In this document: positions 1 to 44,891 of the stretch, one piece after another
Numbering within the stretch: position 1 is the stretch's first letter
How the letters are laid out: each line of letters begins with the position of its first letter
Source of the DNA: a virus
Taxonomy: Duplodnaviria; Heunggongvirae; Uroviricota; Caudoviricetes
Length of the DNA: 44,891 bases
Strand: one strand, 5' to 3'
Virus record (IMG/VR): IMGVR_UViG_2802429240_000008
The notes under the pieces: model-generated
The model's input: only the letters and a program-made list of their open reading frames with translations
What the model was told of the DNA's origin: nothing
Database searches by the model: none
Translations under genes and position numbers: made by a program

Positions 1-1131
1 TCAAATAACCAGTTTTTTCCACTCCTTACCGCGTGCGTCGTTGTAAATATCGGTCATTTTTTGATTCGAATGACCCAGCAAAATTTTGGTATCAATTCCC
101 TGTTCTCTGAACAATCTTTCTGATAAAGATCTTTGCTCATGGAAAGAGGGTGGCGTGCCATTAGCACGCCAGTTGTAATCCACAGAATCCCGGGCTTTTT
201 TAAATGCGACTGTTAACGTTGCTGGTTTAACCATCCCGCCGCGCTTACCCATCCCCTTAGCGTGATGATGGTGCAATAACCACGGACTAAGGATGTAATC
301 ACGACAGGATGACACCACGTCACCCAGGGTAAGATTTAATTTGTCGCAACGCAGAGCCAGAGGAATGGCTATCCGGGCTCCTGTTTTTTGCTGTTCGACA
401 TGAAGGTAACCATCCCGGATATCCGAAAACTGCATTTTGCAAATATCCGAAAGACGCTGGCCCGTCATCAGTGCCAGCAGCATGCCGCGCTGTAAAAAGT
501 AACCATCCTTTTCCGCTGCGTTATAAATCATCATCCACTCATCAAAAGTCAGTCGCTGTCTTGATATCCGCACTTGCGGTTTTTTTGCCGATTCAGCCGG
601 GTTAAAGCCTGGCGGGACATCACCCGTTTGTTGAGCCTCCCGGAAAACATCGATCAATACCTTCCTGAAAATTTGTCCCATTCTGTTATGTCCCTTTGCC
701 TTGTATTCTTCCAGCACCGATACCACATCTTTTACGGTTATGGCATCTAGCGGCCTGGCTCCAAAACGTTCATCAAACACCCTGAGAGGAGCCGCTTTTT
801 GCTTCAGCGTGCTGAGTTTGATCTCTCCGTTCTCATATCTTTCCTGTTGAATTTTTCTGTAATTATTCAGAAAAATGGAAACGGTTGATGCGCCGCCGGT
901 ATCACTAATAATTTTCTCCTGCAGACTGAGCATTTGCTCCATTTGTTGTCTGGCAAGACGGCTGTTCGCTTCTGCTGCAATGGTTTCTGCCAGTTTCTGG
1001 TCAATACTGCCGAGTCCATGATTTTTACCTGTGATGGGATGCCTGTAACGCCAGTAAACTTTGTTATTTCTTTTGTCAAAATACGGAGATAAACCCGGAA
1101 CATCGGTTTTATATTTTCGCGGGCGCGCCAT
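1..1131 (-). CDS. int: Phage integrase, tyrosine recombinase family (376 aa)
   Basis: Complete ORF with stop at 1-3; C-terminal LLGHSNQKMTDIY box typical of tyrosine recombinases; its 5' end overlaps the upstream excisionase gene as in lambdoid int-xis pairs. Confidence 0.9.
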   Translation of the reverse strand: MARPRKYKTDVPGLSPYFDKRNNKVYWRYRHPITGKNHGLGSIDQKLAETIAAEANSRLARQQMEQMLSLQEKIISDTGGASTVSIFLNNYRKIQQERYENGEIKLSTLKQKAAPLRVFDERFGARPLDAITVKDVVSVLEEYKAKGHNRMGQIFRKVLIDVFREAQQTGDVPPGFNPAESAKKPQVRISRQRLTFDEWMMIYNAAEKDGYFLQRGMLLALMTGQRLSDICKMQFSDIRDGYLHVEQQKTGARIAIPLALRCDKLNLTLGDVVSSCRDYILSPWLLHHHHAKGMGKRGGMVKPATLTVAFKKARDSVDYNWRANGTPPSFHEQRSLSERLFREQGIDTKILLGHSNQKMTDIYNDARGKEWKKLVI

Positions 1132-1357
1132 CTTCCAGTATCCTCTTCAAAGCAGGGTGATCTGTGGCGATCACCTCAGGCTTGTTTACCATTCCGACAA
1201 AGCGAGCGCGTGGATCCACTCGCCAGTGCCTTCCTACTTTTTTGGGGAGAGGAAATATCATTCCGGCTTTAGCGTATTTACTTAACGTACCCGGAGTAGG
1301 GACCGGTTCACTGAATTCCTCTTTTGCCCACTCAGTGAGCAGAATAAGTCTTGCCAT
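1109..1357 (-). CDS. xis: Excisionase-like small DNA-binding protein (82 aa)
   Basis: Small basic ORF immediately upstream of and overlapping int; size and position as for phage Xis. Confidence 0.65.
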   Translation of the reverse strand: MARLILLTEWAKEEFSEPVPTPGTLSKYAKAGMIFPLPKKVGRHWRVDPRARFVGMVNKPEVIATDHPALKRILEDGAPAKI

Positions 1358-1421
1358 GAGCGTCGTTCGCTAATCATGGTCGCCGCCACTATAGCTGGTG
1401 GGCGACGACCGGGGTTGAACA

Positions 1422-3893
1422 TTAAAAATCAGCCTGATTCGGGATCAGTTTTTGCCAGATAGCTGAAACGTATTTTGCCTGGTAACGGGCGTCATCAAGT
1501 GCATTATGGCGCTCACCTTCGAATGGGATAGCAGTTCTGGCATCGAAGTCTATGGCTTTCCCCAGCTCAACGATTGTGCGTACATCGCGATCGTTGTGGT
1601 AGCGCCACGGGCAGGGGATCCCCTGTCGTTCGTATGAACGGCGTAAAATCACGTTGTCGAAGTTGGCTCCATTTCCCCAGACCTGGACAAAAAATTCACC
1701 GGAGTTTTCGTCGATAAATTCCCGCAATTGCAGTAGTGCATCATCTAACGGAATTTCATCGGTCAGAAGGGCAGATTGCGTCTCACGTGATTGCTTAAGC
1801 CACCATTTAATGACGTCACGATCAATGACTCCGCCAGCAGTATTCAGATCGATGGTCTTGCTAAATTCCGGCCCCATATCTCCGGTTTGTGGATCGAAAA
1901 ATATTGCGCCTATTGAGATAATCGGGGCATCGGGATTTTTTCCCATGGTTTCAAGGTCGATCATCAGATGAATCCCCGCTCTGCTGGTGGATGTGAGATT
2001 ATGATGACTGTTCGCCTTAATTAAGGGATCTGACGCCTCGCCAGTTTCACTATCGCTGGCATGATGCTGATTGCCGCCAGGGTTCTCCTTGTGCTGATGT
2101 GCAGTACCTTCCATTTCCTCCGGATCATTTTCCTGAACTTCAACCTGATTCTCTTCATCGAATGTTTCCTGGTATGTTGCGTCGCCCATCACCGCGCCAC
2201 AATCAGGGCAGCTACCGCCGCCGGTCTGACCGCAGGCGGTGCAGGCTTTTTCCGGCTCCTGTTGCGCTACTGGTTCAACCTGTTTCGTTTCTGGCTCGTT
2301 TTGTTGCGCATTTGGGCTGTTTTGTTCCGTTTTCTGGTCGTTCTGTTCCGATTCTTGCTGGTTCTGGTTTACAGAATCGCGGGTTTCAATCCCCTTCACC
2401 CATTTCGGATCATTCGGGTCGCTAATCCCTGCAACAAATTCTCCGCGAGAGGCAGCAAGCAACTTATCGGCGTCAGGCTGGCTGATATTGGCTGCCTGCA
2501 TAATTTTGTTTACTTCCTCAGCGGTAACTTTTACCGGCTCTGGTTGTGCGGTCGTGTCAGATGCACCAGTATTTTGTTGTGAACCTGAGTATGTACCGTT
2601 TTTGCGGGCAAAATATTCTTCTTTCGTGATTTCAGTAGCCCCTGCAGTCAGCGCCTTATTCAGACCAGAAAGTTTGTTTGCGCGACCATATTTTTCGCCA
2701 TCCTTATCTGTGAAGAGGAAGTAGAACGGCCCCTCACGCTCTACAGATGGTTCGACTTCCACTTTGCATTCGGTTTTTTCGTTGTCCGGAATTGCCGTTT
2801 CCACTGCATCAGTTTCTGGTACTGGCGACGAGAGAGTATCAGTTGCGCTCTGATTTGTTCCTTCATCTTCAAACACGCCCTTTGTAGTCAGGTATTCAGT
2901 AATGTATTTGTTCAGTGCCACAGGGTCTTTGTGAATGTCGATCGGACGTTCACGGACAAGGCCAAAAATAGTCTGGCGGTCGTAGCGAAGGGCATCAGGC
3001 TGTTTGCGCATTGATGCCGAGATACGCTTCCAGTCTTCGCGGTCGTTGTCGATAACTTCATTTTTTGCCCAGCGATGGATGCTGCCGTCAATGTTTCCGG
3101 CATCAATGTCACCAGGCCACAGAGCGTAGGCCAGTTCATCATCCAGTGTTTTCCATGTCTGTTTGTATTCGCGACGAATGGTGGCAGTGGCTGGGGGGAT
3201 TTTCGCTACTGAGTTTTCAGTGTTCTGCCGGTTGACTCTGGCGCAGGCAAGATCAACAACAGACGTGTATTTCCCGGTTTCTTTGCGTTCGGCTTCGCGA
3301 CGTTTTTTCCAGGTGCGTAATTCTGTCTGGATCTCAGGCCATTTTGCACCCGGCTTACATTTATGTTTAACCCACCCGATGGCGAGCAGCTTAAGCTCTG
3401 AATACATGACGTTAACTTCAGGCATTTTCATCAATGCCTCAACGATATGCCCGTCGAATGTTGCCATGTCCTCCTGCAGTAATTCCTGAGCACTAATCAC
3501 CATATCAACGGTGATGTTTTCACATGTACCGAACTTAACCAGGACCGCGTTCTGTACTTCAAGTGACAGCTTGTCAAAATTGACGTTCATCGGATCGGAT
3601 TCTGGTTCGACCGGAATAAAGGAAGCGGATTCCTCATCCCAGCGGTTTTCCTGCATATATTCGGTATCCCAGGAGTCGATAGCAGGACGGGGCATGCCGG
3701 GTTTATCCTCGCAGACAAGAAATTTATAAGCGCAGTCCTGAGCAGCCGGATATTGCTCCAGGAATTGCCAGGTAAATTTGGCACGGGCGCGGCGTTCGTC
3801 ACCGGCTTCAATGGCAGTGGCTACAGCAACTGCACCTTCTTCCTTTATTGCCTGTTCGTCCGGAATGGCGGCGCAAATAAAGACTTTACTCAT
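1422..3893 (-). CDS. RecE-like exonuclease (823 aa): RecE-type N-terminal/central region fused to a C-terminal DnaQ-like DEDDh 3'-5' exonuclease domain
   Basis: Central segment (DKLLAASRGEFVAGISDPNDPKWVKGI...ACTACGQTGGGSCPDCGAVMGDATYQETFDEENQVE) matches my memory of Rac RecE; C-terminal part has DEDDh motifs (MIDLETMG, WGNGANFDNV, HNALDDARY); ATG at 3891-3893 with upstream GAGG. Confidence 0.75.
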   Translation of the reverse strand: MSKVFICAAIPDEQAIKEEGAVAVATAIEAGDERRARAKFTWQFLEQYPAAQDCAYKFLVCEDKPGMPRPAIDSWDTEYMQENRWDEESASFIPVEPESDPMNVNFDKLSLEVQNAVLVKFGTCENITVDMVISAQELLQEDMATFDGHIVEALMKMPEVNVMYSELKLLAIGWVKHKCKPGAKWPEIQTELRTWKKRREAERKETGKYTSVVDLACARVNRQNTENSVAKIPPATATIRREYKQTWKTLDDELAYALWPGDIDAGNIDGSIHRWAKNEVIDNDREDWKRISASMRKQPDALRYDRQTIFGLVRERPIDIHKDPVALNKYITEYLTTKGVFEDEGTNQSATDTLSSPVPETDAVETAIPDNEKTECKVEVEPSVEREGPFYFLFTDKDGEKYGRANKLSGLNKALTAGATEITKEEYFARKNGTYSGSQQNTGASDTTAQPEPVKVTAEEVNKIMQAANISQPDADKLLAASRGEFVAGISDPNDPKWVKGIETRDSVNQNQQESEQNDQKTEQNSPNAQQNEPETKQVEPVAQQEPEKACTACGQTGGGSCPDCGAVMGDATYQETFDEENQVEVQENDPEEMEGTAHQHKENPGGNQHHASDSETGEASDPLIKANSHHNLTSTSRAGIHLMIDLETMGKNPDAPIISIGAIFFDPQTGDMGPEFSKTIDLNTAGGVIDRDVIKWWLKQSRETQSALLTDEIPLDDALLQLREFIDENSGEFFVQVWGNGANFDNVILRRSYERQGIPCPWRYHNDRDVRTIVELGKAIDFDARTAIPFEGERHNALDDARYQAKYVSAIWQKLIPNQADF

Positions 3894-4016
3894 TTTGTTT
3901 TAACCTCATTACAGATTTAAGGATGAACAAATCCCTGCCATTGCTGGCATATAAGAATCAAATCTGATGTATTCATTAAGCTGAATGTCGTATTGTGGCA
4001 GTTATTTTATTACTGC

Positions 4017-4238
4017 TCACCATGACTCTGCTTTTACAGGTAAACCATCACGACCAAGGAAGACTTTAATCATGGTTTCCTTAATACAGTGTTGTGTGGA
4101 AAAATCACGAATATAGAGCCGTTGTTTTTTAATGTTGTTTACCGAAGCAATATATGTTCTTCCTTTATGAATAACATAATCACCGGGAGTCACGCACTGA
4201 CGAGGAATCTCATCAGTTCCGAAGTGATGAGCAATCAT
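4017..4238 (-). CDS. kilR: Kil-like cell-division inhibitor (KilR family, 73 aa from second ATG)
   Basis: [22 protein letters not shown]... resembles Rac KilR as I recall it; the internal ATG at 4236-4238 has a GGAGA RBS 6 nt upstream, whereas the track ORF start at 4250 has none. Confidence 0.5.
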
Positions 4239-4412
4239 AATTATCTCCATTTTTACAAATGAACTTTGTTGATGCGGTGCCTGGTGCCTCCAGGTGACGT
4301 TAACCAGTTAACAATTAACGCCGGATACAGAGAATCCACCCATAACACTGTTTTTGGTTTTAACTGTTCCGCGTGCGCTTAGCCGCATTCACCGCATCAC
4401 AAAATTCACTTT

Positions 4413-4470
4413 AAAAAGGGCGGCAGAGCAGTCACGGAGTAAAACTGATTCCGCCAAACGCCACCAGAAA
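4413..4470 (-). ncRNA. dicF: DicF small RNA (53 nt, 4418-4470) plus 3' U-tract
   Basis: Reverse complement of 4418-4470 is TTTCTGGTGGCGTTTGGCGGAATCAGTTTTACTCCGTGACTGCTCTGCCGCCC, about 2 mismatches from the E. coli K-12 DicF sequence as I remember it, followed by TTTTT; located downstream of small dicB-operon-like ORFs. Confidence 0.8.
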
Positions 4471-4804
4471 ATTGATAACAGAGGGCGTTGTAGCGGGGGT
4501 GTCACTTAAGCGTATGGTCAACCTGACAACCCGGTGTCCTCAACGGGGAAGGAATAACCCCGCCATACTTACCGCCGCGCCATTTCGCGGAGTGCCACAA
4601 CCGGAAGCGCACGGTCGACGAAAATTTAACGACAGGCTATCTATGAACCAGCAACCTCGCCGTGCGCTTTCGTGTTATGGTCTGACTTTTCAGGGAAATA
4701 TCCTTTCAGTAAACTGTCAGTGCCGGATGCTCACCCGTGTCCGGCGCACGCACTCCACCTCACCCGTGGAGAACTCCTTAATCACCAACCCTCAGGAGGG
4801 TGAA

Positions 4805-5080
4805 ATGTCGACTGAAAATGATGAAATCATTAACTCCCTGATACGCCAGATTAATAATTTTGATAAAGCATTGCAGCATGCTGCGGCGCGTAGTGATATA
4901 ACTCTTTTAGCAATTTCATTTCTTGCATCTGTTATGGATAAAAATGAAGTCGTACGACAGAGTCTTGTTGATTATATCGACTCGCTTCAACCCGGCACTT
5001 TCAATCATGAGAGCTTCAATCATGAGAAAGAGCATGTTAAATCTGTTATTAATTCTCTTGTTTTGAATCAAAATAATTAA
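4805..5080 (+). CDS. Hypothetical protein (91 aa), AT-rich accessory gene
   Basis: ATG at 4805 preceded by AGGAGGG RBS; opposite strand to the surrounding leftward operon; the track ORF 4472-5080 extends upstream only because there is no in-frame stop and would run across dicF. Confidence 0.45.
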   Translation: MSTENDEIINSLIRQINNFDKALQHAAARSDITLLAISFLASVMDKNEVVRQSLVDYIDSLQPGTFNHESFNHEKEHVKSVINSLVLNQNN

Positions 5081-5378
5081 TGCTTTTTGTTGCAAAGTAA
5101 TTTTCAAGGGGTTCTATTCGAATCCCTTTCTTTTTCATTAACAAGCCAAACCCCTTATCAATGATGTTCATTAATTCCAGGAAGTATTTTTCATGCAAAT
5201 CCTGGTTATCAGAGAGTTGCTTCTCTTCGTACAACCCGATAAAGGCGCGACGCACGTTACCGGATATATTATCGATGGTTTCTTTTTCTACGGTACTCAG
5301 GTCAAGAGTCGCCAGTTGGGAACGAACTATATTCGCTGCCATTTCCTGGAATGGTATTGGTAAATCTTTAAATTCCAT
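5049..5378 (-). CDS. Hypothetical protein (109 aa from MEFKDL...)
   Basis: ORF in the leftward immunity operon; internal ATG at 5376-5378 has GAGG RBS; 3' end overlaps convergently with the 4805-5080 ORF by about 30 nt. Confidence 0.5.
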   Translation of the reverse strand: MEFKDLPIPFQEMAANIVRSQLATLDLSTVEKETIDNISGNVRRAFIGLYEEKQLSDNQDLHEKYFLELMNIIDKGFGLLMKKKGIRIEPLENYFATKSINYFDSKQEN

Positions 5379-5393
5379 CGTCAACCTCATCAG

Positions 5394-5609
5394 TCAGTAG
5401 TTTTCAATCACTCGTGAAACGTTTAATGCCGCGCTTTTTGCCAGAGTGGTAATATCCTGCTCCGCTGACGCCAGTTCTTTAGAGAGGCGCTCTTTATAGT
5501 CAGCAGCCCGCTTCAGGTCATTAATGGCGCGTATCTTCCCGCACATCCATTCGTAAATTTCATCATCGGTATAGCCTGGTGCGATGATGATGGGTTCTGG
5601 TTTCTGCAT
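5394..5609 (-). CDS. Small hypothetical protein (71 aa), YdfC-like position
   Basis: ATG at 5607-5609 with GAGGA RBS 8 nt upstream; third small ORF downstream of the dicA-like repressor. Confidence 0.55.
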   Translation of the reverse strand: MQKPEPIIIAPGYTDDEIYEWMCGKIRAINDLKRAADYKERLSKELASAEQDITTLAKSAALNVSRVIENY

Positions 5610-5638
5610 ACTGATTCCTCGCGGTGCTGCTTCGCTTA

Positions 5639-5767
5639 TCAGCCGTTAGATTTTGCCGAGCTGGAAAGCGCCTGTTTAAACTCACTGAAGCTGAGAGCTT
5701 CTTCGCCTTCGGCAAGGCCTTCGAAGTATTCTTCGTAAGCCTTTTCCATGATTGTGTCGAAATCCAT
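5639..5767 (-). CDS. Small acidic protein (42 aa, MDFDTIMEKAYEEYFEGLAEGEEALSFSEFKQALSSSAKSNG), YdfB-like position
   Basis: ORF below the track threshold found by manual translation of the minus strand; tightly packed between neighbouring minus-strand ORFs. Confidence 0.4.
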   Translation of the reverse strand: MDFDTIMEKAYEEYFEGLAEGEEALSFSEFKQALSSSAKSNG

Positions 5768-5768
5768 A

Positions 5769-5924
5769 TCACTCACCTGAGTTTCTTTCCAGCCAGCGAC
5801 GGGCACCATTTTCGGTTTTAAACGTTTTGCTTTTGGTATACGTCATCGCGGTGAACGTGCCGTCCTGGTTGGGAAACACGCCGCACACCAGAGATTCGTT
5901 GTTGCCAAGATCGATAGTATCCAT
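5769..5924 (-). CDS. Small protein (51 aa, MDTIDLGNNESLV...), YdfA-like position
   Basis: Internal ATG at 5922-5924 with GAGG RBS 6 nt upstream; the longer track ORF start at 6017 lies inside the predicted promoter/operator. Confidence 0.45.
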   Translation of the reverse strand: MDTIDLGNNESLVCGVFPNQDGTFTAMTYTKSKTFKTENGARRWLERNSGE

Positions 5925-5995
5925 GCTGACCTCATTTCCCCTTAACGCCGGGGGAGCGGAACTGTTTGCTGAGAACACCGTGCGGTGTCTTGATG

Positions 5996-6056
5996 GATGA
6001 TAATTTAGTTTTCTCATGAAAATTGGTCAAGAGTTTTTGGTGAGAAAACTCAATAT
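5996..6056 (-). promoter_or_regulatory. Candidate leftward promoter (TTGACC-N17-TAAATT on minus strand) flanked by two repressor-operator-like inverted motifs
   Basis: Minus strand reads TTGAGTTTTCTCACC..CTCTTGACCAATTTTCATGAGAAAACTAAATT; motif GAGAAAACT occurs at 6041-6052 and inverted at 6007-6016, and again at 6575-6588. Confidence 0.4.
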
Positions 6057-6116
6057 TTAATACAAAATAAAGCCAATACATTGAAATGTAAGGCTTTAAA
6101 ATTTGTGAAGGGGGGG

Positions 6117-6524
6117 TTATTGATGTTTGTTACGTTTGCGAGCTTCTAGTAGCTCGGTGAATAGGCGATTAAAATTCTCAACGCGGGCACGGAGTTCGCT
6201 GATTTGTGCTTGCTGCTCTGATTTTGGAAGTGCGCGATACAATCGCAACATCTCCAACTCATCTTCCGATAAGTCTAAGGCGCTGTTGAGTGCAACTGGT
6301 GGATCTGGTGTTTTATCCTCGTCACCAAACAGTATCCAAGTTGGTGAACATTGCAATACCTCAGCCAGGCGATGCAAATTTTGCCCGCGCGGGGCTGTAT
6401 GGTCGCTTTCCCATAGTGAAATTGATGAGCCAGATACGCCAGCAGCTTTGCTTAAATCGTTTTGACTTAAACCAACCTGTTTGCGTCTTTCTCTAATTCG
6501 TTGACCTAAAGTTTTCTCGTTCAT
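6117..6524 (-). CDS. dicA: DicA-like HTH (XRE family) prophage repressor, 135 aa
   Basis: N-terminal HTH (LGQRIRERRKQVGLSQNDLSKAAGVSGSSISLWE) and C-terminal LQCSPTWILFGDEDK...ELRARVENFNRLFTELLEARKRN closely resemble E. coli DicA as I recall it; same length; divergent from a Cro-like gene. Confidence 0.85.
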   Translation of the reverse strand: MNEKTLGQRIRERRKQVGLSQNDLSKAAGVSGSSISLWESDHTAPRGQNLHRLAEVLQCSPTWILFGDEDKTPDPPVALNSALDLSEDELEMLRLYRALPKSEQQAQISELRARVENFNRLFTELLEARKRNKHQ

Positions 6525-6601
6525 ATTTAGATATCTTAATAACCCTTGACTTGAGATTCCTTGAGTGATTACTATTGAGAAAACTCAACTTTGGAGGGGT
6601 G
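6525..6601. promoter_or_regulatory. Divergent promoter / operator region between the dicA-like and dicC-like genes
   Basis: Contains TTGACT (6546-6551) and the inverted repeat TTGAGAAAACTCAA (6575-6588) just upstream of the dicC-like start. Confidence 0.4.
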
Positions 6602-6829
6602 ATGTTTAAATCAGACGTAATTAATTTTTATGGGACGAAAGCCAAAGTAGCAAAAGCTGCTGGTGTTGATCCATCTGCTGTTTCTCAATGGGGGGAACTG
6701 GTTCCTGAAGGTCGCGCGATGCGCCTGCAAGAGGCATCCGGCGGGGAACTTCAGTACGACCCCAAAGTTTATGACGAATATCGTAAGGCAAAGCGGGCGG
6801 GGCGGTTGAACAATGAAAATCACCCCTGA
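6602..6829 (+). CDS. dicC: DicC/YdaS-type Cro-like regulator (75 aa)
   Basis: ATG at 6602 just downstream of GGAGG; C-terminal PEGRAMRLQEASGGELQYDPKVY...RAGRLNNENH resembles DicC as I recall it; divergent from the repressor gene. Confidence 0.65.
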   Translation: MFKSDVINFYGTKAKVAKAAGVDPSAVSQWGELVPEGRAMRLQEASGGELQYDPKVYDEYRKAKRAGRLNNENHP

Positions 6830-7364
6830 ACAGGTTTGTGAGGCTCTGGATGCCTGGGTATGCCGACCAGGAATGACACAGGAGCAGGCGACGATATTAA
6901 TCACGGAAGCATTCTGGGCTCTGAAAGAACGCCCGAACATCGATGTTCAACGCGTCACGTTTAATGATGGCGAGGTTGATCAACGGGCGCTGGGCGTTAA
7001 CCGGGTGAAGATATTCGAACGCTGGAAAGCTATCGACACCAGGGATAAGCGGGAAAAATTCACGGCGCTGATTCCGGCAATTATGGAGGCTATCCGGATC
7101 AGCGATTTCAGGTTGTATTGTGAAATTACTGACGGAAAAAGCATTACGTACATGATCGCCGGGTTAAACAAAGAATATGGCGATGTGGTGGAGTCCGGGC
7201 TGCTTTTTGCGGATCCATCTGTTGTGGAACGTGAGACTGACGAGCTTATAGAAAAAGCTATTGCTTTCAAGCATGCGTATCGTCAGCAATATCAATATTA
7301 CTTTGCAGATAAACAAATGTCTGCCAGGGGTTCGTATGAGTATCGATGCACTACGATGGGCTAA
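6813..7364 (+). CDS. Hypothetical early protein (183 aa), possibly YdaT/CII-like
   Basis: ORF directly after the cro-like gene with short overlaps at both ends; family assignment is tentative, from memory only. Confidence 0.45.
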   Translation: MKITPEQVCEALDAWVCRPGMTQEQATILITEAFWALKERPNIDVQRVTFNDGEVDQRALGVNRVKIFERWKAIDTRDKREKFTALIPAIMEAIRISDFRLYCEITDGKSITYMIAGLNKEYGDVVESGLLFADPSVVERETDELIEKAIAFKHAYRQQYQYYFADKQMSARGSYEYRCTTMG

Positions 7365-8376
7365 AAAGGTGAAAACCGGCAGTTCATCCAGTAAGTCAGT
7401 ATTGACCTGGCTTGCTGATATGTGCGGTGCCGATTTGTGTGCATACCCGTCTGTATCTGCACTGGCAGAAGTAACGGAACTGAACAAAAAGACTGTGCAG
7501 GACAGCTTACGACATCTGATGGAGATTGGGTTAATTGTTGATACCGGTGAGAGAAAAGGCAGAACAAAGCAAATTGTGGTGTATCGACTTATCGGTGTAG
7601 AAGAAAGTGTTGCCGAGCCTGAATACACCCAAAAACGGGAGTCTTTAAAGGTGGGTAAAATTGGTGCTGTTAATAAAAACAGTACCGAAAATGGTTATGT
7701 TTCAGCACAAAACAGACCCAAAAACGGAACTCTTAGCTGCATGGAAAATAACCAAAGACACCCAAATTTTCCATCAAAGACACCCAAAAACGGATCACGG
7801 AACCCAAAGGAACCCAAAGATCTAAACCCCACACATAACACACGCGAGAGTGCTCCGACCAGTGAGCAGGAAGTTTTGTCGTTACAGGCAGCACCCCCTG
7901 TATTCCTGGATGGCCTGAGCGAACCCATCGGAAAATTTCCGATGACCGATAGCTGGTATCCGTCACGGGATTTTCGACGACGGGCTGCGTTGTGGGGGAT
8001 GGCTTTACCGGAGACAGAATTTACACCTGCTGAACTTGCCGCCTTCCGGGACTACTGGACAGCGGAGGGGAAAGTGTTTACGCAGATTCAGTGGGAGCAG
8101 AAATTCGCCCGTCACGTAAATCACGTCAGGGCGCAGGTTAAACCAGTCAGCAAGGGGGTAAACCATGCAGCAGCACCAGGTGGCACCGCATCACGGGCAG
8201 TTCAGGAAATTCGGGCAGCACGTGAGCAGTGGGAACGTGAAAACGGATTTATCAGCGACGGAAACGGCCTGGAAGCTGTGGGAACTCATGGGGGAGGTTT
8301 ATTCGAACCGCTGGACCCAGAAGAACGGGGCCGCACCTTCGAAGCTCTGGATTGCACAGATTGGCGCGATGACTGA
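7336..8376 (+). CDS. Replication initiation protein (O-like; N-terminal winged-HTH domain, low-complexity linker, C-terminal DnaT-like region)
   Basis: ATG at 7336 with AGGGG RBS; N-terminus MSIDALRWAKKV...LAEVTELNKKTVQDSLRHLMEIGLI; the linker coincides with DNA iterons; followed by a P-like gene. Confidence 0.65.
   Translation: MSIDALRWAKKVKTGSSSSKSVLTWLADMCGADLCAYPSVSALAEVTELNKKTVQDSLRHLMEIGLIVDTGERKGRTKQIVVYRLIGVEESVAEPEYTQKRESLKVGKIGAVNKNSTENGYVSAQNRPKNGTLSCMENNQRHPNFPSKTPKNGSRNPKEPKDLNPTHNTRESAPTSEQEVLSLQAAPPVFLDGLSEPIGKFPMTDSWYPSRDFRRRAALWGMALPETEFTPAELAAFRDYWTAEGKVFTQIQWEQKFARHVNHVRAQVKPVSKGVNHAAAPGGTASRAVQEIRAAREQWERENGFISDGNGLEAVGTHGGGLFEPLDPEERGRTFEALDCTDWRDD
7710..7830. repeat. 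Iteron-like direct repeats (core ACCCAAA, five copies) inside the O-like gene: candidate replication origin
   Basis: gacccaaaaacgga (7716), acacccaaatttt (7757), acacccaaaaacgga (7780), aacccaaagg (7801), aacccaaaga (7811); lambda ori likewise lies within O. Confidence 0.5.
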
Positions 8377-8842
8377 GCAGCAAATCCGGCAGGTCTGCCG
8401 CCAGTGCATGGACCGCTGCCGGGCGGGTGAAACATGGCCTCCGGACCTGGCTGAGTTTGTGGCGCTGATTTCGGAAAGCGGGGCCAATCCATTTGGCCTG
8501 ACGGTGGATGCTGTGATGGAGGAGTACCGCCGCTGGCGTAATGAGTCCTGGCGATATGACGGAAGCGATAAATATCCGTGGTCTCAGCCTGTGCTGTATC
8601 ACATTTGCCTCGAGATGCGTTCAAAGGGGATTGAGCGTCAGATGACCGAAGGGGAGTTAAAACGACTTGCAGAACGGCAGCTGACGAAATGGGCAAAGCA
8701 TGTTGGTGGCGGCTTCAGCGTTCCGCCCGTACGGAGGCAACTGGCAGCACCAGAACGCCCGTCGGGACCAACGCCAATTGAGTTGCTGAAACAGGAATAT
8801 GAACGCCGGAAGGCGGCTGGGTTTGTTTGTGTTGAGAAGTAA
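8165..8842 (+). CDS. Replication protein P-like (helicase loader), 225 aa
   Basis: [19 protein letters not shown]...[14 protein letters not shown] and [39 protein letters not shown] parallel lambda P regions as I recall them; ATG at 8165 with GGGGGT RBS; 5' 212 nt overlap the O-like ORF in another frame. Confidence 0.7.
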
Positions 8843-8862
8843 TTTTTACCGGGAGGAAATTT

Positions 8863-9624
8863 ATGGAGACTGTTTTTGACGCACTGAAAGCGATGGGAAA
8901 AGCCACGTCGGTAGAGCTGGCTGCGCGACTTGATATCAGTCGTGAAGAAGTGCTGAACGAGCTGTGGGAACTGAAAAAGGCTGGCTTCGTTGATAAAAGC
9001 GTATACACCTGGCGTGTGGCTTATAACAACGTTCAGCAGGAACAGCCAGCGCCGGCAGAACTGTCGGAAGAAACCACCACGGCAACAGTCGCTAAAATTT
9101 CGGAGAGCGATTTAACTGCGACGATTGAACAACGTGGACCACAAACGGCGGATGAACTGGCTACGCTGTTCGGTACCACATCCCGCAAAGTGGCGTCAAC
9201 GCTGGCAATGGCAATCGGCAAAGGTCGTCTGATTCGTGTAAACCAGAACGGTAAATTTCGTTACTGCATACCGGGTGATAATTTACCAGCAGAGCCGAAA
9301 GTTGAATCGGTAGCGGAAACCGATGGTAAAGCCTTTCCTCAGCCAGCAGGTGTTGCGTTACCAGTACAGGAAGTTGCAACACAGGAAGATATTAAAACAG
9401 AAACTGTGGCTGATATTGTGCAATCGTTGCCATCGTTTACTGAAACGCGAGCGGATGACCTGGTTTTACCATCGCTGCATATGGCAAACCGCGAATTGCG
9501 TCGGGCGAAAAATCATGTTCAGAAGTGGGAGCGAGTCTGCGCCGCGCTGCGGGAGCTGAACAAGCACCGGGATATTGTTCGACAGATTACTGATTCTTCC
9601 CGCCGTGTTGTATCGGAAAAGTGA
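8863..9624 (+). CDS. Hypothetical phage protein with N-terminal winged-HTH-like region (253 aa)
   Basis: ATG with GGGAGG RBS; N-terminus [43 protein letters not shown]. Confidence 0.6.
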
Positions 9625-9639
9625 TTGCCGGAGGCGCTT

Positions 9640-10062
9640 ATGGCAAAAGTATTTACACAAGAAGAGCGGGAAAAAATTAAAGGGCAGGTTGTTGAGCTGG
9701 TACGCCGGAGTGGGCGCGAGACGTTACGGCAACTGGAAGCCAAGACAGGTGCGACAAGATATCTGATGAGCGTTCTCGCCAGAGAGCTGGTTGCCAGTGG
9801 CGATGTATACAACTCTGGTTACGGGTTATTTCCGTCTGAACAGGCCCGTAAGGATTGGCAAAACGCCCGCAAAAAACTATCCAGGGCAAAGGTGAAAAAA
9901 ACGGTTGTGGTTGATCCTGACCTTATCTGGTCATTACCAGACGGAGAAATACGCCGCTACGACAGGCGCCTGAATATAATCTGTCGCGAGTGCCGGAAGA
10001 GCGAAGCTATGCAGCGTGTACTGGCTTTCTATCAGGGTAATTTTCAGGAGGTAGCGCAGTGA
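9640..10062 (+). CDS. Hypothetical protein (140 aa)
   Basis: ATG at 9640 with GGAGG RBS 6 nt upstream; stop overlaps the next gene start (GTGA). Confidence 0.55.
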   Translation: MAKVFTQEEREKIKGQVVELVRRSGRETLRQLEAKTGATRYLMSVLARELVASGDVYNSGYGLFPSEQARKDWQNARKKLSRAKVKKTVVVDPDLIWSLPDGEIRRYDRRLNIICRECRKSEAMQRVLAFYQGNFQEVAQ

Positions 10063-10532
10063 GTGCACCGGCAACCATTCTTGATATGTGCTGTGGCAGT
10101 CGCATGTTCTGGTTCGATAAGAATGACGACCGGGCGATATTTAGCGATATCATAAAGGAAGAGCACACATTGTGTGATGGACGACGCCTGATTATCAGTC
10201 CTGATCTGATAGCTGATTTTCGTGCACTACCATTTGCAGACGCATCTTTTTCGATGGTTATATTCGACCCTCCGCATCTTGAGCGTGTTGGTGATAACGC
10301 CTGGATGGGAAAGAAATATGGACGGCTGAATAAAGATACCTGGCGTGATGATTTGCGGCAGGGATTTAAAGAAGCCTTTCGTGTGTTGCGTCCATACGGC
10401 GCTCTGATTTTTAAATGGAATGAAACGCAAATACCTGTTCGCCAGATATTGGTACTGACCGACAGAAAACCTGTTATCGGTCAACGAACAGAAAAAAACG
10501 ATAAAACCCACTGGATTATTTTTATGAAATAG
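10059..10532 (+). CDS. Small SAM-dependent methyltransferase-like protein (157 aa), putative orphan DNA methyltransferase
   Basis: GTG start coupled to upstream stop with AGGAGG RBS; motif I-like LDMCCGSRMF and catalytic-like FDPPHL. Confidence 0.55.
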   Translation: MSAPATILDMCCGSRMFWFDKNDDRAIFSDIIKEEHTLCDGRRLIISPDLIADFRALPFADASFSMVIFDPPHLERVGDNAWMGKKYGRLNKDTWRDDLRQGFKEAFRVLRPYGALIFKWNETQIPVRQILVLTDRKPVIGQRTEKNDKTHWIIFMK

Positions 10533-10678
10533 GCATCCAGTGAGTAGGTTCGTAAGGTTACAGATACGTATATCTGAATAATTAAATTCAGTTCTGTAAA
10601 TAAAATTTAATCCTTAACCGGAGGGATTTCTGCACCCTCAAATCATCAGGAGGCCGCCCGAAAGGGCGGTAATGAAAA

Positions 10679-11248
10679 ATGACTGAATTAACCAAAGAGC
10701 AATTAATCGAAGAAGCCAAATTAAAAATAGCGATTGCGAAATGCCATCCCAATTCAGGGGTAGCACGAGTAGAGGGTGAGTTATTCAAAATTGCACTGAC
10801 ATCGCTGGAAGCCGAGCCTGTAAGCCAAACTTACAACTTGCCAGAATTAATCGAAGGCATGGAGGTTTCCATTGATGTAAGCACTTGTGATGCTGATTTA
10901 GGTAATCGCTATTTCGGCACCGTCACCGAGGCGTTAGAACTTGATACAGCCAAGAATGGTTACATCCTCCTGGTTCAGGACGCAGAGCCAAACTTCGATG
11001 TAAATGGCAACTCTCCGGGAACTCCGGATAGTTGGATAAGCTGTAGTGATCGAATGCCTGAAAAGGGCCAGAACGTGCTTATTTCGGTGAATTTCGATAG
11101 CTCTCTGGTTGAACCGCTAATATGCTCCGCATGCTATACCGGAAGCACCTTTCGGCGCGGAGATGCAACGATTAAGCCGGGTAATGGTATTGAGCAAGCA
11201 ACTCACTGGATGCCGCTACCGGAACCACCGCAGGAGGTGAATCAATGA
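10679..11248 (+). CDS. DUF551-like phage protein (189 aa)
   Basis: C-terminal WISCSDRMPEKGQNVLI...HWMPLPEPP resembles the DUF551 signature as I recall it. Confidence 0.55.
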   Translation: MTELTKEQLIEEAKLKIAIAKCHPNSGVARVEGELFKIALTSLEAEPVSQTYNLPELIEGMEVSIDVSTCDADLGNRYFGTVTEALELDTAKNGYILLVQDAEPNFDVNGNSPGTPDSWISCSDRMPEKGQNVLISVNFDSSLVEPLICSACYTGSTFRRGDATIKPGNGIEQATHWMPLPEPPQEVNQ

Positions 11249-11371
11249 CCTGACCTGAGGCATTCACTACGGTAGGAATTGCGATGGCGGTGGCGCTGGT
11301 GGTGCATTCGATTTGCCGATGGGGATAAAAACGGTTTGCGGGAAAAGGAGAGTTAAGTAGAATTGCTGCGG

Positions 11372-11516
11372 GTGCTTGAGGCTATCTGCCTCGGGCATGA
11401 ACACCAACGGCAGATAGATAAAAGCCCCACCCGACTATAAATCGAAGTGAGGCCCCTATATGCTCGTCACATATAGATTGCCTCTTACGGACCGAAAGGT
11501 CAAGGAGAAGCAGGCT
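11372..11516 (+). promoter_or_regulatory. hok mRNA 5' leader with in-frame upstream start (mok-like, ATG 11460); expected location of an antisense Sok-like RNA
   Basis: GCTTGAGGCTATCTGCCTC resembles the 5' end of hok-family mRNAs as I recall it; 8-bp inverted repeat tatctgcc/ggcagata; in-frame ATG at 11460 gives a 70-codon ORF. Confidence 0.4.
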
Positions 11517-11672
11517 ATGAAGCAGCAAAAGGCGATGTTAATCGCCCTGATCGTCATCTGTTTAACCGTCATAGTGACGGCACTGGTAACGAGGAAAGAC
11601 CTCTGCGAGGTACGAATCCGAACCGGCCAGACGGAGGTCGCTGTCTTCACAGCTTACGAACCTGAGGAGTAA
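11517..11672 (+). CDS. hokD: Hok/Gef family type I toxin (51 aa)
   Basis: MKQQKAMLIALIVICLTVIVTALVTRKDLCEVRIRTGQTEVAVFTAYEPEE: single TM helix and conserved C-terminal Hok motif; appears to match HokD (RelF) from memory; AAGGAGAAG RBS. Confidence 0.85.
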   Translation: MKQQKAMLIALIVICLTVIVTALVTRKDLCEVRIRTGQTEVAVFTAYEPEE

Positions 11673-11740
11673 GAGACCAGGCGGGGGAGAAATCCCTCGC
11701 CACCTCTGATGTGTCAGGCATCCTCAACGCACCCGCACTT

Positions 11741-11769
11741 AACCCGCTTCGGCGGGTTTTTGTTTTTAT
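11741..11769 (+). terminator. Rho-independent terminator after hok
   Basis: aacccgc-ttcg-gcgggtt stem-loop followed by tttgttttt. Confidence 0.7.
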
Positions 11770-11892
11770 TTTCAACGCGTTTGAAGTTCTGGACGGTGCC
11801 GGAATAGAATCAAAAATACTTAAGTAGCGCGCAGGGAGAAGAGGGATGGACCCCAAACAGGGGAGTGCTATTTATCTGGAAGGATTCTGTTG

Positions 11893-12153
11893 ATGAAAAT
11901 CGAAGAATTACGTGAAATTTTTAGTGAAGATGGCCTCTATACTGTGCGCGTTGAGAATGGCGCTATTGTCAGCCACTGCCGTATTAAATGTTTACAGTCT
12001 CAACAAAGGAAGAGTGGAGCTGCGTTAATTCATTTGGTGGATGGGCTTGTGACGGATGGTTTTATTTTGCGTGCAAATGAATTTGTCACATCGTTGCCGT
12101 CTCTGAAAGAAGCTGGGATTAAGGCTGGTTTTTCTGCTTTTGAAGATGAGTGA
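11893..12153 (+). CDS. Hypothetical protein (86 aa)
   Basis: ATG at 11893; ORF between the hok locus and the DUF968 gene; no recognisable domain. Confidence 0.45.
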   Translation: MKIEELREIFSEDGLYTVRVENGAIVSHCRIKCLQSQQRKSGAALIHLVDGLVTDGFILRANEFVTSLPSLKEAGIKAGFSAFEDE

Positions 12154-12219
12154 ATTCATCTACAATTCAGCGCAGGGCTGAACCCCTGTTGAGTAACACT
12201 GTGCCACCGGAGAAAGCCG

Positions 12220-12498
12220 ATGGCGCAAAATTCCAGATCACACAATTCTGATAATCTCGCCGTCTTTGCCAGCAGGCACGGGCGGCATTCGCACGCATTC
12301 AAATCTGACTGGTTCCAGCATGATCCATGCACTGAAGAACAGGCAGAGTGGCTAATTCAGAACTACCGCAGACGTGGGTATGAGTTTAGGAAAGCCCTCA
12401 GCCTCGATTATCGTCTCTGGATAATCTACGTCAGACTCCCTTATTCCGAACGCCCACCGCGTCCGTCCCGCACATTCCAGCAACGCATCTGGAGGTAA
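12220..12498 (+). CDS. Hypothetical protein (92 aa)
   Basis: ATG with GGAGA RBS 7 nt upstream; stop immediately precedes the DUF968 gene RBS. Confidence 0.5.
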   Translation: MAQNSRSHNSDNLAVFASRHGRHSHAFKSDWFQHDPCTEEQAEWLIQNYRRRGYEFRKALSLDYRLWIIYVRLPYSERPPRPSRTFQQRIWR

Positions 12499-12499
12499 C

Positions 12500-13549
12500 G
12501 TGCGGGTATTACTTCGACCTGTTCCGGTACCGGAACTTGGGCTGGTGGTGCTAAAACCGGGCCGTGAATCCATGCGGGTATTTCATAATCCTCGCGTGCT
12601 GGTGGAGCCGGAACCAAAAAGCATGTGCGGCCTGCCATCCGGAGTCGTCCCTGCAGTTCGCCAGCCGCTGGCGGAGGATAAATCATTACTGCCATTTTTC
12701 AGCGATGAGCGGGTGATTCGTGCTGCTGGCGGCGCTGGTGCACTGTCTGACTGGCTGTTGCGTCATGTCAAATCCTGCCAGTGGCCTCATGGTGACTATC
12801 ATCACAGTGAAATCGTCATACATCGTTACGGTACCGGCGCGATGGTGTTATGCTGGCACTGCGACAACCAGCTGCGTGACCAGACCTCCGAATCACTCGG
12901 GCAACTTGCTCACCAAAACCTGTCAGCATGGATGATTGACGTCATACGCCATGCAATGAATGGCACGCAGGAGCGGGAATTATCGCTGGCTGAATTATCC
13001 TGGTGGGCGGTCTGCAATCAGGTAGCGGACGCGCTACCGGAGGCAGTATTACGTCGTTCTCTGGGGTTACGTGCTGAAAAAATCCGCTCGCTTTACCGCG
13101 AGAGTGACATCATACCGGGAGAGCAGACAGCCACCAGTATACTGAAGCAGCGCACAAAAAATATTGTGCTACCGCCTCACGCCCACCAGCAACAGAACCC
13201 ACCACAGGAAAAGACGGAGGTCAGCATTGCCGTTGATCCGGAGTCTCCGGAATCTTTCATGAAGCGACCTAAACGTCGCCGCTGGGTAAATGAGAAATAC
13301 ACGCGCTGGGTGAAGACACAGCCGTGTGCGTGTTGTGGTAAGCCAGCTGACGATCCCCATCACCTGATTGGTCATGGTCAGGGCGGAATGGGTACAAAAG
13401 CGCATGACCTCTTTGTGTTGCCTTTGTGCAGAAAGCATCACGACGAGCTGCATGCGGATACCGTGGCATTTGAAAAGAAGTATGGCTCCCAGCTGGAGCT
13501 GATATTTCGTTTTATCGATCGTGCGCTGGCAATTGGCGTATTGGCGTAA
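12500..13549 (+). CDS. DUF968-like protein (YdfU-like, 349 aa)
   Basis: GTG start with GGAGG RBS; Cys/His-rich C-terminus (CACCGKPADDPHHLIGHGQGGMGTKAHDLFVLPLCRKHHDELH); same size as K-12 YdfU as I recall, and located just before Q. Confidence 0.6.
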   Translation: MRVLLRPVPVPELGLVVLKPGRESMRVFHNPRVLVEPEPKSMCGLPSGVVPAVRQPLAEDKSLLPFFSDERVIRAAGGAGALSDWLLRHVKSCQWPHGDYHHSEIVIHRYGTGAMVLCWHCDNQLRDQTSESLGQLAHQNLSAWMIDVIRHAMNGTQERELSLAELSWWAVCNQVADALPEAVLRRSLGLRAEKIRSLYRESDIIPGEQTATSILKQRTKNIVLPPHAHQQQNPPQEKTEVSIAVDPESPESFMKRPKRRRWVNEKYTRWVKTQPCACCGKPADDPHHLIGHGQGGMGTKAHDLFVLPLCRKHHDELHADTVAFEKKYGSQLELIFRFIDRALAIGVLA

Positions 13550-13562
13550 GTGGAGAACGAGC

Positions 13563-14315
13563 ATGAACCTTGAAGCCTTACCAAAATATTACTCCCCAAA
13601 ATCGCCAAAATTGAGCGATGACGCACCGGCGACAGGCTCAGGTGGTTTAACGATTACGGATGTGATGGCTGCGCAGGGGATGGTGCAGTCGAAAGCACCG
13701 CTTGGGTTTGCCTTATTCCTGGCAAAAGTTGGTGTTCAGGATCCTCAGTTTGCTATTGAAGGCCTGCTCAATTACGCGATGGCACTGGGTAACCCGACAT
13801 TGAACAAATTGAGTGAAGAAACACGGCTGCAGATTATTCCTTATCTCGTGAATTTTGCCTTTGCTGATTATTCTAGGTCTGCGGCAAGTAAGGCTCGCTG
13901 TGAACATTGTGCAGGTACGGGATTTCATAATGTATTGCGCGAAGTGGTGAAACACTACAGAAGTGGGGAATCTGTTATCAAGGAAGAATGGGGGAAGGAA
14001 CTATGTCAGCATTGCCATGGTAAGGGCGAAGTCAGCACAGCGTGCAGAGGGTGTAAGGGTAAAGGTATTGTCCTGGATGAAAAAAGAACCCGGCTTCATG
14101 GCGTACCGGTTTATAAGTTTTGTGGGCGTTGTAATGGAAACAGGTTTAGTCGTTTACCGACCACACTGGCACGACGTCATGTCCAGAAGTTGGTACCGGA
14201 CCTGACAGATTATCAGTGGTACAAGGGGTATGCGGACGTCATTGATAAACTGGTAACAAAGTGCTGGCAGGAAGAAGCGTATGCAGAAGCACAACTGAGA
14301 AAAGTGACAAGATAA
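13563..14315 (+). CDS. Late-gene antiterminator Q-like protein (250 aa)
   Basis: ATG at 13563 with GGAGA RBS; several CxxC zinc-binding pairs (CEHCAGTG, CQHCHGKG, CRGCKGKG, CGRCNG); position upstream of the lysis genes. Confidence 0.7.
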   Translation: MNLEALPKYYSPKSPKLSDDAPATGSGGLTITDVMAAQGMVQSKAPLGFALFLAKVGVQDPQFAIEGLLNYAMALGNPTLNKLSEETRLQIIPYLVNFAFADYSRSAASKARCEHCAGTGFHNVLREVVKHYRSGESVIKEEWGKELCQHCHGKGEVSTACRGCKGKGIVLDEKRTRLHGVPVYKFCGRCNGNRFSRLPTTLARRHVQKLVPDLTDYQWYKGYADVIDKLVTKCWQEEAYAEAQLRKVTR

Positions 14316-15076
14316 AAGATTTTCACCGAACGATGGCGACATAACGATTGTATTTTCTAAGGAAACGTGCAAAGAGTTTTCCAATGATGAGCCTTATATG
14401 CATACCGGTGGAAAATATCAATAAGCCGCGCAGAGTGGTTTTTTTGTGGACATAAACTTTGTGCAGAACGGTAACCATTCTGGTTGCCGTGAATGCAGTT
14501 TTTTTACATTGCTGGCTTTTTTAGATTTGTGTTAGTCATTGATATTAACAAGAAGGGGAAAAGACATGCTAAAACGGCAGGATATGAAGGAAACGGTTAT
14601 GCGTGAATGTTCCAGTGTGATTAACCATATCATCTTGGGAAGCCATCCTGATGCAGGGAAGAGGTAACAGTAACGTGCATCAATCAGGCTGCAAATAAAT
14701 GGCTTACGCCGGAAATCTGGCTATCGATGTATTACCGGTTTGTTACCCATGAAGAAAATTAAGGTGATAACGAAACTGATTTTATAGGTGTCTTGTCAGA
14801 GTGTTGCGACGAAACTGGTGTTGGCAGTGTAGGGAAAATAGTAGGATGAAAATTATAAATTGCTTTAAATGAGCTTGATTTCCCTCATGTTATGAGATAT
14901 TTGTCTTATATTGCTGGTTAATTATGAAAATTTTTGTAAATCTACAGCAATAAAATCCATATTAATTAAAGCACTAGATGCGTTTCTGATTTGTGCATGA
15001 AACATACATACCATAATGATTAATTGCATCTATAATTACAGATACAGCATTGTGCTGTTAAAAAACTGGAGTCCCC

Positions 15077-15184
15077 ATGAATACATTATATGTAAGTGAT
15101 TCAAATGAAAAATCTCATGACAGGAATAAAAACAATGAGGATAGTAAGGGTAAGGATAATAAAAAAGACAACCGGAAAGAGTAA
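15077..15184 (+). CDS. Small Lys/Asn-rich hydrophilic ORF (35 aa)
   Basis: Manual translation: MNTLYVSDSNEKSHDRNKNNEDSKGKDNKKDNRKE; weak SD (CTGGAG); in the AT-rich island. Confidence 0.25.
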   Translation: MNTLYVSDSNEKSHDRNKNNEDSKGKDNKKDNRKE

Positions 15185-15219
15185 ATAATCTTTCCTGCAT
15201 AAAAATACTAGGGTGGAAT

Positions 15220-15339
15220 ATGTCAGAACATCCAGATTTTGATGACCGTAAGCCTGATGATGAGCCCGTTGAGCGTCCTGATGAGGGGCAACCATTGAAC
15301 CCTTTTTCACCGGATGATAAAAGAGAACCTATTATTTAG
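15220..15339 (+). CDS. Small acidic ORF (39 aa)
   Basis: Manual translation: MSEHPDFDDRKPDDEPVERPDEGQPLNPFSPDDKREPII; followed about 50 nt later by a strong terminator. Confidence 0.3.
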   Translation: MSEHPDFDDRKPDDEPVERPDEGQPLNPFSPDDKREPII

Positions 15340-15390
15340 ATATAGCAGAATATAGCCGTTTAAAGTAGGTTGTGTTTTGTTGCTATCCTT

Positions 15391-15419
15391 AAACCACCTC
15401 CACAGGAGGTGGTTTTTTA
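15391..15419 (+). terminator. Rho-independent terminator
   Basis: aaaccacctcc-acag-gaggtggttt followed by tttt. Confidence 0.65.
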
Positions 15420-15475
15420 CTAATGGAACATTAATTGGTAGATGTGATTGTGTACGACTTATGGGAGGCTTAAGA

Positions 15476-15661
15476 TTATTTTCTGCCAATAATAAAACCA
15501 AGCGTTAACCCTATGCTTAGAGCGACCACCACGCTAGTCAGTGGATAATTTCTAAATTTATCTTTAACGTTTTCTTTGCCTGCCTGCAAAGCATCGTCAG
15601 CACATGATGCATATTTTTTGACAGTATTAACTATTTCGTTTTCAGATTGATTTGAAGTCAT
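15476..15661 (-). CDS. Small tail-anchored membrane protein (61 aa) with a DUF883/ElaB-like C-terminus
   Basis: Internal ATG at 15659-15661 (the track ORF starts at a TTG); C-terminal LTSVVVALSIGLTLGFIIGRK resembles the membrane anchor of ElaB/YqjD-type proteins. Confidence 0.45.
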   Translation of the reverse strand: MTSNQSENEIVNTVKKYASCADDALQAGKENVKDKFRNYPLTSVVVALSIGLTLGFIIGRK

Positions 15662-16116
15662 GTTTGAAGTCCTGATGTTAAGTGGCTTTTTAATTATAGC
15701 AGATATGCTTTCAATGATAGGGCGAAGAGCTGTTATTGAGGTGATACTATGACCACTCAATCAACATTACATAAAATGACGTTTACTCCTGTTTGGCACA
15801 GTAGCAGAATTTTGCTTCTGCTACTGAAGTCGCTTTAGCACTAGAATATGCTGATGGATAAAGCAGTTCAGCGTATGTACTGCGTCATGCATATCGGTCT
15901 TGCAGATATGACGAGAAGGGGAGACAAGGTGTGTGTAATGTAGAAGTCTTTAAAGTGCTGCCTGGGATAACTCTATGCTGAAGTGCAATTGATAAAAGTA
16001 ACACGATAAAGGTTTTTCAATGAAGATGGCAACGTGATGCTTGCATTTTTCAAAAAATATGGATAAGATTCCCTCAATGATGGGCTTTGTATATCTGATG
16101 TTTAGAAAGAAATTAG

Positions 16117-16146
16117 AAAACCCGCTGATGAGCGGGTTTTGTGCTT
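16117..16146. terminator. Stem-loop terminator, possibly bidirectional
   Basis: aaaacccgct-gatg-agcgggtttt with flanking A/T runs. Confidence 0.55.
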
Positions 16147-16432
16147 TAAATGGGGCAATGGTGATGTTGAACCTCATCCCGGGACCCATGTCTGTTAACT
16201 TATTATTTAACTGGTGACTTAGTTATTTGCCTGATGTTTAAAATGTTTTCTTCCAGTACAATGTCCCTAAACACAATGAGTCTGCTTATTATATTATTAG
16301 CAGAGCTATTACGGCCAAAGTACAGCATAAGCTTTTAAAGCCAATCAACCAGTCATCAAGGCAGACGGGGTTATTCATAAAAACTCTCCATGTGTGATCC
16401 GATGGGGCTTAAAGTAAAAGCTTTAATATAGC

Positions 16433-16633
16433 TCATGAAAGATAAACATTGGCAGCTGAAGGTCCACGTAGACCATTGATTCGGCAAAATTCCACGCGTA
16501 ATCCTGTGGTAATTTCTTCTGCATCGCGGAGATTGAGAGCAGAAACGTGCAGCTGGACATCGATACGGCCATCGGATGGTATGATAAGACCTTTGCCGCT
16601 TTTGTAGTCAAAGGTTTTGACAATTCCTGTCAT
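16433..16633 (-). CDS. cspF: Cold-shock protein, CspA family (CspF-like, 66 aa)
   Basis: [34 protein letters not shown]...[16 protein letters not shown]: cold-shock domain with RNP-like motifs; divergent from a second csp gene. Confidence 0.8.
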
Positions 16634-16946
16634 TTTACGGGACAAAAAAAATTCCTTAATACTGATAACTTGGCGCACTATACACACGTTCCTGAAGAAA
16701 GCTATAGTTTTTTGATGGGGTTGAAGATGGCTGGATGTCTAAAATAAACATTGCTTCATATGTTCAACTATGCGTTAATGATTGCGTCGGTTTGAAGAAC
16801 AGACGATATACGAAGTAGTTTACTAAAGCAGTTCTCATTTCAGGTGTTATTCACTTATTCCTTCTTTGAGTCTCTCCAATTAAGTACGAAGTCGTTTCTG
16901 TTATACAAACCATTTATGCCGAAAGGCTCAAGTTAAGGAATGTAGA

Positions 16947-17162
16947 ATGTCAAATAAAATGACTGGTTTAGTAAAATGGTTTAACGCTGATAAAGGTTTT
17001 GGCTTTATTTCTCCTGTTGATGGTAGTAAAGATGTGTTTGTGCATTTTTCTGTGATTCAGAATGATAATTATCGAACCTTATTTGAAGGTCAAAAGGTTA
17101 CCTTCTCTGTAGAGAGTGGTGCTAAAGGTCCTGCAGCAGCAAATGTCATCATTAATGATTAA
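16947..17162 (+). CDS. cspB: Cold-shock protein, CspA family (CspB-like, 71 aa)
   Basis: [53 protein letters not shown]...: canonical cold-shock domain; AAGGA RBS. Confidence 0.9.
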
Positions 17163-17443
17163 AATTCATAGTTTGTCTGTATACGATAACGAAGAAGGCT
17201 GATGCCTGAGTGGAGATACAGACAGAGTGGTGAATATTGGATCTCTTTAATAAAGAGTAAGGAGGTCCAATACATGAAACAATGGCCAGCATATTTGGTA
17301 ATAACTTAATCAGGAAAAGTATGCTAACCATTGTGGTGAAGTGCAGGTTTGCTGCATGAATAGTTTTACAGCAGAAGCTAACTGCTGGCATAGCAAAACA
17401 AAGTGCGTAAGTGGATGACTCTCACAAAAAGCACCACAATATT

Positions 17444-17468
17444 AAACCCGCTCAGGCGGGTTTTTTAT
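17444..17468. terminator. Rho-independent terminator between convergent genes
   Basis: aaacccgc-tcag-gcgggttt followed by tttttatt. Confidence 0.7.
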
Positions 17469-17525
17469 TATCTGCTTTAAATATATTATTAAAATATAAA
17501 AAATACTTGTTGCGAATAAAATCAA

Positions 17526-17696
17526 TCAGGCTACAGCTTTAAGATTTGTCTGGAATACTTTGTTGCAATGAGGGCAGATCAAAAGGGCACCTTTTTGTAC
17601 TCTTGAAAAACTGTGTTCTGACTCTTGGGTGCAGTTTGGGCAGGAACATTTAACGAGATAATTACGGCGTGATTTTGAGTCTTTACGTTCTGACAT
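17526..17696 (-). CDS. Small zinc-ribbon protein (56 aa)
   Basis: Internal ATG with AGGAAAAG RBS; CSCPNC...CPHC cysteine pairs. Confidence 0.5.
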   Translation of the reverse strand: MSERKDSKSRRNYLVKCSCPNCTQESEHSFSRVQKGALLICPHCNKVFQTNLKAVA

Positions 17697-17914
17697 AGGC
17701 TTTTCCTGTATAAATGGCCGTATACAGTACACTAAATATGAAAACATTTCTCGTATTATTAATTAATATATGATTTTCTTTAAAATAATTAACCACATTT
17801 TTAATGTGTATGTTTTTTTAGCGCCGTTGAGAACAACGTGTGCTGTAAAAACTACCCCGTAGACTCCGATATTTTCAAACATATTGCACCATCCGTGTAC
17901 ATCGGGGTGAGGAT

Positions 17915-18130
17915 ATGAAATCAATGGATAAGTTAACAACAGGTGTTGCCTATGGCACATCGGCGGGTAATGCTGGTTTCTGGGCATTGCAGTTACTCGA
18001 TAAAGTAACTCCGTCACAGTGGGCTGCAATCGGTGTGCTGGGTAGCCTGGTTTTTGGCCTGCTGACGTATCTGACAAATCTTTATTTCAAGATTAAAGAA
18101 GACAGGCGTAAGGCTGCGAGAGGAGAGTAA
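17915..18130 (+). CDS. Holin (EssD/EssQ-like, 71 aa)
   Basis: [71 protein letters not shown]: two hydrophobic segments and charged C-tail; resembles DLP12/Qin holin as I recall it; possible dual start (M1/M4). Confidence 0.8.
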
Positions 18131-18134
18131 TCCA

Positions 18135-18686
18135 ATGACTCAAGACTATGAACTGGTTGTGAAAGGAGTCCGTAATTTTGAGCATAAAGTTACGGTAACT
18201 TTAGCCTTACAGGACAAAGAACGCTTTGACGGTGAGATTTTTGAGCTGGATATCACTATGGATCGTGTTGAAGGTGCTGCACTGGAGTTTTATGAGGCAG
18301 CAGCCAGAATGAGAATCAGACAGGTATTCCTGGATGTTGCTGCCGGGTTATGTGAAGGGGATGAGCAGTCGCCGGAAAAGCGCCCCATAATTTTAGAGGC
18401 GCAGAATGTGTGGATAACCTACAAAGGAAAGCTACCGGGAAGAATTACTGGTTCTCTGAAGACGCCACCGACGGCATTGCGGTCAGAAAAAGATGATATT
18501 GAATCGCTCATTGAAAAACTGGAGGGCAGCGTCGCTGATCTGAATAAAAAATTGTCGGTGCTTATTCCTTCTGAAGATGAAAAAAAACGCCGCGATGAGC
18601 AGTTTGCGGCGTTTTACGATTATTGCATTGAAGTTACTCGCAGGAATTTTGTGAAGATTTTTGAGGAGGGTAAATCTCTTCAGTAA
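18135..18686 (+). CDS. Hypothetical protein (183 aa) inserted between holin and endolysin
   Basis: ATG 4 nt after the holin stop with AGGAGAG RBS; hydrophilic, predicted helical C-terminal half; no recognisable domain. Confidence 0.6.
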   Translation: MTQDYELVVKGVRNFEHKVTVTLALQDKERFDGEIFELDITMDRVEGAALEFYEAAARMRIRQVFLDVAAGLCEGDEQSPEKRPIILEAQNVWITYKGKLPGRITGSLKTPPTALRSEKDDIESLIEKLEGSVADLNKKLSVLIPSEDEKKRRDEQFAAFYDYCIEVTRRNFVKIFEEGKSLQ

Positions 18687-18894
18687 GCTTAATGGCGGAC
18701 GCTGCAATTAATTCAGGAAGGTCCGCAAGGTCATCTGTCAGTGGATATGATGAAAAATCGGCGGCAGTTCTGTTAAGAAGCGCTTTAACTAATTCCTTTT
18801 CCTTCTCCGGCAACAAGTTGATTAGAGCTACGACTGCTTGCCTGAGTGCGATTAAATCAGCAAAAGTTTGTTTTGGTAGATTTGTGTAATCCAT
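18634..18894 (-). CDS. Hypothetical protein (86 aa), convergent with and overlapping the preceding gene
   Basis: ATG at 18892-18894 with GAGG RBS 7 nt upstream; 3' end overlaps 18135-18686 by about 52 nt. Confidence 0.45.
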   Translation of the reverse strand: MDYTNLPKQTFADLIALRQAVVALINLLPEKEKELVKALLNRTAADFSSYPLTDDLADLPELIAASAIKLTEEIYPPQKSSQNSCE

Positions 18895-19007
18895 AGTCAC
18901 CTCTGTGTTTATCAGATTGACATCCTCCTCCCGCCAGTGCCCATCACTGGCGAGGTAAGATTTAACATATCCGGGGATTTGAAGCCGATAAATCCTGATA
19001 AATATCC

Positions 19008-19541
19008 ATGAACGTAAAAATCAGATACAGCCTGTCGGCTGCTGTTCTGGCTCTGATTGCCGCCAGTGCTCCTGCCCCTGACATTCTCGATCAGTTTCTG
19101 GATGAAAAAGAGGGGAATCACACCACTGCATACCGCGATGGCTCCGGCATATGGACCATCTGTCGGGGAGCAACGATGGTGGACGGTAAACCTGTTATTC
19201 CGGGAATGAAACTGTCGAAGGAAAAATGCGCCCAGGTTAACGCCATTGAGCGGGATAAGGCGCTGGCATGGGTGGAGCGCAATATAAAAGTTCCACTGAC
19301 CGAGCCACAGAAAGCCGGTATCGCGTCATTCTGTCCCTATAACATTGGCCCCGGTAAGTGTTTTCCGTCGACGTTTTATAAGCGGCTGAATGCCGGTGAT
19401 CGTAAAGGCGCATGCGAGGCGATTCGCTGGTGGATAAAGGACGGTGGACGTGATTGCCGCATTCGTTCAAATAATTGTTACGGTCAGGTTATTCGTCGTG
19501 ACCAGGAAAGCGTATTAGCCTGTTGGGGGATAGAGCAGTGA
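19008..19541 (+). CDS. SAR-endolysin (T4 lysozyme-like muramidase with N-terminal signal-anchor-release domain)
   Basis: N-terminal [14 protein letters not shown] hydrophobic segment; catalytic motif [20 protein letters not shown] (E..D..T spacing); stop overlaps the Rz start. Confidence 0.85.
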
Positions 19542-20002
19542 GCAGAGTTGCCGCGATTATTTATGCTCTGGCTATCTGCATCATCGTCTGCCTGTCATGG
19601 GCTGTTAATCATTACCGTGATAACGCCATCGCCTACAAAGAACAGCGTGATAAAAAAGTCAGTGAGCTGAAGCAGGTGACCGCCACCATTACTGACATGC
19701 AGCAGCGCCAGCGTGCTGCTGATGCACTCGATGCTAAATACACGAAGGAGTTAGCTGATGCGAAAGCTGAAAATGATACTCTGCGTGATGATGTTGCCGC
19801 TGGTCGTCGTCGGTTGCACATCAAAGCAGTCTGTCAGTCAGTGCGTGAAGCCACCACCGCCTCCGGCGTGGATAATGCAGCCTCCCCCCGACTGGCAGAC
19901 ACCGCTGAACGGGATTATTTCACCCTCAGAGAGCGGCTGATATTGATGCAAAAACAACTGGAGGGGGCACAGCTATATATTAGCGAGCAATGCCTCAGAT
20001 AA
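19538..20002 (+). CDS. Rz (i-spanin)
   Basis: GTG start overlapping the endolysin stop (GTGA); N-terminal TM segment [17 protein letters not shown] followed by a predicted coiled-coil periplasmic domain. Confidence 0.8.
19758..19940 (+). CDS. Rz1 (o-spanin lipoprotein) embedded in Rz in the +1 frame
   Basis: AAGGAG RBS; signal peptide with lipobox LVVVGC; proline-rich mature region ([15 protein letters not shown]). Confidence 0.8.
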
Positions 20003-20419
20003 AAAACCGGCCAAGGATAATCCGCTGAAGATTCGCCGGCGGCAAAAGAATGCCAATACATGAGCATAGGCGATTACCTGTGCTCATGCAATGTATTGCC
20101 TTTATGTGGATTGTGGGCAATAGATTTCTGATCTATTTCTGTGCGCCGTATCGTCGCCGTATTCCCCCATTAACAGAGACCGTAGCCCGACGGGGAACTC
20201 CTTCTGCGCGAGTGTGCGGGAATAATCAAAAACGATGCACACAGGGTTTTTAGCGCGTTTATGGTTCGCGGGTTTGCCCCTCATGCTCGCCAGTCCTGTG
20301 CGGGGATGGAAGAAACAGGACACTTACACAGATTCTTGTGGGCACGATGCTATGCCTTTCTGGATTATTCCGATGCCATTCATGCAGGGCGTTGTATCAG
20401 ACGTTCGTCAGAGCTGTCA

Positions 20420-20475
20420 GGCTGACGGGTCCTCCCGGAGGGGTGGCCTGCCACGGGGCGGGAGCGGCGCGGAAA
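20420..20475 (+). other. Candidate cos site (cosQ/cosN-like) about 185 bp upstream of the small terminase gene
   Basis: GACGGGTCCT and ACGGGGCGGGAGCGGCGCGG resemble the lambda cosQ/cosN region (ACGGGTCCT...GGGCGGCGACCT) as I recall it; lambda-like spacing to the Nu1-like start. Confidence 0.45.
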
Positions 20476-20641
20476 AAGGCTAGTTTTTGAAATTTCATTC
20501 GTCATCACCACAACTGTAATGAATTGATATTCAAGAAATTTTATTTTTCCGGTGTCGATTTTGATTGTTTTTTGTTCATCACTAACACCATTTATCTAAA
20601 GTTGTTCGCAAGATGCATGTTTAAAACATTCCGGAGCGGGT

Positions 20642-21136
20642 ATGGATCGAGAGTTAAAAAATCTGACGCTGAATATCAGTCAACTGGCAGCACTGTCAGG
20701 TGTACATCGCCAGACTGCTGCGGCAAGGCTGCAAAATCTACCCGTTGCAGGGGGGCATGAAAGCAACCTCAAGCTTTATCGGGTGGTTGATATTGTGTCG
20801 GCATTTCTGGCATTACCACCGCCGGTTGCAGAAGGCGAAATGGACGCGCATGAGCGCAAAGCCTGGTATCAGTCTGAACGTGAGCGTCTTAAGTTCGAAC
20901 AGGAAACGGCGCAACTCATTCCGGCCAGTGATGTCAGACGGGAGTTTGCCATCTGGGCAAAAGCGGTCGTGCAGGTGCTGGAGACATTACCGGATATTCT
21001 GGAACGTGACTGCGGTCTGCAGCCTGCCGCTGTGAGCCGTGTTCAGTCCATTATTGATGATCTGCGCGATCAGATAGCCCTGCGGGTGACCGAAGCAGGT
21101 GCGGATGATGAGGAGGAATTACAGCAGGAGGAGTAA
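20642..21136 (+). CDS. Terminase small subunit (Nu1-like, 164 aa)
   Basis: N-terminal HTH-like segment (LNISQLAALSGVHRQTAAARL), acidic C-terminus; stop overlaps the large terminase start (TAATG). Confidence 0.7.
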   Translation: MDRELKNLTLNISQLAALSGVHRQTAAARLQNLPVAGGHESNLKLYRVVDIVSAFLALPPPVAEGEMDAHERKAWYQSERERLKFEQETAQLIPASDVRREFAIWAKAVVQVLETLPDILERDCGLQPAAVSRVQSIIDDLRDQIALRVTEAGADDEEELQQEE

Positions 21137-23238
21137 TGCTGAATCAGGAAACCGCAAAGGCAGCACGAACCGATTCAGGTTATATCCTTCGCGCACCGAG
21201 ACGAATGCGGGTTGCTGATGCCGTTGCTCAATATATGCGGGTGCCCATGGGGGCCGGGAACTCAGTCCCGTGGGATCCGCTGGTGGCACCGTATGTTATT
21301 GAGCCGATGAACTGCCTGGCCTCGCGTGAATACGACGCAGTGATATTTGTTGGCCCGGCACGAACCGGCAAGACTATCGGCCTGATTGACGGCTGGGTGA
21401 TTTACAACGTGATTTGCGATCCTGCGGATATGCTGATCATTCAGATGACGGAGGAAAAAGCCCGCGAACACTCCAAAAAACGACTTGCCAGAACGTTTCG
21501 CGTCATCCCGGAAGTGGTCAGTCGCCTGAGTCCGAACAAAAATGACAACAACGTTTATGACAGAACATTCCTTGCTGGCAACTACCTGAAAATCGGCTGG
21601 CCGTCAGTCAATATCATGTCCTCATCAGATTATAAATGCGTGGCGCTGACGGATTATGACCGTTTTCCGGAAGATATTGATGGCGAGGGGGATGCCTTCT
21701 CTCTTGCCTCAAAACGTACCACCACATTTATGTCCAGTGGTATGACGCTGGTGGAGAGTTCCCCCGGCAGGGATGTGAAGGATGTGAAATGGCGACGGAC
21801 TTCACCGCATGAGGCTCCACCAACCACGGGGATACTGTCGCTCTATAACCGTGGCGATCGCCGTCGCTGGTACTGGCCCTGTCCACACTGTGGTGAGTAT
21901 TTTCAGCCCTGCGGCGATGTGGTTGCTGGTTTCCGTGATATTGCCGATCCCGTGCTGGCAAGTGAGGCGGCTTATATTCAGTGTCCTTCCTGTTCAGGAC
22001 GGATTATGCCTGAACAAAAACGTGAGCTGAACGGACGTGGGGTCTGGTTGCGGGATGGTGAATCCATCAATGCGGATGGCAGTCGTTATGGTGATCCCCG
22101 ACGCTCACGTATTGCGTCATTCTGGATGGAGGGTCCGGCAGCTGCTTACCAGACACTCTCGCAACTCGTTTACAAACTGCTTACTGCAGAACAGGAATAC
22201 GAGACAACCGGAAGTGAAGAAACACTCAAGACGGTTATCAATACCGACTGGGGATTACCTTATCTTCCCCGTGCCAGCATGGAGCAACGAAAAAGTGAAC
22301 TGCTTGAGCAGCGGGCAGAGCCAGTTCCTTCCCGCAGTGTGCCGGATGGCGTTAATTTCCTGGTGGCGACAGTGGATGTGCAGGCGGGACGTCATCGCCG
22401 TTTTGTGGTTCAGGTAACGGGCTATGGCAGCCGTGGCGAACGCTGGATTATTGATCGTTACAACATCACGCAGTCATTGCGCGGTGACAGCGACGGGGAG
22501 AGCCAGCGAATTGATCCGGCCAGCTATCCGGAAGACTGGGATGTCCTGCTGACGGATGTTTTTCATAAAAGCTGGCCGCTGGCCTCCGATCCTTCTCAAC
22601 AAATGCGACTGATGGCAATGGCGGTGGACTCCGGCGGTGAAGACGGGGTCACTGATAATGCCTATAAATTCTGGCGTCGTTGCCGTCGTGATGGCCTTGG
22701 TAAACGTATTTACCTGTTTAAGGGCGACAGCATCCGGCGCGCAAAACTGATCACCCGTACATTCCCTGATAACACCGGACGAACAGGCCGACGGGCGCAG
22801 GCCGCAGGTGATGTGCCGCTCTGGCTTCTTCAGACGGATGCCCTGAAAGACCGGGTGAATAACGCGTTATGGCGTGACTCTCCAGGTCCCGGCTATGTGC
22901 ATTTCCCTGACTGGCTGGGGAGCTGGTTTTACGACGAACTGACGTATGAAGAGCGGAGTAGTGACGGGAAATGGAGTAAGCCGGGTCGCGGTGCCAACGA
23001 AGCTTTTGACCTGATGGTGTATGCCGAGGCTCTGGTCATTCTGCATGGATACGAAAAGATCCGCTGGCCGGATGCACCGGGGTGGGCGAGCCGGGAAACC
23101 TGGCTGGAGTGTGTCCCGGACAGTACCGAACCGTCACCCTCACCGGAACCGGTATCCACGCCTGTTAAAAAACAAAAACGGAAGAAAACAGTAACTGACG
23201 ATGTTAACCCCTGGCTGACTTCCGGAGGATGGTTATGA
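21136..23238 (+). CDS. A: Terminase large subunit (lambda gpA family, 700 aa)
   Basis: Walker A (GPARTGKT), zinc-binding WPCPHCGEYF segment, large ATPase/nuclease ORF coupled to the small subunit. Confidence 0.9.
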   Translation: MLNQETAKAARTDSGYILRAPRRMRVADAVAQYMRVPMGAGNSVPWDPLVAPYVIEPMNCLASREYDAVIFVGPARTGKTIGLIDGWVIYNVICDPADMLIIQMTEEKAREHSKKRLARTFRVIPEVVSRLSPNKNDNNVYDRTFLAGNYLKIGWPSVNIMSSSDYKCVALTDYDRFPEDIDGEGDAFSLASKRTTTFMSSGMTLVESSPGRDVKDVKWRRTSPHEAPPTTGILSLYNRGDRRRWYWPCPHCGEYFQPCGDVVAGFRDIADPVLASEAAYIQCPSCSGRIMPEQKRELNGRGVWLRDGESINADGSRYGDPRRSRIASFWMEGPAAAYQTLSQLVYKLLTAEQEYETTGSEETLKTVINTDWGLPYLPRASMEQRKSELLEQRAEPVPSRSVPDGVNFLVATVDVQAGRHRRFVVQVTGYGSRGERWIIDRYNITQSLRGDSDGESQRIDPASYPEDWDVLLTDVFHKSWPLASDPSQQMRLMAMAVDSGGEDGVTDNAYKFWRRCRRDGLGKRIYLFKGDSIRRAKLITRTFPDNTGRTGRRAQAAGDVPLWLLQTDALKDRVNNALWRDSPGPGYVHFPDWLGSWFYDELTYEERSSDGKWSKPGRGANEAFDLMVYAEALVILHGYEKIRWPDAPGWASRETWLECVPDSTEPSPSPEPVSTPVKKQKRKKTVTDDVNPWLTSGGWL

Positions 23239-23447
23239 ACCAGAATGATATCGAAGCCATGATTCAGCGTTATACGGAAGCTGAAATGGCGGTGCTGGAC
23301 GGAAAATCCGTCACCTTTAATGGTCAGCAGATGACCATGGAAAACTTATCTGAGATCCGGCAGGGACGGCAGGAGTGGGAGCGCCGCCTTGCGGCTCTGA
23401 TTACACGACGACGGGGGCATCCCGGGTACCGGCTGGCGAGGTTCTGA
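23235..23447 (+). CDS. W: Head-tail joining protein gpW-like (70 aa)
   Basis: ATG at 23235 with GGAGG 6 nt upstream; C-terminal ...RRRGHPGY... resembles lambda W; stop overlaps the portal start. Confidence 0.7.
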   Translation: MNQNDIEAMIQRYTEAEMAVLDGKSVTFNGQQMTMENLSEIRQGRQEWERRLAALITRRRGHPGYRLARF

Positions 23448-24955
23448 TGGCAATTCTTGATGATGTGATTGGCGTTTTTTCACCAGGATGGAAAGCGGCA
23501 AGGCTGCGTTCCCGTGCGGTGATCCAGGCTTATGAGGCCGTAAAAACGACGCGGACACACAAAGCCCGGCGGGAAAACCGAACTGCCGACCAGTTAAGCC
23601 AGTACGGGGCCGTGTCGTTACGTGAGCAGGCCCGTTACCTTGATAACAACCACGATCTGGTTATTGGTGTATTTGACAAGCTGGAAGAACGGGTGGTGGG
23701 GAAAAACGGGATTATTGTCGAGCCACATCCGGTATTACGCAATGGGGCCATTGCCCGTGATCTGGCAGCAGAGATACGCACCCGATGGAGTGAATGGTCT
23801 GTCAGTCCGGAAGTCACCGGGCAGTTTACCCGTCCGATGCTGGAACGTCTGATGCTGCGTACCTGGCTGCGCGATGGTGAGGTGTTTGCCCAGATGGTTT
23901 CCGGGCGCATAAACAGCCTGACGCCTTCTGCCGGTGTTCATTTCTGGCTGGAGGCGCTCGAGCCGGACTTTATTCCCATGACCAGTGATGAGAGCAACAG
24001 GCTGAATCAGGGCGTGTTTGTTGATGACTGGGGGCGTCCCGAAAAATATCTGGTGTATAAAAGCCGTCCCGTATCCTGGCGGCAGATGGAAACCAAAGAA
24101 GTGGATGCAGAGCGAATGCTGCATCTTAAATTTGTTCGCCGTCTGCACCAGATGCGCGGGACGTCTTTGTTGTCCGGTGTGCTGATCCGCCTCAGTGCCC
24201 TGAAAGAGTATGAAGATTCTGAGCTGACTGCAGCAAGGGTCGCCGCTGCTCTGGGGATGTACATCCGGAAAGGCGACGGGCAGAGCTATGAACCGGATGG
24301 TAATGGCAGCAAGGAGAATGAACGCGAGCTTACCATTCAGCCAGGCATTATTTACGACGATCTGAAACCCGGCGAAGAAATCGGAATGGTGAAGTCGGAT
24401 CGTCCCAATCCTAACCTTGAAACTTTTCGTAATGGTCAGTTGCGTGCCGTGGCGGCGGGCAGTCGTCTGAGTTTTTCCAGTACGGCACGCAACTATAACG
24501 GCACTTACAGCGCCCAGCGTCAGGAACTGGTTGAGTCTACTGATGGCTACCTGATCCTGCAGGACTGGTTTATTGGTGCCGTCACCCGCCCGATGTATCG
24601 TGCCTGGCTGAAACAGGCTGTGGCATCCGGTGTTATCAGGCTACCCCGCGATCTTGACCGTTCTTCACTGTATACCGCGGTGTATTCCGGACCGGTGATG
24701 CCGTGGATTGACCCTGTTAAGGAGGCTGAGGCCTGGAAAATCCAGATTCGTGGTGGAGCGGCGACAGAATCAGACTGGGTACGTGCAGGTGGTCGTAATC
24801 CGGATGATGTCAAACGTCGGCGCAAGGCCGAAATTGATGAAAACCGCAAGCTGGATCTGGTATTTGATACCGATCCAGCCAGTGATAAAGGAGGCAGCAG
24901 TGCCGCAACGAAACGACAGGAGCCGCAGCATACCGACGACCAGTCCGAAGAATAA
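23447..24955 (+). CDS. B: Portal protein (lambda gpB family)
   Basis: ATG at 23447 overlapping the W stop; about 500 aa; position between W and the head protease. Confidence 0.85.
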   Translation: MAILDDVIGVFSPGWKAARLRSRAVIQAYEAVKTTRTHKARRENRTADQLSQYGAVSLREQARYLDNNHDLVIGVFDKLEERVVGKNGIIVEPHPVLRNGAIARDLAAEIRTRWSEWSVSPEVTGQFTRPMLERLMLRTWLRDGEVFAQMVSGRINSLTPSAGVHFWLEALEPDFIPMTSDESNRLNQGVFVDDWGRPEKYLVYKSRPVSWRQMETKEVDAERMLHLKFVRRLHQMRGTSLLSGVLIRLSALKEYEDSELTAARVAAALGMYIRKGDGQSYEPDGNGSKENERELTIQPGIIYDDLKPGEEIGMVKSDRPNPNLETFRNGQLRAVAAGSRLSFSSTARNYNGTYSAQRQELVESTDGYLILQDWFIGAVTRPMYRAWLKQAVASGVIRLPRDLDRSSLYTAVYSGPVMPWIDPVKEAEAWKIQIRGGAATESDWVRAGGRNPDDVKRRRKAEIDENRKLDLVFDTDPASDKGGSSAATKRQEPQHTDDQSEE

Positions 24956-24968
24956 TTCCTGGTTCAGG

Positions 24969-26927
24969 ATGCAGGCTGGTCACCAGAGTGACGCGGATAT
25001 TTATATTTATGACGAGATTGGTTTCTGGGGTGTTACAGCGAAGCAGTTTATCAGTGATCTGAATGCACTGGGCGATATCACCCACATTAATCTCCATATT
25101 AATTCACCGGGTGGCGATGTCTTTGAAGGCATCGCCATTTTTAATGCGCTGAAAACACATGGTGCGTCCATTACCGTTTATGTCGACGGTGTGGCGGCGT
25201 CAATGGCGTCGGTCATTGCGATGGTGGGAAACCCGGTCATTATGCCGGAAAACACCTTCATGATGATTCATAAACCATTTGGCTTTACGGGCGGTGATGC
25301 GGAGGACATGCGCACCTATGCCGACCTGCTCGATAAGGTTGAGGCGGTTCTGTTACCCGCTTATGCACAGAAAACCGGGAAAACCACCGATGAAATTGCT
25401 GCCATGCTGGCGGATGAGACCTGGATGTCCGGTGCCGAATGTCTGGCACATGGATTTGCTGATCAGGTAACTCCAGCCGTTAAGGCAATGGCATGTATTC
25501 AGTCAAAACGTACAGAGGAATTTAAAAAGATGCCGGAATCCATTCGAAACATGATTACTCCGCCACGCAACAGTGCTCCACGCGTACAGGATGATGAACC
25601 TGCAGCCTCCCGGACGCCAGTGCAGGCAGCAGCACCCGTGGTGGATGAAAACAGTATCCGTGCGCAGGTACTGGCAGAGCAAAAAGCGCGTGTAAACGGT
25701 ATTAATGATTTGTTTGCCATGTTTGGCGGGCGTTATCAGACGCTGCAGGCTCAGTGTCTTGCCGATCCTGAATGTTCGCTGGAGCAGGCCCGCGAAAAGC
25801 TGTTGAACGAGATGGGGCGCGAGTCCACGCCATCCAATAAAAATACCCCGGCTCATATTTATGCCGGTAACGGTAATTTTGTGGGGGACGGGATCCGCCA
25901 GGCGCTGATGGCGCGTGCCGGATTTGAAAAAACCGAACGTGATAATGTCTACAACGGGATGACCCTGCGTGAATATGCCCGTATGTCACTGACTGAACGG
26001 GGGATTGGGGTTTCCAGTTATAACCCGATGCAGATGGTCGGTGCGGCGTTCACACACAGTACGTCTGACTTCGGTAATATTCTGCTGGATGTTGCGAACA
26101 AAGCCATTCTGCAGGGCTGGGAAGATGCCCCTGAAACCTATGAACAGTGGACGCGGAAAGGTCAGTTGTCTGATTTTAAAATTGCCCATCGTGTGGGTAT
26201 GGGGGGCTTCAGTGCTCTGCGTCAGGTGCGTGAAGGGGCGGAATATAAATACGTCACCACCGGAGATAAACAGGCCACTATTGCACTGGCGACCTATGGC
26301 GAGCTGTTCAGTATCACCCGTCAGGCCATTATCAATGATGATCTGAATATGCTGACCGATGTCCCGATGAAACTGGGCCGTGCGGCGAAATCCACTATTG
26401 CCGATCTGGTTTATGCCATTCTGACGTCTAACCCGAAAATCTCCACAGATAATGTAAGTCTGTTCGATAAAGCGAAACATGCAAACGTACTGGAGAGCGC
26501 TGCAATGGACGTGGCATCGTTGGATAAAGCCCGCCAGTTGATGCGTGTTCAGAAAGAGGGGGAGCGTCATCTGAATATTCGTCCTGCGTTCGTACTGGTA
26601 CCGACGGCGATGGAGTCTGTTGCTAACCAGGTCATTCGCTCCTCAAGTGTCAAGGGGGCTGACATTAACGCCGGTATTATTAACCCGGTGAAAGATTTTG
26701 CGACCGTTATTGCAGAGCCTCGTCTTGATGATAACAGCCAGACCACTTTCTACCTGGCTGCGTCAAAAGGCTCCGATACGATTGAAGTGGCTTATCTCAA
26801 CGGTGTGGATACGCCATATATTGATCAGATGGAGGGCTTCAGTGTGGATGGCGTGACAACGAAAGTGCGTATTGACGCCGGTGTCGCGCCAGTTGATCAC
26901 CGCGGTCTGGTGAAATGTACGGCGTAA
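24969..26927 (+). CDS. Head maturation protease (ClpP-like) fused to scaffold/major capsid protein (652 aa)
   Basis: N-terminal ClpP-like region (IYIYDEIGFWG...INSPGGDVFEGIAIFNAL...ASMASVIAMVG...MIHKP) followed by a capsid-like C-terminal region; ATG at 24969 after the portal stop. Confidence 0.8.
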   Translation: MQAGHQSDADIYIYDEIGFWGVTAKQFISDLNALGDITHINLHINSPGGDVFEGIAIFNALKTHGASITVYVDGVAASMASVIAMVGNPVIMPENTFMMIHKPFGFTGGDAEDMRTYADLLDKVEAVLLPAYAQKTGKTTDEIAAMLADETWMSGAECLAHGFADQVTPAVKAMACIQSKRTEEFKKMPESIRNMITPPRNSAPRVQDDEPAASRTPVQAAAPVVDENSIRAQVLAEQKARVNGINDLFAMFGGRYQTLQAQCLADPECSLEQAREKLLNEMGRESTPSNKNTPAHIYAGNGNFVGDGIRQALMARAGFEKTERDNVYNGMTLREYARMSLTERGIGVSSYNPMQMVGAAFTHSTSDFGNILLDVANKAILQGWEDAPETYEQWTRKGQLSDFKIAHRVGMGGFSALRQVREGAEYKYVTTGDKQATIALATYGELFSITRQAIINDDLNMLTDVPMKLGRAAKSTIADLVYAILTSNPKISTDNVSLFDKAKHANVLESAAMDVASLDKARQLMRVQKEGERHLNIRPAFVLVPTAMESVANQVIRSSSVKGADINAGIINPVKDFATVIAEPRLDDNSQTTFYLAASKGSDTIEVAYLNGVDTPYIDQMEGFSVDGVTTKVRIDAGVAPVDHRGLVKCTA

Positions 26928-26947
26928 ACGTCGCAGACAACAACTCT

Positions 26948-26967
26948 GATGGCCCGTAAGGGCTTTT
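26948..26967 (+). terminator. Weak stem-loop / U-tract after the capsid gene
   Basis: gccc-gtaa-gggc (4-bp stem) followed by ttttttt. Confidence 0.3.
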
Positions 26968-27013
26968 TTTGTACCTGAAATCAGCCCATGAACGGGGCTG
27001 TGCGGAGACAGTT

Positions 27014-27337
27014 ATGGCAAAGAATTTTGTAGAAGAAGGAAAAACGGTGGCGATTGTTGCCAGTGCAGCCATCAGCAGCGGAGATCTGGTGCAGGTGGGT
27101 GATGTTTTTGCGGTGGCACTGACCGATATTCCACAGGGTGAAACAGGCGACGGCCTGACCGAAGGTGTGTTTATGCTGCCTAAGCTAAAAACGGATGACA
27201 TGAAAACGGGTAAGAAGGTTTATCTGAAGTCCGGAAAAGTTCAGCTGACTAACAGCGGCTCTGATCCGCTGGTCGGGGTTGTCTGGGCAGATGCCGGAAC
27301 CAGTGCAGAAGAAGTGCCGGTAAAACTCAATGTCTGA
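27014..27337 (+). CDS. Small head-associated protein (107 aa), function not assigned
   Basis: ATG at 27014 with GGAGA RBS; Gly/Val-rich; positioned between capsid and connector genes. Confidence 0.5.
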   Translation: MAKNFVEEGKTVAIVASAAISSGDLVQVGDVFAVALTDIPQGETGDGLTEGVFMLPKLKTDDMKTGKKVYLKSGKVQLTNSGSDPLVGVVWADAGTSAEEVPVKLNV

Positions 27338-27605
27338 TCCCTTTTCCCGGCTGGCAGCGCGTATGGATGCGATCACGGTCAGAAAGATGGGAAAGACAGC
27401 CTCGATTAATGATGTCGATATGACTGTGATCCCGGGAGAAACACTGGCAGAGCTGAATGCTCTGTCCGGACCTGCGGTCTCTCTGGTGGTGTTTTCTTCG
27501 GGATACCGCCCACGGCGCGGGGATCGCGTTGTTTATGACGGACAACAATGGACGGTCACACGGCATGAACGCTTTAACGGTAAGCCAATGATCTTTATTG
27601 AGTAA
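27330..27605 (+). CDS. Head-tail connector / head completion protein-like (91 aa)
   Basis: ATG overlapping the upstream stop; position before gpZ; function inferred from position only. Confidence 0.45.
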   Translation: MSDPFSRLAARMDAITVRKMGKTASINDVDMTVIPGETLAELNALSGPAVSLVVFSSGYRPRRGDRVVYDGQQWTVTRHERFNGKPMIFIE

Positions 27606-27616
27606 AGAGGTGTGGG

Positions 27617-28207
27617 ATGAAGGGGCTTGAGAATGCCATCCGCAATCTAAACAGCCTTGATACCCGTATGGTGCCACAGGCCAGCGCATGGGCGATAAAC
27701 CGTGTGGCACAGAAAGCGGTCTCGGTTGCCACCCGGCAGGTTGCCGGGAATACCGTTGCGGGAGATAACCAGGTGAAAGGGATCCCCCTGAAACTGGTAC
27801 GTCAGCGTGTCCGGGTGTTTAAAGCCAGTCCGTCAGGAAAAATGACGGCCAGGATCCGCGTTAACCGGGGCAATCTGCCCGCCATCAAACTGAACACAAC
27901 ACGGCGGCGTGCTGGTGAAGGACTGAGAGTGGGAAAATACTTTTTCCGGGGGGCATTTGTTCAGCAACTGGCGAATGGCCGCTGGCATGTTCTGAGGCGT
28001 CTTCCTGAAGCGCGTTTTGCAACAGGGCATGACCATCAGGGCAGGCCAAGAAAAAATCGTCTTCCTGTGGAGGTAGTGAAAATCCCGCTGTCCGGACCGC
28101 TGACACAGGCATTTGAAGATGCCCGCGACCGCATCATTGCTGCGGAAATGCCGAAACAGCTGGGGTATGCACTGAAACAACAACTGAGGTTATGGCTGAC
28201 CCGATGA
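27617..28207 (+). CDS. Z: Minor tail protein Z (lambda gpZ family)
   Basis: MKGLENAIRNLN...AINRVAQKA...FVQQLANGRWHVLRR...VVKIPLSGPLTQAF...LGYALKQQLRLWL parallels lambda Z as I recall it. Confidence 0.85.
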   Translation: MKGLENAIRNLNSLDTRMVPQASAWAINRVAQKAVSVATRQVAGNTVAGDNQVKGIPLKLVRQRVRVFKASPSGKMTARIRVNRGNLPAIKLNTTRRRAGEGLRVGKYFFRGAFVQQLANGRWHVLRRLPEARFATGHDHQGRPRKNRLPVEVVKIPLSGPLTQAFEDARDRIIAAEMPKQLGYALKQQLRLWLTR

Positions 28208-28605
28208 ACCGACATACACAAATCCGCCAGGTCGTACTGGCACGCCTTCGGGAACAGTGTGGAGACAGCGCCACGTTTTTTGACGGGCTTCCGGCATTTA
28301 TTGATGCGCAGGAACTGCCTGCCGTGGCGGTGTGGCTGAGTGATGCTCAGTACACCGGAAAAATGACGGATGAAGATGACTGGCAGGCTGTTCTGCATAT
28401 TGCCGTCTTCATCCGGGCACAGGCACCGGATTCAGAGCTGGATATGTGGATGGAGAGCACCATTTTCCCGGCCCTGAATGATGTACCGGCACTTTCCGGA
28501 CTCATCGACACCCTGAACCCACTCGGTTTTAACTATCAACGTGATAATGAGATGGCCACCTGGGCGATGGCGGAAATCACGTACCAGATCACGTACACGA
28601 ATTAA
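28192..28605 (+). CDS. U: Tail terminator protein U (lambda gpU family)
   Basis: ATFFDGLPAF...LPAVAVWLSDAQYTG...WQAVLHIAVF...APDSELDMWMES...PALSGLI parallels lambda U as I recall it. Confidence 0.85.
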   Translation: MADPMNRHTQIRQVVLARLREQCGDSATFFDGLPAFIDAQELPAVAVWLSDAQYTGKMTDEDDWQAVLHIAVFIRAQAPDSELDMWMESTIFPALNDVPALSGLIDTLNPLGFNYQRDNEMATWAMAEITYQITYTN

Positions 28606-28615
28606 GGAGGTGGTA

Positions 28616-29359
28616 ATGACCACACCAAATCCACTGGCAAAGACGAAAGGTGCGGGGACGACGTTCTGGATGTATACCGGCAACGGCGACGCATTTGCGA
28701 ACCCTTTGTCGGACACTGACTGGCTGCGTCTTGCGATGGTGAAGGATCTGCAACCTGGCGAAATGACCGCTGATGCAGAAGATGATACTTATCTCGATGA
28801 TGAAGATGCAGACTGGAAAACGACAACCCAGGGGCAGAAATCAGTCGGTGATACTTCGGCGACGCTGGCCTGGCGTCCGGGTGACAGCGGGCAGAAAAAA
28901 CTGGTTCAGTTGTTCGACTCCGGTGAAGTCTGCGCGTTTCGTATCAAATATCCCAACGGTACTGTTGATGTTTTCCGTGGCTGGCTGAGTTCACTGGGTA
29001 AAACCATTGCCTCAAAAGACGTGATGACCCGCACTGTGAAAATCAGCGGTGTGGGGCGTCCGTATCTGGCAGAGGAAGGCACTGAAACAGTGAGCGTTAC
29101 CGGGCTGATGGTGGCACCGGCATCTGCCAGTGTAAAAGTGGGAGCAACCACCACGCTGACCTTTACAGTAAAACCTGACGGAGCCAGTGACAAAGCGATC
29201 AGTGTGCATTCGTCAGATCCACAGACTGCCACGGTGACCCTGAACGGGCTTGTAGCCACGGTGAAAGGCGTGAAGCAGGGCAGTGTCAGCATTGTGGGCA
29301 TGACCGCTGACGGGAATTTTGTGGCTGTGGCTGCGGTGACTGTCAGCGCCGCAGGTTAA
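28616..29359 (+). CDS. V: Major tail protein V (lambda gpV family, with C-terminal Ig-like domain)
   Basis: AAGGAGG RBS; KTKGAGTTFWMYTGNGDAFANPLSDTDW...YLDDEDADW...YPNGTVDVFRGWLSS parallels lambda V as I recall it. Confidence 0.9.
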   Translation: MTTPNPLAKTKGAGTTFWMYTGNGDAFANPLSDTDWLRLAMVKDLQPGEMTADAEDDTYLDDEDADWKTTTQGQKSVGDTSATLAWRPGDSGQKKLVQLFDSGEVCAFRIKYPNGTVDVFRGWLSSLGKTIASKDVMTRTVKISGVGRPYLAEEGTETVSVTGLMVAPASASVKVGATTTLTFTVKPDGASDKAISVHSSDPQTATVTLNGLVATVKGVKQGSVSIVGMTADGNFVAVAAVTVSAAG

Positions 29360-29379
29360 CAGGACGATACTCATCATTT

Positions 29380-29406
29380 GCCCCGGTTATCCGGGGCTTT
29401 TTTGCA
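29380..29406 (+). terminator. Rho-independent terminator after V
   Basis: gccccgg-ttat-ccggggc followed by tttttt. Confidence 0.7.
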
Positions 29407-29416
29407 GGTGGAGAAC

Positions 29417-29806
29417 ATGATGTTTCTGAAACAGGGCACGTTTAATTATGAAAAACAGTCCGTGGTGCTCAGTGAGCTGTCCGGGCTGCAGAGAATTGAA
29501 TATCTGGCGTTTGTTCAGCAGCGAACGGCAAAGTTTGATGCCGGTGAGGGAGAACTGCCGGAGGCTGAACGACAGATTGCTTTTCTGCGGATGGGGATGG
29601 ATATCAATGCCTGGCTGGTTTCCCGCTCACTGTGGAATGCGGATCAGTCTAAGGATGTAGAGACGCTTTGCGCATCCGTTATTACAACATGGTCGTATGA
29701 TGCCCTGGGAGCGGGGGCGGAGATGGTTCTGTCGCTGAGCGGTATGGGAGCCATTGAGAATGCCGGGGATTTGGAGCATGAGGTGCTGACGCCGGAAAAG
29801 TCCTGA
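29417..29806 (+). CDS. G: Tail assembly chaperone G
   Basis: MMFLKQGTFNYEKQSVVLSELSGLQRIEYLAF... resembles lambda G as I recall it; followed by a -1 frame T ORF. Confidence 0.85.
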   Translation: MMFLKQGTFNYEKQSVVLSELSGLQRIEYLAFVQQRTAKFDAGEGELPEAERQIAFLRMGMDINAWLVSRSLWNADQSKDVETLCASVITTWSYDALGAGAEMVLSLSGMGAIENAGDLEHEVLTPEKS

Positions 29807-30144
29807 CGCGGGAAATGCAGTTTGTCATGCGGCTTGCCCGGGAGTTCCGGCGGGCAGACTGGCGGCGGATGCTGTCGGAAATGTCGGCCACTGAGCTTGG
29901 TGAGTGGGGCGATTATTTCCGGATGCAGAGCTTCAGTGATGTGTGGATGGATGCGCAGTTTGCCTCGCTGAAGGCATTGATCGTGAGAATGGTGTCCGGT
30001 AGCAGTGATGCTGCGGTGGCTGATTTCAGCCTTTTACCGGAAGAGAACGGGATACCGGAGCGAACGGACGAAGAACTGATGCATCTTGGGGAAGGTATTT
30101 CCGGAGGTGTGCGTTATGGACCAGATAGCCAACCTGGTCATTGA
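29791..30144 (+). CDS. T: T frame of the tail assembly chaperone; expected to be made only as a G-T fusion by -1 programmed frameshift near 29794-29800
   Basis: The ORF in the -1 frame opens at 29791, just before the G stop at 29804-29806; GGAAAAG lies at the G/T junction; conserved G-T arrangement in lambdoid tails. Confidence 0.7.
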   Translation, partial: AGKVLTREMQFVMRLAREFRRADWRRMLSEMSATELGEWGDYFRMQSFSDVWMDAQFASLKALIVRMVSGSSDAAVADFSLLPEENGIPERTDEELMHLGEGISGGVRYGPDSQPGH

Positions 30145-33100
30145 TTTGGGGATTGATGCGGCAGAGTTTAAAAATGAAATCCCCCGTATCAAAAACCTTC
30201 TGAATGGTGCAGCCAGCGATGCAGAACGGTCTTCTGCCCGTATGCAGCGTTTTATGGAGCGTCAGACTCAGGCCGCCCGGCAGACAACGCAGGCGGCTTC
30301 TTCGGCTGCAACAGCCGCATCCGTCCATGCGCAGACGGTGGAGAAGAACGCACAGGCTCATGAACGCATGGCCCGCGAGGTGGAGAAAACCCACCAGCGC
30401 ATGGAGGCGCTGAGCCAGAAAATGCGCGAGGAACAGGCGCAGGCCATGGCTCTGGCGGAGGCTCAGGATAAAGCGGCTGCTGCGTTTTATCGTCAGATTG
30501 ACAGTGTGAAACAGGCCAGTGCGGGGCTGCAGGAATTACAGCGTATTCAGCAGCAGATCCGACAGGCCAGAAACAGTGGCGGGATTGGTCAGCAGGATTA
30601 TCTGGCGCTGATTTCTGAGGTTACTGCGAAAACCCGTGTTCTTACACAGGCTGAGGAAGAGTCTACCCGACAGAAAGTGGCGTTTATCCGTCAGCTTAAA
30701 GAGCAGGCAACCCGCCAGAATCTTTCTTCTTCTGAGTTGCTTCGTGCTAAGGCTGCCCAACTGGGGGTAAGCAGTGCTGCAGAAGTGTATATCCGCAAAA
30801 TGGAGCAGGCAGGAAAAGCCACGCATTCGCTGGGTCTGAAAAGTGCAGCGGCCCGCCAGGAGATAGGCGTTCTGATAGGTGAACTGGCCCGCGGCAATTT
30901 AGGTGCGCTGAGGGGATCCGGGATAACGCTGGCTAACCGTGCCGGATGGATAGACACACTGATGTCACCGAAAGGCATGATGCTGGGCGGGGTTATTGGC
31001 GGTATTGCCGCGGCCGTCTATGGTCTGGGTAAAGCCTGGTATGACGGTCAGAAGGAGGGGGAAGAATTTAACCGCCAGTTGTCGCTGACGGGGCATTATG
31101 CCGGAGTCACTGCCGGGCAACTGTGGACGCTCAGTCGTGCTATTTCCGGGAATGGTATCACGCAACATGCTGCAGCCGGTGCGCTGGCTCAGGTGGTGGG
31201 GAGTGGTGCATTTCGTGGAAACGATATCGGTATGGTGGCGAGAGCTGCCGCACAGATGGAGCGATCGGTTGGCCAGTCGGTCAGCGATACCATAAGTCAG
31301 TTTAAGCGGCTGAAGGATGATCCTGTAAATGCCGCGAAGGCTCTGGACAATGAGCTGCATTTTCTTACTGCCACTCAGCTTGAGCAGATACGCGTCCTTG
31401 GGGAGCAGGGGCGGTCCAGTGATGCTGCACGGATAGCCATGTCTGCACTGGCAGAGGAAACCGATCGTCGTACTGCGGATATTGATAATAACCTCAATGC
31501 GCTGGGTAGCACGCTGCAAACCTTGTCTGACTGGTGGAAGCAGTTCTGGGATGCGGCCATGAATATTGGTCGTGAAGACTCGCTGGATGAACAGATTGCC
31601 GCTTTACAGGAGAAAGTGTCGCGGGCGAAAAGACTCCCCTGGACGGCATCATCTTCTCAGGTTGAATACGATCAGCAGCGTCTTAACGATCTTCAGGAGA
31701 AAAAACGCCAGAAGGATTTGCAGGATGCAAAAGAGCAGGCAGAGCGGAATTATCAGGAGCAACAGAAACGCCGTAATGCTGAAAATGCTGCACTGAACCG
31801 GATGAATGAAACGGAAGCAGCACGGCATCAGCGTGAAATTGCGCGTATTAATGCCATGCAGTACGCCGATCAGGCTGTCAGGGATGCGGCGATACAACGT
31901 GAAAATGAACGTTACGAGAAAGCCCTGGCATCCGGTAAGAAAAAAACACGCGAAACCCGTAATGATGAGGCCACCCGGTTATTGCAGCAGTACAGTCAGC
32001 AACAGGCACAGGTGGAAGGGCAGATTGCTGCTGCAAGACAGTCAGCAGGCATTGCCACTGAAAAGATGACAGAAGCGCATAAACAGCTTCTGGCTCTGCA
32101 GCAGCGCATCAGCGACCTGGACGGGAAAAAACTGACGGCAGATGAAAAGAGTGTGCTTGCCCGTAAAGATGAACTGATTCAGGCATTGACGCTGCTGGAT
32201 GTAAAACAGCAGGAGCTTCAGAAACAGACGGCACTCAACGAGCTGAAGAAAAAAACAATTCAGCTGACCAGTCAACTGGCTGAAGAAGAGCGCGCTCAGC
32301 GTCAGCAACATGACCTGGATATCGCCACGGTGGGTATGGGTGATCAGCAGCGGCAGCGATATCAGGTACAACTGAGTCTTCGCCAGAAATACCAGCAACA
32401 GCTGGAGCAGTTGAGGCGGGATAGTGAGCAGAAAGGGACATATAACACGGATGACTACAGAAAGGCCGAGCAGGCGCTGACGGAGAGCCTGAACCGACAA
32501 CTGAATGAGAATCGCCGTTACTGGCAACAGCTTGAAATTGCTCAGGGTAACTGGAAAAACGGTGCCATGCGGGCGTTTCAGAATTTCACGGCAGATGCGG
32601 ATAATGCGGCAGGCACTGCTGAGCAGATGCTTACAGCGGCATTTAACAGTGCAGGTAATGCACTGGCAACCTTCTGTACCACCGGAAAACTGAACTTCAA
32701 ATCTTTTACCGCCTCGCTCCTTTCTGATCTGGCAAAAATCATGGCCCAGATGTCCATGATGCAGGCAGTTAAGGGGATTGGTTCGGCGTTTGGCTGGGGG
32801 AGTGCAGCAACTGCCAGTGTGACGCCCAATGCTGATGGTGGTGTTTATCAGTCTGCTGATTTGAGTCGCTACAGTGGCACGGTGGTTAACCGTCCGACGT
32901 TTTTTGCTTTTGCAAAAGGTGCAGGTGTGATGGGGGAAGCTGGGCCTGAAGCCATTCTGCCTCTGCGTCGTGGTGCTGATGGTAAGCTGGGGGTTGTGGC
33001 GGATATTGGTGGTTCAGGTATGGCGATGTTTGCCCCGCAGTACAACATTGAGATCAAGAACGATGGCACGAACGGGCAGATAGGTCCGGCTGCCCTGAAG

Positions 33101-33190
33101 GTGGTTTATGACCTCGGGAAAAAAGCAGCAGCGGACTTTATGCAACAGCAGTCCCGTGATGGTGGTCTGTTCTCCGGAGGTGGACGATGA
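30116..33190 (+). CDS. H: Tail tape measure protein H (1024 aa)
   Basis: ATG at 30116 with GGAGG RBS; very long predicted helical, Ala/Gln/Glu/Arg-rich protein; C-terminal Gly-rich region; position between G-T and M. Confidence 0.9.
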   Translation: MDQIANLVIDLGIDAAEFKNEIPRIKNLLNGAASDAERSSARMQRFMERQTQAARQTTQAASSAATAASVHAQTVEKNAQAHERMAREVEKTHQRMEALSQKMREEQAQAMALAEAQDKAAAAFYRQIDSVKQASAGLQELQRIQQQIRQARNSGGIGQQDYLALISEVTAKTRVLTQAEEESTRQKVAFIRQLKEQATRQNLSSSELLRAKAAQLGVSSAAEVYIRKMEQAGKATHSLGLKSAAARQEIGVLIGELARGNLGALRGSGITLANRAGWIDTLMSPKGMMLGGVIGGIAAAVYGLGKAWYDGQKEGEEFNRQLSLTGHYAGVTAGQLWTLSRAISGNGITQHAAAGALAQVVGSGAFRGNDIGMVARAAAQMERSVGQSVSDTISQFKRLKDDPVNAAKALDNELHFLTATQLEQIRVLGEQGRSSDAARIAMSALAEETDRRTADIDNNLNALGSTLQTLSDWWKQFWDAAMNIGREDSLDEQIAALQEKVSRAKRLPWTASSSQVEYDQQRLNDLQEKKRQKDLQDAKEQAERNYQEQQKRRNAENAALNRMNETEAARHQREIARINAMQYADQAVRDAAIQRENERYEKALASGKKKTRETRNDEATRLLQQYSQQQAQVEGQIAAARQSAGIATEKMTEAHKQLLALQQRISDLDGKKLTADEKSVLARKDELIQALTLLDVKQQELQKQTALNELKKKTIQLTSQLAEEERAQRQQHDLDIATVGMGDQQRQRYQVQLSLRQKYQQQLEQLRRDSEQKGTYNTDDYRKAEQALTESLNRQLNENRRYWQQLEIAQGNWKNGAMRAFQNFTADADNAAGTAEQMLTAAFNSAGNALATFCTTGKLNFKSFTASLLSDLAKIMAQMSMMQAVKGIGSAFGWGSAATASVTPNADGGVYQSADLSRYSGTVVNRPTFFAFAKGAGVMGEAGPEAILPLRRGADGKLGVVADIGGSGMAMFAPQYNIEIKNDGTNGQIGPAALKVVYDLGKKAAADFMQQQSRDGGLFSGGGR

Positions 33191-33516
33191 AAACCTTCCG
33201 CTGGAAAGTGAAACCCGGTATGGATGTGGCTTCGGCCCCTTCCGTAAGAAAGGTGCGCTTTGGTGATGGCTATTCTCAGCGTGCGCCTGCCGGGCTGAAC
33301 GCTGACCTGAAAACGTACAGCGTGACGCTTTCTGTTCCCCGCGAGGAGGCCACGGCACTGGAATCGTTTCTGGCTGAGCACGGGGGCTGGAAGGCCTTTC
33401 TGTGGACGCCACCTTATGGCTACCGGCAGATAAAGGTGACCTGCGCAAAATGGTCGTCGCGGGTCAGTATGTTGCGTGTTGAGTTTAGCGCAGAGTTTGA
33501 ACAGGTGGTGAACTGA
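33187..33516 (+). CDS. M: Minor tail protein M
   Basis: 109 aa, same length and position as lambda M; start overlaps the H stop. Confidence 0.85.
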   Translation: MKTFRWKVKPGMDVASAPSVRKVRFGDGYSQRAPAGLNADLKTYSVTLSVPREEATALESFLAEHGGWKAFLWTPPYGYRQIKVTCAKWSSRVSMLRVEFSAEFEQVVN

Positions 33517-34214
33517 TGCAGGATATCCGACAGGACACACTGAATGAATGCACCCGTGCGGAGCAGTCGGCCAGCGTGGTGCTCTGGGAAATCGATCTGA
33601 CAGAGATCGGTGGAGAACGTTATTTTTTCTGTAATGAGCAGAACGAAAAAGGTGAGCCGGTCACCTGGCAGGGGAGACAGTATCAGGCGTATCCCATTCA
33701 GGGGAGTGGTTTTGAACTGAATGGCAAAGGCACCAGTACGCGCCCCACGCTGACGGTTTCTAACCTGTACGGTATGGTCACCGGGATGGCGGAAGATCTG
33801 CAGAGTCTGGTCGGCGGAACGGTGGTCAGGCGTAAGGTTTATGCCCGTTTTCTGGATGCGGTGAACTTCGTCAACGGAAACAGCGAAGCCGATCCGGAGC
33901 AGGAGGTGATCAGCCGCTGGCGCATCGAGCAGTGCAGCGAACTGAGCGCGGTCAGTGCCTCCTTTGTGTTGTCCACGCCGACGGAAACGGATGGTGCCGT
34001 TTTTCCGGGGCGCATCATGCTGGCCAACACCTGCACCTGGACCTATCGCGGTGATGAGTGCGGTTATCACGGTCCGGCTGTCGCGGATGAATATGACCAG
34101 CCGACGTCCGATATCACGAAGGATAAATGCAGCAAATGCCTGAGTGGCTGTAAGTTCCGCAATAACTTCGGCAACTTTGGCGGCTTCCTTTCCATTAACA
34201 AACTTTCGCAGTAA
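33516..34214 (+). CDS. L: Minor tail protein L
   Basis: 232 aa, same size and position as lambda L; conserved C-terminal Cys cluster (CTWTYRGDECGY...CSKCLSGC). Confidence 0.85.
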   Translation: MQDIRQDTLNECTRAEQSASVVLWEIDLTEIGGERYFFCNEQNEKGEPVTWQGRQYQAYPIQGSGFELNGKGTSTRPTLTVSNLYGMVTGMAEDLQSLVGGTVVRRKVYARFLDAVNFVNGNSEADPEQEVISRWRIEQCSELSAVSASFVLSTPTETDGAVFPGRIMLANTCTWTYRGDECGYHGPAVADEYDQPTSDITKDKCSKCLSGCKFRNNFGNFGGFLSINKLSQ

Positions 34215-34219
34215 ATCCC

Positions 34220-34963
34220 ATGACAGAGACAGAATCAGCGATTCTGGCGCACGCCCGGCGATGTGCGCCAGCGGAGTCGTGCGGCTTTGTGGTGAGAACG
34301 CCGGAGGGGGAAAGATATTTTCCCTGCGTGAATATCTCCGGTGAGCCGGAGGATTATTTCCGGATGTCGCCGGAGGACTGGCTGCAGGCAGAGATGCAGG
34401 GTGAGATTGTGGCGCTGGTCCACAGTCATCCCGGTGGGCTGCCCTGGCTGAGTGAGGCAGACCGGCGGCTGCAGGTGCAGAGTGATTTGCCGTGGTGGCT
34501 GGTCTGCCGGGGGGCGATTCACAAGTTCCGCTGTGTGCCGCATCTCACCGGGCGGCGCTTTGAGCACGGGGTGACGGACTGTTACACGCTGTTCCGGGAC
34601 GCTTACCATCTGGCGGGGATTGAGATGCCGGATTTTACGCGGGAGGATGACTGGTGGCGTAACGGTCAGAATCTCTATCTGGATAATCTGGAGGCCACGG
34701 GGCTGTATCAGGTGCCGTTGTCATCAGCACAGCCGGGCGATGTGCTGTTGTGCTGTTTTGGTTCATCGGTGCCGAATCATGCCACCATTTACTGTGGTGA
34801 CGGCGAGCTGCTGCACCATATTCCTGAACAACTGAGCAAACGAGAGAGGTATACCGACAAATGGCAGCGACGCACACACTCCCTCTGGCGTCACCAGGCA
34901 TGGCACGCATCTGCCTTTACGGGGATTTACAACGATTTGGCCGCCGCGTCGACCTTCGTGTGA
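34220..34963 (+). CDS. K: Tail assembly protein K (MPN/JAB and NlpC/P60-like motifs)
   Basis: HSHP...SEAD (JAB-like) and a C/H pair typical of NlpC/P60; 3' end overlaps I. Confidence 0.85.
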   Translation: MTETESAILAHARRCAPAESCGFVVRTPEGERYFPCVNISGEPEDYFRMSPEDWLQAEMQGEIVALVHSHPGGLPWLSEADRRLQVQSDLPWWLVCRGAIHKFRCVPHLTGRRFEHGVTDCYTLFRDAYHLAGIEMPDFTREDDWWRNGQNLYLDNLEATGLYQVPLSSAQPGDVLLCCFGSSVPNHATIYCGDGELLHHIPEQLSKRERYTDKWQRRTHSLWRHQAWHASAFTGIYNDLAAASTFV

Positions 34964-35502
34964 AAACGGGAGCCGAAGCCATCCGGGCGCTGGCCACGCA
35001 GCTACCGTCGTTTCGCCAGAAACTGAATGAGGGCTGGTATCAGGTGCGCATTGCCGGGCGTGATGCAGGCGAAAACGAATTATCTGCCCGTCTTAATGAG
35101 CCGCTGGCAAATGGTGCCGTGATCCACATCGTACCGCGTCTGGCGGGTGCCAAAAGTGGCGGTATTTTTCAGGCAGTGCTGGGTGCGGCGCTAATTGCTA
35201 CGGCAATCTGGATGCCGGGGCTTAGTATTGTTGCAAGTAATCTCATGTTCTCTCTTGGGGCAGGTATGGTTTTAGGCGGTGTTGCGCAGATGCTGGCACC
35301 GAAAGCCAAAACGCCTAAAGTGTCAGCCACTGATAACGGTAAGCAAAATACCTATTTTTCCTCATTGGATAACATGGTTGCCCAGGGCAATGTCCTGCCT
35401 GTTCTGTACGGTGAAATGCGCGTGGGGTCACGTGTGGCATCTCAGGAGATCAGCACGGCAGATGAAGGGGATGGTGGTCAGGTTGTGGTAATTGGGCGGT
35501 AA
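34861..35502 (+). CDS. I: Tail assembly protein I
   Basis: MAATHTLPLASPGMARICLYGDLQRFGRRVDLRVKTGAEAIRALATQLP... and C-terminal ...YGEMRVGSRVASQEISTADEGDGGQVVVIGR parallel lambda I as I recall it. Confidence 0.85.
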   Translation: MAATHTLPLASPGMARICLYGDLQRFGRRVDLRVKTGAEAIRALATQLPSFRQKLNEGWYQVRIAGRDAGENELSARLNEPLANGAVIHIVPRLAGAKSGGIFQAVLGAALIATAIWMPGLSIVASNLMFSLGAGMVLGGVAQMLAPKAKTPKVSATDNGKQNTYFSSLDNMVAQGNVLPVLYGEMRVGSRVASQEISTADEGDGGQVVVIGR

Positions 35503-35574
35503 TATTATTTACTCATGTTCTAACTGATTTAATATTTATATCGAACACTGATAATTATTCTGTTGGTTAGCTAT

Positions 35575-35913
35575 ATGAACAAAACGATTTTATTCTGCAC
35601 GATTATTGCCTTAACAGGATGTAAATCTTTGGATTACGTAAAATCCGGCAAGCCTGTAATGGAAGGTAATTCATTAAAAAATATTGATGAATTGTCAGGC
35701 TGCATATCCAGACAATGGGCTGGTAATGGAACACCTATAACATCCATTCCTATTGAGAATGGGGTAAGCCTTTTAGTTCCACAGGCTATGGGTGGGTATG
35801 ATGTTGTGCTTGATATCAAAAAAGCAGGAAATGGCAGTAGTTTTACTCTTTATGAACGCGTACCAGCATTAACGCCAAAAATTTTTGCTGATAGTGTTAA
35901 TGCATGTAAATAA
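35575..35913 (+). CDS. Moron lipoprotein (112 aa) inserted between I and J
   Basis: Signal peptide with lipobox (MNKTILFCTIIALTGC); AT-rich gene with upstream TTTAAT-N16-GATAAT promoter-like sequence and its own downstream terminator. Confidence 0.65.
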   Translation: MNKTILFCTIIALTGCKSLDYVKSGKPVMEGNSLKNIDELSGCISRQWAGNGTPITSIPIENGVSLLVPQAMGGYDVVLDIKKAGNGSSFTLYERVPALTPKIFADSVNACK

Positions 35914-35937
35914 TAGTTAATCCTGCCGTAACTCATG

Positions 35938-35964
35938 AGCCGCCTTTTGGGCGGCTTTGTTGTT
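35938..35964 (+). terminator. Rho-independent terminator after the lipoprotein moron
   Basis: agccgcc-tttt-gggcggct followed by ttgttgttt. Confidence 0.7.
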
Positions 35965-35979
35965 TATGGAGTGTGAGGA

Positions 35980-38900
35980 ATGGGTAAAGGTAGCAGTAAG
36001 GGGCATACCCCGCGCGAAGCGAAGGACAACCTGAAATCCACGCAGCTGCTGAGTGTGATCGATGTCATCAGCGAAGGGCCGATTGAAGGTCCGGTGGATG
36101 GGTTAAAAAGCGTGCTGCTGAACAGTACGCCGGTGCTGGACAGTGAGGGGAATACCAATATCTCCGGTGTCACGGTGGTGTTCCGGGCAGGTGAGCAGGA
36201 GCAGACTCCGCCGGAGGGGTTTGAATCCTCCGGCTCCGAGACGGTGCTGGGTACGGAAGTGAAATATGACACGCCGATAACCCGCACCATCACGTCGGCA
36301 AACATCGACCGTCTGCGTTTTACCTTCGGTGTGCAGGCACTGGTGGAAACCACTTCAAAGGGTGACCGGAATCCGTCGGAAGTTCGCCTGCTGGTTCAGA
36401 TACAGCGTAACGGTGGCTGGGTGACGGAAAAAGACATCACCATTAAGGGCAAAACCACCTCGCAGTATCTGGCCTCGGTGGTGGTGGATAACCTGCCTCC
36501 GCGCCCGTTCAATATCCGGATGCGCAGGATGACACCGGACAGCACCACAGACCAGCTGCAGAACAAAACGCTCTGGTCGTCATACACCGAAATCATCGAT
36601 GTGAAACAGTGCTACCCGAACACGGCACTGGTCGGCGTGCAGGTGGACTCGGAACAGTTCGGCAGCCAGCAGGTGAGCCGTAATTATCATCTTCGCGGGC
36701 GCATTCTGCAGGTGCCGTCGAACTATAACCCGCAGACGCGGCAATACAGCGGTATCTGGGACGGAACGTTTAAGCCAGCATACAGCAACAATATGGCCTG
36801 GTGTCTGTGGGATATGCTGACCCACCCGCGCTACGGCATGGGGAAACGTCTTGGTGCGGCGGATGTGGACAAATGGGCGCTGTATGTCATCGGCCAGAAT
36901 TGCGACCAGTCGGTGCCGGACGGTTTTGGTGGCACGGAGCCGCGCATCACCTGTAATGCCTGGCTGACCACACAGCGTAAGGCGTGGGATGTGCTCAGCG
37001 ATTTCTGCTCGGCGATGCGCTGTATGCCGGTATGGAACGGGCTGACGCTGACGTTCGTGCAGGACCGACCGTCGGATAAGGTGTGGACCTATAACCGCAG
37101 TAATGTGGTGATGCCGGATGATGGCGCGCCGTTCCGCTACAGCTTCAGCGCCCTGAAGGACCGCCATAATGCCGTTGAGGTGAACTGGATTGACCCGGAT
37201 AACGGCTGGGAAACGGCAACAGAGCTTGTGGAGGACACGCAGGCCATTGCCCGTTACGGTCGTAACGTCACGAAGATGGATGCCTTTGGCTGTACCAGCC
37301 GGGGACAGGCACACCGCGCCGGGCTGTGGCTGATTAAAACGGAGCTGCTGGAAACGCAGACCGTGGACTTCAGCGTGGGCGCAGAAGGGCTTCGCCATGT
37401 ACCGGGTGATGTCATTGAAATCTGTGATGATGACTATGCGGGGATCAGCACCGGCGGGCGCGTGCTGGCGGTGAACAGCCAGACCCGGACGCTGACGCTC
37501 GACCGTGAAATCACGCTGCCATCCTCCGGTACCACGCTGATAAGCCTGGTTGACGGAAGTGGCAATCCGGTCAGCGTGGAGGTCCAGTCCGTCACCGACG
37601 GCGTGAAGGTAAAAGTGAGCCGTGTTCCTGACGGCGTTGCAGAATACAGCGTGTGGGGGCTGAAGTTGCCGACGTTGCGCCAGCGCCTGTTCCGCTGTGT
37701 GAGTATCCGTGAGAACGATGACGGCACGTATGCCATCACTGCCGTGCAGCATGTACCGGAAAAAAAAGCCATCGTGGATAACGGGGCGCACTTTGACGGC
37801 GACCAGAGCGGCACGGTGAATGGTGTCACGCCGCCAGCGGTGCAGCACCTGACTGCCGAAGTCACCGCAGACAGCGGGGAGTATCAGGTACTGGCCCGCT
37901 GGGACACGCCGAAGGTGGTGAAGGGCGTGAGTTTCCTGCTTCGCCTGACCGTGGCAGCGGATGACGGCAGTGAGCGGCTGGTCAGCACGGCCCGGACGGC
38001 GGAAACCACATACCGCTTCAGGCAGCTGGCGCTGGGGAACTACAGGCTGACAGTCCGGGCGGTAAATGCGTGGGGACAGCAGGGCGATCCGGCATCGGTA
38101 TCGTTCCGGATTGCCGCACCGGCAGCGCCGTCTCGGATTGAGCTGACACCGGGCTATTTTCAGATAACCGCCACGCCGCATCTTGCGGTTTATGACCCGA
38201 CGGTACAGTTTGAGTTCTGGTTCTCGGAAAAACGGATTGCGGATATCAGGCAGGTTGAAACCACAGCCCGCTATCTTGGCACGGCGCTGTACTGGATAGC
38301 TGCCAGTATCAATATCAGGCCGGGCCATGATTATTATTTTTACGTTCGCAGTGTGAACACCGTTGGCAAATCGGCATTCGTGGAGGCTGTTGGTCAGCCG
38401 AGTGATGATGCTTCCGGCTATCTGGATTTTTTCAAAGGAGAGATAGGGAAAACCCATCTGGCTCAGGAGCTGTGGACGCAAATTGATAACGGTCAGCTTG
38501 CGCCTGACCTGACTGAAATCAGGACGTCCATTACGGATGTCAGCAATGAAATCACGCAGACTGTCAATAAGAAACTGGAAGACCAGAGTGCGGCAATCCA
38601 GCAGATACAGAAGGTTCAGGTTGATACAAATAATAACCTGAACAGCATGTGGGCTGTGAAGATGCAGCAGGTGCAGGACGGACGCCTTTATATCGCGGGC
38701 ATCGGTGCCGGTATTGAGAATACGCCAGCAGGAATGCAGAGTCAGGTGCTGCTGGCGGCAGACAGGATTGCGATGATTAATCCTGCGAATGGCAACACAA
38801 AGCCGATGTTTGTTGGTCAGGGCGATCAGATATTCATGAACGAAGTGTTCCTGAAATATCTGACGGCTCCCACCATTACCAGCGGCGGTAATCCTCCGGC

Positions 38901-39462
38901 ATTTTCCCTGACACCGGACGGGCGGCTGACGGCGAGAAATGCTGATATCAGCGGTAACGTGAATGCGAACTCCGGGACGCTCAACAACGTCACGATAAAT
39001 GAGAACTGTCAGATTAAGGGGAGACTGTCAGCCAACCAGATTGAAGGCGATATTGTCAAAACGGTCAGCAAGTCTTTCCCCCGCACGAGCACTTATGCCA
39101 GCGGCACCATCACGGTAAGAATCAGTGATGATCAGAAATTTGATCGGCAGGTCATGATACCGCCAGTGTTGTTCCGTGGTGGTAAGCATGAGAATTTCAA
39201 CAGTAATAACCAACAGTCATACTGGTATTCAACCTGCCGGTTAAGAGTGACCCGCAATGGTCAGGAGATTTTTAATCAGTCCACGACGGATGCTCAGGGC
39301 GTATTTTCCTCGGTTATAGATATGCCTGCCGGACAGGGGACGCTGACACTGACATTCACCGTATCTTCATCAGGAGCGAATGACTGGACACCAACAACCA
39401 GTATCAGTGATCTGCTGGTTGTGGTGATGAAGAAATCCACAGCAGGTATCAGTATCAGCTGA
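35980..39462 (+). CDS. J: Central tail fibre / host specificity protein J (1160 aa)
   Basis: Size and position as lambda J; N-terminal two-thirds has the conserved tip-attachment architecture, C-terminal region divergent; GAGGA RBS. Confidence 0.9.
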
Positions 39463-39480
39463 ATTTTATAACCCAGAACG

Positions 39481-39507
39481 GGCGTCAGAAATGACGCCTT
39501 TTTTTAT
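39481..39507 (+). terminator. Rho-independent terminator after J
   Basis: ggcgtca-gaaa-tgacgcc followed by ttttttt. Confidence 0.7.
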
Positions 39508-39529
39508 CGCAGAAAAGCGAGAGGTACTT

Positions 39530-40129
39530 ATGCGTAAACTTTATGCCGCCATTTTGTCCGCAGCCATTTGTCTGGCCGTATCCGGTGTGCCTGCATGGGC
39601 GTCTGAACATCAGTCCACGCTGAGCGCGGGGTATCTTCATGCCCGGACCAACGTTCCCGGCAGCGATGATCTGAACGGGATTAACGTGAAATACCGTTAT
39701 GAGTTTACGGACACACTGGGGATGGTGACGTCATTCAGCTATGCAGGAGACAAGAATCGCCAGCTTACCCGTTACAGCGATACCCGCTGGCATGAAGATT
39801 CCGTGCGTAACCGCTGGTTCAGCGTGATGGCGGGGCCGTCTGTGCGCGTGAATGAATGGTTCAGCGCGTATGCGATGGCGGGTATGGCTTACAGCCGTGT
39901 GTCGACTTTTTCCGGGGATTACCTCCGCGTAACTGACAACAAGGAGAAAACGCACGATGTGCTGACCGGAAGTGATGACGGTCGCCACAGCAACACGTCT
40001 CTGGCGTGGGGGGCTGGCGTGCAGTTTAACCCGACCGAATCCTTGGCCATTGATATTGCTTATGAAGGTTCCGGCAGTGGTGACTGGCGCACTGACGGTT
40101 TCATCGTGGGTGTCGGTTATAAATTCTGA
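39530..40129 (+). CDS. lom: Lom-like outer-membrane beta-barrel protein (Ail/Lom/OmpX family)
   Basis: [41 protein letters not shown]...[10 protein letters not shown]: signal peptide, alternating beta-strand pattern, C-terminal aromatic; appears nearly identical to lambda Lom from memory. Confidence 0.9.
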
Positions 40130-40154
40130 TTAGCCAGGTAACACAGTGTTATGA

Positions 40155-40181
40155 CAGCCCGCCGGTTCAGGCGGGCTTTTT
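40155..40181 (+). terminator. Rho-independent terminator after lom
   Basis: cagcccgcc-ggttcag-gcgggc followed by ttttttg. Confidence 0.7.
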
Positions 40182-40193
40182 TGTGGGGTGAAT

Positions 40194-42596
40194 ATGGCAG
40201 TAAAGATTTCAGGTGTACTGAAAGACGGTGCAGGTAAACCGGTACAGAACTGCACAATCCAGCTGAAAGCAAAACGTAACAGCACCACGGTGGTGGTGAA
40301 CACGCTGGCCTCAGAAAATCCGGATGAAGCCGGGCGTTACAGCATGGATGTTGAGTATGGCCAGTACAGCGTCACCCTGCTGGTTGAAGGTTTTCCGCCT
40401 TCACATGCCGGGACCATTACCGTCTATGAAGGTTCCAGACCAGGTACGCTGAATGATTTTCTCGGTGCCATGACGGAAGATGATGTCATGCCGGAGGCAT
40501 TGCGTCGTTTTGAGGAAATGGTGGAAGAAGCGGCACGCAACGCCGAAGCCGCCTCTCAGAGCGCAGCGGCGGCAAAGAAATCCGAAACGGCTGCGGCATC
40601 ATCGAAGAACGCGGCGAAAAGCTCAGAAACGAATGCAGCTAACAGCGCCCAGGCGGCAGCGGCCTCACAGACTGCATCGGCAAACTCCGCGACAGCAGCC
40701 AAAAAATCAGAAACCAACGCGAAAAACAGCGAGACAGCAGCAAAGACGAGCGAAACCAACGCAAAGTCCAGCCAGACGGCAGCGAAGACCAGCGAAACGA
40801 ATGCCAAAGCCAGTGAAACTGCGGCGAAAAGCAGTCAGGCTGCAGCAGCCGAAAGCGAGAGCGCGGCAGCCGGTTCTGCGACTTCAGCAGCCGGATCAGC
40901 AACTGCTGCGGCTAACAGCCAGAAAGCTGCGAAGACGAGTGAAACTAACGCAAAGTCCAGCCAGACGGCAGCGAAGACCAGCGAAACGAATGCCAAAGCC
41001 AGCGAAACTGCGGCGAAAAGCAGTCAGGATGCAGCAGCCGAAAGCGAGAGTGCCGCAGCTGGTTCTGCAAGTGCGGCGGCTACTTCTGCCACTGCATCAG
41101 CCAACAGCCAAAAAGCAGCAAAAACCAGTGAAACCAACGCACAGGCGAGCGAAACAGCGGCTGCGAACTCAGCGAAAGCATCGGCAGCAAGCCAGACGGC
41201 AGCTAAAGCAAGTGAAGACGCAGCCAGAGAGTATGCAAGCCAGGCAGCAGAGCCGTATAAATATGTCTTACAGCCGCTGCCTGATGTGTGGATACCGTTT
41301 AACGATTCACTGGATATGATTGCGGGCTTTTCGCCATCATATAAAAAGATTGTTATTGGTGATGATGAAATAACAATGCCTAGCGATAAGGTTGTTAAAT
41401 TTAAACGAGCGTCGAAAGCAACCTATATTAATAAGGCGGGGATGCTGACAGAGGCTGCAATCGATGAAGCACGATTTGAACGCAACGGCCTGCTTATTGA
41501 AGGGCAGAGAACTAACCTGCTAATCAATTCAACCAATCCGACTAAATGGAACAAGTCGTCAAATATGATCTTAAGTGCATCAGGTGTAGATGATTTCGGA
41601 TTCCAGTACGCAAAATTTACATTAAAACCAGAAATGGTAGGGCAAACTTCATCGATTAACATAGTAACCGTTTCTGGCAGTAAAGGTTTTGACGTAACAG
41701 GCGGAGAAAAGTATGTAACCGTATCATGCAGAGTGCAAAGTGGCACTCCAAATTTAAGATGTCGATTACGATTTGAAAACTATGATGGTTCTACCTACAC
41801 ATTCTTAGGTGACGCTTACTTAAATACGACAGATTTATCTATTGATAAGACGGGGGTGGCCGCTAATCGCATTACTGCTAGGGCTGTTAAAGATGAAGCA
41901 AGCAAATGGATCTTTTTTGAGGCGACAATTAAGGCACTTGATACAGAAAATATGATAGGTGGAATGGTTCAGTATACCCCGGCAAAAGGAGTGGGCACTG
42001 GCGCGGATGATTATATTTATATTGCGACCCCTCAAGTTGAAGGTGGGGCGTGCGCTTCATCGTTTATTATAACAGGCGCATCCCCTGTAACACGCGCCAG
42101 CGATATTGTAACGGTCCCCATTTCTCTAAACTGGTGCAATCCCGCTATTAGTTCATTAGCAGAAGTTAATACCAATTGGGATGAATCGCCAAACAAAGAA
42201 GGTAGCGCACGTATTCTTAATATTTCCACTACGGGAGATACAACTGAAATTGCAGATGAAAGTTATATGTATTTGGGATATACATCGTTGGGAGCACGCG
42301 CAATCATTACAAATGGTAAAGGCACTAAAACAGAATATAAAAGTGTTGTAGAACGACCAGAGAGAAAATGCATTATCGGCTTTAGATTCACAGAAAGTCG
42401 AGAGTTGTGTGTTGTGGTTAACGGTAATATTGGTGCTAAGGCAGTTTCTCCTTATAAAAAACACAAATATACAGGAGGTTTCATTAATATTGGTGGTCAA
42501 TCATCATCCGGCAACCGTCACCTATTTGGACACGTTCGAAATCTGCGTATTTGGCACAAGGCATTGACTGATGCCCAGATGGGGGAGTCAATCTAA
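40194..42596 (+). CDS. stf: Side tail fibre protein (Stf-like, 800 aa) with lambda-Stf-like N-terminus, repetitive Ala/Ser/Thr/Lys-rich shaft and a non-canonical C-terminal LamG/ConA-like domain
   Basis: MAVKISGVLKDGAGKPVQNCTIQLKAKRNSTTVVVNT... matches the lambda Stf N-terminus as I recall it; C-terminus ends ...FGHVRNLRIWHKALTDAQMGESI, typical of LamG-like jellyroll domains. Confidence 0.85.
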   Translation: MAVKISGVLKDGAGKPVQNCTIQLKAKRNSTTVVVNTLASENPDEAGRYSMDVEYGQYSVTLLVEGFPPSHAGTITVYEGSRPGTLNDFLGAMTEDDVMPEALRRFEEMVEEAARNAEAASQSAAAAKKSETAAASSKNAAKSSETNAANSAQAAAASQTASANSATAAKKSETNAKNSETAAKTSETNAKSSQTAAKTSETNAKASETAAKSSQAAAAESESAAAGSATSAAGSATAAANSQKAAKTSETNAKSSQTAAKTSETNAKASETAAKSSQDAAAESESAAAGSASAAATSATASANSQKAAKTSETNAQASETAAANSAKASAASQTAAKASEDAAREYASQAAEPYKYVLQPLPDVWIPFNDSLDMIAGFSPSYKKIVIGDDEITMPSDKVVKFKRASKATYINKAGMLTEAAIDEARFERNGLLIEGQRTNLLINSTNPTKWNKSSNMILSASGVDDFGFQYAKFTLKPEMVGQTSSINIVTVSGSKGFDVTGGEKYVTVSCRVQSGTPNLRCRLRFENYDGSTYTFLGDAYLNTTDLSIDKTGVAANRITARAVKDEASKWIFFEATIKALDTENMIGGMVQYTPAKGVGTGADDYIYIATPQVEGGACASSFIITGASPVTRASDIVTVPISLNWCNPAISSLAEVNTNWDESPNKEGSARILNISTTGDTTEIADESYMYLGYTSLGARAIITNGKGTKTEYKSVVERPERKCIIGFRFTESRELCVVVNGNIGAKAVSPYKKHKYTGGFINIGGQSSSGNRHLFGHVRNLRIWHKALTDAQMGESI
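40740..41140 (+). repeat. Tandem direct repeat, 2 x 189 bp (63 codons) plus partial flanking copies, inside stf
   Basis: Units 40740-40928 and 40929-41117 are near-identical (gcaaagtccagccagacggcagcgaagaccagcgaaacgaatgccaaagccag...); they encode repeated AKSSQTAAKTSETNAKASETAAKSSQ segments. Confidence 0.8.
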
Positions 42597-42877
42597 TGAA
42601 AGATTTAACACTCAAATTTGCCGACAGGGCCGACTTTTCGGCCTTTATGGAGAGTATTGGCTATTATGATGACGAGTCGATGCAGGATGATATTCTTATT
42701 GACGTGATAGGTAACGTGTACAAAGAAACCGGAGAACTGACTGAAGATGGCGAACCGGTATGTGTTAAGGAAGATGGATATTTTGTAAACGTGCGCATCA
42801 TTAATGATGCAAAAAAATCGTCAATATTCGATGAATACGCGGTTGTAGTTGAACATCAACTTCGTGGCTGGATGTGA
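42596..42877 (+). CDS. Hypothetical protein (93 aa) translationally coupled to stf; candidate fibre-tip accessory protein or chaperone
   Basis: ATG overlaps the stf stop (TAATG); acidic; occupies the position usually held by a tail-fibre assembly gene but does not look like lambda Tfa. Confidence 0.5.
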   Translation: MKDLTLKFADRADFSAFMESIGYYDDESMQDDILIDVIGNVYKETGELTEDGEPVCVKEDGYFVNVRIINDAKKSSIFDEYAVVVEHQLRGWM

Positions 42878-42886
42878 GGGAGACAA

Positions 42887-43591
42887 ATGGCTACATCGAC
42901 AGTAATTCCAGGAGACATCACCACGTTAAAGGGAGATGTCAGTAAAGCCAAGGAAGATATTTCCTCAATTAACGGAAAAGTATCAACGCTTCAGGCTGAT
43001 ATGACCAGTGCAAAGCAGGATATCAGCACCAGATACACAAAAACTGAAGTTGATAATAAGCTGAAAAACAAACTGGAAGTGAACGCTCTGGAAAGCGGTC
43101 GTTATGGTGGAGATTTTTACCCGTTGACTGGCCGTGAAGCGTTTTATTTGTGGGGATTGGGCACGACTACAGCGGCGGCAAACCTTTATCTTAATCCTGA
43201 CCCCGCAATTTCGTCTGTGCTGCGGTCAACATCGTCTATCCGCTATAAACATTCAGTAGAGACAATAGATTCAGAGCACGCCGATCTCATTTTCAGGATG
43301 CGCCCTGTGTGGTACAGGTCACAATGCGAAAATGACAGGCGTGACTGGGGATTCTACGGATTGATTGCCGAGGAAGTAGGAGAAATTGCCCCTCAGTTTG
43401 TACACTGGCGACCAGCTAACGAAGATGATGCACCGGAAGCTATTTCCAGCAATGGCCTTGTTGCCGAAGGTGTAATGTACGAACGTCTGGTTGTTCCACT
43501 GATTCACCATATCCAGAAGCTGACTGAAAGAGTTGATGAACTTGAGTCAGAATTAAAGTTGTTATCCGTTTCCCGAAGCGATATCGGATAA
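42887..43591 (+). CDS. Coiled-coil protein with a C-terminal peptidase S74-like intramolecular chaperone domain (234 aa)
   Basis: GAGGGAGA RBS; N-terminal heptad-like region; C-terminal SSIRYKH ... YGLIAEEVGEIAPQFV ... YERLVVPLIHHIQKL resembles the S-x-x-R-x-K and GFIAQEV motifs of tail-spike chaperone domains. Confidence 0.6.
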   Translation: MATSTVIPGDITTLKGDVSKAKEDISSINGKVSTLQADMTSAKQDISTRYTKTEVDNKLKNKLEVNALESGRYGGDFYPLTGREAFYLWGLGTTTAAANLYLNPDPAISSVLRSTSSIRYKHSVETIDSEHADLIFRMRPVWYRSQCENDRRDWGFYGLIAEEVGEIAPQFVHWRPANEDDAPEAISSNGLVAEGVMYERLVVPLIHHIQKLTERVDELESELKLLSVSRSDIG

Positions 43592-43601
43592 AGGAGGAGT
43601 A

Positions 43602-43895
43602 ATGGATATAACACCTTTCCTTCACGCGCTTTGTGCTGTGGCTGCGCAGGTACTGATTAGTCTTTTTACCGGAAACTGGGCTTACGGTGCGATAGCCGGT
43701 TGTACGTTCTTCATTGCGCGTGAACACACCCAGGCAGAATATCGCTGGATTGAAATGTTCGGGCATGGCAAGAGGATTAACATGCCGTGGTGGGGCGGTT
43801 TTGATCCACGTGCATGGGATATGGCAAGCCTGATGGATTTTGCTGTGCCGGTGGTGGCGTGTCTGCTGATCTGGCTGTTGGTTAATCACGGGTGA
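43602..43895 (+). CDS. Small integral membrane protein (97 aa)
   Basis: AAGGAGG RBS; predicted TM helices (LCAVAAQVLISLFTGNWAYGAIAGCTFFIA and LMDFAVPVVACLLIWLLV). Confidence 0.6.
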   Translation: MDITPFLHALCAVAAQVLISLFTGNWAYGAIAGCTFFIAREHTQAEYRWIEMFGHGKRINMPWWGGFDPRAWDMASLMDFAVPVVACLLIWLLVNHG

Positions 43896-44050
43896 AAAAG
43901 GTGAGCTGTAAATGTCGGAGGAAGAACCATCATTGTTGGCGTGGAAGAAGTATTTGTGTTGTTGAATCATGGTCAGCGGGAGATGAAGGAAGAACTGAAT
44001 AACTTGGAGGATTTGAAGTCGATACGAATGTTAAGTATTGAATAATGAAT

Positions 44051-44073
44051 AAACCGCGATGAGCGGTTTTTTT
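44051..44073 (+). terminator. Rho-independent terminator
   Basis: accgc-gatga-gcggt followed by ttttttt. Confidence 0.65.
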
Positions 44074-44087
44074 GTACCTGAAAAATG

Positions 44088-44120
44088 AAAGCCCGGCTGC
44101 GTCAACAGTCGGGCTTTTAG
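44088..44120 (-). terminator. Candidate terminator for the convergent minus-strand gene
   Basis: gcccgg ... ccgggc stem with T-rich tail on the minus strand. Confidence 0.35.
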
Positions 44121-44327
44121 CTTTTGATAATTGCGAGTTCTAATATGGAGGTCTTCCGTGTTCAATTTTAGCGGAGTAGACTGGATAGTGAAAGCCCTAA
44201 AATTACTGGCAAGAAGCCGAAGATTACGCCAGATTTATTATTCCACATTAGTTGCTGCGCTGATATATGCCCTGATACGTTCCCCCGTATTGGTTGAGTT
44301 GGTAAAACTATACGGGAATTAATAAAA

Positions 44328-44891
44328 TCAGAGTCGCATCAATCGTTCCACCAGTTGTTCTTTACGGGCAACGATCCACCCGTGTTGTTCCAGATAAAAT
44401 TTAAACCGTTCCAGAGTGCATACCATCGCATCGGCGGGTACTTTTTCCGTGAAGTCGACCTGACCGTGTTTATCGAAGTGGATCAGTAATGTGCATCCAT
44501 TATTTTCGTTGAGGGAGTTTTGTGCTGCTGGTGGTTGTTTTTGGCTGAAATAACAGTCTTCGAGTTTTTCGAACACTTCCCACGCCTGATCGGTTTCGAG
44601 CATTTTTGCGTGGCGGGCTGCTCCGCGTTCTGTCCATAGGATGAGGGAGCGGGCTTTGGGAGATATGGGGTTTTGTGACTTACTTAAAGTAAGTCGCAAA
44701 TTTTTTAATTCTTCACCCGATGCTTTAAAAAAGTGCTTTCCTTCGACAAAACGCTCTTTGTTTCTGGTGAAGTTAACCTGGATATTCAGAATTTCGGTGC
44801 CATAAAGCTGCGCCAAAAGTTCGGTGGTAATAACAGGGATCTGGTTATGGGTGATCGGGGAGAGAGTTTCAACAGAGATTTGAGTGGCCAT
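44328..44891 (-). CDS. ORF6N-domain protein (antirepressor/DinD-like, 187 aa)
   Basis: ...RSLILWTERGAARHAKMLETDQAWEVFEKLED... resembles ORF6N-type domains as I recall them; ATG at the very end of the window, so the upstream region is not visible. Confidence 0.55.
   Translation of the reverse strand: MATQISVETLSPITHNQIPVITTELLAQLYGTEILNIQVNFTRNKERFVEGKHFFKASGEELKNLRLTLSKSQNPISPKARSLILWTERGAARHAKMLETDQAWEVFEKLEDCYFSQKQPPAAQNSLNENNGCTLLIHFDKHGQVDFTEKVPADAMVCTLERFKFYLEQHGWIVARKEQLVERLMRL

Follow-up and report, generated by a model that had tools for sequence, protein, structure and literature searches.

A patchwork of broken phage gene remnants separates the antiterminator gene Q from the probable late promoter in a Qin/SfV-like prophage lineage of Escherichia

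Introduction

Morons of lambdoid phages are accessory transcription units that lie between conserved genes, often in the Q-to-lysis interval; examples are stx, bor/lom and the csp genes of Qin. Some Stx phages have a tRNA cluster after Q. Among the nin-region genes, ren and the Bro-N/P22AR antirepressor-like genes have their usual place just after replication gene P. The lambda PR'-qut-tR' module, whose qut position has been described (PMC6266700), gives a short terminated transcript, the 6S RNA, with StxS as its equivalent in Stx phages (PMC7547250). Very short ORFs also occur in the AT-rich accessory DNA of Qin-type prophages. In K-12, the Qin small proteins YnfS, YnfQ, YnfR and YnfU have been detected by epitope tagging or ribosome profiling (PMC6001520; bioRxiv 10.1101/511675).

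Here we analyse the DNA that follows Q in a 44,891-nucleotide Caudoviricetes sequence (IMG/VR record IMGVR_UViG_2802429240_000008, hereafter the window). A preliminary description, made from the sequence, had singled out positions 14316–15420 as an AT-rich island with two small ORFs and a strong terminator, and had suggested either a moron or a long structured leader. We find that this stretch is a composite and not a single element or island. It is a patchwork of broken gene remnants from phage recombination, and as such fairly ordinary phage mosaic DNA.

Results

The preliminary observation stands. The 1.1-kb stretch has a GC content of 36.9%, versus 49.8% for the whole window and 47.4% for the Q gene, and the late genes are at 52%. 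As reported, it holds no long ORF, the longest being a 69-aa GTG ORF on the minus strand. The two short tandem ORFs, one Lys/Asn-rich and the other acidic (hereafter ORF35 and ORF39), are exactly as described, and the terminator at 15391–15419 is indeed strong. The right boundary of the stretch is arbitrary: low-GC DNA (37.2%) extends as far as ~17900.

The stretch forms the left two-thirds of a 1.7-kb insert (14316–16009) in a Qin/SfV-like lambdoid prophage lineage of Escherichia. It is bounded by a directly repeated segment that comprises the end of Q together with the late-promoter module. From left to right, it comprises a first copy of the late promoter, qut and terminator; a hairpin region; a ren-like pseudogene; a 29%-GC spacer; ORF35 and ORF39; a terminator; a convergent 61-aa gene; an antirepressor 5' fragment; and a Q-tail relic (Table 1). 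In K-12 Qin, Q and PR' are directly followed by ynfS/cspF, and the window has 14316–16009 in addition: the Qin match ends at 14399, picks up again at 15952 and is colinear from there onward. The match to SfV ends at 14596.

Of 5426 complete E. coli genomes, 40 carry the island at 98.8% identity, as do the isolated phages PhiR63_1 and HannyBb, and its Q-to-lysis context is identical in all 24 further copies examined. Across 25 aligned copies, diversity is 0.002–0.010 in the island versus 0.03 in the flanking Q, cspF and second promoter copy, which points to a single recent spread of the island. A tRNA scan of the whole window found no tRNA, ruling out a tRNA cluster after Q.

Table 1. Features between Q and the conserved late promoter (window positions)
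Feature	Position	Strand	Description
Q antiterminator gene	13563–14315	+	250 aa, intact; lambda-Q homologue, Pfam Antiterm PF03589, E 6.6e-54
Late promoter/qut/tR' copy 1	14348–14448	+	Apparently decayed; TTGTAT (14348–53), 17 nt, AAAGAG (14371–76), 6 nt, AATGAT (14383–88)
Hairpin + U7 (14462–14505) and upstream region of orf47-like gene	14462–14565	+	Boundary segment common to SfV, mEp460/Ayreon and Stx1a/Stx2c phages
ren-like pseudogene	14566–14852	+	First 10 codons SfV orf47-like, remainder ren-like; frameshift and in-frame stops
Spacer, candidate promoter of small-ORF unit	14853–15076	+	29.0% GC; perfect -10 TATAAT (15031–15036), weak -35 ATACCA (15008–13)
ORF35, MNTLYVSDSNEKSHDRNKNNEDSKGKDNKKDNRKE	15077–15184	+	35 aa; SD GGAG 15068–71, 5 nt before ATG; orphan
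ORF39, MSEHPDFDDRKPDDEPVERPDEGQPLNPFSPDDKREPII	15220–15339	+	39 aa; SD-like GGGTGG 15211–16; orphan
Structured 3' end	15312–15419	+	Long imperfect hairpin 15312–15388 over last ORF39 codons, then intrinsic terminator
61-aa gene, convergent	15476–15661	-	Predicted tail-anchored membrane protein; PGAP CDS; phrog_11629, PHROG E 5e-46
Bro-N/P22AR antirepressor-like 5' fragment	15749–15931	+	61 codons, two in-frame stops; 79% DNA identity to start of intact 202-aa genes
Q-tail relic	15952–16009	+	3'-terminal 58 nt of a second Q gene, internal stop; right arm of direct repeat with 14258–14315; tblastn with Q residues 233–250
Late promoter copy 2	16041–16150	+	Conserved, lambda-like; TTGCAT (16041–46), 17 nt, TAAGAT (16064–69), 6 nt, AATGAT-GGG (16076–84)

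The repeat that brackets the insert duplicates the junction of Q with its late promoter. Window Q is a homologue of lambda Q (35% identity, E 2e-42), and its amino-acid sequence is 98% identical to that of SfV Q and 94% to that of K-12 QuuQ/YdfT. The direct repeat, D1, pairs 14258–14330 with 15952–16024 at 75% identity and a spacing of 1694. Its two arms differ in their Q tails: identity to K-12 and SfV is 86–88% for the intact copy and 72–76% for the relic.

The promoter modules show the opposite pattern. Copy 1, which begins 33 nt after the Q stop codon, has a -10 without the -7 T and fails to match the lambda-type sigma-70 hexamers (-35 and -10 17 nt apart, -11 A, -7 T). Its pause-type element reads AATGAT then GAG, where copy 2, K-12, SfV and lambda have AAYGAT-GGG. 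The hairpin at 14423–14441, followed by U7, is weak (-8.5 kcal/mol, z -0.85) and its stem carries mutations compared with those of SfV, Ayreon and Stx2c; a fold test found no stable intrinsic terminator shortly downstream. From -35 to pause, copy 1 has 61–67% identity with SfV, Ayreon, K-12 and copy 2, a group whose members are 89–98% identical among themselves, and it is not conserved with modules served by Q proteins that are 94–98% identical. Over the module from stop codon to terminator, identity to K-12 and SfV is 60–67% for copy 1, versus 77–96% among the other modules, and 76–84% for copy 2. The Jukes-Cantor distance of copy 1 to SfV/K-12 (0.43–0.57) equals or exceeds the dS of Q (0.27–0.29), a divergence at or above the neutral rate. 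In an alternative register, AAGAGT with an 18-nt spacer, copy 1 could have weak activity, and its AATGAT element is still present.

Copy 2, aligned with lambda PR', K-12 Qin, SfV and Ayreon, has the lambda layout of -35, 17 nt, -10, 6 nt and AAYGAT-GGG. Its -35-to-pause segment is 89–91% identical to those modules, and its -10 is TAAGAT in the window and TAAAAT in most copies. As in lambda, an intrinsic terminator lies ~70 nt from the predicted start (16117–16140 and a U-run, -17.5 kcal/mol, z -3.25). The module found directly after Q in SfV and K-12 is of the copy-2 type. Unlike lambda, the window has the module in duplicate, with a degenerate copy at the canonical position immediately after Q and the conserved copy 1.7 kb past the end of Q, on the far side of the Q-tail relic. 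The conserved cognate late promoter is probably copy 2, downstream of Q and beyond the island, and the island is therefore probably not a late leader.

Between the two arms of the repeat lie relics of other phage genes. The segment at 14462–14565, placed by alignment with related phages and the Ayreon/SfV annotation, has 72–76% DNA identity to 179 phage records, and its hairpin folds at -20.1 kcal/mol (z -2.9). The adjoining pseudogene has ~74% DNA identity to the ren genes of ~2400 E. coli genomes, and tblastn matches it to Ren residues 29–95 (E 1.4e-8) with stops in the match. The frameshift and the in-frame stops rule out an intact Ren (an ORF of ~96 aa), and 3 of 19 pseudogene copies also have a 32-bp deletion polymorphism, 14687–14718. 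Near the other end, the antirepressor fragment corresponds to the opening 61 codons of a gene for a 202-aa Bro-N/P22_AR_C protein (tblastn E 1.4e-9), with the Pfam domains read on the intact homologue; intact 202-aa homologues occur in 132 E. coli genomes. Both relics resemble lambda nin-region genes but are broken by stops, frameshift or truncation, and have moved to the interval between Q and the late promoter. Comparison of the island with the P-to-antirepressor spacer of another prophage gave only 11–20 nt matches at chance level. About half of the 1.1 kb consists of the decayed promoter/terminator module and the ren-like pseudogene, which the preliminary description had missed.

The convergent 61-aa gene lies outside 14316–15420 and has its terminator hairpin in common with the small ORFs. 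Read on the minus strand, 15693–15698 gives its -10 box, TATAAT. Searched to trace the origin of the island, its product returned only near-identical alleles and is an orphan too. It cannot be assigned to the DUF883/ElaB-like tail-anchored proteins, since its match to Pfam DUF883_C is below the cut-off (E 0.14; 12.3 bits versus 27). Some sources still name it DUF883.

Combining these observations, we favour, with a confidence just above even, an account in which the 1.7-kb insert, carried by a complete prophage, is lineage-specific and was made by an old recombination between lambdoid phages, bracketed by the repeat of Q 3' end and late promoter and with a relic interior. This recombination would have duplicated the Q tail and the late-promoter module, after which each copy retained only the part that was needed. 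Copy 1 has its Q tail intact and promoter, Q-binding spacer and terminator degraded; copy 2 (15952–16150) has a conserved lambda-type PR'/qut/tR' and a ruined Q tail. The interior is scrap of nin-region type, the ren-like pseudogene and the truncated Bro-N/P22AR antirepressor fragment. Between these, two tiny convergent units, ORF35–ORF39 on the plus strand and the 61-aa membrane-protein gene on the minus strand, meet at one hairpin terminator. Judging by conservation of sequence alone, late transcription, with Q acting there, would start at copy 2, which would place the island upstream of the late operon and not in its leader. Transcription that runs rightward out of Q, or that begins at the TATAAT box at 15031, would end at the hairpin and U7 of 14462–14505 and at the 15391–15419 terminator, and these stops would keep the late promoter region Q-dependent.

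The small-ORF segment does not look random, which counts against reading it as scrap. In 14853–15420 there are 5 ATG ORFs of >=35 aa, versus a mean of 1.38 in 2000 dinucleotide shuffles (P ~0.001, post hoc), and two SD-led ORFs on one strand are as rare among the same 2000 shuffles (P ~0.001, also post hoc). The perfect -10 box, unchanged in 25 copies, lies 41 nt upstream of the ORF35 ATG; the cassette's terminator follows 52 nt after the stop codon; and neither ORF is interrupted in any of the 25 aligned copies. ORF35 (7 Asn, 7 Lys, pI 8.1) and ORF39 (8 Asp, 5 Glu, 8 Pro, net charge -8) also differ in base composition: ORF39, at 44% GC, stands distinctly above its surroundings, and ORF35, at 28.7%, is close to the adjoining non-coding spacer at 29.0%.

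These features are what a moron would have: genuine small proteins made in the lysogen from a sigma-70 promoter of their own, ending at the 15391–15419 terminator and of some benefit to host or phage. Consistent with this, the cassette is inserted between elements that are adjacent in related phages and is missing from the equivalent position in K-12 Qin and SfV. It has its own terminator and a distinct base composition (29–44% GC versus 47% for Q and 52% for late genes), and gene callers predict both ORFs in GenBank records and in those of phages PhiR63_1 and HannyBb. Like known lambdoid morons it sits in the Q-to-lysis accessory zone, adjoining the cspF/cspB/ynfS morons, with a candidate promoter and a strong terminator. 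The validated small protein YnfS is encoded 870 bp downstream in this same Qin region (16289–16378, minus strand), identical in sequence to K-12. ORF35 and ORF39 share with YnfS, YnfQ, YnfR and YnfU their very short length, AT-rich accessory DNA and prophage type; unlike these annotated K-12 proteins, they are absent from K-12, unannotated by PGAP and predicted only.

The cargo itself argues against a moron. A word-indexed search of 5.8e9 proteins returned only ~97–100% identical alleles of ORF35 and ORF39, and an exhaustive HMMER search of 1.84e9 representative proteins only near-identical alleles of ORF39. With ORF39, tblastn against phages and plasmids found nothing beyond the two near-identical phages. 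Pfam, NCBIfam, PHROGs and PADLOC gave no family for either ORF, with one sub-threshold PHROG match for ORF35 (E 0.36). A degenerate DNA pattern for 11 residues of ORF39 had no match in 185,579 species-representative genomes; the contigs that it recovered, 16 viral and 5 from metagenomes, all have the ORF in this same setting. A literature search on the two peptides and on phages PhiR63_1 and HannyBb found nothing.

Selection is likewise not evident. All 3 variable sites in the two ORFs among the 25 copies, including the two in ORF35, are non-synonymous. Radical alleles are common in database contigs (P28H in 92, E35G in 21, D8Y in 11), and frameshift alleles, among them P0002 and P0009 of ORF39, occur in an A6 run. 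A selection test on the 25 aligned copies and the database alleles showed no constraint in any frame, although at ~1% island divergence a missing signal is no strong argument for non-function. In addition, PGAP leaves both ORFs unannotated, ORF35 matches the neighbouring spacer in composition, the -35 is weak, promoter-like matches in the region do not exceed chance (12 observed, 13.8 expected), and the cassette is flanked by two pseudogene relics. It thus departs from described lambdoid morons in carrying 35- and 39-aa orphans without homologues or a sign of selection, and in being set in pseudogene scrap upstream of the probable late promoter and not inside the late operon. We regard a moron as unlikely. 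Conservation of the small ORFs, offered in the preliminary description as a check, does not extend at the protein level beyond near-identical alleles, the outcome that it had named as refuting. The moron reading is supported in part, by the anatomy of the last 400–570 bp: 14853–15420 is absent from K-12 Qin and SfV and AT-rich, with a -10 box, SD-led ORFs and a terminator.

We conclude that ORF35 and ORF39 are probably dispensable young orphan ORFs, which may be translated because both have Shine-Dalgarno sites. A bolder version is that they are recently born, lineage-restricted small proteins, a disordered pair (one basic and Lys/Asn-rich, the other acidic and Pro-rich) made in Escherichia lysogens by a self-contained prophage cassette, whose highly structured 3' end might in addition be a source of stable RNA. 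We consider this distinctly doubtful; if true, it would be a natural case of new small genes born in recombination scrap between an antiterminator gene and a displaced late promoter.

Could the product be an RNA? The terminator has an 11-bp stem (15391–15415) and a U-run at 15413–15418, with U6 on the plus strand only; its fold (-17.3 kcal/mol, z = -4.3) was equalled by 0 of 200 shuffles. Together with the adjoining hairpin, 15300–15422 folds at -39.3 kcal/mol versus -21.4 for shuffles (z -5.66). Either a ~110-nt structured 3' fragment (15312–15418) or the whole ~375-nt unit could act as a prophage small RNA, for which StxS sets a precedent of early termination (PMC7547250), and the 3' segment has the lowest diversity of the island (pi 0.001). 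With only one or two sites behind it, however, that low diversity lacks significance, and with one variable site per element covariation cannot be read. The majority allele at 15327 (A to U) falls in a predicted stem and would lose its pair if the partner is U. No Rfam family reached its gathering score anywhere in 14316–15420, the best permissive matches being 15–24 bits against thresholds of 41–130. We therefore give a functional RNA little credence. A 46-bp match to the terminator in 12 other genomes proved to be merely a similar hairpin after an unrelated methylase gene.

The same 3' structure, unusual over its 123 nt, could instead belong to a long late-operon leader. Transcription would start at ~14383, just after Q, and Q-modified polymerase would read through all island terminators to give a 1.7-kb 5' leader. 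The PR'-like module is at the expected place and keeps TTGTAT and the AATGAT pause-type element, and the presence of several terminators after it resembles a leader under Q control. However, the decay of copy 1 described above, including its -10 and diverged Q-binding spacer, weighs against a start there; it is the conserved downstream copy that is colinear with K-12; none of the leader families in Rfam matches; and the interior consists of pseudogenes. We judge the long structured leader of the preliminary description very improbable.

Least plausible, and only barely credible, is a minus-strand gene, a 64–69-aa ORF (15310/15295 to 15101; GRAVY 0.82) that spans both ORF35 and ORF39, ends in a transmembrane segment after a hydrophilic N-terminus like the 61-aa gene and would be co-transcribed with it through the hairpin, which has only UUU on that strand, leaving ORF35 and ORF39 as antisense shadows: several variants non-synonymous in the plus frames are synonymous in its frame (15143 A>G in 104 contigs, 15236 A>G and 15176 A>G), but its exact sequence is absent from a 15-billion-protein collection, it has no family match, its GTG start lacks an SD and its ATG start has AAGG only, alleles disrupt it (L44P in 21 contigs, Q19* in 3, M6I in 2), and its hydrophobicity follows automatically from the antisense of Lys/Asn/Asp codons.

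Discussion

An insert left by recombination between lambdoid phages, the reading that we prefer, bears first on annotation. The sequence right after Q is probably not a working late promoter in this lineage, and the functional one probably lies 1.7 kb downstream. We saw no sign of a new mechanism; ORF35 and ORF39 are cheap candidates for small-protein screens.

The lineage includes isolated phages as well as prophages of O121:H19 STEC strains, and displacement of the promoter affects predictions of Q-dependent expression of late or cargo genes. More generally, the duplicated Q-tail/PR' junction, whose two copies have decayed reciprocally, clearly illustrates on a small scale how lambdoid mosaic joints are resolved.

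Prophage setting and composition of the island

The window is a complete Qin/SfV-type lambdoid prophage, in which the AT-rich island (14316–15420) directly follows Q and forms the left part of a 1.7-kb insert (14316–16009; Table). Downstream lie cspF, cspB with a cspA-type 5' UTR, a lysis cassette, and lambda-like head and tail genes. The Q protein is homologous to lambda Q (35% identity, E 2e-42); it is 98% identical to its counterpart in the viable phage SfV, and its identity to K-12 QuuQ is 94%. It carries a ~43-aa insertion relative to lambda Q with extra CxxC motifs, a region scored by Pfam as a DnaJ-type CXXCXGXG zinc finger (E 5e-8).

Several neighbouring features are worth recording. 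Past the conserved late terminator, and before cspF, lies a 29-aa ORF with exactly the sequence of K-12 YnfS, whose existence as a small protein was confirmed by epitope tagging (PMC6001520). The divergent cspF and cspB are cold-shock morons within the late operon, and an Rfam cspA thermoregulator match (150.8 bits) spans the cspB 5' UTR and coding region. The prophage copy in E. coli STEC299 (L001 963–2764) is interrupted upstream of ydfU by an IS100 element (istA/istB), which is absent from the window.

Features in and around the island
Feature	Position	Strand	Details
DicF	4418–4469		upstream of island
sok/hok	11370–11519		upstream of island
YdfU/DUF968 gene	12500–13549		upstream of island
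Q gene	13563–14315		250 aa; Pfam Antiterm, E 6.6e-54
Copy 1 late control module	14348–14448		TTGTAT, 17 nt, AAAGAG, 6 nt, AATGAT, then hairpin and U7 (14423–14448)
Second hairpin and U7	14462–14505		-20.1 kcal/mol
ren-like pseudogene	14566–14852		Ren residues 29–95, E 1.4e-8; interrupted by a frameshift and in-frame stops
Spacer	14853–15076		29% GC; perfect TATAAT at 15031–36, 41 nt ahead of the ORF35 ATG
ORF35	15077–15184	+	35 aa
Antisense ORF	15101–15310	-	69 aa (GTG) or 64 aa (ATG)
ORF39	15220–15339	+	39 aa
Terminator	15391–15419	+	11-bp hairpin, -17.3 kcal/mol, z -4.3
61-aa gene	15476–15661	-	PGAP CDS; phrog_11629, E 5e-46; convergent with the small ORFs
Bro-N/P22AR antirepressor-like 5' fragment	15749–15931		first 61 codons, two in-frame stops; E 1.4e-9
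Q 3'-end relic	15952–16009		last 58 nt, with an internal stop; right arm of repeat
Copy 2 late control module	16041–16150		lambda-type promoter, pause element, terminator
YnfS ORF	16289–16378	-	29 aa
cspF, cspB	16433–17227	-, +	divergent

The physical features first reported for the island, namely low GC, no long ORF, two small tandem ORFs and a strong terminator, were all recovered. GC content is 36.9% against 49.8% for the window, within a low-GC tract that runs past 15420 to ~17900, and the longest ORF is 69 aa. The spacer is followed in order by ORF35, ORF39 and the terminator, which has a U6 tail on the plus strand only. GGAG precedes the ORF35 start with a 5-nt spacer, and GGGTGG lies upstream of ORF39. 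The 3' end of this unit (15300–15422) combines a long hairpin with the terminator, and these 123 nt are unusually stable in folding (z -5.66 against shuffles); it also shows the lowest diversity in the island, but only a single variable site falls in the 81-nt 3' UTR/terminator segment.

The island is a composite

The 1.1-kb stretch is a composite of separate pieces. Positions 14316–14596 are colinear with the SfV region downstream of Q, and 14433–14594 has similar counterparts in 179 further phage records, among them Stx1a and Stx2c phages and mEp460/Ayreon. The second hairpin is followed by a ribosome-binding site and the first 10 codons of an SfV-orf47-like gene. Next comes the ren-like pseudogene, which carries a 32-bp deletion (14687–14718) in three of 19 related copies; this piece is broken, so membership of intact Ren was rejected. 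The post-terminator segment 14433–14565 is kept at 72–76% in SfV, mEp460/Ayreon and many Stx1a/Stx2c phages, where it precedes a small winged-helix (orf47-like) gene. Its inner stem is a perfect 10 bp in the window and mismatched in relatives, and the segment may mark a recombination boundary or serve as a second late terminator.

The rest of the insert is similarly pieced together. The 61-aa gene is an orphan confined to the insert, with its own TATAAT (reverse complement of 15693–98), and converges on the hairpin it shares with the small ORFs. Its product is a predicted tail-anchored membrane protein, labelled "hypothetical" by PGAP and DUF883 in some sources. Other E. coli prophages carry intact 202-aa homologues of the antirepressor-like fragment in their nin regions; being broken, the fragment too was rejected as a member of its family.

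Which late promoter works

K-12 Qin lacks the interval: its alignment to the window spans Q and resumes from 15952. The window therefore contains a direct repeat of the Q tail and PR' module flanking ~1.7 kb, with the Q relic and copy 2 (15952–16150) standing 1.7 kb beyond the intact Q gene. Decay is reciprocal between the two copies. Over the last 58 nt of the Q tail, copy 1 is 86–88% identical to K-12 and SfV, against 72–76% for copy 2, whose Q tail is interrupted by a stop codon. From stop codon to terminator end the order is reversed (60–67% for copy 1, 76–84% for copy 2), as it is from the -35 to the pause element when Ayreon is included (61–67% and 89–91%). This last segment is 93–98% identical among the K-12, SfV and Ayreon modules themselves.

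In copy 1 the -10 hexamer no longer has its -7 T, the terminator stem is weakened (-8.5 kcal/mol, z -0.85), and about half of the spacer positions are changed; this spacer is part of the Q binding site (PMC6266700). The Jukes–Cantor (JC) distance of copy 1 to the SfV and K-12 modules (0.43–0.57) equals or exceeds synonymous divergence in neighbouring Q (dS 0.27–0.29), so this copy has evolved without constraint. Compared by sequence with a lambda-type PR'/qut/tR' module, copy 1 departs in three of four respects, and copy 2 conforms. Each element of copy 2 has its equivalent in lambda PR' (-35, 17 nt, -10, 6 nt, AAYGAT-GGG). The AACGAT motif serves as the sigma-dependent pause element. Because phages with 94–98% identical Q carry a copy-2-type module right after Q, copy 2 probably provides the cognate qut and late promoter. 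It is predicted to yield a terminated transcript of ~70 nt, analogous to lambda 6S or StxS RNA. The island would thus sit between Q and the late promoter, outside the late leader.

Distribution

Among 5426 complete E. coli genomes, 40 carry the island at 98.8% identity, always as a single chromosomal copy on which PGAP places no annotation. It is also present in the isolated phages PhiR63_1 and HannyBb, whose automatic annotation lists both ORFs as hypothetical proteins; a literature search found no paper mentioning either phage or the ORF35 and ORF39 peptides. Exact look-ups placed the small ORFs on at least 1000 Escherichia contigs, and the cluster of the neighbouring 61-aa gene also takes in E. 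marmotae. A degenerate-pattern search returned 16 IMG/VR and five metagenome contigs, all with identical Q-to-lysis context, and the degenerate ORF39 pattern matched none of 185,579 species-representative genomes.

Are ORF35 and ORF39 genes?

The preliminary description suggested that the island could be a moron encoding small proteins, or else a long structured leader. This interpretation is supported in part, since the anatomy is moron-like: the cassette resembles a lambdoid moron in position, composition and possession of its own terminator. It differs in that its promoter is only a candidate and its product shows no conservation. Beyond near-identical alleles, neither ORF is conserved as a protein in related prophages, the outcome that the preliminary description had named as refuting its reading. 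ORF39 (padded to 41 aa) matched only two near-identical clusters among 5.8e9 proteins, only the same sequence in an exhaustive HMMER search of 1.84e9 representatives, and only two near-identical phages by tblastn against 50,697 phage and 72,556 plasmid records. ORF35 yielded six clusters at 97–100% identity, and neither ORF matched a family in Pfam, NCBIfam, PHROG or PADLOC. The moron-like anatomy lacks evolutionary support.

Both ORFs are unbroken in all 25 aligned copies, with three variable sites between them, all non-synonymous. Database alleles include radical changes (S23G in 104 contigs, P28H in 92, E35G in 21, D8Y in 11, S9L in 10) and frameshifts in an A6 run and near the ORF39 stop. 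An indel in that homopolymer (15165–15171, within ORF35) between alleles P0008 and P0009 changes or fuses the reading frames; these could be real variants or assembly errors. Nucleotide diversity (pi) is 0.002–0.010 in the island against ~0.03 in flanking Q, cspF and copy 2, a three- to ten-fold reduction that indicates a single recent spread and leaves dN/dS without power.

The opposite strand offers no better gene. The ORF antisense to both small ORFs has a hydrophobic C-terminal segment, and some common polymorphisms are synonymous in its frame. Its alleles include L44P in 21 contigs, one nonsense allele and loss of the ATG, and it was not found in the protein collection; it is no better supported than ORF35 and ORF39.

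In post hoc comparisons with 2000 dinucleotide shuffles, 14853–15420 held five ATG ORFs of ≥35 aa against a mean of 1.38, and two Shine–Dalgarno-led ORFs on one strand had P ~0.001; from these ORF counts the segment looks stop-codon-depleted on both strands. ORF35 and ORF39 may be translated and are probably dispensable. The boldest reading, young orphan small proteins or an sRNA born in recombination scrap, we regard as improbable.

A proposed origin

We propose that an SfV-like and a Qin-like phage recombined long ago, which would have duplicated the Q-tail/PR' junction and enclosed a scrap of nin region. The nin-region origin is suggested because ren and the Bro-N/P22AR gene normally come after gene P. 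Selection would then have retained the Q reading frame in the left copy and the promoter, qut and terminator in the right, while two tiny convergent units may have persisted or arisen within the scrap. Their shared hairpin would be an efficient plus-strand terminator, and together with the second hairpin and U7 it probably keeps transcripts of Q, and those starting from the TATAAT at 15031, from running on into the late promoter region.

The composite, scar-like nature of the region is well supported; on balance we lean towards the whole picture of a recombination scar, a working copy 2 promoter and dispensable ORFs. We judge the finding ordinary: the region is a previously undescribed example of a familiar type of phage mosaic, and no new kind of system.

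What the first reader, a model, noticed from the sequence alone, without database searches (positions are those of the whole stretch)
18135..18894. Two unknown genes, convergent and overlapping, inserted between holin and endolysin
Lysis cassettes are normally compact. Here a 183-aa ORF (strong RBS, starting 4 nt after the holin stop) and an oppositely oriented 86-aa ORF (GAGG RBS) occupy 760 bp between S and R and overlap at their 3' ends by about 52 nt. Convergent overlap suggests antisense interplay. Candidate functions are lysis regulation or an accessory, defence or toxin-antitoxin-like cargo. K-12 Qin has one small gene (ydfR) at this position, as I recall, so the locus appears to tolerate insertions.
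Basis: partly seen in the sequence, partly recalled or inferred. Interest (0 to 1): 0.55.

Follow-up and report, generated by a model that had tools for sequence, protein, structure and literature searches.

The report
YdfR-family gene plus opposite-strand small gene
Between the holin and endolysin genes of this E. coli prophage sit a longer version of the known but uncharacterised YdfR (DUF1327) late gene and a small opposite-strand gene that appears to have its own promoter and terminator; both are real and conserved, their functions are unknown, and the arrangement is fairly ordinary for lambdoid phages.

Summary
A 183-aa ORF (18135-18686, +) starts 4 nt after the holin stop. An 86-aa ORF (18634-18894, -) converges on it, with a 53-nt overlap.

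- **The + ORF is not an unknown insert.** It is the resident YdfR/DUF1327 gene (Pfam 5e-41), the homologue of K-12 Qin ydfR. Its first 72 residues are 85% identical to the YdfR fragment reported to bind the RNase E catalytic half. A coiled-coil extension follows.
- **The - ORF is a real, narrow family (phrog_2572).** It is an acidic predicted three-helix protein with no informative sequence or fold match.
- **A Salmonella homologue (about 49% identity) exists.** It lies after Rz rather than between S and R. It also runs against the late operon and overlaps the 3' end of a late-strand ORF.
- **Non-coding signals are conserved between the two genera.** These are a promoter-like TTTATC-N17-TATNNT, a structured leader, an SD, and an identical hairpin stem after the stop codon.

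The slot is polymorphic. Alternative forms carry an unrelated 90-aa minus-strand gene, a 296-aa YdfR, or only K-12's 103-aa YdfR.

The best reading is a late accessory protein plus a separately transcribed moron-type gene. Function is untested. Interest is moderate to low.

The parts
17915..18130 (+). Class II (P21-type) holin S, essQ/essD-like, 71 aa
   Evidence: Pfam PF04971 at 4.4e-34. Annotated essQ/essD in matching E. coli genomes.
18121..18125 (+). Shine-Dalgarno AGGAG for ORF183, inside the end of the holin gene
   Evidence: Read directly from the sequence. It lies 9 nt before the ATG at 18135.
18135..18686 (+). ORF183, a YdfR/DUF1327-family late gene (long form)
   Evidence: Pfam PF07041 at 5.2e-41 over residues 1-112. 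phrog_2091 at 2e-108 over the full length. It is 183 aa in 63 of 74 related loci and 176 aa in 7.
18135..18470 (+). DUF1327 domain (aa 1-112). Residues 1-73 are predicted as three beta-strands plus a helix. Residues 74-112 are conserved but modelled as disordered.
   Evidence: AlphaFold2 pLDDT is 65-87 for residues 1-70 and below 50 for 70-122. Residues 1-72 are 61/72 identical to K-12 YdfR. Homology with the 114-aa form ends at 18470.
18471..18686 (+). C-terminal extension of ORF183 (aa 113-183), predicted as two long helices or a coiled coil
   Evidence: Helices at 122-143 and 147-181 with low confidence. In-frame indels separate the 176-, 183- and 211-aa forms. The last 35 aa are 43% identical to a stand-alone 73-aa Salmonella ORF. 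Global alignment z is 5.4.
18584..18615 (.). Hairpin AAAACGCCGC-N12-GCGGCGTTTT flanked by an A-run and a T-run. It is terminator-like on the minus strand, 19-50 nt after the ORF86 stop, and lies inside ORF183 codons 150-161.
   Evidence: The minus-strand RNA folds at -14.6 kcal/mol and is followed by a U-run. The plus strand folds at -19.4 kcal/mol. The AACGCCGC/GCGGCGTT stem is identical in the Salmonella homologue loci, with 5 of 12 loop differences. The 296-aa form, which has no minus ORF, lacks it through a 15-nt deletion.
18634..18894 (-). ORF86, a small acidic (pI 4.6) predicted three-helix protein of family phrog_2572
   Evidence: phrog_2572 at 1.2e-53. AlphaFold2 mean pLDDT is 72.8 with three helices. 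Salmonella homologues P0201 and P0202 have E-values of 6e-14 and 2e-11. It is intact with ATG in 65 of 73 loci. The sense frame scores best in the E. coli-Salmonella codon analysis.
18634..18686 (.). 53-nt 3'-end overlap of ORF183 and ORF86
   Evidence: Coordinates. Only 2 of 53 sites vary across 49 unique sequences. A comparable 59-nt overlap exists in Salmonella.
18900..18903 (-). Shine-Dalgarno GAGG for ORF86, with a 5-nt spacer to the ATG
   Evidence: Read directly from the sequence. The Salmonella homologue has AAGGA-N6-GTG.
18895..18965 (-). Structured leader of the putative ORF86 mRNA. It includes the perfect palindrome CGCCAGTG-N5-CACTGGCG at 18932-18952.
   Evidence: MFE is -29.4 kcal/mol, z is -5.7, and 0 of 200 shuffles fold as well. 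The core GTG(A/G)TGGG-CACTG is conserved in Salmonella. The majority haplotype has C to T at 18951.
18964..18992 (-). Sigma-70-like promoter candidate for ORF86: -35 TTTATC (18992-18987), 17-nt spacer, -10 TATGTT (18969-18964)
   Evidence: The hexamers and spacing are the same in 7 E. coli ORF86 and ORF90 loci, while the spacer varies. Salmonella has TTTATC/CTTATC-N17-TATTGT although no endolysin gene adjoins it there. The site falls below the generic scan threshold. Activity is untested.
18994..19005 (-). Conserved block ATATTTATCAGG directly upstream of the promoter candidate. It abuts the R start codon on the other strand.
   Evidence: Identical in E. coli and in both Salmonella loci.
19008..19541 (+). 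SAR-type endolysin R (rrrQ-like), followed by Rz (19523-20002) and embedded Rz1 (19758-19940)
   Evidence: Pfam PF00959 at 2.6e-24. ORF list and annotation.

Best explanation
The 760 bp hold two separate things.

**1. A late, holin-coupled YdfR/DUF1327 gene.** ORF183 has an N-terminal beta-beta-beta-alpha domain. This domain is the part of K-12 YdfR reported to bind the catalytic half of RNase E and to co-purify with RNA. Here it is fused to a coiled-coil tail. I infer a cytoplasmic late accessory protein acting on RNase E or RNA metabolism during lytic growth, not a lysis effector.

**2. A compact minus-strand unit of about 420 bp (about 19005 to 18584).** It encodes an acidic 86-aa three-helix protein. 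The unit consists of a weak sigma-70-like promoter next to the R start codon, a structured leader, an SD, the ORF, and a hairpin plus U-run terminator buried in the coil-coding part of ORF183. It behaves like a moron. It is present or absent between otherwise related phages, and it sits at a different site in Salmonella prophages. It always points against late transcription.

I infer that ORF86 is expressed independently of Q-dependent late transcription, probably in the lysogen. I also infer that it is shut off by convergent late transcription after induction. The 3' overlap largely follows from its terminator and 3' end lying inside the late-strand ORF.

**Shown:** the gene models, family membership, mosaic boundaries, and cross-genus conservation of the unit and its signals.
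**Inferred:** promoter and terminator activity, timing of expression, the link to RNase E, and any phenotype.
For: **ORF183**
- Pfam and PHROG membership.
- 61/72 identity to the K-12 YdfR fragment. PMC13232886 reports that this fragment binds Rne 1-597 by two-hybrid and pull-down assays and that YdfR co-purifies with RNA.
- A 4-nt spacing from the holin gene.
- Holin-DUF1327 linkage in all loci inspected.

**ORF86 as a real gene**
- Salmonella homologues at 41-50% identity.
- A conserved SD and start.
- The sense frame is best in the E. coli-Salmonella codon analysis: pN/pS 0.51, BLOSUM sum 174 against 152 or less, and codon-position identity pos2 > pos1 > pos3.
- pN/pS of 0.3-0.6 within E. 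coli.
- AlphaFold2 pLDDT of 73.

**A separate transcription unit**
- Promoter-like hexamers are conserved while the spacer varies, and they are kept in Salmonella in a different neighbourhood.
- The leader folds with z -5.7.
- The hairpin stem is identical across genera and is missing from the 296-aa form, which lacks ORF86.

**Moron-like behaviour**
- Breakpoints lie at about 18470, about 18545-18656 and about 18964-19000 when compared with the alternative forms.
- GC content is 41%, against 52% for R.
- Among 5,426 genomes, the ORF86 form is in 315, the ORF90 form in 1,125 and the 296-aa form in 777.
- The unrelated 90-aa minus-strand gene in the same slot is under clear purifying selection, with pN/pS 0.27-0.44 over 10 pairs.
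- Viable phages (2H10, PhiR63_1, PhiR5_1) carry the arrangement.
Against: - There are no expression data for ORF86.
- The promoter candidate is weak: 3/6 matches in the -35 and 4/6 in the -10. The generic scan did not report it.
- The terminator hairpin has a long 12-nt loop and a modest z of -1.8. Its stem could be conserved through the KRRDE..AA codons of the late-strand ORF rather than for termination.
- The mirrored antisense frame is also open in both genera and scores nearly as well.
- Divergence within E. coli is too low for a decisive dN/dS (12-18 substitutions).
- 8 of 73 loci have a damaged ORF86.
- The RNase E link rests on one paper, on overexpressed and tagged K-12 YdfR. That paper saw almost no transcriptome effect.
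Confidence: 0.45

Rival explanations
1. Both genes are lysis-timing accessories. ORF183 is translated together with the pinholin. ORF86 may tune holin triggering or SAR-endolysin release, for example as a cytoplasmic antiholin-like brake that binds the basic C-terminal tail of the holin.
For: - The genes lie inside the S-R-Rz cassette, and ORF183 starts 4 nt after the holin stop.
- DUF1327 follows a PF04971 holin in every locus examined, and fused holin-DUF1327 gene calls exist.
- The Salmonella homologue of ORF86 is also in the lysis region.
- PMC13232886 cites an envelope-integrity screen that picked up ydfR.
- ORF86 is acidic, while the holin tail is basic.
Against: - Neither protein has a convincing transmembrane segment or signal peptide. 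The maximum hydropathy over a 19-residue window is 0.83 for ORF183 and a borderline 1.62 for ORF86.
- Many functional cassettes lack ORF86, and some carry only a DUF1327 remnant.
- The Salmonella prophage uses a different holin and endolysin.
- ORF86 runs against the late operon, which is unusual for a lysis protein needed late.
Confidence: 0.2
2. The convergent pair is a functional two-gene cassette, such as a toxin-antitoxin-like, superinfection-exclusion, defence or anti-defence module. The coiled-coil late-strand product and the acidic minus-strand product act on each other, and the overlap provides an antisense or transcription-collision switch at induction.
For: - A convergent pair with a 53-59-nt overlap is found in both E. 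coli and Salmonella. The late-strand partner's last 35 aa are 43% identical.
- The overlap is the least variable segment, with 2 of 53 sites varying.
- The distribution is accessory and mosaic.
- Small acidic helical proteins are typical of antitoxins and anti-defence factors (general knowledge).
Against: - There are no PADLOC, Pfam or NCBIfam hits.
- Similarity between the late-strand partners is concentrated opposite the ORF86 3' end and hairpin. It may therefore be a by-product of conservation of that unit.
- In Salmonella the late-strand ORF diverges to about 70% identity while ORF93 stays at 95%.
- The 296-aa form keeps the coil without ORF86.
- No toxicity signal is known. Overexpressing K-12 ydfR did not stop growth, although K-12 YdfR lacks this coil.
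Confidence: 0.15
3. ORF86 is not translated. The conserved feature would be the late-strand sequence itself: a 5' UTR or processing element for R, an RNA structure, or the mirrored + strand ORF at 18692-18889.
For: - The mirrored frame is open in all E. coli alleles and in Salmonella, where it reaches 115 aa. Its pN/pS is as low as that of ORF86 within E. coli.
- The majority haplotype of the 18932-18952 palindrome keeps full pairing only in + strand RNA.
- Nucleotide diversity across 18605-19007 is far below that of the flanking genes.
Against: - The mirrored ORF has no SD. It is Ser/Ala-rich, as expected for the antisense of a real gene.
- Across genera the ORF86 frame has the best substitution statistics and the pos2 > pos1 > pos3 pattern.
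- The SD and start codon are conserved.
- The AlphaFold2 model is a compact three-helix bundle with pLDDT 73.
- In Salmonella the unit is not upstream of an endolysin gene.
- No Rfam family matches the region.
Confidence: 0.1

Closest known systems
YdfR of the E. coli K-12 Qin prophage (P76160; Pfam DUF1327/PF07041)
   Same: It holds the same position directly after the class II holin essQ and before rrrQ. The first 72 residues are 85% identical. This is the segment reported to bind the RNase E N-terminal half (PMC13232886).
   Different: K-12 YdfR is 103 aa and diverges after about codon 70. It lacks the conserved 74-112 segment and the coiled-coil tail. It abuts rrrQ with no minus-strand gene. 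The window's protein is the 183-aa phrog_2091 form.
Morons of lambdoid phages, such as lambda bor, which is transcribed against the late operon next to Rz (own knowledge of Hendrix/Juhala moron concept)
   Same: It is a small accessory gene with an apparent promoter and terminator of its own. It is present or absent between related phages, differs in base composition from its flanks, and points against late transcription in the lysis region. The Salmonella homologue occupies the same kind of post-Rz site as bor.
   Different: It has no sequence or fold similarity to Bor. It has no lipoprotein signal. Promoter and terminator activity and expression in the lysogen are predictions only. Its 3' end is embedded in a late-strand ORF.
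phrog_2411 90-aa gene, the alternative occupant of the same slot
   Same: It has the same slot, orientation and size and is also acidic. It shares the upstream promoter-like block and overlaps the DUF1327 gene's 3' end by 35 nt.
   Different: No significant sequence similarity was found: BLASTP E 0.71 and hhalign probability 3% or less. It is paired with the 114-aa DUF1327 form. It is more common (1,125 genomes against 315) and more diverse.
Salmonella enterica prophage 93-aa gene (P0201 cluster) with its convergent 73-aa partner
   Same: It is a true homologue, with 49% identity and a phrog_2572 match at 3.5e-27. It has the same promoter-like motif, leader core, SD and terminator stem, and the same convergent overlap with a late-strand ORF.
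   Different: It lies between Rz/Rz1 and the small terminase subunit, not between S and R. The late-strand partner is a stand-alone 73-aa ORF rather than the tail of a DUF1327 protein.
Phage-encoded RNase E modulators (T7 gp0.7, T4 Srd, phiKZ Dip; own knowledge)

Membership tests
DUF1327 / YdfR family (PF07041) | Match to the Pfam model above the gathering score | tested here: met
   139.2 bits against a cut-off of 25, E 5.2e-41, residues 1-112.
DUF1327 / YdfR family (PF07041) | Position immediately downstream of a P21-type class II holin in a lambdoid lysis cassette | tested here: met
   The holin is PF04971, and ORF183 starts 4 nt after its stop. Synteny is the same in K-12, CFT073 and other loci.
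DUF1327 / YdfR family (PF07041) | Binding of RNase E residues 1-597 through YdfR residues 1-72 (reported for K-12 YdfR only) | not testable with these tools
   Only sequence identity could be measured: 61/72. The claim comes from PMC13232886.
phrog_2572 (ORF86 family) | Full-length match to the PHROG profile | tested here: met
   E 1.2e-53 over residues 1-86 of 86. The Salmonella homologues also match.
Moron (separately transcribed accessory gene in a phage operon) | Present in some and absent from other closely related phages at the same site, with sharp homology breakpoints | tested here: met
   Comparisons with K-12, the 114-aa + ORF90 form and the 296-aa form. Present in 315 of 5,426 genomes.
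Moron (separately transcribed accessory gene in a phage operon) | Own promoter and terminator | tested here: inconclusive
   The conserved TTTATC-N17-TATNNT motif and the hairpin plus U-run are found across genera. Both are weak by consensus, were not flagged by the generic scan, and have no transcript data.
Moron (separately transcribed accessory gene in a phage operon) | Base composition different from the flanking genes | tested here: met
   ORF86 GC content is 41.4%, against 51.9% for R and 51.7% for Rz. The adjacent DUF1327 gene is also low, at 44%.
Type II toxin-antitoxin module | Two co-directional, co-transcribed small genes, with a recognisable toxin or antitoxin domain | tested here: not met
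   The genes are convergent. There are no TA domains in Pfam, NCBIfam or PADLOC.
Type I toxin-antitoxin module (hok/sok-like) | A small hydrophobic membrane toxin plus an antisense RNA | tested here: not met
   There is no clear transmembrane segment. No Rfam match falls in 17900-19000. The window's sok match is elsewhere, at 11370-11519.
Known anti-phage defence systems (PADLOC-DB v2) | Match to any defence-protein model | tested here: not met
   No hits for either protein at E of 0.1 or less. This excludes only what that 2023 library contains.
Holin, antiholin or spanin lysis proteins | Transmembrane domain(s) or a lipoprotein or signal sequence | tested here: not met
   Maximum Kyte-Doolittle hydropathy over a 19-residue window is 0.83 for ORF183. 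For ORF86 it is 1.62, a borderline amphipathic helix containing D, R, Q and N. AlphaFold2 models are soluble-type folds.
DUF1823 (label used for the ORF86 homologue in the PhiR5_1 and PhiR12 phage records) | Match to Pfam PF08853 above the gathering score | tested here: not met
   13.2 bits against a cut-off of 25, E 0.11. The label in those records appears unjustified.

The most novel reading that the evidence does not exclude
The minus-strand gene and the late-strand coiled-coil ORF that it overlaps form a conserved convergent switch cassette shared by E. coli and Salmonella prophages. The acidic three-helix protein is made in the lysogen and restrains or senses a late function, for example the DUF1327/RNase E axis, the holin, or an incoming phage. 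Q-antiterminated late transcription reads through the embedded bidirectional hairpin, collides with the minus-strand promoter and forms duplex RNA. This removes the protein exactly at induction. That would be a new kind of lysogeny-to-lysis checkpoint or exclusion module built into lysis cassettes.
Probability: 0.12. Interest if true: 0.65.

Novelty: new member of a known kind. Interest (0 to 1): 0.36.

Why it matters
About four fifths of complete E. coli genomes have sequence matching this lysis region, and roughly 40% carry one of the three long or occupied forms of the S-R slot. Even so, neither DUF1327 nor the small minus-strand genes have a known role.

If the DUF1327 domain really engages RNase E late in infection, it would add a widespread temperate-phage factor to the short list of phage RNase E modulators.

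If the 86-aa gene is expressed from the prophage, it is an uncharacterised lysogenic-conversion or exclusion candidate. It is present in uropathogenic and avian-pathogenic strains (CFT073, S88, APEC O1) and in Salmonella.

In practical terms, the analysis gives exact gene models and candidate promoter and terminator coordinates for direct testing. It also flags RefSeq pseudogene calls for the long YdfR forms that look unwarranted.

Tried and rejected
- **Family libraries for ORF86.** Pfam, NCBIfam and PADLOC gave nothing significant for ORF86. The DUF1823 and ABATE hits had E of about 0.1 and were rejected.
- **PDB sequence search.** Nothing for ORF86 at E of 1 or less; for ORF183 only three chance-level matches (E 0.18-0.7) in the coiled-coil tail.
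- **Foldseek.** The search against BFVD found nothing at E below 1. The afdb50 library was unavailable.
- **Homology of ORF86 and ORF90.** It was suspected from an N-terminal motif seen by eye. BLASTP and two hhalign runs did not support it.
- **Large repeat proteins P0203 and P0205 in the HMM search.** Judged to be repeat or low-complexity artefacts.
- **My first reading of the overlap.** I took it for a by-product of a recent recombination junction. I weakened this after finding the same overlap in Salmonella. I then qualified it again, because the late-strand similarity is concentrated opposite the ORF86 3' end.
- **dN/dS within E. coli for ORF86.** It is underpowered, and the mirrored frame mimics it.
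- **Generic promoter and terminator scan.** It found nothing relevant. The hairpin's 12-nt loop is outside its rules.
- **Rfam.** No family matches in the region.
- **Literature.** Searches for DUF1327 or ydfR gave one relevant paper and nothing on the minus-strand gene.
- **Salmonella context.** IMG/VR loci were used instead.
Full report
**Observation.**
- The P21-type class II holin (17915-18130; PF04971, 4e-34) ends with TAA at 18128-18130.
- A 183-codon ORF starts at 18135, 4 nt later, behind an AGGAG at 18121-18125. It stops at 18684-18686.
- On the other strand, an 86-codon ORF runs from the ATG at 18894 to the stop at 18634. It is preceded by GAGG and a 5-nt spacer.
- The two 3' ends overlap by 53 nt.
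- The SAR-type endolysin starts at 19008, followed by Rz and the embedded Rz1.
- The same four-gene arrangement covers at least 80% of a 1.66-kb query in 303 of 5,426 complete E. coli genomes, including CFT073, S88 and APEC O1. It also occurs in the isolated phages 2H10 and PhiR63_1, so viable phages carry it.

**The plus-strand gene.**
- ORF183 is a member of the YdfR/DUF1327 family (PF07041, 139 bits against a cut-off of 25, residues 1-112; phrog_2091 end to end). It is therefore the counterpart of K-12 Qin ydfR, which holds the same position between essQ and rrrQ.
- The DNA alignment shows that K-12 and the window are homologous for only about the first 70 codons. K-12 then has an unrelated 30-codon tail that abuts rrrQ.
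- The family comes in length classes of 103, 114-116, 176, 183, 211, 268 and 296 aa, all from Escherichia or Shigella.
- AlphaFold2 gives a moderately confident three-strand-plus-helix domain for residues 1-73 (pLDDT 65-87). Residues 74-122 are modelled as disordered although their sequence is conserved. Two long low-confidence helices follow at 122-181.
- The only functional data I found are in PMC13232886 (RNA Biol 2026). There, K-12 YdfR residues 1-72 were recovered in a two-hybrid screen. Full-length YdfR interacted with Rne 1-597 and pulled down Rne 1-598. The purified protein carried DNase-resistant nucleic acid. Overexpression barely changed the transcriptome.
- The window's residues 1-72 are 61/72 identical to that fragment.

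**The minus-strand gene.**
- ORF86 matches phrog_2572 end to end (1e-53) but nothing in Pfam, NCBIfam, PADLOC or the PDB.
- A word-indexed search found only E. coli or Shigella relatives at 85% identity or more.
- An exhaustive HMM search of 1.84 billion representatives added two genuine distant homologues. One is a 93-aa protein that is widespread in Salmonella enterica (its cluster is seen on more than 1,000 contigs). The other is an 89-aa metagenomic protein. They are 49% and 41% identical to ORF86.
- AlphaFold2 predicts a three-helix bundle with mean pLDDT 72.8. The protein is acidic, with pI 4.6. Fold searches were uninformative.

**Coding evidence for ORF86.**
- Among 73 related loci, 65 keep an intact ATG-initiated 86-codon ORF. 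Six have ACG at the start, one has a nonsense codon and one a frameshift.
- Within E. coli, pN/pS is 0.3-0.6, but this rests on only 12-18 substitutions. The wobble-mirrored antisense frame scores the same.
- Between E. coli and Salmonella the ORF86 frame has the lowest pN/pS (0.51 uncorrected), the highest BLOSUM sum (174, against 152 for the mirrored frame), and the expected codon-position identities (0.73 at position 2, 0.66 at position 1, 0.53 at position 3).
- The SD and start are conserved: GAGG-N5-ATG in E. coli and AAGGA-N6-GTG in Salmonella.
- I conclude that ORF86 is very probably a real gene. The mirrored + ORF (18692-18889) cannot be strictly excluded.

**A polymorphic slot with sharp breakpoints.** The slot occurs in four forms:

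| Form | YdfR/DUF1327 length | Minus-strand gene | Genomes of 5,426 |
|---|---|---|---|
| a (K-12 Qin) | 103 aa | none | not measured |
| b | 114-116 aa | unrelated 90-aa gene (phrog_2411), convergent, 35-nt overlap | 1,125 |
| c (window) | 176, 183 or 211 aa | ORF86 | 315 |
| d | 296 aa, extra C-terminal domain | none | 777 |

- Homology between the window and form (b) stops at 18470 (codon 112) and resumes at 18964. Homology with form (d) decays between about 18545 and 18656 and resumes at about 19000.
- The 90-aa gene of form (b) is clearly under purifying selection. Its pN/pS is 0.27-0.44 in all 10 pairs, each with 29-51 substitutions, while unrelated frames give about 1. It persists next to a mere remnant of DUF1327 in one locus. 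The slot therefore does host genuine minus-strand genes.
- ORF86 and ORF90 are not detectably homologous.

**The Salmonella comparison.**
- In Salmonella prophages the ORF86 homologue lies between Rz/Rz1 and the small terminase subunit, not between holin and endolysin. It again points against the late operon. It again overlaps, by 59 nt, the 3' end of a late-strand ORF of 73 aa that starts at the Rz stop.
- That ORF's last 35 residues are 43% identical to the last 35 of ORF183 (E 3e-5). Global alignment z is 5.4 and 4.2 for the two Salmonella versions.
- The DNA alignment across genera (64% identity within the ORF) shows conserved non-coding blocks:
  - the ATATTTATCAGG block;
  - a promoter-like TTTATC-N17-TAT(G/T)(T/G)T, in the window with -35 at 18992-18987 and -10 at 18969-18964 on the minus strand;
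  - a leader core, GTG(A/G)TGGG-CACTG;
  - a hairpin AACGCCGC-N12-GCGGCGTT followed by a U-rich run, 19-50 nt after the stop codon (window 18584-18615).
- The hairpin's stems are identical, while 5 of its 12 loop bases differ.
- Across seven E. coli loci of forms (b) and (c), the two promoter hexamers are invariant while the spacer varies.
- The window's leader folds at -29.4 kcal/mol with z -5.7.
- The hairpin is missing from form (d), which has a 15-nt deletion of its left arm.
- Together these features define a compact unit from about 19005 to 18584, with its own apparent start and stop signals.

**Interpretation.**
- The conservative reading is a late YdfR-family accessory gene plus a moron-like minus-strand gene. 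The minus gene's terminator and 3' end lie inside the late-strand ORF, and that produces the overlap.
- Its orientation against a Q-antiterminated operon resembles lambda bor (own knowledge). This suggests expression independent of late transcription, probably in the lysogen, and silencing by convergent transcription after induction.
- A stronger reading, a functionally coupled convergent pair, is not excluded. The evidence for it is soft, because the late-strand similarity is concentrated exactly opposite the ORF86 3' end and hairpin.
- No feature supports a toxin-antitoxin or known defence system.
- A lysis-regulatory role is possible from position alone, but neither protein looks membrane-associated.

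**Caveats.**
- Nothing here measures transcription or translation.
- The promoter is weak by consensus, and the generic scan missed it.
- The hairpin stem could be conserved through the KRRDE..AA codons on the other strand.
- The related loci were retrieved by similarity to ORF86. This biases the set towards intact ORFs and low diversity.
- The majority haplotype of the 18932-18952 palindrome keeps perfect pairing only in + strand RNA. I cannot explain this.

**Verdict.** Both genes belong to catalogued but functionally unknown families (Pfam DUF1327; PHROGs 2091 and 2572). The arrangement is a common polymorphism of lambdoid lysis cassettes rather than an oddity of this window. What is new here is modest. 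The first item is the definition of the minus-strand unit and its conserved signals. The second is its Salmonella counterpart at a different site. The third is the link of the plus-strand domain to the published RNase E interaction.

Noticed in passing
window 18932-18952: There is a perfect 8-bp-arm palindrome, CGCCAGTG-N5-CACTGGCG, between ORF86 and R. In 57 of 73 related loci position 18951 is T. That keeps a G.U pair in + strand (late mRNA) RNA but gives an A.C mismatch in minus-strand RNA. The hairpin might therefore matter for the R transcript, not for the ORF86 leader, or for both.
   Followed up: partly
window 18692-18889 (+): A 65-aa ORF lies exactly antisense to ORF86 in the wobble-mirrored frame. 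It stays open in all E. coli alleles, and its counterpart is open in Salmonella (115 aa). It has no SD and is Ser/Ala-rich, so it is probably a shadow of ORF86. This has not been proven.
   Followed up: partly
window 18374-18400 (minus strand): A second terminator-like hairpin, GCGCCTC-N9-GGGGCGC followed by TTTTCC, can be read on the minus strand inside the conserved DUF1327 codons 79-90. The equivalent was folded in the ORF90-type locus L093.
   Followed up: no
window 18975-19010: The endolysin gene has no recognisable Shine-Dalgarno sequence. Its upstream sequence is A/U-rich (GATAAATCCTGATAAATATCC-ATG). In K-12 rrrQ overlaps the ydfR stop, whereas here R is 321 nt from the previous + strand stop. 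Translational coupling is therefore impossible in this form.
   Followed up: no
L001 (CFT073) 6236-6571; L096 926-1267: RefSeq/PGAP annotates the long YdfR-family gene as a pseudogene ('missing C-terminus'), although the 183- or 211-codon ORF is intact. For the 296-aa form, no feature at all is annotated under the C-terminal domain. These look like annotation artefacts of a short family model.
   Followed up: partly
L003 (phage PhiR5_1) 2707-2967 and the PhiR12 records: The ORF86 homologue is labelled 'DUF1823 containing protein' in these GenBank phage records. The Pfam DUF1823 match is only 13 bits (cut-off 25, E 0.11).
   Followed up: yes
window 4418-4469 (-), 11370-11519 (+), 16786-17227 (+): Three Rfam matches above gathering score lie elsewhere in the prophage. 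They are DicF sRNA (69 bits), the sok antitoxin RNA of a hok/sok-type module (104 bits), and a cspA-type thermoregulator 5' UTR in front of the cspB-like gene at 16947-17162 (151 bits).
   Followed up: no
window 17526-17747 (-): A 73-aa ORF with two CxxC pairs (CPNC...CPHC) sits just upstream of the holin on the opposite strand. It corresponds to the gene annotated ynfU (putative zinc-binding protein) in CFT073.
   Followed up: no
L088 (JAGZPX010000007.1, labelled MAG: Veillonella parvula): A 22.9-kb contig binned as Veillonella parvula carries an E. coli Qin-like holin-ydfR-rrrQ region. Over the matched holin-ydfR-rrrQ segments (about 970 bp) it shows nearly the same percent identities to the window as E. 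coli loci do. This is probably a mis-binned E. coli contig.
   Followed up: no
L097 98-1311; L098 245-1458; L100 1-1427: In several STEC genomes, IS3- or IS66-family elements have inserted into the DUF1327 gene or next to the minus-strand gene. They split or delete DUF1327 and leave the small minus-strand ORF and R in place.
   Followed up: no
window 20642-21136 vs L109 5090-5581: The window's small terminase subunit (DUF1441 type) is clearly related to that of the Salmonella prophages carrying the ORF86 homologue. In Salmonella the cassette sits in the Rz-terminase gap. In the window that gap (20003-20641) holds no copy.
   Followed up: partly

Follow-up and report, generated by a model that had tools for sequence, protein, structure and literature searches.

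What does a small lipoprotein gene of foreign composition do in the middle of a phage tail operon, and by what kind of event did it come to lie there? The question is raised by the window analyzed here, a stretch of 44,891 nt from a tailed virus (IMG/VR record IMGVR_UViG_2802429240_000008), in which the interval between tail genes I and J is occupied by such a gene. A first-pass annotation had described the gene as a moron equipped with its own promoter-like sequence and terminator and, with Cor and Llp as precedents, had proposed that the encoded lipoprotein excludes superinfecting phages by masking outer-membrane receptors.

The lipoprotein gene and its setting in the tail operon

The window contains a complete lambda-type tail-tip block on the + strand in which every gene was confirmed by Pfam (Table 1), and the tail genes are tightly packed, with H/M, M/L, and K/I abutting or overlapping, in agreement with the earlier description of a tightly coupled operon. 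The placement of the lipoprotein gene between I and J was likewise confirmed by the Lambda_tail_I and GpJ flanks. The J product carries the Pfam domains FNIII-A_GpJ, Phage-tail_3, Ig_J, Phage_Tail_Tip, and Ig_GpJ_C, with its C-terminal receptor-binding domain at residues 1037-1160; compared with lambda J, it is about 96-100% identical to residue ~800 and divergent beyond. The I-J interval spans 477 nt and holds a single ORF, compared with a gap of 60 nt in lambda, and in the alignment of the two, which leaves ~417 nt extra in the window, identity extends up to the stop codon of I and resumes from the hairpin into J. The ORF has a GC content of 0.369 and a GC3 of 0.265, and the 72-nt spacer 5' of it has a GC content of 0.236, against 0.555 for gene I and 0.561 (GC3 0.668) for gene J. 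The AT-rich insertion in a GC-rich operon (about 0.56) that had been recognized at first reading is thus borne out by composition and as DNA that is extra relative to lambda.

Table 1. Positions of the lipoprotein cassette and of the surrounding tail genes in the window
Feature	Position	Strand	Basis or remarks
H (tape measure)	30086-33190	+	Pfam
M	33187-33516	+	Pfam
L	33516-34214	+	Pfam
K (JAB + NlpC/P60)	34220-34963	+	Pfam
I, tail assembly, left flank	34861-35502	+	Pfam Lambda_tail_I, E 1.3e-23
AT-rich 72-nt spacer	35503-35574	+	GC 0.24; weak Shine-Dalgarno; marginal sigma-70-like matches
Lipoprotein ORF, 112 aa + stop	35575-35913	+	ORF list, translation, composition
Signal peptide			Codons 1-15
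Lipobox LTGC	35611-35622		L13-T14-G15-C16
Mature protein			97 aa from Cys16; residue +2 Lys
Conserved Cys43 codon	35701-35703
Conserved Cys111 codon	35905-35907
G+C-rich terminator-like hairpin, then T-run	35937-35967	+	Hairpin 35937-35957
Shine-Dalgarno region of J (GGAG...GAGGA)	35968-35979	+	Common to lambda (alignment)
J, tip attachment/host specificity, right flank	35980-39462	+	Pfam domains (see text)
Ail/Lom gene, just 3' of J	39491-40129	+	Pfam

The pre-lipoprotein begins with MNKTILFCTIIALTG, followed by the C of the lipobox, and cleavage is predicted at LTG/C16, in keeping with the lipoprotein ORF and LTGC lipobox that had been called in this place. We hold the anatomy of the cassette and of its lipoprotein, as described here, with high confidence. 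Across 55 E. coli loci representing 18 haplotypes, the variable coding sites comprise 11 synonymous against 5 non-synonymous ones, and this excess of synonymous changes shows that purifying selection acts on the gene in E. coli. An Rfam scan of the region returned nothing near threshold. The product is named a “hypothetical” protein in every source checked. The RefSeq locus tags of the gene fall out of series, which suggests that it was added after the first annotation of those genomes.

Candidate promoter and terminator signals

The expression signals that had been attributed to the cassette were investigated separately for the spacer and for the hairpin. The promoter-like sequence was not supported: a sigma-70 consensus scan found no + strand promoter at threshold, and the total count of sites was below the shuffle mean. 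The best match of a looser scan pairs TTAATA (35529) with GATAAT (35550) across a short spacer of 15 nt (9/12), and the same scan also returned TTTACT (35508) and TAATAT (35530) at a distance of 16 nt (8/12), among several 8/12 matches overall. Given the spacer GC of 0.24, several matches of this quality are expected by chance, and the promoter matches in the spacer are no better than that level. Upstream of the copies of subfamily B, described below, which follow K by 33-45 nt, no promoter match of at least 7/12 was found, and these copies may therefore be expressed late only.

The claim of a terminator was borne out in part. The window hairpin itself is real, with 9 pairs of which 6 are G-C and a region energy of -21.6 kcal/mol (z -4.15); the T-tract after it is interrupted (TTTGTTGTTTAT). 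The empty I-J gap of lambda bears a homologous hairpin, AAACCGCC-TGCG-GGCGGTTTTGTCATTT, without a lipoprotein gene, from which it follows that the terminator-like element at the I/J slot is not cassette-specific. Across the family, the copies in the T/H, K/I, and I/J slots have a hairpin and T-run 3' of the stop codon, followed by the ribosome-binding site of the next tail gene, and the stems differ in sequence while pairing is kept (GCCGCC/GGCGGC, CCCGC/GCGGG, CCCGTC/GACGGG, and GCCACC/GGTGGC). The K. oxytoca copy located after J shows a weak hairpin only, with a poor T-run. An antiterminated transcript does not see a terminator, and the retention of a hairpin that would be invisible to such a transcript suggests that a separate transcript exists.

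Family membership and movement among tail-operon slots

To place the lipoprotein among known proteins, profile and structural resources were searched. Residues 1-112 of the protein match PHROG 914 over profile positions 1-118 of 118 (E 5.7e-33), a group annotated as of unknown function. With E values allowed up to 10, Pfam yielded no family for the protein, nor was any found among 60 relatives, and NCBIfam and PADLOC scans of the protein gave no match, so the initial impression that it resembles no family with a name is supported. A PDB sequence-profile search returned signal-peptide matches only, and a weak VirB7 match was dismissed because it covers the signal peptide only. No homology to a structural tail component was found in Pfam, PHROGs, NCBIfam, PDB, or BFVD, and a protein with a cleavable lipoprotein signal peptide is unlikely to be assembled into tails in the cytoplasm; roles as a spanin, a tail chaperone, or a structural protein were rejected on position and export signal. 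Literature searches using the PHROG id, WP accessions, and keywords found no paper on the family. The kind of element is already known, an envelope-lipoprotein moron in a lambdoid tail operon, and the family, whose only catalogue entry is PHROG 914, is unstudied.

The profile search recovered about 80 clusters at 90% identity from Enterobacterales, which fall into two subfamilies, A (containing the window member) and B (Fraca-like), that are ~30% identical. An exhaustive search extended the family to 116 clusters at 50% identity, nearly all of them lipoproteins of ~112 aa. A 1047-aa match from the representative search (P0093) was discounted as an apparent low-complexity repeat protein lacking a lipobox. 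Three cysteines are invariant across the family, namely, C16 of the lipobox, C43, and C111, and no member has Asp at position +2 from the lipid-modified Cys. Under the Lol +2 rule, Asp at this position decides against outer-membrane sorting, and its consistent absence therefore predicts outer-membrane anchoring.

Slot contexts drawn from genomes and IMG/VR reveal that the family occupies four positions in the lambda-type tail operons of Enterobacterales (T/H, K/I, I/J, and after J), with every Enterobacterales copy examined lying on the tail-gene strand. The I/J slot is used in E. coli (>50 loci); the K/I slot is used by subfamily A in Klebsiella and relatives and by subfamily B in E. coli, Enterobacter, Citrobacter, Atlantibacter, and the phages Fraca and LMessi; the T/H slot is used in Enterobacter; and the position after J is used in K. 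oxytoca, where the gene lies 3' of a 3749-aa J at the prophage end. Many of the K/I copies start 33-45 nt after K and have a good Shine-Dalgarno sequence and no promoter-like site. The K/I slot also gathers several unrelated lipoprotein genes. This four-slot distribution on the tail strand, usually with a hairpin, together with the extra DNA and the foreign composition, supports the reading of the gene as a moron that had been offered at the outset. Distant relatives outside phages were found on one Pseudomonas chromosome and in one pond MAG (3.6-kb contig), suggesting that the ancestral role was probably a host envelope function. Overall, the family behaves as moron cargo recruited from a host lipoprotein family.

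The occurrence of the gene was further examined across 5426 complete E. coli genomes. An empty lambda-type I-J junction is present in 4212 of them, and the lipoprotein gene is present in 337 (about 6%), at 349 places with 95-100% DNA identity; carriers include O104:H4, O55:H7 CB9615, NU14, and ST95 strains. Disrupted copies also occur, one frameshifted (L066) and one truncated (L075). The gene-bearing genomes have 1-6 lambda-type I-J junctions each, some with 2-3 copies of the gene, so that any exclusion of lambda-type tails is not absolute. The cassette had no megablast match in 50,697 phage records, and relatives were found in only 2 of these 50,697 isolated phage records, compared with 6% of complete E. 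coli genomes. The family is nearly restricted to prophages.

Predicted structure of the mature domain

An AlphaFold2 model built from a 54-sequence alignment (pLDDT 88.1, pTM 0.78) predicts a compact alpha/beta domain in which the lipid anchor is followed by a short helix, a strand, a helix, four strands, and a helix. Searching the PDB with Foldseek placed Flpp3 at first rank with a weak match (E 0.011, TM 0.51), and the KA1, DUF302, and BamC-N domains score like Flpp3, the sequence identity of the structural matches being 6-12%. The likeness to Flpp3, a DUF3568 lipoprotein of Francisella (PDB 6pny, 2mu4, and 9nlt), is thus a weak likeness of fold at 6-12% identity, and the DUF3568 Pfam profile did not match the lipoprotein or its relatives. 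The best match in BFVD (E 1.3e-5) is to an uncharacterised protein of a Pseudomonas phage. On the basis of the model, the fold appears to belong to a common alpha+beta class shared by several small lipoproteins, which points to a shared class and not to homology, the matches being generic. Flpp3 was deposited as a “virulence determinant”.

Receptor masking and other explanations

The proposal of Cor/Llp-like masking was evaluated by comparison with lipoproteins of known action. The genes of those that mask receptors adjoin that of the receptor-binding protein, on the downstream side of the J homologue, and their products are matched to its receptor (PMC8594841, PMC11990801, PMC11893012). T5 Llp binds FhuA from the periplasmic side and jams it (PMC9586334), and among the mEpimmI phages, Lpp021 excludes OmpA users and Lpp010 excludes LamB users (PMC11893012). 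Cor (of phi80, N15, and T1) and T5 Llp resemble the window protein in being phage lipoproteins with a lipobox, encoded in the tail/host-recognition region, with a predicted periplasmic location and outer-membrane anchor; they differ in being smaller, in having another fold, and in lying beside the receptor-binding protein, whereas the window gene is upstream of J. Lpp021 and Lpp010 are likewise structural-cluster lipoproteins of temperate coliphages with a lambda-type K-I-J, and their exclusion has been experimentally tested (PMC11893012); the proteins are 72 and 82 aa long, respectively, their genes come immediately after J and run on the opposite strand, and they match OmpA and LamB users. 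No homology to Cor (PHROG 1119) was found, the only PHROG match being 914; the match to Llp (8a60) covers residues 1-20 only (E 0.89), that to Lpp010 covers residues 3-16 only, and that to Lpp021 is likewise confined to the signal peptide. The mEpimmI lipoproteins were therefore rejected as members of the same family, since the signal peptide is all that they have in common with it.

To examine whether the lipoprotein is coupled to the receptor-binding domain, the window was compared with 32 E. coli loci in which J is complete. The C-terminal 125 aa of J, which correspond to the Pfam receptor-binding domain, fall into four clusters that are 20-58% identical to one another and 19-41% identical to lambda, and in all four clusters, the lipoprotein is 0-2 residues from that of the window, the exception being the frameshifted L066. 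The tape measure H of the lipoprotein loci is either 25% or 98% identical to the window’s. The lipoprotein is uncoupled from both the J receptor-binding domain and the tape measure. In addition, phage Fraca carries a subfamily-B member together with a bona fide cor (PHROG 1119, E 6.8e-34).

These observations bear directly on the explanation that the lipoprotein blocks an outer-membrane receptor from the periplasm against its own and related phages. This explanation draws on the predicted outer-membrane lipoprotein within a tail operon, on the tested precedents of Llp (PMC9586334), Lpp021, and Lpp010 (PMC11893012), and on the K. oxytoca lineage, in which the gene stands in a cor-like place after J. 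Against it, known masks adjoin and match the receptor-binding protein, while here a nearly constant lipoprotein accompanies four clusters of that domain; there is no homology to Cor, Llp, or Lpp010 past the signal peptide; the mature domain measures 97 aa compared with about 55-65 aa in known masks; and Fraca holds both genes. Given the lack of coupling, the position upstream of J, the lack of homology, and the case of Fraca, a matched receptor mask appears unlikely from the sequence comparisons, and the same holds for the Cor/Llp type of action as a whole; the masking role first suggested is not supported, the lipoprotein could mask a receptor used by other phages, and exclusion by a route other than masking is plausible. 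A second possibility is a host-fitness or virulence moron comparable to Bor or Lom, which would alter serum resistance, stress tolerance, or adhesion in ways unrelated to phages. Lambda Bor and Lom are also lambdoid morons encoding outer-membrane proteins, Lom being a beta-barrel and Bor a different small lipoprotein, and the Lambda_Bor (PF06291) and Ail_Lom (PF06316) profiles matched neither the protein nor any of 60 relatives. In favor of such a function are the chromosomal, non-phage location of the distant relatives, the Francisella “virulence determinant” as nearest solved fold, the presence of the gene in the pathogen lineages O104:H4, O55:H7 CB9615, NU14, and ST95, and the Lom gene just 3' of J in the same prophage. 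The enterobacterial members examined, however, all lie within or at the end of lambda-type tail operons, which would be odd for a generic host factor; none was found in a different type of phage or at another moron site, and neither Lambda_Bor nor any further Pfam family matched. A host-fitness function appears unlikely.

The gene might also be a late lytic accessory, made with the tail proteins and acting at lysis, for example in debris avoidance or envelope adjustment. Cor and Llp, which are thought to shield progeny from debris, offer a precedent for such protection (PMC11990801), and the gene is always on the late-operon strand, with many K/I copies closely following K behind a good Shine-Dalgarno sequence and no promoter-like site. 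Yet three of the four slots have a hairpin after the gene whose pairing survives changes in stem sequence, the family is nearly absent from isolated phage records (2 of 50,697), and debris protection would need a matching to the receptor-binding domain that was not seen; a late accessory role is distinctly unlikely. That the gene is selfish or decaying passenger DNA with no present function is scarcely credible: the disrupted copies L066 and L075 would fit this explanation, but the gene is under purifying selection in E. coli, its family retains three invariant cysteines across 116 clusters at 50% identity, the predicted fold is confident, and the gene is present at 95-100% DNA identity in 337 complete genomes.

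A proposed role at the cell envelope

Two systems provide closer precedents than receptor masks do for the role that we favor. HK97 gp15 was the first described moron, with gene 15 located in the T/H slot (PMC3594210), and its exclusion of phages leaves the receptor untouched (Juhala et al. 2000; Cumby et al. 2012; PMC3594210). Like the window cassette, it is a small envelope-protein cassette of foreign composition that shares the strand of the lambdoid tail operon around it; its T/H slot is also held by Enterobacter members of the lipoprotein family, and both families have chromosomal non-phage relatives. In contrast to the window protein, gp15 is a YebO-like inner-membrane protein and no lipoprotein, the two have no sequence relation, and its lysogen expression and exclusion are proven. 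Superinfection exclusion is also conferred by Ltp of Streptococcus phage TP-J34, a lipoprotein encoded by a prophage and possessing a globular domain outside the cytoplasm (PMC3952083). It differs from the window protein in its Gram-positive host and unrelated sequence. Ltp is considered to block DNA injection and not adsorption, and its gene lies in the lysogeny module and not in the tail operon.

The favored explanation begins with a moron of ~420 nt that would have been acquired horizontally and inserted right after the stop codon of gene I, upstream of a pre-existing hairpin. Cotranscription with the antiterminated late tail operon is predicted, and we regard it as certain; a lysogen transcript starting from a weak spacer promoter and ending at the hairpin is possible. 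Following established rules, the product would be exported by Sec and processed by Lgt and Lsp at LTG/C16, and with Lys and not Asp at +2, it is expected to be sorted by Lol to the inner leaflet of the outer membrane. It would then present a periplasmic alpha/beta domain of 97 aa in which a Cys43-Cys111 disulfide is possible, and it may act at the cell envelope as a lysogenic-conversion factor, impeding incoming phages at a step independent of the J receptor-binding domain, by a logic nearer the post-adsorption block of HK97 gp15 or Ltp than the matched receptor mask of Cor and Llp.

This role is suggested by the near-restriction of the family to prophages, by the retained hairpin, which is relevant only to transcripts that are not antiterminated, by the gp15 and Ltp precedents, and by the strict association with the M-L-K-I-J module. 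The chance-level promoter, the 1-6 lambda-type junctions and sometimes 2-3 gene copies per genome, the non-phage distant relatives, and the generic fold matches count against it. The analysis establishes the anatomy of the selected cassette, the distribution of its family, and the independence from the receptor-binding domain, whereas export, lipidation, and anchoring are deduced from general rules and the role itself is inferred. Taken whole, the favored explanation, in which a horizontally acquired cassette encodes an outer-membrane lipoprotein with an anti-phage role independent of the receptor-binding domain, is therefore advanced tentatively and falls somewhat short of probable. For some anti-phage role of the lipoprotein, of whatever kind, the balance is nearly even, and a specifically post-adsorption, receptor-independent role is to be considered doubtful.

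A more specific form of the idea would make the lipoprotein a periplasmic, immunity-like inhibitor directed at some conserved component of the lambda-type tail tip that reaches the periplasm during infection, candidate targets being the JAB and NlpC/P60 peptidase gpK, the C-terminus of the tape measure, or gpI. Such an inhibitor would produce receptor-independent cross-exclusion of lambda-type siphophages, and it would have parallels in T4 Spackle, which acts against the gp5 lysozyme, and in the T6SS immunity proteins that counter NlpC/P60 amidase effectors. The circumstantial indications for it are the position of the gene directly after K in most lineages, its occurrence only with M-L-K-I-J, and its uncoupling from the J receptor-binding domain. 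We consider this inhibitor decidedly improbable.

For the biology of these prophages, one cargo gene, usually accompanied by a hairpin, across four slots of a conserved tail operon provides a clear case of moron movement. The gene is carried by ~6% of complete E. coli genomes, and its relatives are common in prophages of Klebsiella, Enterobacter, and Citrobacter. If the lipoprotein does block entry independently of the receptor, it would represent a new class of exclusion factor, with a bearing on the host range of phages used in therapy and on the competition among prophages.

Cargo of the K-I slot

The slot between tail genes K and I of lambda-type tails accommodates several unrelated lipoprotein genes, which lie in tandem with the PHROG 914 family member: a PHROG 2320 lipoprotein gene in phages Fraca and LMessi, a YecR-like lipoprotein gene (PF13992) in two metagenome contigs, and a PHROG 3152 lipoprotein gene in locus L067. 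Regulatory-type cargo of up to 4 kb is also found in this mid-operon position. It includes genes for antirepressor-like KilA-N, Bro-N, and ORF6N proteins, for proteins of the Arc-like and HTH types, and for a small membrane protein assigned to PHROG 12304.

Coordinates of family members and tail-region features (L-numbers, comparison loci in their own coordinates)
Feature	Locus	Coordinates
Lipoprotein cargo, K-I slot	L001/L002	5647-6336
Lipoprotein cargo, K-I slot	L104/L105	3582-4342
Lipoprotein cargo, K-I slot	L067	6971-7855
Lipoprotein cargo, K-I slot	L101	3603-4336
Regulatory-type cargo, K-I slot	L067	3045-6970
Regulatory-type cargo, K-I slot	L068	6247-6912
Regulatory-type cargo, K-I slot	L090	6184-6992
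Regulatory-type cargo, K-I slot	L106/L107	1400-3900
Gene VUF53266 (Fraca)	L001	5725-5994
Family member G2583_RS31645	L099	1776-2114
Family member B0908_RS26255	L100	1546-1884
Disrupted family copy	L066	7001-7338
Disrupted family copy	L075	212-388
Lambda I-J gap	L093 (NC_001416)	2446-2505 (15445-15504)
Segment compared with lambda I-J gap	window	35937-35979
J region compared with lambda J	window	38400-39462
Ail/Lom gene	window	39491-40129
Family member, K. oxytoca	L102/L103	4001-4339

Gene annotation and integrity of family copies

The annotated start of the Fraca gene VUF53266 looks miscalled: its reading frame continues upstream into a signal peptide and lipobox (MRKFLSILACSLIIVGC), and the LMessi annotation, unlike that of Fraca, already uses the upstream start with both elements. 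The RefSeq locus tags of the members in L099 and L100 are out of numerical series with those of neighboring genes, which suggests a reading frame overlooked by the original annotations and added later. Two disrupted copies were found; that in L066 appears frameshifted, while that in L075 is reduced to residues 54-112, with approximately 830 nt separating the remnant from J.

The I-J junction and the J region

An empty lambda-type I-J junction occurs in 4212 of 5426 E. coli genomes. In lambda itself, the 60-nt I-J gap contains a terminator-like hairpin (AAACCGCC-TGCG-GGCGGTTTTGTCATTT), and sequence comparison revealed its homology to the hairpin 3' of the window lipoprotein gene. The lambda hairpin may be the remnant of a cassette since lost, or it may be a resident terminator, with cassettes landing on its upstream side.

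The window J is approximately 96-100% identical to lambda J through residue ~800, and identity drops to 28-45% in the receptor-binding domain; given this divergence, the receptor of the prophage is probably not LamB. In addition to the lipoprotein gene, the window tail region carries a second envelope moron, located directly 3' of J. This gene encodes an outer-membrane protein of the Ail/Lom family (Pfam E 2e-119) and, at a GC content of 0.54, is not AT-rich.

A fourth slot after J

In K. oxytoca, a 3749-aa J is followed by a hairpin, a 120-nt AT-rich spacer, and the family member, which is the final gene of the prophage; the chromosomal genes 3' of it differ between the two loci. This position is a fourth slot of the PHROG 914 family, and it is here, compared with the other slots, that a promoter of its own would be most needed.

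Follow-up and report, generated by a model that had tools for sequence, protein, structure and literature searches.

Phage tail fibres such as T4 gp34/gp37, P2 H and Mu S combine a conserved attachment end and a repetitive shaft with an exchangeable distal receptor-binding module. Recombination within their shaft repeats, which are mostly beta-structured, produces in-frame hybrids, and the repeats thereby act as points of module exchange. Streptococcal M proteins, which are dimeric bacterial fibrils, gain and lose whole-heptad blocks by intragenic homologous recombination, such that rod length changes while the register is kept; this size variation is frequent and immune-selected. Closest to the locus described here are the side tail fibres (Stf) of lambda and Ur-lambda. 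Lambda Stf follows a single Ala/Ser heptad register from approximately residue 127 to 343. Fibres of the lambda type are homotrimers and number four per virion. In the Ur-lambda side fibre, the N-terminal domain sits at the gpV/gpM junction as a collar, and residues 102-393 make up the proximal coiled coil, which is trimeric and rod-like by cryo-EM (PMC12617516).

We analysed a stretch of 44,891 nucleotides (the window) from a virus of the Caudoviricetes, IMG/VR record IMGVR_UViG_2802429240_000008. We consider it very probable that this window encodes an in-frame nine-heptad (63-aa) tandem duplication in the alpha-helical coiled-coil shaft of a lambda-type Stf, and that the copy number of the duplicated unit is changed by recombination. 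The gene and its neighbors are laid out as follows.

35980-39462, plus strand: gpJ central tail fibre gene, a 1160-aa ORF (Pfam gpJ domains on an identical contig; annotated as gpJ in the orthologous E. coli locus)
39530-40129, plus strand: lom, 199 aa as called in identical contigs, with the ORF list start at 39491 (PF06316 Ail_Lom, E 2e-119)
40194-42596, plus strand: stf, side tail fibre gene, 800 aa, the length also called in identical contigs
40194-40475, plus strand: N-terminal collar domain of Stf, residues 1-94
41493-42098, plus strand: distal "phage head spike fiber" (GTA_spike_fiber) domain of Stf, residues 434-635 (NF048003, E 1.6e-16)

The ORF list opens stf at a GTG codon (40188, giving an 802-aa form), and we number residues from the ATG at 40194. 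A Pfam profile search placed the PF08400 N-terminal domain at residues 3-133 of the GTG-start form (E 7.7e-68), and Stf residues 1-800 aligned to positions 1-793 of the 793 in phrog_1419 ("tail protein"), that is, over its full length. Using phmmer, we found that residues 1-94 match a solved 94-aa PDB chain, 9e7m_Ta, named "Tail fiber protein" (E 2.2e-49), a chain that we interpret as the collar of Ur-lambda Stf. J and lom immediately precede the gene, in the order found in lambda. Together, the PF08400 domain, the collar match and this position agree with the original prediction that the gene encodes a side tail fibre, and support its assignment, on sequence grounds, to the lambda-type Stf proteins of lambdoid prophages.

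The likeness to the Stf of lambda and Ur-lambda comprises the homologous collar (residues 1-94), the position after J and lom, and an uninterrupted register of Ala at heptad position 1 and Ser at position 4. Beyond the first heptads, however, the tract is not orthologous to that of lambda, and lambda lacks the 63-aa duplication. The distal parts differ as well: lambda Stf ends in a gp37-like distal coil and an OmpC-binding tip, whereas the distal half of the protein encoded here matches NF048003. In lambda the gene downstream is tfa; here a 93-aa ORF of unknown function lies downstream, and the ORFs following stf correspond to phrog_1361 (unknown function) and an S74-domain protein, not to Tfa. 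Judged by these matches, Stf is a mosaic that belongs to the lambda-type side tail fibres through its N-terminal half only.

The shaft and its repeats occupy the following positions.

40530-41243, plus strand: 34 uninterrupted heptads (A-x-x-S-x-x-x), a predicted alpha-helical coiled-coil shaft, residues 113-350 (heptad table, 7-aa autocorrelation and AF2 helix)
40740-40928, plus strand: unit 1 of the 189-bp tandem duplication, heptads 11-19 (Tandem Repeats Finder, pairwise comparison and heptad table)
40929-41117, plus strand: unit 2 of the duplication, heptads 20-28 (same three sources)
40740-40865, plus strand: high-identity head of unit 1, identical to 40929-41054 at 119 of 126 positions

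Position 1 of the heptad is Ala in 31 of the 34 repeats and position 4 is Ser in 32. Amino acid self-identity within the tract is ~0.5 at every lag divisible by 7 and 0.1-0.2 at all others, and the overall composition is 37% Ala, 20% Ser, 11% Thr, 9% Lys and 8% Glu. The degenerate Ala/Ser/Thr/Lys array that had been described around the duplication is therefore present, and is slightly longer than claimed. An uninterrupted 7-residue periodicity with two core positions is the pattern of a coiled coil, with a core that is atypical in that Ser is polar. Consistent with a helical structure, an AF2 model places helices at residues 99-224 and 233-352 (pLDDT 72-89); this is a single-sequence monomer model of moderate overall confidence (mean pLDDT 65) that cannot show a trimer. 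In the model the helix folds back at residues 225-232, a hairpin that we treat as a probable artefact of modelling the monomer. A similar misfolding of full-length lambda Stf was obtained with AF3 (PMC12617516).

As in side tail fibres, a long proximal coiled-coil rod follows a short linker, with 34 heptads, a predicted helix and the register seen in lambda orf-401. The tract could instead be a beta-structured or disordered Ala/Ser-rich linker whose repeats make no defined contribution to length. In keeping with this idea, Ser is unusual at the core position of canonical coiled coils, some relatives carry indels that are not whole heptads, and searches of Pfam and NCBIfam returned no structural family over the tract, the matches to SMC, DNA polymerase III tau and NlpC/P60 proteins being compositional and far below cut-offs. 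We nevertheless regard a linker of this kind as very unlikely, given the strict 7-residue register across all 34 repeats, the predicted helix, and a homologous lambda Stf tract in the same register whose Ur-lambda counterpart is a rod-like trimeric coiled coil in both the model and the images (PMC12617516). Nor did Pfam Phage_fiber_2 or collagen-like beta-structured repeats match the tract at E <= 0.01. Unlike the mostly beta-structured shafts of T4, P2 and Mu, this shaft appears to be an alpha-helical heptad coil. The comparison supports a correspondence between the tract and the Ur-lambda proximal coiled coil, in which case it too would presumably be trimeric.

Within this coil, Tandem Repeats Finder reported a single array (40725-41141, period 189, 2.2 copies, 85% matches, score 624). 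Both units are 189 bp long, begin at a codon boundary of stf (phase 0), and encode 63 aa, exactly nine heptads. They are identical at 164 of 189 nucleotides (86.8%) and 58 of 63 amino acids. This figure stands well clear of the repetitiveness of the tract itself. At other lags that are multiples of 21 (21-315 bp), the best 189-bp block identity was at most 62%, and when the order of the 21-bp heptad units was shuffled, none of 20,000 shuffles reached 164 of 189 (maximum 134). Of the 21 codons that differ between the units, 16 do so synonymously and five non-synonymously, a ratio that, along with a third-position bias of substitutions relative to an E. coli orthologue, supports purifying selection as the force that probably maintains the stf frame.

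Identity between the units is unevenly distributed, at 94% over the head (the first six heptads) and 71% (45 of 63) over the tail (the last three). The original prediction thus had the coordinates, period and phase of the units exactly right, yet was too generous in calling them near-identical. The longest exact match, 56 bp (40758-40813 and 40947-41002), falls within the head, which is likely to be the substrate of unequal exchange. One simple duplication leaves the contrast between head and tail unexplained; mosaic exchange or gene conversion must be added. As a separate matter, we considered concerted evolution of the unit heads and rejected it: identity between paralogous heads within a genome (119 and 115 of 126) does not exceed that between orthologous heads (120 and 123 of 126), a pattern that gives no indication of continuing gene conversion.

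Repeats of this size can mis-assemble from short reads, and many database relatives are "partial" proteins on short contigs, which raises the question of whether the two-unit arrangement reflects collapse or false expansion during assembly. This is extremely improbable. The units differ at 25 of 189 positions and are not easily confused, and an identical 800-aa protein is present in three NCBI assemblies, in two of which we examined the gene and found it to differ by 0 and 1 nt. Moreover, the region that spans the repeat (40480-41330) measures 851 bp, and this length recurs in 1001 of 5426 complete E. coli genomes and 53 of 80 IMG/VR loci. The worry about an artefact that accompanied the original prediction is thereby answered, at the level of assemblies, by the agreement of independent ones, and the duplication can be taken as a genuine feature of a prophage fibre allele that is very common in E. 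coli.

The same gene occurs in a range of E. coli prophages and phages (IdasGreatGrand, PhiR63_1, Tritos, 2G7b and ev243 among them), where PGAP names the product "prophage tail fiber N-terminal domain-containing protein" and the assignment to phrog_1419 is shared. The complete E. coli genomes contain roughly 17,000 stf places in all. The gene is matched over 80% or more of its length by 60 of these genomes, with top identities of ~95-96%, and several isolated phages share its N-terminal half, both units included, at 94% identity. These alleles vary in unit and heptad number and also in their distal module; breakpoints of the mosaic lie at query positions 895, 1180, 1247 and 1329. Comparison of copy number among related prophages, the check proposed with the original prediction, recovered both one-unit and two-unit alleles. 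The allele of phage IdasGreatGrand lacks exactly 63 aa, or one unit. In this phage and in E. coli AVS0655 and CB209, the single unit follows unit 1 at diagnostic sites 3, 12 and 18 and is mostly of unit-2 type from site 123 onwards, which places the exchange point of these chimeras between unit positions 19 and 122. E. coli MSB1_4I, judged from its protein, is likewise a one-unit allele whose tail is of unit-2 type. E. coli FFFEB2 has retained a pure unit 1. The existence of two kinds of one-unit allele, chimera and pure unit 1, implies at least two independent deletions. Seven one-unit clusters, on different N-terminal haplotypes, were present among the 120 best protein clusters, and one locus with one unit among the 80 from IMG/VR.

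Further deletions of whole heptads at the same junctions remove 15 heptads (ev243 and 534-bp spans in E. coli), 28 (L078), one, two or four. In a few relatives the in-frame indels are not whole heptads (-4, -5, -12, -30 and -41 aa), which is unexpected for a strict coiled coil. The one candidate for an allele longer than the two-unit form, an 872-bp span in E. coli SCU-306, turned out to be a pseudogene with many frameshifts, and we set it aside. When complete E. coli genomes were searched with a synthetic three-unit DNA query, the 30 best rows were all two-piece, 851-bp (two-unit) matches. Three-unit alleles were likewise absent from the 120 best-ranked protein clusters and from the 80 loci of IMG/VR, although rare cases could be masked in these searches by the ranking and by clustering at 90%. 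The earlier claim that the repeats allow both expansion and contraction is thus upheld for contraction, the one-unit chimeras being as unequal exchange would leave them, while expansion beyond two units was not seen; expansion rests solely on the existence of the duplication itself.

Variation of this sort could also be read as that of a contingency-type hypervariable locus, with programmed, high-frequency switching of fibre length within populations. Copy number does vary among relatives, the one-unit form arose at least twice, and the chromosome of E. coli CB209 carries both forms, albeit in different prophages. However, the units are long, only 87% identical and share at most the 56-bp exact match, unlike the short or near-perfect units of slippage-prone contingency repeats. 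Very close relatives did not vary in copy number (the near-identical prophage copies in the two independent assemblies, 0-1 nt apart in the gene, are of equal length), the two-unit length is retained across alleles 4-6% diverged (~1000 genomes), and neither a diversity-generating retroelement nor an invertase was identified among the scanned ORFs adjoining stf. Programmed switching therefore seems most improbable; the two-unit form is the dominant, stable allele, and length change is rare rather than frequent.

In the mechanism that we favor, a rare recombinational change of copy number within a coiled-coil shaft, Stf would be a trimer that, by analogy with Ur-lambda, sits on the tail tip by its N-terminal collar, followed by a short linker, the long coiled coil and a variable distal receptor-binding part. 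For a coil of 34 heptads with Ala and Ser at its two core positions, we infer a length of ~35 nm, of which the duplication would add ~9 nm; a one-unit fibre would be shorter by that amount, and adsorption might be affected. Misaligned homologous recombination or replication slippage between the similar heads, with their 56-bp exact stretch, could delete one unit, and the same exchange could in principle add one, leaving the reading frame and the heptad register intact. The likeness to streptococcal M proteins is in this mode of working only, as the two are not homologous and the two-unit form of Stf, in contrast to the M proteins, is stable.

A more ambitious proposal is that the nine-heptad block is a selected length quantum, with lambdoid phages tuning the reach of their side fibres in ~9 nm steps to the thickness of O-antigen or capsule, and with unit losses that are adaptive and not neutral noise. 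If so, the recurrent losses of a unit, which arose independently (two kinds, several haplotypes), would reflect adaptation to different hosts, but we consider this proposal unlikely. A search of the literature yielded the Ur-lambda structure paper but no specific description of this repeat or of variation in the number of Stf heptads. The feature is nonetheless of an ordinary, already known kind for such fibres, and it matters little beyond annotation. The relatives do provide a natural shaft-length series on the same attachment domain (one or two units; one, two, four, 15 or 28 heptads fewer), which could be used to test side-fibre length against adsorption or to pick in-register fusion points for Stf chimeras.

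Three additional ORFs overlap the tract.

40480-41319, plus strand: Arg-rich ORF of 279 aa in the +1 frame, a non-coding by-product of the codon composition of the tract
40556-40807, minus strand: antisense ORF from the ORF list, judged spurious
40639-40902, minus strand: antisense ORF from the ORF list, judged spurious

Across the tract, position 2 of the stf codons is never T. The +1 frame consequently cannot hold a stop, whatever its content, and it contains none. Relative to the E. coli orthologue, substitutions in the stf frame are 25 synonymous and 13 non-synonymous, as against 8 and 30 in the +1 frame, and 25 of the 38 fall on the third position of stf codons; this is not the constraint expected of a dual-coding frame. 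The stop-free composition and the substitution pattern together bear out the earlier judgement that the Arg-rich frame is spurious, and support the view that it is an artefact of composition. The length of the +1 ORF could be taken to favor real overlapping genes, in this frame or on the antisense strand, as could the presence in the lambda reference of orf206b, a similar antisense ORF annotated in the same tract. Given the way in which the frame is kept open, its substitution pattern and a predicted product of low-complexity Arg, Gln, Pro and Lys, we find such genes scarcely credible. The tract accounts for all three of these ORFs, and the similar orf206b still stands in the lambda reference.

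The feature is an in-frame duplication of nine heptads in the predicted coiled-coil shaft of a very common allele of the lambda-type side tail fibre. The fibre gene, stf, occupies one long ORF (40188/40194-42596, +), the product of which begins with the Pfam domain PF08400 'Prophage tail fibre N-terminal' (E 7.7e-68), matches the solved chain 9e7m_Ta 'Tail fiber protein' over residues 1-94 (E 2.2e-49) and matches phrog_1419 from end to end. As in lambda, stf lies downstream of the gpJ gene (1160 aa here) and then lom. A feature of this kind is well known and the allele is already in databases; there is nothing unexpected in it.

40530-41243, + strand: heptad tract, aa 113-350, 34 heptads without interruption
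40740-40928, + strand: unit 1, 189 bp, 63 aa, codon phase 0 of the stf ORF, heptads 11-19
40929-41117, + strand: unit 2, 189 bp, 63 aa, codon phase 0 of the stf ORF, heptads 20-28

Each unit comprises exactly nine heptads, with heptads 11-19 recurring as heptads 20-28. Tandem Repeats Finder reported a single array at 40725-41141 (period 189, 2.2 copies, 85% matches, score 624), together with weaker periodicities of 21 and 42 bp, and the units agree at 164/189 nucleotides and 58/63 residues, confirming the 189-bp tandem duplication first described; 16 of the 21 codons that differ are synonymous, and the longest exact match spans 56 bp (40758-40813 = 40947-41002). At no other multiple-of-21 lag tested (21-315 bp) did any 189-bp block exceed 62% identity, and none of 20,000 order shuffles of the 21-bp units reached 164/189 (maximum 134). 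The duplication thus stands well above the background of the tract. The original description of the units as near-identical is apt for the head, the first six heptads (119/126, 94%), but not for the tail, the last three (45/63, 71%), and one simple duplication does not account for this disparity. P0055-type alleles, in which unit 2 has a tail resembling that of unit 1 and is one heptad shorter, point to mosaic exchange within the tract. Comparison of the units of the window with those of E. coli 2D gave no sign of ongoing gene conversion. Orthologous units (182/189 and 181/189 identical) are closer than paralogous ones (164/189), so the duplication is older than the divergence of these alleles.

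The broader degenerate array that was said to surround the units is present as the 34-heptad tract, in which position 1 is Ala in 31/34 heptads and position 4 Ser in 32/34; position 2 is Lys or Ala, position 5 Glu, Ala or Gln, position 6 mainly Thr, and position 7 Ala or Asn. The gpStf of Ur-lambda, a trimer by cryo-EM/cryo-ET, consists of a collar domain (1-91), a flexible linker (92-101) and a proximal coiled coil (102-393), followed by a hinge and then a distal part (PMC12617516). Lambda orf-401 has the same single Ala/Ser register over approximately residues 127-343, and a single-sequence AlphaFold2 model of Stf residues 1-402 places helix at 99-224 and 233-352 (pLDDT 72-89). Taken together, this layout, register and modelled helices argue that the tract is the proximal coiled-coil shaft of Stf. 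With the usual coiled-coil rise of ~0.148 nm per residue, the computed length is about 35 nm for the tract and about 9.3 nm for each 63-aa unit. The modelled monomer helix folds back at aa 225-232, as would be expected when a trimeric rod is modelled as a monomer. Three heptads of the tract contain Gly: AAGSATS and AAGSATA in the tail of unit 1 (40866-40907, aa 225-238, heptads 17-18) and AAGSASA in the unit-2 tail. The fold-back coincides exactly with the unit-1 Gly site; it is probably an artefact, though the site could be a softer spot in the rod.

Several lines of evidence indicate that the two-unit arrangement is genuine and not, as had been raised as a possible refutation, an assembly artefact. 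Three NCBI assemblies encode the 800-aa protein without any change, and the stf genes of the two examined show 0 and 1 nt differences from the window sequence. Of 5426 complete E. coli genomes, 1001 carry the 851-bp region 40480-41330 at unchanged length (~94-97% identity in sampled rows), and 53 of 80 IMG/VR loci with the same N-terminal domain have the two-unit length. The two-unit form is therefore the stable, dominant allele and is not hypervariable.

The proposed comparison of copy number among relatives revealed one-unit alleles, including that of phage IdasGreatGrand, which lacks exactly 63 aa. At 20 diagnostic sites, which consistently distinguish unit 1 from unit 2 in two genomes, the single units of IdasGreatGrand, E. 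coli AVS0655 and E. coli CB209 match unit 1 at sites 3, 12 and 18 but, from site 123 on, mostly match unit 2. Such a chimera is what unequal exchange in the high-identity head would be expected to produce, and a single unit of the same kind is found, at the protein level, in E. coli MSB1_4I. In E. coli FFFEB2 the single unit is unit-1-like at 20/20 sites and reflects a distinct deletion, with end-points that we infer to lie within the repeated 'NSQKAAKTSETNA' boundary. Because chimeric and pure unit-1 forms both occur, at least two independent contractions must have taken place, and the one-unit forms appear to be natural derivatives generated by unequal recombination. Among the 120 best protein clusters, seven have a single unit, and these sit on differing N-terminal haplotypes. 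E. coli CB209 (NZ_CM144249.1) carries both a two-unit stf (1525014-1527413) and a one-unit stf (1328823-1329484), apparently in separate prophages, and the pair could serve as substrates for inter-prophage recombination.

Other alleles that share these junctions are short of whole heptads: 15 in phage ev243 and in 534-bp spans of E. coli genomes, 28 in L078, one in 830-bp spans, and two or four in others. Across fibres with N-terminal domains at least 94% identical, the tract can be as short as 55 aa or as long as 372 aa. The repeat thus permits recombinational length change. Of the predicted expansion and contraction, contraction is borne out by the one-unit chimeras and whole-heptad losses, whereas no three-unit allele was found in the 30 best rows of a DNA comparison with complete E. 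coli genomes, in the 120 best protein clusters or in the 80 IMG/VR loci. The only longer span considered as an expansion was a decayed pseudogene and was rejected. Five proteins (P0044, P0111, P0045, P0110 and P0120) have in-frame tract indels that do not amount to whole heptads (-4, -5 extra, -12, -30 and -41 aa); these would disrupt the heptad register and could be either discontinuities that the coiled coil tolerates (compare PMC4786415) or a mark of decaying prophage genes. In E. coli SCU-172 (NZ_CP054353.1, 2510040-2513216) the orthologous stf is broken by an IS1A element.

The Arg-rich alternative frame (40480-41319) is, as had been judged, spurious. A stop in the +1 frame needs T at stf codon position 2, and T is absent from that position across the whole tract; the +1 frame, with 0 stops, is thus necessarily open, and the ORF exists as a side effect of composition. 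Over 40480-41319, the window and its E. coli 2D orthologue differ by 38 substitutions, 25 of them at third positions of stf codons; the 38 comprise 25 synonymous and 13 non-synonymous changes in the stf frame, versus 8 and 30 in the +1 frame. The reference sequence of lambda continues to list 'orf206b, hypothetical protein' (NC_001416 20147-20767; L004 1648-2268, -) antisense in the equivalent heptad tract of orf-401. With an Ala/Phe/Ser/Val-rich product, it looks like a composition-driven ORF of the same kind as window ORFs 40556-40807 (-) and 40639-40902 (-). In P0119, a database Stf relative, the protein shifts to the Arg-rich +1 frame after '...NSAQAAA', continuing 'RPRRLHRQT'; a frameshift in the tract therefore yields a long read-through product and not a quick stop.

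The window (1-44891) is a nearly complete lambdoid prophage, also encoding replication initiator/replication genes, terminase, portal and tape measure protein.

1-1131, - strand: integrase
1422-3893, - strand: RecE-like exonuclease, 823 aa
24708-26927: protease/major-head fusion, 739 aa
Stf aa 434-635 (distal half), + strand: GTA_spike_fiber-type domain (NF048003)
42596-42877, + strand: 93-aa ORF, phrog_1361 (unknown function), ATG overlapping the stf stop (ATGA)
42887-43591, + strand: 234-aa protein, Peptidase_S74 intramolecular-chaperone domain at aa 116-172
44328-44891, - strand: anti-repressor ORF reaching the right end of the window

Unlike lambda's, the distal half of Stf has a GTA_spike_fiber-type domain, and stf is followed not by tfa but by the 93-aa ORF, which had zero Pfam or NCBIfam matches and, from its tfa position, is a candidate chaperone for the distal fibre module. 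The 234-aa protein aligns to the C-terminal end (positions 1147-1384/1385) of phrog_3299, a very long fibre family, and is either a stand-alone short fibre tip or the leftover of a second fibre gene. For both stf (GTG 40188) and lom (ATG 39491), the start of the longest ORF is probably not the true one. In identical contigs, in the E. coli annotation and in lambda, stf begins with the ATG that yields MAVKISG (800 aa), and lom has 199 aa in the identical contigs, corresponding to a start at 39530.
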